Assembly: GCA_964016885.1 (NCBI GenBank)
Contig: OZ024741.1
Location: forward strand, 231,508,001 to 231,572,000
Source of the DNA: Eledone cirrhosa
Lineage: Eukaryota
Length of the DNA stretch: 64,000 bases
Reading direction: 5' to 3'
Part shown: piece by piece, positions 1 through 64,000 of the stretch
Position numbering within the stretch: position 1 is the first letter of the stretch
Layout of the letters: the number at the start of each line of letters is the position of its first letter
Position numbers and translations under genes: made by a program
Notes under the pieces: model-generated
What the model saw: only the letters and a program-made list of their open reading frames with translations
Databases searched by the model: none
Told to the model about the DNA's origin: nothing

Positions 1-190
1 TAGGAATACAAGGAAGAACTGAGCCATTCTTACCTAGACAGCCGAGGATTAACCTGAAGGATCATAAAAGAAACTTTAAGGAAGAAATGCCAGTTAGACT
101 GATTGCTCCATCGAAATCGGATATAGGAGTAATCAGTAAAAACATCATAGATAGAATATTACCCATTCTTAAATTGAGATCTCTTAAATA
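1..190 (+). pseudogene. Penelope-like element RT fragment (probably Hydra-type clade), running off the left edge
   Basis: Frame from nt 3 reads GIQGRTEPFLPRQPRINLKDHKRNFKEEMPVRLIAPSKSDIGVISKNIIDRILP, matching the PLE LKDHK..F...RLI.P.KS.IG.ISK RT-entry motif. Absent from the ORF track because it has no start codon. Confidence 0.75.
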
Positions 191-1724
191 CAGGTTGCTT
201 GGTTTTGGCTCAAAATTGGTGATGTAGTCTCTTTCCTTATTAGTAAGTGAGTTGTGGTAATTTGAAGCCAGGTTGTTGATCCTCTTCATGATGTTGTGGT
301 CTATATTTGACGGTATTTCATGATAGAATGTTCTGTCTTTCAGTTGTTCCTCAACCAAATCCTTGTAGTATTCAGCATCCATTATCACAACTGCATCCCC
401 TTTATCTGCTTGTTTAATTATTATTGTTTTATCATTTTGTATACGTTTAAGTGCAGACATTTCTGATTTGTTAATGTTTGGCCTAACATTAGTATTACGT
501 CTAAGAGGAAATTTAGACAGGATGTCAATGTATTGGTCGAGATAGATATTTCTTCCTTTTGGCGGAGTGAAATTTGATTTATTCTTTACTAGTGATTCAT
601 CACTCTAATTACTTTTATCAGCGAAGAATTCTACAAGACGTAATTTTCGACAGAATTCTTGGGTATCCTCCTTCAGTTCTTGGTGGTTGACTGTTTGAGT
701 CGGTGTAAATTTCACTCCTTTTGACAGAATTTGCATTTCATCCTTGTCAAGATCTCTTTTGGATAAATTAATTATTTTAGGATCTACATGTACAGTTGTT
801 TAGGGTATGTTTCCTCCTGGAGTTTTTCTTTTTCCGGTTTTTGTTGTCCTGACGTTAAAAAATGGATTTTTCTCTGTTCAGGATTTATATTCCTGTTGGT
901 GTTTGCTTGATGAACTTTTGGTCGTGATATTATATTTGATTTCGTAATGTATTTTATCCTCTTTTTGGTATTATGTATATTATTTTTCCATTTCTTGTTA
1001 GCATTATTTTTAACAACCTGGGAAAATGACCTAGGTTTGCTTTCAGATTTAAATCGCGTTTTCGCCCAGTTTCTTGGGGGTAATCTCTGTTGAGATCTTG
1101 AGAGTGATCTGGTTATTCTACGTTATGTTTCCCCGTTCCTTGTGGGTAGTCTCTGTTGAGATCTTGAGAATGGTCTCATGGTTTTACTACTTCTCATGGT
1201 CTGGTCAAAGGAATATCTATCGTGTTTGTGCTTTTTGTTCATGTTGTGTGCGATAGGGTGTTTTTGTAGAAAAAGCGAAGAGTTATTACCGTAGTTCTTC
1301 TTTGATTAAAGGTTAGGTGAGTGTTTCTGTTGGCACGTGTTCTGGCGTATGTTGTGTTGGTGAGATTGTCCACTTTTAATGCTTTTTCTCAGGGTTCCAG
1401 AGTCTTTACCGCAATTTGCAGCATATTCGTCGAGAAATAATTGTTTCTGCTGCCATACATTTCTTGATTTGTATCTTCTTTTGAGATATCTCTGATCCAT
1501 AGTTCTCGTAGTTTTTCAGCTATAATACCAGTGGTTAGCTTTGAAATTTCAACTTTAATTTGGTCATCGATAGCTTCATATTTGGCTTTTTTAGCGGGAT
1601 TGTTTACATTGAGAAATGGAGATGTCGTTCCTGAATTTTGTCAATGTAAGTTCCCATCGGAGTTTTGTTTCTTCTTCTGGTTCTCCTGCAATTTCTGTAA
1701 TTAGGTTGTTGTTGTTAGTGGTCG
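190..1724 (-). pseudogene. Penelope-like element N-terminal/pre-RT fragment, truncated and disrupted
   Basis: ORF 62-460 has IIIKQADKGDAVVIMD..YY. The upstream frame reads INLSKRDLDKDEMQILSKGVKFTPT...FCRKLRLVEFF with an in-frame stop near 606. Breaks at ...KPSNLY. A 13-bp fold-back at 1712-1741 marks the other end. Confidence 0.75.
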
Positions 1725-1741
1725 ACTACGACCACTAACAA

Positions 1742-1742
<1 letters not shown>

Positions 1743-1775
<33 letters not shown>
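1743..1775. repeat. (AAT)n microsatellite, target/tail of the Tx1 element
   Basis: About 11 AAT units. A short AATAATAATAA also flanks the other end of the element at 7697. Confidence 0.95.
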
Positions 1776-1777
<2 letters not shown>

Positions 1778-2052
1778 TTTCATTTATTAGCCACAAGGGC
1801 CGACATGTAGGGGACAATACAAAGACAGGGACAGTGGGGGTTCACAATAAGGTCGAGTAAAAGTGCACAATGGCAAAACTAATTTAACAATGAAAATATA
1901 AAAATATAAAATAAACTATGCAAAATATAACAAAATAAATTCCCCGATAGGGGGTGGACGACCCTGCGGTGATTCGGGTACCCCACAAATCCTGAACCAC
2001 CCTGCGCTTCTAGGGCACCCAGGAGAGCACCCCTCTCCTCAAGTTAGCTAGC

Positions 2053-5000
2053 CTATAGGCGCATGGTCAGAGTAGGCCCATTCACACGAGCCATTCTCGC
2101 CACATTCACCCACCTTTTGGCAAATGTACTGGGGGGTAGCACTTCTCTCTCCACCCTCACCCTCCTTTCCAGGTGAAACTTGAAGAAGTTGATGAGGGAT
2201 TGGCCGAAGAGAAAAGTGTCTGTCTTTAGTCCTTTCAACCTGGTCCACCATATAATCTCTTTCGCAACTGCCACCAGACAGAGGAAAATGTCCTGCTCTT
2301 CCTGACCTAAGGAAGGCGGCGGCTCGATATTCACTATGGACTCGGCCGATAACCGGATTCGTTCCACACGCGACAGTAGCTGTTCGACATAACTCCACAA
2401 GTCAGTAATGCACGGACGTTTCGTGCAGAACGGTTTCGTCGTTCTGTGCGCATCTTGGGGAGGTCCGTCTGACAGCACTTCCGTGCCTGTAGAGTTTATC
2501 CCGAACCGGCAGTGCCCCCCGGTAGCACTGCCAAGCGAGGGATTTCTGGAAATTGTCCATCGTCCCCGGCTCAAAAGTCCTCCGGTACAGACTGGTCAGT
2601 TCGACTTCGTCGAGGCCCAAAGCTTCTCCGAGTGCGTCATCGCACTTGCCCACCACTAATCCTCTATAGAACTCGAGAGTGGAAGTTCCACTGATCGAAT
2701 TGCCCGCTTGGTTGAGGGCAGTGAGTGCCTGGCAACATTCCAGGTGACAGTCACCCAGTCTCGGTCTCTTCTTGACCCAGGACTGCAGCTCAGTCAAAGA
2801 AATGAGCTGCGGAAAAGCCCGTCTGATAAACGGCGACCATACCTGTTCACCATTGAGACAGAATATCTGGAGATGTCGCAGCCTCAACGCATGTCTACGC
2901 ATCATTAGCCACGGCATGCCCAGCCCTCCGCGTAGAGGGTGCTGGCAGCAGATGGACCGCCTCACCAACGGAACTTGTCCCCTCCACAATAATTTGAAGA
3001 GGAGCCGTTCCAACTTGACGAGGCGCGGACGGGGGCAAGGCACGACGGTTAGGCGGTAATAGATGACGGACGCGATGTACGCATTCGCCACCTCCGCGCG
3101 ACCTTTCAGTGATAGCTTCCTCCCAGCCCATTTTTGGGTGAGACTGGCTACTCTGCTCGTTACCTCGTCCCAATTCTTTTCCACCTGGAGGTCTGGTCCG
3201 AACCAAACCCCGAGCAACTTTACTGGTCCGTCCGTCCAGCGCCCCACGACGCTGTTGGATGGCATGGGCTTGCCTCTCCAGGTTCCGAGCTGCAAGCCCA
3301 CCGACTTTTCCGGGTTAAGTTTGGCTACTGTCAACCTTTCATATTCCTTCAATAAGGTGCCGACCACCTCGATTTCTGAGGTGTTCGACACCATCACGGT
3401 GATGTCGTCCGCATAAGCCGACACCGCCTTTCCACGTCCCGGTTTGAGCGGGATGCCCTGCAACAGCTCCAGCTTCCGCAGTAAAGGCTCGAGAGTCAAT
3501 ACGTACAGAAGGGAAGAGAGAGGGCACCCTTGACGGACCGATCGGGAGAGCCGAAATGGTTCCGAGAGGTGGCCATTAACCTTGACCACCGAGCGTGTGC
3601 CGCTGTGCATTGCAACGATCCAGCTTCTAAAGACAGGGCCGAAGCCAGCTGCTTTGAGGACAAACTCCAGATACCGATGGTCGACCCTATCGAATGCTTT
3701 CGATTGATCTAAATTGATCAGTGCCCCACCGAAGCCAGGTTTACACCCTACCCTCTCTATGATGTATCGCATGAGGTGGAGATTGTCGTGTATGGACCTG
3801 GCTGGGATTGCGCAAGTTTGCGCCTCCCCAACCAAATCCTCGACGACAAGCGTCAATCTCTTTGCTAACACCTTGGCCAAAATCTTAAACTCTGTGTTGA
3901 GCAGAGTTATGGGCCTGAAGTTGTCTAATGTATCCCTTTTGTTCTCGTCTTTCCTTATCAGCGTCACCACTCCCCTGCTCACAGAACTGGGAATACTCCC
4001 ATTCTGCTGCCAGTTGCAGTAAAGTGCTTCGAGGAGTTCGGAGAACAAGTCTGGCATATTTACGTAAAGCTCGTAGGGCAGGCCATCCAAACCGGGTGAC
4101 TTGCGCCTCATGCAGCCGACAAGGGCGTCCTGAATTTCGGCTGAAGTAATCGGCCTTTCGCAGCGCTCAGCGTCGACCGTCGAGATGCGCGTCAAGCCGT
4201 CAAGGTAGGGACTGAAATCCGCTTCTCTCTCTGACTCGCCACTCTCCCCGAACAACCGAGCAAAGTGCTGGCGAAAGGCCTCACACATCCGCTTGGAATC
4301 GCTTATCTCGTGTCCGTCTTGGTCCGCCAAAGACCGAATTGTGGTTTTATTACCACGCTGCGCCTCCGCCACGCGGGCCCATCGAACAGCTTTAGTTCCC
4401 TCGTTTCTCAGCGCACGCGCCTTAGCTCTAACAATGCAACCTTCGTGTTTGGCATTGAAGAAATGGTCTAATGCCATTCTCGCCGCTAGCACGTCAGTTG
4501 CGATGCCACTACAAATAGCCTCGTCTAACTTATCTACCATCTCCCCGTCCTTTCTATTTTTCTCTAACGCTAGTTCTTTGCTGAACTCTATCGAAGTTAC
4601 TCTAATCTCTCTTTTGAGAGCCCCCCCCCCCCATCTGTTGTTGATGATCCCTCCTGTCAACTTTTGCTTAACTAACTTATTGACTCGGTCCCTGTAAGCC
4701 TTACGTGCCGGAAATGACATGTTCAGCTTCCAGTAACCTGGTCCTAACCTACGCGTTTTATTTAGGTCGACCGTACAGATCACAAATTTGTGATCTGAAT
4801 AGGCGACCGTTTTAAAAAGTGGACAGCCCACACTATTTCTATCTATTTTCCAAATGAAGATTCTGTCTATATACGATCTAGATGACCCCATTCGGTTGGT
4901 CCATGTCCATACTGGCACATTGGGGAAATCTAGTCGATACCTGTCAGACAGTTGGAACTGGCTGAGTAGGTGCTTGAGGCTTTTGCTCCCCCCCCCCCGC

Positions 5001-5475
5001 TCCTATCGGCTACTCCCACACAATCCCAGCGTGCGTCTAAGATGCCATTCCAGTCCCCCGCTAACAGTAAAGGGCGAGACGTACCCAGAAAGGTCTCCAG
5101 GCGCCTAATGTAGTCAGGTCGTCCGGCCCCTGTAGGGGCGTAGACGGCCAGCAGTCTAAAGGCACCACCTTCGCTACTGCTCACATCCAAGACCACCAAC
5201 TTACCATCCGGATCTCGGAAGATCGACCTTACCTCGAGATCCAGTCCTTTCCTAAACAGCACTGCCACCCCACCCCCCATTCCCGGCCTGCTAACAGATT
5301 CGAAGATCTGATAGTCGTCGAAAATGGGGGCTAGTGCACGCGTGTCGGAAATTCTGGTCTCGCTTACGGCAATCACATCCATTTCCAGCGACCGGAGGTC
5401 GTTGAGCAGGCGACCCTGCTTCCAGGGTGACTCCAGGCCGCGAACATTTAAACTTCCTACTCTTAATATGGCCAT
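2053..5475 (-). pseudogene. Tx1 ORF2 (APE endonuclease-reverse transcriptase), frameshifted
   Basis: SLNVRGL, SET, YAP and GDWN in 4930-5475. RSYIDRIF, SDH, KSPGLDG, FRPITLLN, LDQSKAFDRVDH, VRQGCPLS and YADD in 2402-4918. C-terminus in 2053-2574. One frameshift lies at a C homopolymer near 4990. Confidence 0.9.
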
Positions 5476-5670
5476 ATTGGTAAGCTAACAGAGAGAGAGG
5501 GAAGGTTTACTTACCTCCCGGGTTTTGTGAAGGTCGGGTGGTTCGACCTCCATGGCTGGTGGGGTTTCTTTTGGGAACCCCTTTAATAGTCTTCATGTGG
5601 GTTTCACATTCGGGTTTCCCACGTCTTGAGGAAAGCTCTCTCGAATTTCTTTGAAAGAGTTGAGTGACAT

Positions 5671-7476
5671 TCAGACCAGAAGCAAATCTTCTGGCACGCA
5701 AAATGTGCTCATTTCAAAAATCTCCCCCTCTGTTTGAATGTCCTCGCTTCGCGCTAAGAGGGCCATCAGTTTATCGTTGGCCCTTCTGACAAGCACGAAG
5801 TTTTTAACATTTTGTTGGTGTGGTTTTATTTGTTTTCGTTTTGGTGAAGGTGGTGGCGATGGTTTTGGTGGTGTTGTTTCGGGTATGTCTATGTTTGTTG
5901 TAGGTGTGGTGTCTGCAATTTCAGGTATTTGTGTGTTTATTTGTACTTGTGTTTGTTTAGGTTGTTTGCGTTTCGGGGATTGTGGAGGTGGTGTCGATGT
6001 TGCTGATGGTGCTGATGTTATTGGGGAAGTGTCTGCGTTAGTGGTGTCTGTATTTTTTGTTGTGTGTGTTTTTGTGTTTTGTTGGGGCTTTTTTTTGTGA
6101 GTTTTCTCTGTTTTTTTTTGCACTTTGGGGTTTCCTTCATCTTCGCTGCTGGAAGACAAAGGGTCTGTGTCTGTGAGTGTCTCTGTGTCTGTGTGTGCGT
6201 TTATTTTATTTTTTTCGTCTATGTATATAGTTGGGGGGGGGGGCTAGGGGGAGTGGGAGAGCTTTCCCCGTTTTCTCCTTGGATTGGTTTTGGTGTTGGT
6301 GGTGATCCGGCTGCTTTTGATATTGGTGTCCGTGATTTTGTTGACGTTGTTTTTGGTGGCGGTGGTGGTGGTGCAGCTTTCCGTGCTGACACTGGCGTTG
6401 GCAACAGAGGAGGTTTGCGACCCCCTGCATTTTTGCGCTGAGGGCAGAACGCTTGAAGATGCGTGGCTTCCCCGCAAACGATGCAGCGTGGCCTTCTTCC
6501 GTCAACCATTTAGTTGGATTGTTGTCCCGTCCTGCAGGCGGGCAAAATCTGGGATGTTATTTATATCCTCCGGTTTCATTTGGAGTAGAATCTCCAAATC
6601 CATTCCGGACCAGTCTTCTCTCTCTGTCCTTTTGATGTCCAGGAGGGTGGTGTCTGTCCCCTCCTCGATTACGCATCCCAGCAGCCACCATATGTTCATT
6701 CCTGGTGGGATGCTGGGAATGCGTACCTTCACTGTCCTTTTACCCATATAGGACGGATGCATGATAATGCGTTCCGTTCTGCAGGGGATCACCGAGTGCT
6801 TAATAGCGAGGGCCTCGGATTTGAACAGTACCGAGATGGTACCGAACTGTTTGCCTCTTGCTTTGTACTCTATTTTACTTCCGATGTACTCCAAAGCAGC
6901 CTCTACCTCTGCTTGGCTCGCAAGTTCCACTTTTCGTGTCTGCACCGAAATACATCGAAAGAGCACCGTCCTCCTTTGCATGGCCACTATTGCCTCGTCC
7001 GGGATGGTCAGGTTTGCCGAGGACTTCTCCCGTTTAATTAGCCTCCACGCTTTGGCTAACTGTTCGTCTTTATCGCTAATATCAATATCGATATTCAATA
7101 ATCGCTTTGTTTTTGCTGCTGCTGCTGCAGCAAATGTGGTGTTTCTGATGCTCTTATTGTTCTTGTTGTCATTCTTGCTGTTGCCACCACCATCCTTGTT
7201 TACATTGAAGCTGTCGGTGTTTTTGTCGTTATTGCTCTGAGTTGTTGTTGTTGCGGTGGTGGTGGTGGTGGTGGCGGTGGTGGTGATGTCGTTTTCAGAT
7301 GATACTGCTGCTATGCCAGAAGGTTGTGATGGTAGCTTTTGAGTTTTGCCTTCACATTCAGTAGAGCGGATGACAGGCATGACTGTAGCCGTCGTAGTCG
7401 TGGTGAAATCTGAAGTGGCTGCCTTTAAACTTTTGACCTGAACGTTGTTTACCGTTTCAAGGTCGAAAATTTCCAT
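5671..7476 (-). pseudogene. Tx1 ORF1 (gag-like, zinc knuckle), frameshifted
   Basis: Three consecutive frames: 6502-7476; 6219-6509 with CIVCGEATHLQAFC (CX2CX4HX4C); 5671-6159, a Pro/Thr/Lys-rich tail. Confidence 0.75.
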
Positions 7477-8149
7477 AATTTTCTTTTGGTGGGGAAGCGA
7501 TTTTTTTCAAAGATTTTAAAAAATAAATCTGAATATTCGGGCTTAAAGCCCGAATATTGAGAGGTATCCCTCTCTTTAAATCAAGATGTGTACCTTAAGT
7601 TTCGTTAATGACAAGAAAATACAAAAAAAGACACTTTACAATAGCTTAAAGCTACGAACCTTTTCCCCCGCAGACTTGTCTGTCTTCACACATGTGAATA
7701 ATAATAAAAGTGATGTTGATGGTGATGATTACTAGAAAATGCGATTTTCATCATTTCTAAAAATAGCAAAACAATTGATTCTTTGGATAGGATCAATTAG
7801 TAGTCGTTAGACATGCTCAACCAACCGTGACGCCTAAACCAATCAGCTTTAGTAATCTAGTGAAACTACGCACAGATTGGTCGAAATACAGATTGCAAGA
7901 TTTAATATTCTGAAGTCACTTTTCGATGTATATATGGCACAAATTTACCCATCTTAATGACCGGTGAAAATTGCAAAATTGACTGTCACCACATATTAGG
8001 AACCTTAAGATTGCGAAAGCATGGAAGTACTTGTTCAATGAACACTTAACATTTAATATTCTACCATACTATTTCATTCTAATACCATTAAAAATGTTAA
8101 AGGATTGTAAATAAAACGAATAAATCAGACAAAGGTGGAATTCCTTTTA

Positions 8150-8172
8150 TTAATATATATATATGTATATAC

Positions 8173-8214
<42 letters not shown>

Positions 8215-8216
8215 GC

Positions 8217-8270
<54 letters not shown>

Positions 8271-8282
8271 ATACATATATAC

Positions 8283-8331
<49 letters not shown>

Positions 8332-8359
8332 CATATCTATATCTATATATATTTATACA

Positions 8360-8393
<34 letters not shown>

Positions 8394-8732
8394 CATATAT
8401 ATATATACATATATATATATAGATAGATATATATATACATATATATATATATACATATATCTATATACATATATATATATATATAGAGTATATATATATT
8501 TATATTATATATATATACAGTATATATATATCCATATATATACATATATATAAATATATATATATATATCCATATATATATACATATATATAAATACATA
8601 TATACATATATATAAATACATATATATATATACATATATATATATATAAATACATATATATATATATATACATATATGTATATATATATATATAAATACA
8701 TATATATATATACATATATGTATATATATATA
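8150..8732. repeat. (TA)n/(TACA) microsatellite
   Basis: Direct inspection. Confidence 0.97.
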
Positions 8733-9857
8733 CAATTAAGTTAAAAATGTACATCTACATATGCATACTGAAATACTAGTATGCATATGAATACACACAC
8801 GTATACATATGTAGATGTAACATATATGGATGTACATTTTTAACTTAATTGTTTAAGCGTCAGTCATACAAAAGTGAGTTACAAACGAAACGAAATTTAA
8901 TTTCGTTTCGTTATTTGTTTTTATCGTCTCCGTTGAACCGGTACGTACTCACACTCTATGCAAATTAGTCTGCCCACTACTAATTTTCATAGAAAAAGCA
9001 TATAACGATATGTGCTTTTACGATTCTCCAGAAAGGCCGGTAGATAGGTAAATATTGCTGATGAGTTGTAACAACAACGAAACTAGTTCAATATTCCTTG
9101 TCTGGCTTTCTGGAGAATAGAGGAAAGGTGTTTCCTCGAAAACCAGTATGACTCTAAAAACCGGTTTGTCTGTGTGTTTACATACAGAATAGCTGGGTTA
9201 CTCACAGTAAAGTAACCAGTGAAAGACTTGTTACATCTACATATGTATACGTGTGTGTATTCATATGCATACTAGTATTTCAGTATACATATATGGATGT
9301 ACATTTTTAACTTAATTGTTTAAGCGTCAGTCATACAAAAGTGAGTTACAAACGAAACGAAATTTAATTTCGTTTCGTTATTTGTTTTTATCGTCTCCGC
9401 TGAACCGGTGCGTACTCACACTCTATGCAAATTAGTCTGCCCACTACTAATTTTCATAGAAAAAGCATATAACGATATGTGCTTTTACGATTCTCCAGAA
9501 AGGCCGGTAGATAGGTAAATATTGCTGATGAGTTGTAACAACAACGAAACTAGTTCAATATTCCTTGTCTGGCTTTCTGAAGAATAGGGGAAAGGTGTTT
9601 CCTCGAAAACCAGTATGACTCTAAAAACCGGTTTGTCTGTGTGTTTACATACAGAATAGCTGGGTCACCCACAGTAAAGTAACCAGTGAAAGACTTTTTA
9701 CATCTAAATATGTATACGTGTGTGTATTCATATGCATACTAGTATTTCAGTATGCATATGTAGATGTACATTTTTAACTTAATTGTTTAAGCGTCAGTCA
9801 TACAAAAGTGAGTTACAAACGAAACGAAATTTAATTTCGTTTCGTTATTTGTTTTTA

Positions 9858-9858
<1 letters not shown>
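8733..9858 (+). mobile_element. Retrozyme-like array A: 467-bp non-coding unit x ~2.2 with an inverted 5' piece (8733-8820)
   Basis: GTTTAAGCGTCAGTC recurs at 8851, 9318 and 9785. One HHR per unit. Both ends are in (TA)n. Confidence 0.85.
9051..9095 (+). ncRNA. Type I hammerhead ribozyme (array A; second copy 9518-9562)
   Basis: aatattg-CTGATGA-gttg(taacaa)caac-GAAAC-ta-GTT-caatatt. Stem I extends via ttctccagaaag/ctttctggagaa. Confidence 0.9.
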
Positions 9859-10830
<972 letters not shown>

Positions 10831-10869
10831 GGAGATTACAGTAATCAAAGTTCAGTTTATGTCCTTTAT

Positions 10870-10918
10870 TTGCTTACAATTGTTTCCTCCAAACCGAGGT
10901 TTGGATTCTTCGGAGCAA
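10870..10918 (-). ncRNA. Minimal type I hammerhead (CCGAAGA variant) in a probable PLE 3'-end remnant (about 10831-11450)
   Basis: Minus strand: ttgct-CCGAAGA-a-tccaaac(ctcg)gtttgga-g-GAAAC-aatt-GTA-agcaa, 40 nt from the (TA)n junction. Confidence 0.75.
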
Positions 10919-11501
10919 CTATTTATAACATACTTGACCTCCTTTTCAACCCAAGAGACACATAAAACATATGCGCATATTGATCAACAGTGGGGTGACA
11001 TTAATCAAATGATATAGCATGGCAATTTACATATAAAGGTTACAGGATAAAAATAACATAAAAACAAGAGTGAAAATAAGAGTGAAAATAAAGATAAACT
11101 TGAAGCGTTGGCAGTCTATGAAGATAAAGCAAGAGGAAAGCTTAGAGTAGTCAGTGCATGGAAAAATCTCCCGTGCAGCATGCACGCGTGTCTTATCTAT
11201 ACATGATTAGAGTGCGTCAGAATGATGTTTGCAGGGTCAGGCAGTTGAAGCTGGCAATCGATCTTATTATATAGGCTGAATTATTAAGTCATTTATTCTC
11301 ATACATCTGTATGATATACAGTCTCGGATGCGGGGAAACACCAAAATATCAAAAACCATCAACATACTATAAACCTTATTGTATCGCAGGCAAGGCCGTA
11401 CCATTGTCCCCGCTCACGCCACCACTCACATAATCCATGAGACGCAATATATATATAGAGAACACGCGTCTATTGTATAATTTGCGGTGGTTCAGCATAT
11501 A

Positions 11502-11705
11502 GTCAAGCTATAAACCGTATCCAGTCGGTTCTTAATTAATATATCATGCTGTCCAGATTCCGGAAGTGCCTATGTATATATATATATGTATGTATATATA
11601 TATGTATATATATATTTGTACGTATATATATAGTCAAGCTATAAACCGTATCGAGTCGGTTCTTAATTAATATATCATGCTGTCCAGATTCCGGAAGTGC
11701 CTATG
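11502..11705 (+). repeat. ~74-bp direct duplication separated by microsatellite (period 131)
   Basis: GTCAAGCTATAAACCGTATC...TTCCGGAAGTGCCTATG at 11502 and 11633. Confidence 0.85.
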
Positions 11706-11822
11706 TATATATATATATTTATATATGTATATATATATATATATGTATGTATATATATATGTATATATATATATATATATATGTACGTATATATATATAT
11801 ATATGTATGTATATATATATAT

Positions 11823-13898
11823 AAGAGAACGATTAAGAGAACGAACAAAAAAATCAACAAGCTGAAATACCGTCAGCAGCAACACATCAACTTGACTGCC
11901 ATTTCATCACTAGCGATTAAAAAACATAACCTCCAAAACAACATAATGTCTCTCATCAACAATCAGAGAAGAGCTGAAGAGGCCTGGGCCATTGAGAAGA
12001 TCAAACTCAATCCCAAAGTGTTCTTTTCATTTGCAAAAAAACACAAAATCACTGGCTCTACTGTTGGCCCTCTAATTGATGAAAATGGCACTCTTCAAGA
12101 CAATGCTAAAACCATGGGTGAGATACTGCAGAAACAATACTGCTCTGTTTTCAGCAATCCTGATATGGCCGATGTGGGCTGTATCGGCGATGTTACTCCC
12201 CATTACACCTTATCGGACATAACGTTTGGCGCCCCTGATGTCTTAGCGGCAATAAAGGAAATCAAGCCTAATTCCGCAGTAGGTCCCGATAGGTTCCCTG
12301 CTTGTGTCTTGAAGGCGTGTCAACACCAAATTGCATCTCCTCTTGCCAATCTGTGGCGGAACTCACTGGATGCTGGATATGTGCCAGAAAACCTTCTATC
12401 CCAGTCTGTTGTCCCAGTTTTCAAAAAAGGAAACAAATCCCTTGCCGTGAATTACCGTCCAATCTCACTCACCTCTCATATCATTAAGGTATTTGAGAGA
12501 GTGGTGAGATCGCGAATGACCCACTTCCTTGAGAGTAACAATATGCTGAACTCCAACCAGTATGGATTCCGTAATGGAAGGGATTGCCTGACGCAGCTAC
12601 TGCATCACTTTGATGACATTTTGAGAGCCTTGGGAGAGGGTTCCAACACTGCTGTTATCTACCTTGATTTCAGCAAGGCTTTTGACAGGGTTGATCATAA
12701 CATTCTACTGAGAAAACTGTCCAATATTGGTGTCACTGGAAAGCTGCTGCAGTGGATCAAGAGCTTCCTGTCAAGCAGAACCCAACATGTTGTAGTTGAA
12801 GGAGTCAAATCCAGCCCAGCCAAAGTCAGTAGTGGGGTCCCACAAGGCACTGTGTTGGGCCCACTTCTCTTCATCATCTATATTAATGACATCACTGACA
12901 TCATCAAACACAGCAACATTAAAATTTTCGCTGATGATTCCAAGCTCCAAAAGGTCATCAATGGCGTGGATGACCGGATAAGCCTTCAGTCAGACCGACA
13001 GGCTGTTACCCAATGGGCGGAAAAGAACAACATGTTACTGAACGAAGACAAATTCGAACTGATCCACTTTGGAAAAGAGGATGCTCTGAAACTCCCGTAC
13101 TCCCTTCCCTCCGGGAAAACTCTCGAGGCATCTAACAACATCAGAGACTTGGGAGTAACCGTAGACAGCAACATAAGCTGGGCCACGCATATAAGCAGCA
13201 AAGTTGACATGGCCCGCAGAATGTGTTCCTGGATCCTCAGAACCTTCCAGTCGAGAGATTCCCACACCATTATCCTTCTCTTCTCTACTTTTGCCCGACC
13301 ACCCCTTGAATACGGTTGTCCACTGTGGTCTCCCCACACGAAACAAAGTATCATGAAACTTGAAGCTCCTCAAAGGGCAATCACGAAAAAGATAGATGGC
13401 ATGTCAGACCTTGACTACTGGGGTCGACTAGAAAAGCTGAAACTTTACTCACTCCAACGTCGCCGTGAGCGTTATATTATCTGCATGATGTGGAAAATGT
13501 TCCATCATCACTGCCCAAATGATGTTGGCATCGCCTTAAAGATACACCCAAGTCTTGGGCCCCGTGCTATCCGTCCCATACAAAAATCTAAATCGCAACT
13601 CATAACAACAATACGGCACAATTATTTCACCTCAATTGGCCCTGCTCTCTTCAACATCACACCAGGACACGTCAAAACAGAAACTGACCACACAAAATTC
13701 AAGAAGTCTTTGGACAAATTCCTCCAAGTAATCCCAGACAAACCACCAACACCCGGATATGTCTCCGCAAACAGTAATTCTCTTCTCGAATGGGACATGA
13801 TGCCCAAATCCTGAATTGAAAGACTTCGCCAGTGGTGCTATTAAGTTAGACATGGCCTGGGCCAATACTGGCCAAAACATTTCAAAGTTATTCAAAGT

Positions 13899-13900
<2 letters not shown>
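11823..13900 (+). mobile_element. 5'-truncated CR1-group LINE with an uninterrupted RT frame
   Basis: Frame ending 13814 has NPKVFFSF, NYRPISLTS, QYGFR, YLDFSKAFDRVDH, GVPQGTVLGP, FADD and YSLQRRRERY. Short 3'UTR ending in the tandem TTCAAAGTTA x2. Inserted in (TA)n. Confidence 0.88.
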
Positions 13901-15104
<1,204 letters not shown>

Positions 15105-15644
15105 CGACTAAACTGGCAACCCCACCAAGGTTTCTTGGTGAGGAGGGTGATTTTGGACATCCTGCAGGACTAAAAACAAAACCTGTCAAAGGGCTAAGGA
15201 GCTCTTAAGAGTCAATGGCCATCCAAAATCACCGGGAGAGATGACCCCTTAGCCTTTGTCAAGGCAGAATTCTAGGAGAAGGAAAACTCTGATATAACAC
15301 CTGCAACCCTGATGGTATCCAATGATGTTGACTTGTTCTTCTTTTTGGTAAATATCATCTTGGTTAAGAGAGTGGGACTGGCTTTGTGCAGTGCCTTTGC
15401 TCACTATAAAAGCTTCACGGCACAGGCATTGCTTTATATCTGGAGATCTCTCTGCACTTGTCCTCACATGGTACCATGGGCCCAGCACTATGTGTCAATA
15501 ATTGTCACAAGTGTAGTGTTTGTACCAGAGTTTTCAAGTCGCTGGCTGGACTAAAAAGTCACACTCGTTCAGCGCATTGGTAGGAGTTCTTCTACATGGA
15601 TATAAAGTAGTGGCCGTACTCGAAAACGAGTTGGCAGCCACCAT

Positions 15645-15645
<1 letters not shown>
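15105..15645 (+). mobile_element. Internally deleted (bipartite) RTE-clade non-autonomous element
   Basis: The 5' part has CTAGGAGAAGGAAAACTCTGA, recalled as typical of RTE 5'UTRs. 15512-15583 encodes [23 protein letters not shown], like the RTE C-terminal C2H2 finger. 3' hairpin CTCG(AAAA)CGAG, then an ATGT tail. Confidence 0.65.
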
Positions 15646-18135
<2,490 letters not shown>

Positions 18136-18454
18136 TAGATAAATCTACCAAGAGTTTACGGTAGTGTCCAATCCGTATGAAGAACTCAATGTATTCCGGA
18201 TATCATGGAAAGAAGAGATGTAATGAAAAACCACTTTCGGTGAAAGATAAATGGTATACAGAGTCAAGATAAAATATTAAACAAATAATGAATAAACAAT
18301 TCCTTATATTAAACAAAAAAAGTTCATTATTTAACGATCGTTTCTAGGGTATATATGTGTTATAATTGGTATGCATATTCAACAGATCTATGTACAAAAT
18401 TATACAAAATTATACAAATTATCAAGATTAAATATACATACCTAACACATATAT

Positions 18455-19221
18455 ATAGTAAAAATCACGATACAACCTATAAAAATAATAAAAATAATAA
18501 ACAACATAGAAACCGTAATAGACGAGTTACTTGGTATAATGCTCCTTTTAATTTACAAGTTAAGGATAATATTGCTAAAAAATTTTTTTATATCCTTGAG
18601 AAAAACTTCCCGCCAAACCACAAATACCATCAAATCTTAAATAGGTCTACAGTTAAATTCTCATACTCTACAACAAATAACATAAAACAAAATATAAGTG
18701 CATATAATGCATATAAATGTAAGAAAACCATAAGTATACCACCAGTACATCAAATTAACCATAATATCTCCTCAAATACAGAATTAACGAAAGGATGTAA
18801 CTGTAGAAACAAAGCAAACTGCCCATTAAAAGGGAATTGTCTTGTTAACAACATAGTCTATAAATGTAATGTTAAAACTAAAGATTCTATTTGCTCATAT
18901 ATAGGAGCTACCTCTAACAATTTTAAGACAAGGTTTAATACCCACAAGCATAGTTTTAAAAATGCCGCACTGGCTAATACAACATCTCTAGCAGAAAAAA
19001 TCAATAGTTATAAAAATAAGAATATAAAATATGATTTGACCTGGAGTGTGCTCAAAAGAGCCACCCCTTATCAAAATAATAGAAAGGAATGTAGATTATG
19101 TTCCCAAGAACTATTTGAAATAATGAAGTCTAAGGATATCTTATTAAATAAACGACAGGAATTAATTATATCGTGTAATCATAAACTAAAAAAAACATTT
19201 AAATATTATAAACCTAATTAA
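18455..19221 (+). pseudogene. PLE C-terminal linker + GIY-YIG endonuclease
   Basis: RRVTWYNAPF, CNCRNKANCPL (CxCx5C), IVYKC, YIGAT, FKTRFNTH, CRLC..E, LLNKRQE...CNH. Confidence 0.88.
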
Positions 19222-19754
19222 TAACATTATTCTAGAAATTAATTTAATTTAAATGTTAGTTAACCTATAAATTTAATTTAATTAATATTTTATTACAGAT
19301 GAGAATATAAAATATTATGTAATCATAAATTGTGAAAAACCTTTAAATATTACTAATATATACTTAGTAATTTAATTTATAGATTAATTTTAATTTATTT
19401 AAACCTTTTATTATAACTCTTTTACAGATAAAATATAACAAAATAATATCGTGTATCCAATGACAGAGAAATAATTTTTAGTATTATAGACCTAATTAAT
19501 ATACATTTTGGAAATATATTTATTATTTGGTTTTAGTTTTAATCAACCTAAAAATTTTAATTTTAATTTGCTTAAAATTAGTATCCTTATACAGACGAAT
19601 TGCAGAATGTCATGTAATCATAGAATGGGATGTGTTTTGGATATATACCTAGTTAATATATTCTGTGCAATTTTTTGAAAAAGATATGTATATGTATATG
19701 TGTATGTGTATGTGTGTGTGTGTATGTGTATCTGTATGTATGTATATATGTGTA

Positions 19755-19795
<41 letters not shown>

Positions 19796-20820
19796 ATATG
19801 TATGTATATGTGTATGTGTATGTATATGTATATGTATGCGTATTAATTTTGATTTCTATTTGCATATAATTATATTATGCTATTGATGAAATACAATATC
19901 TGCTTTATGTATTGTATACCTAATTAACATATACTAATTAACATATACTATTGAAATAAATATATAATTTTTAATTTAGTTAACATATAATTTATATGCT
20001 ACTACCGATGTAATACTTTATTTTATTTTTATTTGGGTTTCTTTTCCCTATTACTAAATTCATTTCCTAATATTGATACCATAACGTTATTAACTTTAAT
20101 TTAGTTATACTGTAATTAATAATCTACTACTGTTTGACTTCAAAATTCTGCTTCAAATATTATAAACCTAACTAATTTACACCTTAGAAATCAATATGTT
20201 GACTATCTTTGGTTTAGTTAACATATGATTAATGGTATACTTATTTATTTTGAGATGCATAGATTTTGCCTTAGTTCTTGTTTGTCGTATTTCCTAGCAC
20301 TGAAAATATGTAAGAACATACATTGAATAAAGATACGGAAAATATTATATGTTTCTTGAAACATATATTTACTTTGATCCCCTTCTCCAAACCCCCCCTT
20401 TCCCCCTTACTATTATCATCTGTATTTGTAAGCGTCTATGTATGAATATATATGTAGGTAGGTGTCTATATAGGTTTGGGTATTTATATCTAAATATAAA
20501 AATACATATATGCGCATGCAAATATGAATGTAAGATTGCGTGTGTATATATGAGTGTACATATGTATGTGTATATATATGTATATATATGCATTATATAT
20601 GTATGTGTATGTGAATGTGTTGTATGTATGTGTATGTGTGTTGTATATATATGTATGTCTCTCTATTTATATGTTTATCTTCGTATCTATGTGATATATG
20701 TGTGTGTGTGTGCACGTATGCATATGTATGTGTTTGTGTGTGTTTGTATGTGTGTGTGTATATATGTGTATGTGCGCACACACACATACACATATATATA
20801 TGTGAGTGTGTATATGTGTC

Positions 20821-20876
<56 letters not shown>

Positions 20877-21161
20877 GATATATATATATATATATAGGTG
20901 TCTATGTGTGAATATATGTCTTTTTTCGTATGTGTGTATTTATGTATGTATATGTTTATGTGTATGTATGTATGTGTATGTATGTATGTATATATATATA
21001 TATATATATGTATATGTATATATATATATGTATATTATTCTTTATTATTATAATATAACTTATGTGTATATTGTATAAGTGAGGTTTTGTATGTGTATAT
21101 AATATGTGTATATATAAGTGTAAAAAAAAATATATATATATATGTGCATGTCTGTTTTTTA

Positions 21162-21200
<39 letters not shown>

Positions 21201-21315
21201 GTGTGTATATATATATATATATATATATGTGGGTGTTTGTATGTGTATTTATGGTGGTATGAGTGTGTGGATATATATGTTTATATATATATATATATAT
21301 ATATGTATGAGTGTA

Positions 21316-21354
<39 letters not shown>

Positions 21355-21662
21355 ATATATATGTATATATATATATGTGTATGTATGTGTGTATATATAT
21401 ATATCTCTATTAATGCGTGTGTGTATGTATATACATATGCCTTTTTATTATTATTTTTATTTGTATGTCCGAGTTAGGTGAGGTTGTAGTGTTTTTTTTT
21501 TTGTATGTATATACGCATATATGGAAGCGTATGTATTTATATATATGAGTATAAGTAGGTGCATATGTATGTATGATTATATATCTAATTCTATGTATGA
21601 ATGTACATCTATATATATATATGTGTGTATGTAAGTTGTGTGTGTATGTATCTATATGTCTA

Positions 21663-21693
<31 letters not shown>

Positions 21694-21788
21694 GTGTATA
21701 TATGTATATCGATGTGCGTATATGTATATACATGTATGTACATGTATGTGTGTATGTATGTGTATGTATATTTAGATGTATGTGTATG

Positions 21789-21831
<43 letters not shown>

Positions 21832-22646
21832 ATATATATATGGATATATATCTTTATTATTTATTTTTTATATATATGTGTATGTGTGTATGTGTTGCGT
21901 GTGTGTGTGTGTGTATATATATATCTTTATATATGTGTATGTGTATGTTCGTGTAAGTGTATGTGTGTGTATGACTGTATATGTATGTGTGTATGTGTGT
22001 ATGCGTAAATATTTCTATGTGCGCGTACATGTATGTATGTGTATATATCTGTATGTGTATGTATATTATATTATATTTATTATATTTTATTGTTTTATTT
22101 TTTTATTTTTCTTAATTTATAGATACATTTATATTAGGCAGTCTGCTCAGACAATTGAATACTGACCCCTCCCCCCCCTCCCACCTAATTTCTGTATCTT
22201 GATCTTGAAATGTGTGTGCCAGTGTTTTATGTGAGTGATTTAATATCCATGTGCTTATGATTTTATATCCACATATATAAATGTGAGTGGGGGTGTGTGT
22301 GTGTTTGTATGTTCGTGGTTATGTGTATATTTATGCATATACGCGCGTGTATGTGTGATTGTACTGATATGTGTGAGTATGAAAAAATATATTTATATGC
22401 TTGACTCCATAGTATCAATGCGCATCTTATCAGCGCATTTTAAGCTTACAGAGATATTAACCTTGAAATTTTGTGTTTGCATCCATCTTTTTAGTATGCG
22501 TATACAAGTTATGCATACATTTTTGTAAAATATGTGTAAGGATTTTACATGTATATACACACACCGAACTGCTTTTAACCCTTTGTGTTTTCATTGGTCA
22601 ATTTTGAACTGAAATTTTGAATTGTTGTTATTATCAATAAATATAC

Positions 22647-22801
22647 TTCATTATTTCTGAAGACGGCGTATATATGTGTTAGGTATGTATATTTAATCTT
22701 GATAATTTGTATAATTTTGTATAATTTTGTACATAGATCTGTTGAATATGCATACCAATTATAACACATATATACCCTAGAAACGATCGTTAAATAATGA
22801 A
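22647..22801 (+). ncRNA. Type I hammerhead with a ~115-nt stem II
   Basis: ttcattattt-CTGAAGA-[cggc gtatatatgtgtta ... taacacatatatac ccta]-GAAAC-gatc-GTT-aaataatgaa. Stem I is a perfect 10 bp. Confidence 0.75.
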
Positions 22802-22846
22802 CTTTTTTTGTTTAATATAAGGAATTGTTTATTCATTATTTGTTTA

Positions 22847-22938
<92 letters not shown>

Positions 22939-22983
22939 TATATATATACATATATATATATATGTATATACATATATAAACAC

Positions 22984-23071
<88 letters not shown>

Positions 23072-23114
23072 ATATATATATATATGTATATAAATATGTA
23101 TGTATATATATATA

Positions 23115-23160
<46 letters not shown>

Positions 23161-23161
23161 C

Positions 23162-23226
<65 letters not shown>

Positions 23227-23227
23227 C

Positions 23228-23262
<35 letters not shown>

Positions 23263-23263
23263 C

Positions 23264-23341
<78 letters not shown>

Positions 23342-23368
23342 TATATATATACATATATATATATATGT

Positions 23369-23562
23369 ATAGGAACAAGTAAGACCCCGACGGCTGGGCT
23401 CAAGCCGTTTCGACGGCTAATTCTGTACATAATTAGCCGTCGAAATGGCTTGAGCTCAGCCGTCGGGGTCTTACTTGTTCCTATTACCCACTCTACTACC
23501 CTAAGTATTGAGAACTCCGGTGCGTTATGGTCCATCTGGTTCCTTACCACATTTCTTCGTTA
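23369..23562 (+). mobile_element. Short fold-back pLTR-like remnant (family also at 23750-23933, 33050-33244, 16213, 16560, 62222)
   Basis: Palindrome centred at 23426/7. Each arm carries GAAAC/T-ggct(tgagctc)agcc-GTC-gggg, the 3' half of an HHR. Ends in (TA)n. Confidence 0.75.
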
Positions 23563-23572
23563 TATATATATG

Positions 23573-23709
<137 letters not shown>

Positions 23710-23715
23710 TATATA

Positions 23716-23749
<34 letters not shown>

Positions 23750-23752
<3 letters not shown>

Positions 23753-23931
23753 CGAAGGAAATGTGGTAAGGAACCAGGTGGACCATAACGCACCAAAGTA
23801 CTCAATACTTGAGGTAGTAGAGTGGGTAATAGGAACCAGTATGACCCCGACAGCTGAGCTCAAGCCGTTTCGACGTCCAGAATTAGCCGTCGAAACGGCT
23901 TGAGCTCAGCTGTCGGGGTCTTACTGGTTCC

Positions 23932-23933
<2 letters not shown>
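23750..23933 (-). mobile_element. Second fold-back copy of the same short family
   Basis: Reverse complement of 23430-23562 plus an inverted arm at 23880-23933. Confidence 0.75.
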
Positions 23934-23964
<31 letters not shown>

Positions 23965-23975
23965 ATATATGTATG

Positions 23976-24049
<74 letters not shown>

Positions 24050-24083
24050 TATATATGTATGTATGTATATATATGTATGTATG

Positions 24084-24160
<77 letters not shown>

Positions 24161-24185
24161 ATATATGTATTTATATATATGTATG

Positions 24186-24220
<35 letters not shown>

Positions 24221-24271
24221 ATATATGTATGTATGTATATATATGTATGTATGTATGTATATATATGTATG

Positions 24272-24303
<32 letters not shown>

Positions 24304-24536
24304 TGTATGTATGTATATATATGTATGTATGTATATATGTATGTATGTATATATATGTATATATGTTTATATGTATATACATATATGTATATATATATGT
24401 ATATATATATATGTATATATATATGTATATATGTGTATATATATATATGTATATATATATATGTATATATATATGTATATATGTGTATATATATGTGTAT
24501 ATATATATGTATATATATATATATATGTATATATAT

Positions 24537-27346
24537 GGAAGATGTGGAAGACGGGACCTTTGGCACCACACAGTGACGTCCTGTTCGACGGTTGGTCCAG
24601 CTCCCAATGCCAAAGTTTGGTGCCAGTCCCTCCAGCATTTTCCACATGTAGATCACTGCGTATCTCTCCCGTCTTCGCTCCAAGGAGTAGAGGTTCAGTT
24701 CCTTCAGCCTCTCCCAGTAGCTTGTCTCCCTCATCTTGGCAATCCTCTTGGTGTAGCTTCGCTGGATTGCCTCAAGCTCCGTGGTTAGTTTGACACTATG
24801 GGGTGACCACAGCTGGGAGCAGTAGTTCAGGCGGCTTAGGACAAAAGTCCTCCACAGTGTCAACATGGTGTCTCGATCTCTTGTAAGGAAAGTCCTCAAG
24901 ATCCAGCCAGCGAATCGTCTACATGTTGTCGCCACCTTCATGATGTGTGAAGAAAAAGATGCATCATCGCTCATGTCTATGCCCAGGTCTCGTATCGATT
25001 TTGACACGGGGATATCGGTCCCTCCTGGTCCTGTGTAGCTGTGTTCCGCTATATTTGTGTTTGTGTTTGTAGGTTTGTATTGTAGGGCTTGAAATTTGCC
25101 AGCATTAAACTGCATGTTGTTTTCTTCCGCCCATCTGTATATGGCATCCAGATCCTGCTGTAAGAGGGCAGCGTCAGCCGTGTTTTTTGATTGCCAGTGC
25201 TATCTTAGTATTATCACCATAGCTAGTAAGGGATGTTGTTGCATGCACCACAGAGGGCATGTCCGAGAGAGCCACCAAAAACAGTAGTGGTCCCAGGACT
25301 GTCCCCTGGGGCACTCCACTTGTTATTGGTGTTTCCTTTGAGAGGGCCCCAGTTGCTGCGACTGCCTGGCTTCTGTCCCTTAGGAAGCCATGCAGCCACT
25401 CACCTACTTTTCCAGTTATGCCGAGTCCGTGTAGTTTGTGGACATATCATTCCGTGGTCGACCTTGTCAAAGGCCTTCGCAAAGTCAAGATATATCACGT
25501 CTACATGTGAGCTGTCTAGTAGTTGTCTCAGTACCCAGTCGTAGTGATGTAGCAGCTGTGTAAGGCAGCTTCTTCCTGGGCGGAAGCCATGTTGCATGCT
25601 AGTCAGGCGGTCATTTTCTTCGAGGAAAGTGATTAGTTTCTTTCTGACAACTCGCTCCACGACCTTACTGATATGCGACGTCAGGGAGACTGGCCTATAG
25701 TTCTTGGCCTCCGCTCTACTACCTCCTTTATGGATAGGGCATATTGTGCCTTCTTTCAGCTCCCTGGGTAGTACACCGCTAGCCAAGGAGCTTCTGAAGA
25801 GCATCTTCAGTGGAGTTGCTAAGGCCCGCTTACATATTTTTAGGAGAACTGCTGGGAATCCATCACGTCCAGCAGCCGAGTCTGTTCTAATTTCATCAAT
25901 GGCGTACACCACATCCTCCTCCGTTATGTCTATGTGGTTGATGGTTGCCATTTCTTGATGTAGTGTTGTGGCATCAAAGAACTCCTCTGGCTTCGTTATT
26001 TGCATGTGCCTCAGTGGACATGTGAAGACACTTTTGTACTGTTCGTTCAGTATTTCACATATCTCTTGGGGATTTTCGGTTAATGAACCGTCCGTGTGGA
26101 AGAGTGGTCCAATCTTGCAGTGTACTGAGGCAGTTTCTTTTGCAAAATTAAAGAAGGCCTTAGGGTTTGTTTTAATGTTTTCTATGGCCCTGTTCTCTTT
26201 CTTTGCCCTCTCATTCTCATGTGAAAGTTTGAGTGCAATCTTGGTGTCAAGTATTGCACGTTTCAAATAGGATTCCTTCTTGTTTTGGTTTTGTCGACTA
26301 TTCAACTGGTTTGAGAGTTTAGTTCTACGTCTCATAAGGATTTTCCTATCTCTGGGAATAAGATTTTTATGTCTGTTTGCCTCTTTCTCCGGGACACACT
26401 TTTTGCATATGGTGTGTATCGTTGTCATGAAGTGTTGAAATTGTGTGTTAGTGTCTTGTGTGGCGATGTTTTCACTCCATGTTTGCTTCCGGATTTCACT
26501 CTTAATCTTTTTCCAGTTAGCCTTGTAGAAGTTAAGGTTGGATAGCGTCCCGGAGCTTCTTGGTGGTTTTGTCTCTGTTGGTTCTCTTGGACCACATATC
26601 ATTAGCTCTACTAAGTTATGATCCGAGAGAATTGTTGGTGTCACCTTTACATTGTGGATGAGCACTTCGTTGTTTGTAAAACAGAGGTCCAGGACATTTT
26701 CGCCTCTTGTTGGGAGGAGTATTGCTTGCTCCATGAACAGCCTGTGTGTGAGGGCCAGCAGGGATTCCGTCTGTCTCTGTTTTATTGACGTCATTCCAGG
26801 GAGGAGGTGGCCCTCAGGCCATTTGACCTTTGGTAGGTTGAAGTCTCCCAGCAGTAGGATGTTGAGACCCTGGTCCAGTTTGTCAAGGACCTCTTCTATC
26901 CTACTTAGGCTATCCTCAAATTTACCCTCATGACTGGGGGCATCGGGCGGCCGATATGTGACACATATTACCGTCTGTAGTTGCTTCATATGTATTATCA
27001 GTGTGTCACAGACTGATTTTGAATGTGTCAACAGTACAATTGGTGTGACATCTTCACGGATATACAGAGCAACCCCACCATGAGTTCTCTCCTTCCTGTC
27101 CGAACGAAATACAGTATATTTCGGTATATGTATTTCTGCATCTGCTATACTGCTTGTCAGGTGCGTTTCGGTTAGTGCCATGCATAGTGCTTGATTGCTT
27201 ATGGCTAAGTCTCCCAGGTAGGACATTTTACTCATGTTGCTGAGTTTCACCAGGCCCCTGACATTCAGCAGCAGCACTGGTGTGACTTTTGGGGTACCAG
27301 TAATGGCTGTCGGTATGACACCTGGTCTGGTGTCAGCGGCGGCCAC
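24537..27346 (-). pseudogene. CR1 ORF2 (APE endonuclease-RT), disrupted
   Basis: Frames 25400-27346 and 24537-25115 ([10 protein letters not shown]), with the intervening GVPQGTVLGP in another frame. Confidence 0.88.
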
Positions 27347-28206
27347 TCTAGGTCCTTTAACTGCGGTGGTCTCGAGTGCTGGTGTGGATGAACCTGGCTC
27401 TGGAGACGATGCAGCCAGGTCAGCTCTCCCACAATCTTCTCTGCCATCACTAAAAAATGTTTCTGATCTGCTGCTGCGATCTGTATCTCGTCGGCATGTG
27501 CGTGCCTTCTCCTTGTTGGTGCAGCACGCGCGACATCAGCATACTTCTGGAGCGGCTTATTTCGGCTTTGGCTGGGGCATGTTGCGCGAGTATGATGGGC
27601 ATAGTTCGTTTGAGACCTAGGGTGGGCGAATCTGCATCCCATCCCTGTCTCTCCATGCCAGCATGTCCCGTTCTTGAAAAACTTGCACATTACTTGGGAT
27701 TTTTTGCTCCCAGTGTCTAGGTGCTTTCTGTTCTTTCTTTGAACAGTTGTCCACTGGTCCCTCTGCGCTTGGTTCTCCTTCGGAAGGTGATTTCGCTTTT
27801 CACCTTTGCCCTTAGCTTGTTGGTTGCCCGGCCTGCCCTCCCTGCCTGTGGCGGAGGGTATATCATTTTCTTTCAGGTCCGTGCTTGTGCTCTCCTCCTT
27901 TTCTTTTTCTTTTTCCTCTTCCCTCTCCTTCTCCTCATCCCTCCCTTCGGTTTTCTCCTCCCTGAGGACACGGCTTAGCATCGCCATATGAGGCGCTATG
28001 AGGACATACGCCTTCTCAATTTCTTTTCTCTTTCTCTCTATCTGTGCCAGGGTCCTCAGAAACCCATGGCTCTTCAGGTTCTCCGCCATCTTTTTGCTTG
28101 GTGGAGACCCATCAGCCATGGTCCACCCCTTGATCAAAACCGCTAGTTCCATCTTTGACCAGTTTCGTTGACCTCTGATTTCACATTTTTCCTGCATGCA
28201 GTCCAT
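27265..28206 (-). CDS. LINE ORF1 with a putative Myb/SANT-like N-terminus and a CCCH zinc finger
   Basis: RNWSKMELAVLIKGW...KMAENLKSHGFLRTLAQIERKRKEI and CKFFKNGTCWHGETGMGCRFAH. Lies directly upstream of, and overlaps, ORF2. Confidence 0.65.
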   Translation of the reverse strand: MDCMQEKCEIRGQRNWSKMELAVLIKGWTMADGSPPSKKMAENLKSHGFLRTLAQIERKRKEIEKAYVLIAPHMAMLSRVLREEKTEGRDEEKEREEEKEKEKEESTSTDLKENDIPSATGREGRPGNQQAKGKGEKRNHLPKENQAQRDQWTTVQRKNRKHLDTGSKKSQVMCKFFKNGTCWHGETGMGCRFAHPRSQTNYAHHTRATCPSQSRNKPLQKYADVARAAPTRRRHAHADEIQIAAADQKHFLVMAEKIVGELTWLHRLQSQVHPHQHSRPPQLKDLEWPPLTPDQVSYRQPLLVPQKSHQCCC

Positions 28207-28410
28207 TTCGCTGTGAAGGGGAGAAAGAGAGACAGTGGGAAGTGTAGGGTAGAGGTTAGAGAGGGACAGAGTGAGGGAGGGAGATAGAGATATAACTCCA
28301 GCGAGAAAAAGAAAGAGAAACAGAAGAAAAGAAAAGAAAAGGGAGAGACAGAAGAGGGGAGCGAGAGAGATAGCGGGAAGAGTGGGGGGGAGGTCAGAGG
28401 GAGAGAGAGG

Positions 28411-28446
<36 letters not shown>

Positions 28447-29098
28447 CTCGTTGATCTAGAGAGAGGGAGAAAGAGAGCTCGTTGATCGAGAGAGAGAGAG
28501 AGGGAGAGAGATAGAGACAGCGTGAGCAACAGCAGTTCACAAATATAAAGATAAATTTTTAAATTTAAATTAATGAATGGAAGAAACCGGAAACATAGAG
28601 ATATAGAAACACGATGTAAGTTGTATATATAAGCTGAATGTAAATGTTTGTTTACAAATATACGAAGTTATTGTAATATCAGCACATCATACAAGAAACA
28701 ACGAAATCGGGTCAAATACAGATAAGATTATACCAAATCAAACAAGATTATATCAAATTAAATTATGTTACTCAGAAAAATCAAAATTAATACAAGATCT
28801 GCTTAAGTTAAACCAAAATGCTCTGTATGGCAGTCAAGAAAAATAGAAAGCACGTGTGTGTGTTGTCTCCTATGAAGGAATCATACAGTGAAAATAAACA
28901 TGTTCAAAACGTAATATATGTAAAATATACTTCAAAATAATTGCGTCAAAGCACAAAACTTATCTTTTTTGTATGTTTTCCTTGTCCTCTGAAGAATTAA
29001 AACCATACATAAATCCGATTACTGTCGATTTAAAATATTAAAATTTCAAATCTGGAGAGACGACAATTCACGTCTTATACCAACAAGTGCCAAGCCTA

Positions 29099-29154
<56 letters not shown>

Positions 29155-29155
29155 C

Positions 29156-29200
<45 letters not shown>

Positions 29201-29201
29201 G

Positions 29202-29248
<47 letters not shown>

Positions 29249-29433
29249 GGAGGTGAGTTTTATTGTAGTACAATAAAGCAATGCAGATATCGGATTGATT
29301 TAAAACTGCACTATCAACAAGTGTTTTTTAGCCTTCATATCATGTTCTCCTGTTTTATCTGATGAAAACACAAATATTATTGCTTGATATATAAAATATA
29401 TGGAACTCCTTTAACCATCTTTTGATCTTATAT

Positions 29434-29471
<38 letters not shown>

Positions 29472-29474
29472 CAT

Positions 29475-29577
<103 letters not shown>

Positions 29578-29690
29578 GTTAGAATATGTGTAATAAGGCC
29601 AAGACAATGCAGATATGGACATAGAAAAAAGAATGCAATAGTGAGAGATATTGATGTGAATTCGTCTTTCACCTTGAATTTATTTAAATG

Positions 29691-29728
29691 TCCTTAATTT
29701 TCGAGATAATATCTCTTCTTCGGAGGGA
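29691..29728 (-). ncRNA. Minimal HHR in the Penelope pLTR (relatives at 33890-33927; degenerate at ~58671 and ~59293)
   Basis: cct-CCGAAGA-a-gagat(att)atctc-GAAA-a-TTA-agg. The 33.9-kb copy has CTGAAGA. Confidence 0.65.
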
Positions 29729-30122
29729 AGTAAAGGTCTCAGACCAGCGTCTTTAAATTTCTAATGAAGCCATGCTGACCGGAAATAGTATAGAGTATCT
29801 GTTCTAACTTTAATATCAAAGAATTAAAATTAGGTGGGTAAAGAGTAGTCTCCCTTTAAGAGGGGTTTGTTTATGTTTTGTTTTTGTTTTGTTGTGTTTT
29901 TTTAAATTTTATATGCGTGCCTGTATATGTGTGTGGGAGAAAGCATGAAGGTGTAGGTATGTGGGTGTGTGTGAGTGTGGGAAGATAGGTCTAATCGTAA
30001 AAGTGGGGGGTAGGTGTTATCTGGTGTTAGAACTGGTTTTGTGTGTGTATGTGTGAGAGAGAATAAGTGGAGGTGTACGCGTGCGTGTGTGTGGGGGGTG
30101 TAAAGTGGGGCTAGAGGCCCTA

Positions 30123-32705
30123 TCAGGTTATAAATTGGGTGTTGAGCTCAAGTCTATTATTGATTGGTGGATGTGTTCTATCTATAATGAGTGCTTCCTT
30201 GATTCTAAGATTGCCGAGGTTTCTTTCCTTAGTTTCTATCCTAACTGTTATGTTTTTATCAGTGTTTTTGCATTTAACTAGGTGTTTCTTAAATGAGGAA
30301 GCGTTAGTATTGAGGTGTTCTTTTATTCTTATGTAGAGTGGTCTGGTGGTGCTACCTACGTAGAAGTTGTTGCATTTGTCACACTCTAGTCTGTAAACTA
30401 CGTAAGCCTGGTGGCATAGGTCTGTGTCGTTGATGGGGCAGTTGGCTAGTCTGCAGCAGTTGTCATGTCTGGTGGAGTGTCTCTTAGCTAGCGGTCCGCG
30501 CAAAGAAGGACCCGAATGGGCCAGTTGAATATCCAGACCTTCTAGTCTGATGGCTCTGCGGATGGCTGTTGTTGTTTCTTCACTGAAGTGTGGGAGCTTC
30601 AGGAAGCAAGTGTTAGTGCCTCGGGTGTGGTGTCCTCTGTTCTTTCTGGCACGGTTTGTGGTGGATGTCGTGTATCCGTTCAGTTTGAGTACTTCCAGGA
30701 AATGTGTGGTGTGTGTGTCTCGGTCTCTGGCGTCGGTGCATTTGTTCTTGATACGTGCCAGTTCGTTCTTTATGTATCCGAACTTGGTACCGAGTGGGAG
30801 GGCCGATCTGAAATGTACGAACAGGTCCCTGTTGGCGGATTTTTTATAGAACCAGGTGTGGATGTTGCCTTCCTCTGTTACCCTGAGTTGGAAGTCCAGC
30901 AGGGATAGGGATCCGCGGTCATCGGGGTGTTCTATGCTGAACTTTATACTGGCGTCCATGCTGGAGAATGTTGTGTATATTTTCTCTGCCTTCTCACGGG
31001 ATGATGTAAGGATGAGTATGTCATCTACATATCGGGTGAAGAAGGCATGGGAATGGCAGGTGTTGAGGGCTCGGCATTCTAGCTGGTTCATGTAAGTGAT
31101 GGCCAGCAGGCCAGAGAGGCTGGATCCCATGGGTAATCCTGTTGTCTGTCTGTATGTGTGGTGGTGGAAGGTGAAGTACGTGTTGTCTACTGTGAAGGAC
31201 AAAAGTTGGTGTATGTCCGTCGGGTGGAGGCCGTAGCAGTGGATGTTCTCTGCGACCACGCAGTCCGTCAATAAATCGACAGCTGGGTGAGCGGGGACTG
31301 TAGTGTAGAGGGAGACAACGTCGAGGCTAAAAGCGTATTTATTAAGTTTAAGTTGTTCTGGCTGGAGTTGGTGTAATCTACGTATAACTTCGTCGGAGCT
31401 ACTGACATGTCCGGGGAAGGTGGAGAGTAGAGGCTTGAGGACCTGGGAGAGAAGCCAGGAAATTTTGTATAGTGGTCCTTCTATGCTAGAGACGATGGGT
31501 CTTATATGCGTCTTAGTGCTATTCTTGTGGGTCTTGATGAGGTGGTAGAAAGTGGGAAGTCTGCTATTTCTAGTGGTGTAGTTGAGTTTAATTTTATTCG
31601 GGAGTTGTCTTCTCCTACAGATATCGAACCAAATGGAGTTGGTCTGTTTTTCGATTTGGGCTGCGGTCATGTCCGGGATCACTGTGTACAGTTCACTGTC
31701 GCTTAGGTGTTCGAAGGCTAGGTTATTGTATGTGGCTTGAGAGATGACGCAGAACTCTTTACCTTTGTCGAATGGTAAGTAAATAAGTTCCTTATTCCGT
31801 AGGTTCTTCAGGGCGAGTTGTTGTGTCCTGGAGAGGTTAGGGGCCATCTTCTTCTGTTTCTGTAAGATGTTAAATACGGAATGTTTTAGTCTCGAGAGTT
31901 TTTCTTCCAGCTCGCGGTTGGCGGGCGGTGGATAGAGTGGGCGATCTAGTTGGTATATCGGGAATCTGGGTGTGGTGGATTCCGTGGTGTTGTTGTCGAG
32001 AGTCGATATCCATTTCAGTTGGTAGGCAGTCCGACAGAAATTCGTTTCTATGTCGAGCCATAGTCTGTCGTCCAGTCTCTGTTTCAATATGAACTTGGGA
32101 CCCAGGCTGAGGAGGTCTAATTCCTCTCGGGAGAGGGATCCTGTCAAGTCTGTGACGAGGTGTTTTGCGTCAGGTGTGTTGTTGGTCGGGGTGCCGCTAG
32201 GTTCGGTGTTGGTAACGTATTGTTCGCCTCTATTGGTGTTTAGCGTTGGGATGTTGTTAAGACAGTTGGCCGTCCTGAGCTTGAGAAATTTTTGTGTTAG
32301 GCGTATTTTCTCGTAGTCTCGGCGGTGGTGGTATGACCTGTCTATAGTGGCGGAGATAACCTTGGACAGAGGTTCTGGGGTTTCAGCGAGTTGTGGTACA
32401 AGGCTGGAGATAGTCCGTATGTGATGTTGTAGCGTGCGGTGTAGGTGTTGCATGAGTTTTCTTAGGCAGAATTTTTGTATGTAACTGAGTGATCGTTTGA
32501 GGCCTGGTGAATTGAAGCATGTTGGTAGGTGTAAATTTTTGATGGTTTTGGGAATGATGTTGTTATTCAGGCATCGTTTTAGGAAATTTATTTGGCAGCC
32601 GGCTTTGGCGCGCTTTTCAGATAGCTGGAAGAGTTTCTTTACAGTTGTGAACTGGGCCTGGCTCAGGCGTAATGAAAGGAGGAGGTTATAGTTCACTTGA
32701 AGCAT
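30123..32705 (-). CDS. PLE polyprotein: reverse transcriptase + GIY-YIG endonuclease (uninterrupted; probable ATG 32705)
   Basis: LLSLGPKF, FDKG, FYHLIKTHK..IRPIVS, SLDVVSLYTTVP, GLPMGSSLS, YVDD, VVYRLECDKC..YVGSTTRPLYIRIKEH, KEALII...IN. Confidence 0.93.
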   Translation of the reverse strand: MLQVNYNLLLSLRLSQAQFTTVKKLFQLSEKRAKAGCQINFLKRCLNNNIIPKTIKNLHLPTCFNSPGLKRSLSYIQKFCLRKLMQHLHRTLQHHIRTISSLVPQLAETPEPLSKVISATIDRSYHHRRDYEKIRLTQKFLKLRTANCLNNIPTLNTNRGEQYVTNTEPSGTPTNNTPDAKHLVTDLTGSLSREELDLLSLGPKFILKQRLDDRLWLDIETNFCRTAYQLKWISTLDNNTTESTTPRFPIYQLDRPLYPPPANRELEEKLSRLKHSVFNILQKQKKMAPNLSRTQQLALKNLRNKELIYLPFDKGKEFCVISQATYNNLAFEHLSDSELYTVIPDMTAAQIEKQTNSIWFDICRRRQLPNKIKLNYTTRNSRLPTFYHLIKTHKNSTKTHIRPIVSSIEGPLYKISWLLSQVLKPLLSTFPGHVSSSDEVIRRLHQLQPEQLKLNKYAFSLDVVSLYTTVPAHPAVDLLTDCVVAENIHCYGLHPTDIHQLLSFTVDNTYFTFHHHTYRQTTGLPMGSSLSGLLAITYMNQLECRALNTCHSHAFFTRYVDDILILTSSREKAEKIYTTFSSMDASIKFSIEHPDDRGSLSLLDFQLRVTEEGNIHTWFYKKSANRDLFVHFRSALPLGTKFGYIKNELARIKNKCTDARDRDTHTTHFLEVLKLNGYTTSTTNRARKNRGHHTRGTNTCFLKLPHFSEETTTAIRRAIRLEGLDIQLAHSGPSLRGPLAKRHSTRHDNCCRLANCPINDTDLCHQAYVVYRLECDKCNNFYVGSTTRPLYIRIKEHLNTNASSFKKHLVKCKNTDKNITVRIETKERNLGNLRIKEALIIDRTHPPINNRLELNTQFIT

Positions 32706-33049
32706 TGTGTAATGAGGTATAAACGTTAGAATATGTGTAATAAGGCCAAGACAATGCAGATATGGACATAGAAAAAAGAATGCAATAGTGAGAGATATTG
32801 ATGTGAATTCGTCTTTCACCTTGAATTTATTTCAATGTCCTTAATTTTCGAGATATTATCTCGAAAATTAAGGACATTTAAATAAATTCAAGGTGAAAGA
32901 CGAATTCACATCAATATCTCTCACTATTGCATTCTTTTTTCTATGTCCATATCTGCATTGTCTTGGCCTTATTACACATATTCTAACGTTTATACCTCAT
33001 TACACAATGCTTCAAGTGAACTATAACCTACTCCTTATATATATATATG

Positions 33050-33244
33050 TATAGGAACAAGTAAGACCCCGACGGCTGAGCTCAAGCCGTTTCGACGGCT
33101 AATTCTGTACAGAATTAGCCGTCGAAATGGCTTGAGCTCAGCCGTCGGGGTCTTACTTGTTCCTATTACCAAATCTACTACCCTAAGTATTGAGTACTTT
33201 GGTGCGTTATAGTCCACCTGGTTCCTTACCACATTTCTTCGTTA
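33050..33244 (+). mobile_element. Fold-back pLTR-like remnant, near-perfect ~115-bp palindrome
   Basis: Centre gt|ac at 33108/9. Same family as 23369. Confidence 0.8.
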
Positions 33245-33290
33245 TATATATGTATATATATATATGTGTATATATATATATATATATATA

Positions 33291-33413
<123 letters not shown>

Positions 33414-33422
33414 CATTATATA

Positions 33423-33535
<113 letters not shown>

Positions 33536-33537
33536 TA

Positions 33538-33693
<156 letters not shown>

Positions 33694-33694
33694 C

Positions 33695-33771
<77 letters not shown>

Positions 33772-33773
<2 letters not shown>

Positions 33774-34270
33774 AACCTTTGTATATGTATAATAAAGCCA
33801 AAACAATGCAGGCATGGACATAGAATAAAGAATGCAAATGGAAAAGATATTGTTGACAATTAGTCTTTTACCTTAGATTTATTTAAATGTCCTAAATTTT
33901 CGAGCTAATATCTCTTCTTCAGAGGGAATAAAGTTGTCAAACCAGTGTTCTAAATAGCTTGCCAATTCATGCTGACAGGAAATGGTATAGAGTATCTCTT
34001 CTATCTCTAATTTCAAAGAGTTAAGTTTAGGTGGATAAAGAGTAGTCTCCCTTTAAGAGGGGTTTTTTTTTCTTGTTTTTTTTTTGGTATTTTTGTACAT
34101 CCCTGTTTAAGTGTGTGGGAGAATGCATGAAGGTGTAGGTATGCGAGTGTGTGTGTGTGTGTGAGTTTGAACAGATATGTCTATACGTAAATGTGGGGGA
34201 TAGATGTTATCTCGTGTTAGAACAGGTTTAGTGTGTGTATGTGTGAGGGAGGATTAGTGGAGCTGTAAGC

Positions 34271-34301
<31 letters not shown>

Positions 34302-35367
34302 TGTGTATGTGTGCGTGCGTGTGTGCGTGTGTGTGTGGGGTGTGTGTGTAAATATGGGGCTAGGAGCTCTATCAAGTTATAAATTGGGTGTTGAGTTCTA
34401 GTCTATTATTAATTGGTGGTTGTGTTTTGTCTATAATTAGTGCTTCCTTAATTCTAAGATTGCCGAGGTTTCTTTCCTTAGTTTCTATCCTAACTGTTAT
34501 GGTTTTATCGGTGTTTTTACATTTAACTAGGTGTTTCTTAACTGAGGAAGCGTTAGTATTGAGGTGTTCTTTTATTCTTATGTGGAGTGGTCTGGTGGTG
34601 CTACCTACGTAGAAATTGTTGCATTTGTCACACTCTAGTCTGTATACGACGTAAGCCAGGTGGCATAGGTCTGTGTCGTTGATGGGGCAGTTGGCTAGTC
34701 TGCAACAGTTGTCATATCTGGTAGAGTATCTTTTGGTTAGCTGACCGCGTAGAGAAGGACCTGAGTGGGCCAGTTGAATATCTAGTCCCTCTCGTCTGAT
34801 AGGTCTGCGGATGGCTGTTGTTGTTTCTTCACTGAAGTGTGGGTGCTTCAGGAAGCAAGTGTTAGTGCCTCGGGTGTGGTGTCCTCTGTTCTTTCTGGCA
34901 CGGTTTGTGGTGGATGTCGTGTATCCGTTCAGTTTGAGTACTTCCAGGAAATGTGTGGTGTGTGTGTCTCGGTCTCTAGCGTCGGTGCTTTTGTTCCGGA
35001 TACGTGCCAGTTCGTTCCCTCTGTATCCGAACTTGGCACCGAGTGGGAGGGCCGATCTGAAATGTACGAACAGGTCCCTGCTGGCGGCTTTTTTATAGAA
35101 GCAGGTGTGGATGTTGCCTTCCTCTGTTACCCTGAGTTGGAGTCCAGTAGGGATAGGGATCCGCGGTCATCGAGGTGTTCCATGCTGACATTTATACTGG
35201 CGTCCATGCTGGAGAATGTTGTGTATATTTTATATAAAATATACACAACATTCTCCAGCATGGACGCCAGTATAAAGTTCAGCATGGAACACCCCGATGA
35301 CCGCGGATCCCTATCGCTACTGGACTCCAACTCAGGGTAACAGAGGAAGGCAACATCCACACCCGCT
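33772..35367 (-). mobile_element. 5'-truncated relative of the 29.6-33.0 kb Penelope with a terminal fold-back inversion
   Basis: High similarity to 29572-30985. 35234-35367 is the reverse complement of 35100-35233 (centre gtgtatattttat|ataaaatatacac). Confidence 0.9.
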
Positions 35368-35378
35368 TCTCTCTCTCT

Positions 35379-35487
<109 letters not shown>

Positions 35488-35676
35488 TATATATATATAT
35501 ATAAATAAATAAATAAATAAACAAACAAATATAAATAGAAAAATAGAAAAATGAACACAAACACACACAGACACCCGGATGTGGCGCATGCGCAAACTGA
35601 GCACGCAACCCACACACAAACAAAATGGCGTAGGATAGAAGAAAGGAAAGGCACAGAAACGAAGAAAGAAATCCCC

Positions 35677-35721
35677 AGTCACTGAAGAGGTCACAGAGTG
35701 TGTGACGAAAGAACTATGACT
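35677..35721 (+). ncRNA. Minimal type I HHR in pLTR (identical copy 39959-40003; diverged copy 62752-62795, minus strand)
   Basis: agtca-CTGAAGA-g-gtcaca(gagtg)tgtgac-GAAAG-aa-CTA-tgact. Confidence 0.8.
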
Positions 35722-35854
35722 ATATATATATAAACAACTATCTGGTTGTGGAACCAACCAACCAACCAGAAATTTATAAATTTGTAAATTTATAAATATA
35801 TATTAAATTAAATTGAAGTGAAAGCAACTGGTGCGTGTGTTTCTTATTGGCAAC

Positions 35855-38800
35855 ATGACCCTCCCAAAGTATAACAATATCGGTTTCAACACACGATTTC
35901 AGATAAAGAATCTTGCTAAACAAATTCAGAAACGAAATATCGTAAGCCTTAGCCAGGCTAACAAGATACTGAAAACCACCATGTTCTGTTGTCTACGAAA
36001 AACCATAACATCTCGACAACTACACTTCATAAAACTGTGCACCACTTCTAGAATCTACACCAACACCATCAATACCGACGTTAGAAGATTACAACTCACC
36101 AAAAAACAAGCAGATAGGCTAAAACGAACTTTAATTCTAAACATAAAAAAGAAGATCTATAGAGAATTAAGTCATCAAGAAAAACTAAAGCGTAACCTAA
36201 TAGATGAAATATCTAAAATCACCACACCAGCAGAAAAACTAACATTTATAAGCCTTATACGCCCCGAAGAACAGTACATTACTCAAGAATGTAATAAGCA
36301 CTTTAACAGAAAATTAAAGTGGCTTAAACAGGCAAAGCTAAATCGGGATACTATAGAGTATACCAATAGATATCCCGACAAAATTGACGGTATCAACATG
36401 GCCGACACCTCATTATCTGAAGAGTTCAACAATGAAAATACCAACATTTATGGAAACACGAAAATAGATAATAATGAAATGTCTGTGTTACGTCTGCCAC
36501 CCAAATTTGCGACATTCAAGAAGGTAAATATGATTAGTTGTCTGTCAGAAATAGAAAAATCATTTACGAAACTACGCTGGAGCATCAAAAACAAAAACAA
36601 AAGCAACAATATACGCACACACATATACAACACACATCCCAACAACAACAGACACACAGACACAAACAACAATAACAACAACAATAGCAACATACCCAGA
36701 TACAACACCAACAATAGCAACATACCCAGATACAACAGACACGCAGACACAAACAACAATAACAACACACACGGAGACAACAATAACAACAACACACACA
36801 TCAACAACAACAACAACAGCAACATACCCAGATACAACAACAACAGACACGCAAACACAAACAACAATAACAACACACACAACAACGATAACACACACAC
36901 ACACGGAGACAACAACACACATCAACAACAACACACATCAACAACAACAACACACACACATTCAATGCCTCTCACCACCACTACAATCTTAACAAACACA
37001 CAGACACAGAAAACAAGTAATGACAGTAGCACAGAAATCAGAGAAATAAGAGAAAGTAATAGGATTAAAAGGAGTAGGGAGACTAAGGACAAAGAGAATA
37101 ACCAAGACGAACACACAGACACACAAAATAGGGTAGATAACAACATTGAGCCAGTGGAAAGAGACAGGAGTAATTATGAGAGACATAGAAACAACCATGA
37201 AGCTGAGGCTGCTGCTGTTGGTGGAAATAGAAACAACACAACTAACAATAGCACTAGTACACATAAAGCTGCAGCCTGGAACTCTCCGTTTTATAACCCC
37301 TCCGATAAATCATTCGACCTACGACGAGTCCACGGCACGACTTTGCCATTTAACAAACGCACGCAGTTGCCGTCGCAGGTCGATGAACAAACAGAAGCAC
37401 AATTTAGTATAGCTAAATCCGAACTTAGAAATATTATAGAACAGTATAGCAAGAAGCATAATAGAATAGAGGCCCAGCAACTGGGAGAAGAATCTTCAAA
37501 TGGCTTGCGTAAGCTCATGCAGCGCTCGCGTAATGGAGAGATAGCATGCTTTCCAACAGACAAGTCTGGCAGAATGTCAGTTGACAGCCTGCCAAACTAC
37601 ATCCAGGCAATGCAACCCCACATCACTAACACAAGAGAGCTAACACCACAGGAGCATGAGGATAGAGAAAAAACCCTCAATGCCCATATGGTGATGTGGA
37701 CAAATATAATGCAGCCCAACAAAAGGACTGCCAACAACTTCCAGGCCTGGAACAATGACGTGCCGGCGTTGTATGGGCTTCGAAAAGACCATAAAACGGG
37801 TTGGGACCCTGTCGCGGGACCACCAAGACGGCCAGTCTGTGGGGCTAACATTGCTAGTAACTACAGACTGTCCTACTTCCTCTCCCTGATCATACGCCCC
37901 ATCATTGAGATGTCCCCAGATGTGTGTGACAGCACGGAGGACCTCCTCAGCAGAATCGGCGCGGGTAACCGATCTGGGGACCTAACAAACTGCATAATAG
38001 GCAGTATGGATGTTGTGTCCCTGTACCCATCTATTGACGTGGATTTTGCTGTGGAGAAATGCGTCGAAATGATCAGCGAGAGCAAGGTTGAGTTCCGTGG
38101 GATTGATACCAGTGAGCTGGGACTTCTACTTAAGCTTACCCATAGTAATAGTTACCTAGACACTTATGACCTTAGCAACCTGTGCCCTACAAGACCAGCA
38201 AGAGGCAGACCACCTACCATTACCTCAATGGCCAAGAAAACCCACACAGATAGATGGAACGGGTGGACCAGAGCCATACGGACACCCGAAAACCACGATG
38301 AACTGAAGAAAATGATTGCACATGCGGTAGGGGCCAGCATAAAATTAACCCTTAAGGAACATATGTTCAAATTTAATGGTAAAACATATGCCCAAGAGGA
38401 AGGAGCAGCCATTGGTGTCAGCATTGCAGGCGACATAGCTAACTTGTTCATGGTATGGTGGGACAGTAGACTTAAACAAAAACTTAAAGAACAATTAGAA
38501 GACAGCTTAACCCTGATAATGTACTCCCGCTACGTAGATGATATAAACATCGTAGTTAAGACACCCCCACTAAAGAACAGTCAGGAACCAGAGAAAAACA
38601 CAATGGAAAGCATCCAGCAAATAGCAAACTCCATCCACCAGAGCATTAAAGTTACTATAGACTACCCAAGTAGACACCCCAACCATCGATTACCTGTACT
38701 AGACACAGAGCTCTGGTTAGATACTATTAACTACCAAAAACAAATCCTCCATTCCCATTATGCCAAACCCATGACTTCCAAACATCTGATCCACCGAAAC

Positions 38801-39661
38801 TCGGCCATTTCGGACCATACCAAAATCAACATACTGATTGCGGATTTGATACGGGTGATGAGAAATGTGTCCCGCATGTGCAACCCCGAAGAACTAGAGA
38901 GACACATACAACACTTCATCCACCGTATGCAGTTCTCTGGCTACAATCAGAGAGATAGAATCAGAGTGTATAAAGGAGCCAGAACCAAATGGGAAAAAAT
39001 GGTAAATAATGACATAAATGGGACCTGCCCCTTGTATAGGAGCAAATTTTGGAATAGAATAGAAAGAACTAAGAACAAGGCCAATAGAATAAACTCATGG
39101 TATGATAGCAATAAATACCAGAGTGTAATGTTCATCAATACAACCCCTAGAGGCGAACTAGCCTACAAATTTAGAAGGGCCCTAAAGAAACATAATCTCA
39201 ATATTAAGATAGTAGAAAGACCTGGTACCTCCGTAAAAACACTTATTAGCAAGACATACCCGTTCCAAAGACCCTCATGTATAGATAAGAAATGTATAAC
39301 CTGTAAAATAAGCCCCCATATTAACTGTAAAACTAGAAATGTAGTATATAGCATAAGATGTACTGAAGGACAATGTAGAAACAAAAATATAGTGTACATA
39401 GGTGAGACAGCTCGTAGTATAGGGGAACGAATAAATGAACACTGGCGAGACCTCCAAGATAGTAAAGAATCATCTGTGCTCTACCAACATGCTAAGATAG
39501 AACACAGGGGTAAATTAGAGAGCATAGAAATAAAAATAGAATCCACACACAAGAAAGACGCAATGTTTAGGCAAATTACAGAGGCAGTAAGCATAAAAGA
39601 ATTAAAACCAAAATTAAATAGAAAATATGAGTGGAACAGCAACATCACAACTTACAATTAA
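35855..39661 (+). CDS. PLE polyprotein RT + GIY-YIG (~1270 aa, uninterrupted)
   Basis: VLRLPPKFA, TDKSG, LYGLRKDHK..RRPVCGA, SMDVVSLYPSI, GAAIG, YVDD, VVYSIRC..YIGETARSIGERINEH, RQITEA..LNRKYEW. First ATG at 35855. Confidence 0.93.
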   Translation: MTLPKYNNIGFNTRFQIKNLAKQIQKRNIVSLSQANKILKTTMFCCLRKTITSRQLHFIKLCTTSRIYTNTINTDVRRLQLTKKQADRLKRTLILNIKKKIYRELSHQEKLKRNLIDEISKITTPAEKLTFISLIRPEEQYITQECNKHFNRKLKWLKQAKLNRDTIEYTNRYPDKIDGINMADTSLSEEFNNENTNIYGNTKIDNNEMSVLRLPPKFATFKKVNMISCLSEIEKSFTKLRWSIKNKNKSNNIRTHIYNTHPNNNRHTDTNNNNNNNSNIPRYNTNNSNIPRYNRHADTNNNNNTHGDNNNNNTHINNNNNSNIPRYNNNRHANTNNNNNTHNNDNTHTHGDNNTHQQQHTSTTTTHTHSMPLTTTTILTNTQTQKTSNDSSTEIREIRESNRIKRSRETKDKENNQDEHTDTQNRVDNNIEPVERDRSNYERHRNNHEAEAAAVGGNRNNTTNNSTSTHKAAAWNSPFYNPSDKSFDLRRVHGTTLPFNKRTQLPSQVDEQTEAQFSIAKSELRNIIEQYSKKHNRIEAQQLGEESSNGLRKLMQRSRNGEIACFPTDKSGRMSVDSLPNYIQAMQPHITNTRELTPQEHEDREKTLNAHMVMWTNIMQPNKRTANNFQAWNNDVPALYGLRKDHKTGWDPVAGPPRRPVCGANIASNYRLSYFLSLIIRPIIEMSPDVCDSTEDLLSRIGAGNRSGDLTNCIIGSMDVVSLYPSIDVDFAVEKCVEMISESKVEFRGIDTSELGLLLKLTHSNSYLDTYDLSNLCPTRPARGRPPTITSMAKKTHTDRWNGWTRAIRTPENHDELKKMIAHAVGASIKLTLKEHMFKFNGKTYAQEEGAAIGVSIAGDIANLFMVWWDSRLKQKLKEQLEDSLTLIMYSRYVDDINIVVKTPPLKNSQEPEKNTMESIQQIANSIHQSIKVTIDYPSRHPNHRLPVLDTELWLDTINYQKQILHSHYAKPMTSKHLIHRNSAISDHTKINILIADLIRVMRNVSRMCNPEELERHIQHFIHRMQFSGYNQRDRIRVYKGARTKWEKMVNNDINGTCPLYRSKFWNRIERTKNKANRINSWYDSNKYQSVMFINTTPRGELAYKFRRALKKHNLNIKIVERPGTSVKTLISKTYPFQRPSCIDKKCITCKISPHINCKTRNVVYSIRCTEGQCRNKNIVYIGETARSIGERINEHWRDLQDSKESSVLYQHAKIEHRGKLESIEIKIESTHKKDAMFRQITEAVSIKELKPKLNRKYEWNSNITTYN

Positions 39662-41356
39662 GGACAAAATGAAAACACACACACACATAGAACAAACAAC
39701 TTACAATTGAAAACACACACAAAATGAAAACACACACAAGACAAAATGAAAACACACACACACATAGAACAAACAACCAACCAACAATAAATAAATAAAT
39801 AAACAAACAAATATAAATAGAAAAATAGAAAAATGAACACAAACACACACAGACACCCGGATGTGGCGCATGCGCAAACTGAGCACGCAACCCACACACA
39901 AACAAAATGGCGTAGGATAGAAGAAAGGAAAGGCACAGAAACGAAGAAAGAAATCCCCAGTCACTGAAGAGGTCACAGAGTGTGTGACGAAAGAACTATG
40001 ACTATATATATATAAACAACTATCTGGTTGTGGAACCAACCAACCAACCAGATAAATTTGACATATCTTAGAGTTTACAACTTCCATTTAAAAAGTTGTT
40101 ACGGTAGTGAAAATGTTAAGGACGGTTAGAAAGAAAGACGGAGAAAAAAAAGGAAAAAAGGAAAAAGAAAAAGAAGGAGAAAAGAAAAAGAAAGAGCGGA
40201 AGGTGAAGAAGATGAAGAAATGTATGTAAAGGGAAAACCACCATCTATGAGGGAAGGGTGTACTGTAATTATTCATTTGTTTATTTATTTATTTAGTGTT
40301 AAGGATATGGGGAGAAATAAAAACAAAAATAAATAAGGAGAGGTAGATCGAGTAATATCTATTATACGAGGTGGGAGAGATAGGGGAGGGGTGATATACA
40401 GGTGATGGAGTTAAAACAGCCGATATAAGAGTAGAGGTAGGAGGAGAGGAGATATACTTAGAAACAAAAATGATAGTTTTAAAATATTATGTTTCATCAG
40501 TCTATCAATTCCTATGAATTATAATGTAAACATCAATATTCATGAATGAGACACATATCAATAATGTGTGAAAAAATAGTGACTCTATGTTTATCTTAAA
40601 AATTCATAGGTTTATAATCAAAATCTGAGACAAAATCTCAAAAAATACTGGAATACATAGGTATATATGTATTTTCATGAAAAAAGAGAAAAGAGAAAGA
40701 AAAAGCGAACGTTATCTCAAACTGACATTATAGACACACATGTGAGCTTACATGATCAGCTCTGTAAATTTTTATTTCACATGGAAATCCTCATTGCGTT
40801 AAAAAGATTTTACCATACACATAAGTGTACATACATATATATATACGTAAAATATACATTATTAATAATAATAATATTCTTGCCCTTTCTTACATGATTA
40901 TCGTACAAGCATAGAATAGAACAGATATCAATACATTAAAATATTAAAAACGCCAAGAATATTTTTCTCCCCAGAATATCTAGGGCCGTAATAAAAACAC
41001 AGTGTGCCCAGCATATCAATCAATCCCTCCAATTTATTTGACAATATTGCCAAGTTTATTAGAAGCAATCAGAGTCAAAAGCAAACAAAACCAAAATTAT
41101 TCACCAAACCTACTTAGCAGAAATCATTCAAAAAAAACTTTAGGATACTCGGTTGTTCTACAGATGCTCTTATATTTATTCTAGAAGTTTATCTAGCTTA
41201 AAAATTTTATTCAATGTATTTGGATCATCACCGTTTTAAGGTAGTTTAAGTACATTATTAATTATATATTAATGAAGAAGGTTTAAAGAATTGAAGGAAT
41301 CGAAAGATTTATCGCCAAGTTTTCTAAAATAATTAAAAGTCTTAAGTAAATATATT

Positions 41357-64000: not shown

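Follow-up and report, generated by a model that had tools for sequence, protein, structure and literature searches.

A 467-bp hammerhead-bearing tandem unit in Eledone cirrhosa as a candidate Penelope-mobilised retrozyme

For metazoan retrozymes, the available text of two reports proposes Penelope helpers and circular templates, neither of which is demonstrated there (PMC7229834, 10.64898/2026.07.22.740005). The Penelope tail is described as a short extension found at one end only (PMC8557442, PMC3846280). In the parts of the anole study available to us, the tail of an anole Penelope element is bounded in vitro by two internal reverse-transcription start sites, both target strands are cut and extended, and ribozyme mutants leave insertion unimpaired (PMC11167929). 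In newt satellite 2 and schistosome Sm-alpha, a small-RNA-gene promoter lies inside the hammerhead unit; the accessible text assigns it to the snRNA-type Pol II class in the newt and to Pol III in the schistosome, and states that each unit can drive the next (PMC2220036, PMC6765202).

Here, we describe an array at 8733–9858 of a 64,000-nucleotide stretch of Eledone cirrhosa DNA (the window). At the sequence level, the array fits the definition of a non-LTR retrozyme given in the available text of the two retrozyme reports (PMC7229834, 10.64898/2026.07.22.740005), and it belongs to a real, young retrozyme family that is very probably Penelope-mobilised. Our reading, to which we assign a probability of about 0.6, is that the array is a dispersed retrozyme insertion made by the enzyme of a Penelope-like element (PLE) acting in trans on a TA target, probably from a circular unit-length RNA. 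Two fixed insertion ends, a U6-type element and a bias towards A>G variants go beyond what the original prediction had noted.

The array and its hammerheads

A tandem repeat with a period of 467 bp, 2.2 copies and 98% matches is reported by TRF at 8820–9858. With units numbered so that u1 is window base 8823, the locus is organized as follows.

8153..8732: left (TA)n target tract (TRF period 2, 289.5 copies)
8733..8822, minus strand: inverted short arm, u407–467 plus u1 to about u30 (self-BLAST, L001 map)
8823..9289, plus strand: unit 1 of the long arm (TRF)
9290..9756, plus strand: unit 2 of the long arm
9757..9858, plus strand: partial unit 3, which stops at T2 (u102), the fixed end on the downstream side
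9856..10830: right (TA)n target tract (TRF)

The outward end of the short arm is the upstream fixed end, T1, and partial unit 3 holds a tail of about 70 nt, from T1 to T2, with a hairpin at 9818–9846. Units 1 and 2 are unlike at 8 of 467 bases, and the inverted piece matches 9229–9318 and 9698–9785 with 96–99% identity. In a trimer of the unit, the longest stop-free frame spans 62 codons and the longest ATG frame 22. The original prediction of a non-coding unit repeated about 2.2 times is thus upheld by the TRF period and copy number and by the lack of any frame above 62 codons. Its other structural elements stand as well: one type I hammerhead per unit (CTGATGA at 9058 and 9525), an inverted 5′ piece, which self-BLAST identifies as the reversed segment listed above, and insertion in (TA)n, with TA tracts on both sides. 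The array ends sit within these TA repeats, where a target-site duplication is unreadable. The left tract is abutted by the 3′ end of a Neptune-like element at 7700–8150, as in L185 and L188, the hammerhead core of which seems decayed. Elsewhere in the window, a T1-end stub of family A, with 85% identity, lies within a TA tract at 16713–16770, a perfect 850-bp inverted repeat occupies 54245–55094 and 55347–56196, and hammerhead-core-like motifs form an inverted pair at 59765–59850.

The ribozyme motifs define a predicted unit-length RNA.

9046..9098, plus strand: type I hammerhead 1 (core 9058–9088, predicted cut after 9088, GUU)
9513..9565, plus strand: type I hammerhead 2 (core 9525–9555, predicted cut after 9555)
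9089..9555, plus strand: predicted 467-nt monomer RNA, cut site to cut site

In hammerhead 1, stem I pairs 9051–9057 with 9089–9095 and has a further extension, the CTGATGA core occupies 9058–9064, stem II consists of 4 bp (9065–9068 with 9075–9078), and stem III is the palindrome ACTAGT at 9082–9087 (ACUAGU in RNA). The predicted cut site is the GUU ending at 9088, which is u266; GUU is a weak cleavage triplet. No Rfam match reaches the gathering score anywhere in the window; Hammerhead_HH9 scores 38.6 bits (E = 5.4e-08), under the cut-off of 52, at 9040–9111 and 9507–9578. Rfam matches to miRNAs and sRNAs in the window were dismissed as AT-rich hairpin noise. The predicted monomer has a computed fold of −155.9 kcal/mol (z = −9.83 versus shuffles) and a circular fold of −151.6, and its predicted minimum-energy fold mispairs the ribozyme core. 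Across 13 family variants, stems I and II carry two-sided changes, affecting 7 pairs in all; covariation is found in 21 cells versus 8.1 in shuffles, a count that reduces to a small number of independent events between related families. In the searched 3.0-Gb assembly, the exact 33-nt ribozyme core has 5,114 copies (reversed control, 0), and a wider ribozyme motif, which includes a sister family, has 20,055 (controls, 0). The genome-wide core count, the monomer fold and the two-sided stem changes argue that the motif is not due to chance.

The palindromic stem III would form one or two pairs in a monomer (one plus a tetraloop) and six in a dimer. Nearest-neighbour energies are −0.4 for the single and −17.6 for the double hammerhead, both lying above the unconstrained minimum and calculated with the outer stem omitted; as modelled, they favour the dimeric over the single form weakly at best. 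According to the accessible text on axolotl HHR_Amex1, that ribozyme, which has a palindromic stem III, cleaves poorly by itself and efficiently in dimeric form (PMC7229834), and the available part of the frog report gives one of nine dimers as cut in vitro (10.64898/2026.07.22.740005).

Insertion ends, dispersal and the origin of the enzyme

A DNA search with the unit returned at least 168 matches, from 36 of 831 candidates, the full-length ones with 97–100% identity. The original prediction had proposed a genome-wide search for copy number and flanks, and that search gives the 5,114 exact cores together with TA at the ends in the mapped loci. The 79 mapped loci are a non-random set composed of the best DNA-search matches, the first motif places on contig 1 and exact matches. 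The genome counts and mapped loci indicate that the unit is dispersed and high-copy, with marks of retrotransposition. A sister family, B, is present in the window itself.

46590–48460, minus strand: sister family B (3.5 identical copies of a 466-bp unit, together with an inverted arm)

Family B, for which the stretch 46590–48227 is also given, has a GUA site, the same ACUAGU stem III and U6-type element as family A, and ends that are about 59 nt apart.

Two arms, arranged head to head, are present at 53 of the 79 mapped loci. At 48 of these 53, one outward end is T1 (u23–33) and the other is T2 (u99–103); the remaining five combine T2 with an irregular end, and none has T1/T1 or T2/T2. The right end of one locus, L002, was set to u102 by hand, a detached fragment following it. 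The array at 8733–9858 conforms: its short arm terminates at T1 and its long arm at T2. Contact with three or more TA units is seen at 123 of 126 such ends, compared with 358 of 1,857 random flank positions. For the autonomous element in the window (frame 35855–39661), 6 and 9 of 19 ends likewise fall at two positions that abut TA and lie 60 nt apart. The T1/T2 pattern is the Penelope tail signature, and we are confident that a Penelope-type protein copies the unit into (TA)n. Fold-back of one cDNA as the origin of the second arm was rejected: in two of three informative loci, the supposed copy would exceed its template in length. On dispersal, copy number, lack of coding capacity, one hammerhead per unit and Penelope-type ends, the earlier retrozyme reading survives the tests that were run.

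Two other origins of the repeat have to be weighed. An ordinary DNA satellite, spread by recombination and bearing a ribozyme look-alike, might be suggested by the largest array (G000:C5:87617749-87686376, L252–L261), which comprises 147 units of the array's subfamily over 68.6 kb and has 25-unit block duplications typical of unequal crossover. However, that array too terminates at T2 plus TA, and the fixed ends, head-to-head arms and TA targeting of the family, together with its strand-asymmetric A>G variants and covarying ribozyme stems, contradict this account, to which we give next to no credence. Instead, the 147-unit array is a satellite born from one retrozyme insertion. It was rejected as the source of the array at 8733–9858: most of its units carry 394T, and the window units lack it. 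Further rearrangement is seen as an ABAB pattern in L039 and a period-3 pattern in one arm of L033, and some arrays grow after insertion through recombination or unequal crossover. The second origin, that the unit is a mere pLTR of an autonomous Penelope-like element elsewhere, was named by the original prediction as a case that would overturn it. In its favour, the ends, the tail and the TA target all have the Penelope form, homology to pLTRs is frequent among frog retrozymes in the available part of the frog report (10.64898/2026.07.22.740005), and the loci inspected are 79 of thousands. Against this origin, a PLE frame joined to the unit was found at none of the 79 loci, and the 467-nt cycle runs on unbroken, no internal breakpoint recurring. 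None of the 79 has a PLE-like coding match within 600 bp of the array without an intervening TA run, and all 11 PLE-like coding matches near these loci are separated from the arrays by TA. No pLTR homologous to the unit was present in 30 GIY-YIG loci (10,597 candidates, 150 scored) or among the matches listed for 20 longer PLE loci; among the matches listed, comparison of the unit with these 50 PLE loci gave only microsatellite-like patches and separately inserted sister copies. B-type units beside coding fragments in L145 and L146 were set aside as insertions into old frames. A pLTR origin is therefore very unlikely in our judgement, and a retrozyme served in trans is preferred.

A helper with a homologous pLTR was likewise found neither in the 50 PLE loci, a small and Neptune-biased sample, nor in the three PLEs of the window. 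One of the latter, at 35560–40100, has an open frame of 1,268 codons (35855–39661) and hammerheads at 35682 and 39964, and is a candidate helper. Its tail end has a 10-mer in common with the hairpin of the retrozyme tail. In the ESM Atlas, the long frame of the window falls with GIY-YIG/RT clusters, its clade not being fixed. A second Penelope-like family (RT plus GIY-YIG) is represented on the minus strand by one long copy and one truncated copy (30123–32831 and 34372–35166), and its inverted 5′ piece ends in TA. At five loci of a Neptune-like family (L152, L153, L155, L163, L199), a hammerhead with a U3-A8 core was seen by eye 3′ of the GIY-YIG frame, as was a motif like the retrozyme tail.

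The template and the U6-type element

The predicted cut site is crossed by 90 of 106 arms, and at least twice by 34 of them, and inner ends lie within 10 nt of it in 1 of 106 cases, compared with 4.8 expected. A cut linear monomer copied once was rejected as the template, as arms run through the cut site; the template is therefore a circle or a multimer. In an arm-haplotype test on the 44 loci whose arms have 150 or more positions in common (median distance 0.47%), the two arms of one locus fell in the lowest quartile of between-locus distance at 42 loci, a result that could equally reflect one source active at a time. Rare variants were defined as those seen in at most two loci. Among 25 that are fixed in all units of a locus, 12 are A>G and none is T>C; among 205 sporadic ones, 13 are A>G and 32 are T>C. 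The 12 fixed A>G variants represent 10 sites and 8 events, and the bias persists when collapsed to events (p = 0.003). It probably reflects a hammerhead strand that underwent A-to-I editing and then passed through a bottleneck of one unit: an A>G present in every unit of a locus implies such a bottleneck, as a circle predicts. A 115G variant occurs at four loci, in at least two subfamilies. A clade with three A>G changes (L032, L272–L278) comprises 69 near-identical units at seven loci, not at one locus as had been expected, and has no partial form at the middle site. Its complete units differ by rare indels only and its arms contain up to 17 units, so long homogeneous arms exist in the youngest insertions.

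Other loci are heterogeneous. The array at 8733–9858 is a mosaic, several of its eight differing sites being common to other loci, and is in itself no evidence for a single circular template. At L019, L208 and L262, private variants are common to both arms yet confined to some of the units, and they are in register when counted from the junction, a pattern that fits a heterogeneous multimer template or later arm-to-arm conversion. At L002, L041 and L218, the two arms derive from different subfamilies. Haplotype-switch intervals include the cut site in two of four cases, compared with 0.74 expected, a comparison that covers four intervals only. An arm of L278 changes to another subfamily within an interval that starts at the cut site. 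In the contigs of four sequencing sets, family variants are present, with no start, end or joint seen. One 496-nt contig from another coded organism (run X4, record 9; depth 4.5) has the unit length plus 30, and would agree with a circle or with a homogeneous array closed into a loop.

Each unit also contains sequences that resemble the upstream region of a small-RNA gene.

8957..8974, plus strand: 18-bp U6-like element, u135–152 (second copy, 9424–9441)
9001..9006, plus strand: TATA-like box, 44 bp past the element start (second copy, 9468–9473)

The element is kept in both families. The TATA-like box is weak in family A; its distance from the element is fixed in both families, and the adjacent segment differs by 13 nt between them. 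In the host, the same element lies at −77 to −79, with TATA at −30, upstream of U6 loci of three kinds and of RNase MRP and U6atac. It is in place at five of the seven U6 loci listed and displaced by insertion in the other two; it is absent from 14 further U6 matches and three of four U6atac matches, which have the look of processed copies, and from the upstream regions of eight U1 and three U2 loci. A matrix derived from the five element-bearing host genes gives the unit 20.2 bits, a score equalled by none of 2,000 shuffles, and U1 and U2 upstream regions score at most 5.5 bits. The element-to-TATA spacing is 43–44 in the unit compared with 47–49 in host genes, and the sense strand has four runs of 4–5 T per unit, which would stop Pol III. 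In one subfamily, found at 10 of the 79 loci, the first sense-strand run of five T is interrupted at u15–19 (8837–8841), which would ease Pol III read-through. Five element-less U6 or U6atac copies (L079, L080, L083, L086, L087) begin in or just after TA or GT tracts, and these were possibly mobilised by the same machinery as the unit. In the predicted RNA fold, the element also forms a hairpin as its 5′ strand, paired with a conserved strand downstream. Unlike the ribozyme stems, this hairpin has no two-sided change; its 5′ strand is constant and its 3′ strand varies with loss of pairs. In the triple A>G clade, which has one origin, the element is destroyed and the hairpin is kept through G-U pairs. 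In windows picked after the data were seen, shared polymorphisms number one in the tail and none in either the element (u132–199) or the ribozyme, compared with 6.8, 5.0 and 5.2 expected.

These data leave two alternatives to be weighed. One keeps the non-autonomous, Penelope-copied element but takes as its template a multimeric transcript that is left uncut or is cut only in part, cleavage and circles being incidental to mobility. It would accommodate the in-register heterogeneity of three loci and the mosaic array, homogeneous long source arrays do exist to supply such a transcript, the GUU site is weak and stem III has only about 2 bp, and the anole element's main substrate is unprocessed RNA in the available text (PMC11167929). 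However, variants of the A>G type alone that occupy all units of the two arms call for a bottleneck of one unit, and a single unit must have carried the triple change, which occurs in all 69 units and in no partial form; the ribozyme region also lacks shared polymorphism and its stems covary. Short first insertions that expanded later could also have produced the bottleneck. We consider a multimeric template unlikely, and a circle as the main template to have modestly better than even odds. The other alternative concerns expression and would go with a circle as well as with a multimer: the U6-like 12-mer would matter as an RNA hairpin strand only, transcription being read-through from outside promoters. 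Pairing with the conserved strand, the hairpin-preserving variant that reached seven loci, the spacing unlike that of host genes and the T runs all speak for it, as does a review that, in its available part, describes metazoan retrozymes as apparently without promoters (PMC7761336). The match to the upstream regions of five host type-3 genes, unequalled in the shuffles, the constancy of the 5′ strand while the 3′ strand varies, and a TATA-like box at a fixed distance argue against it. The hairpin account is a serious possibility that we rate at somewhat below even.

Proposed mechanism and comparison with known systems

In the mechanism that we propose, tandem units would be transcribed on the hammerhead strand, for which the U6-type element of the upstream unit is, by a narrow preference, the likely promoter. 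Neighbouring hammerheads would then cut after GUU, and it is likely that they would do so as a dimer through ACUAGU. A host ligase would close the 467-nt monomer, the stems of which ADAR might edit. The Penelope protein would nick each strand of (TA)n and prime a first cDNA at T1 and a second at T2; each cDNA would roll through the template, and their truncated ends would be joined in the middle. The resulting arrays would mutate later, and some would lengthen by unequal crossover. That all three features hold together, namely a retrozyme that captured a host U6-type promoter, an ADAR-edited circle and paired rolling reverse transcription that starts at two fixed sites of a single RNA molecule, is improbable in our estimate. 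If it is true, the element-less triple A>G clade would record RNA-level amplification or persistence of one circle in the germ line; such amplification or persistence is reported in the accessible text for a plant retrozyme (PMC9695139). The family offers as experimental handles two candidate start sites and a candidate promoter for which one clade is a natural knockout; its editing marks could serve to barcode the template molecules. The array at 8733–9858 adds two cautions, the heterogeneity of arrays and the existence of an element-less clade.

Our literature search, from which subscription papers mostly fell outside, returned nothing on this family in octopus or other cephalopods, on editing scars in retrozymes, on a mollusc U6 element or on strict end asymmetry. 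The closest relatives, as described in the available text, are the metazoan non-LTR retrozymes of coral, mussel and axolotl (PMC7229834), which are likewise AT-rich tandem repeats that encode no protein and carry one type I hammerhead per unit, reach thousands of copies, have a highly self-paired monomer and share their genome with Penelope-like elements; the palindromic stem III is shared with axolotl HHR_Amex1 (PMC7229834). The 467-nt unit exceeds the quoted range of 150–450, and the two-armed insertions with their strict T1/T2 asymmetry, the A>G scars and the U6-type element are particular to this family with respect to the descriptions available. In contrast to many frog retrozymes as described in the frog report (10.64898/2026.07.22.740005), no pLTR homologue was found among the matches listed for 50 PLE loci. 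With EN+ Penelope-like elements (PMC11167929, PMC8557442, PMC3846280), the accessible text indicates a common inverted 5′ arm, an AT-rich or microsatellite target, an optional one-end tail between two start sites and a hammerhead near the ends. The unit differs from them in having no ORF, multi-unit arms, a tail of about 70 nt rather than 30–40, and a hammerhead with a long stem I and a 4-bp stem II where theirs is minimal. Like newt satellite 2 and Sm-alpha as described in part, it is a hammerhead tandem repeat with a promoter-like element inside the unit; the putative element here matches host U6, U6atac and MRP, not U1 or U2. The class is known, and the U6-type element and the insertion record set this family apart as a variant of it.
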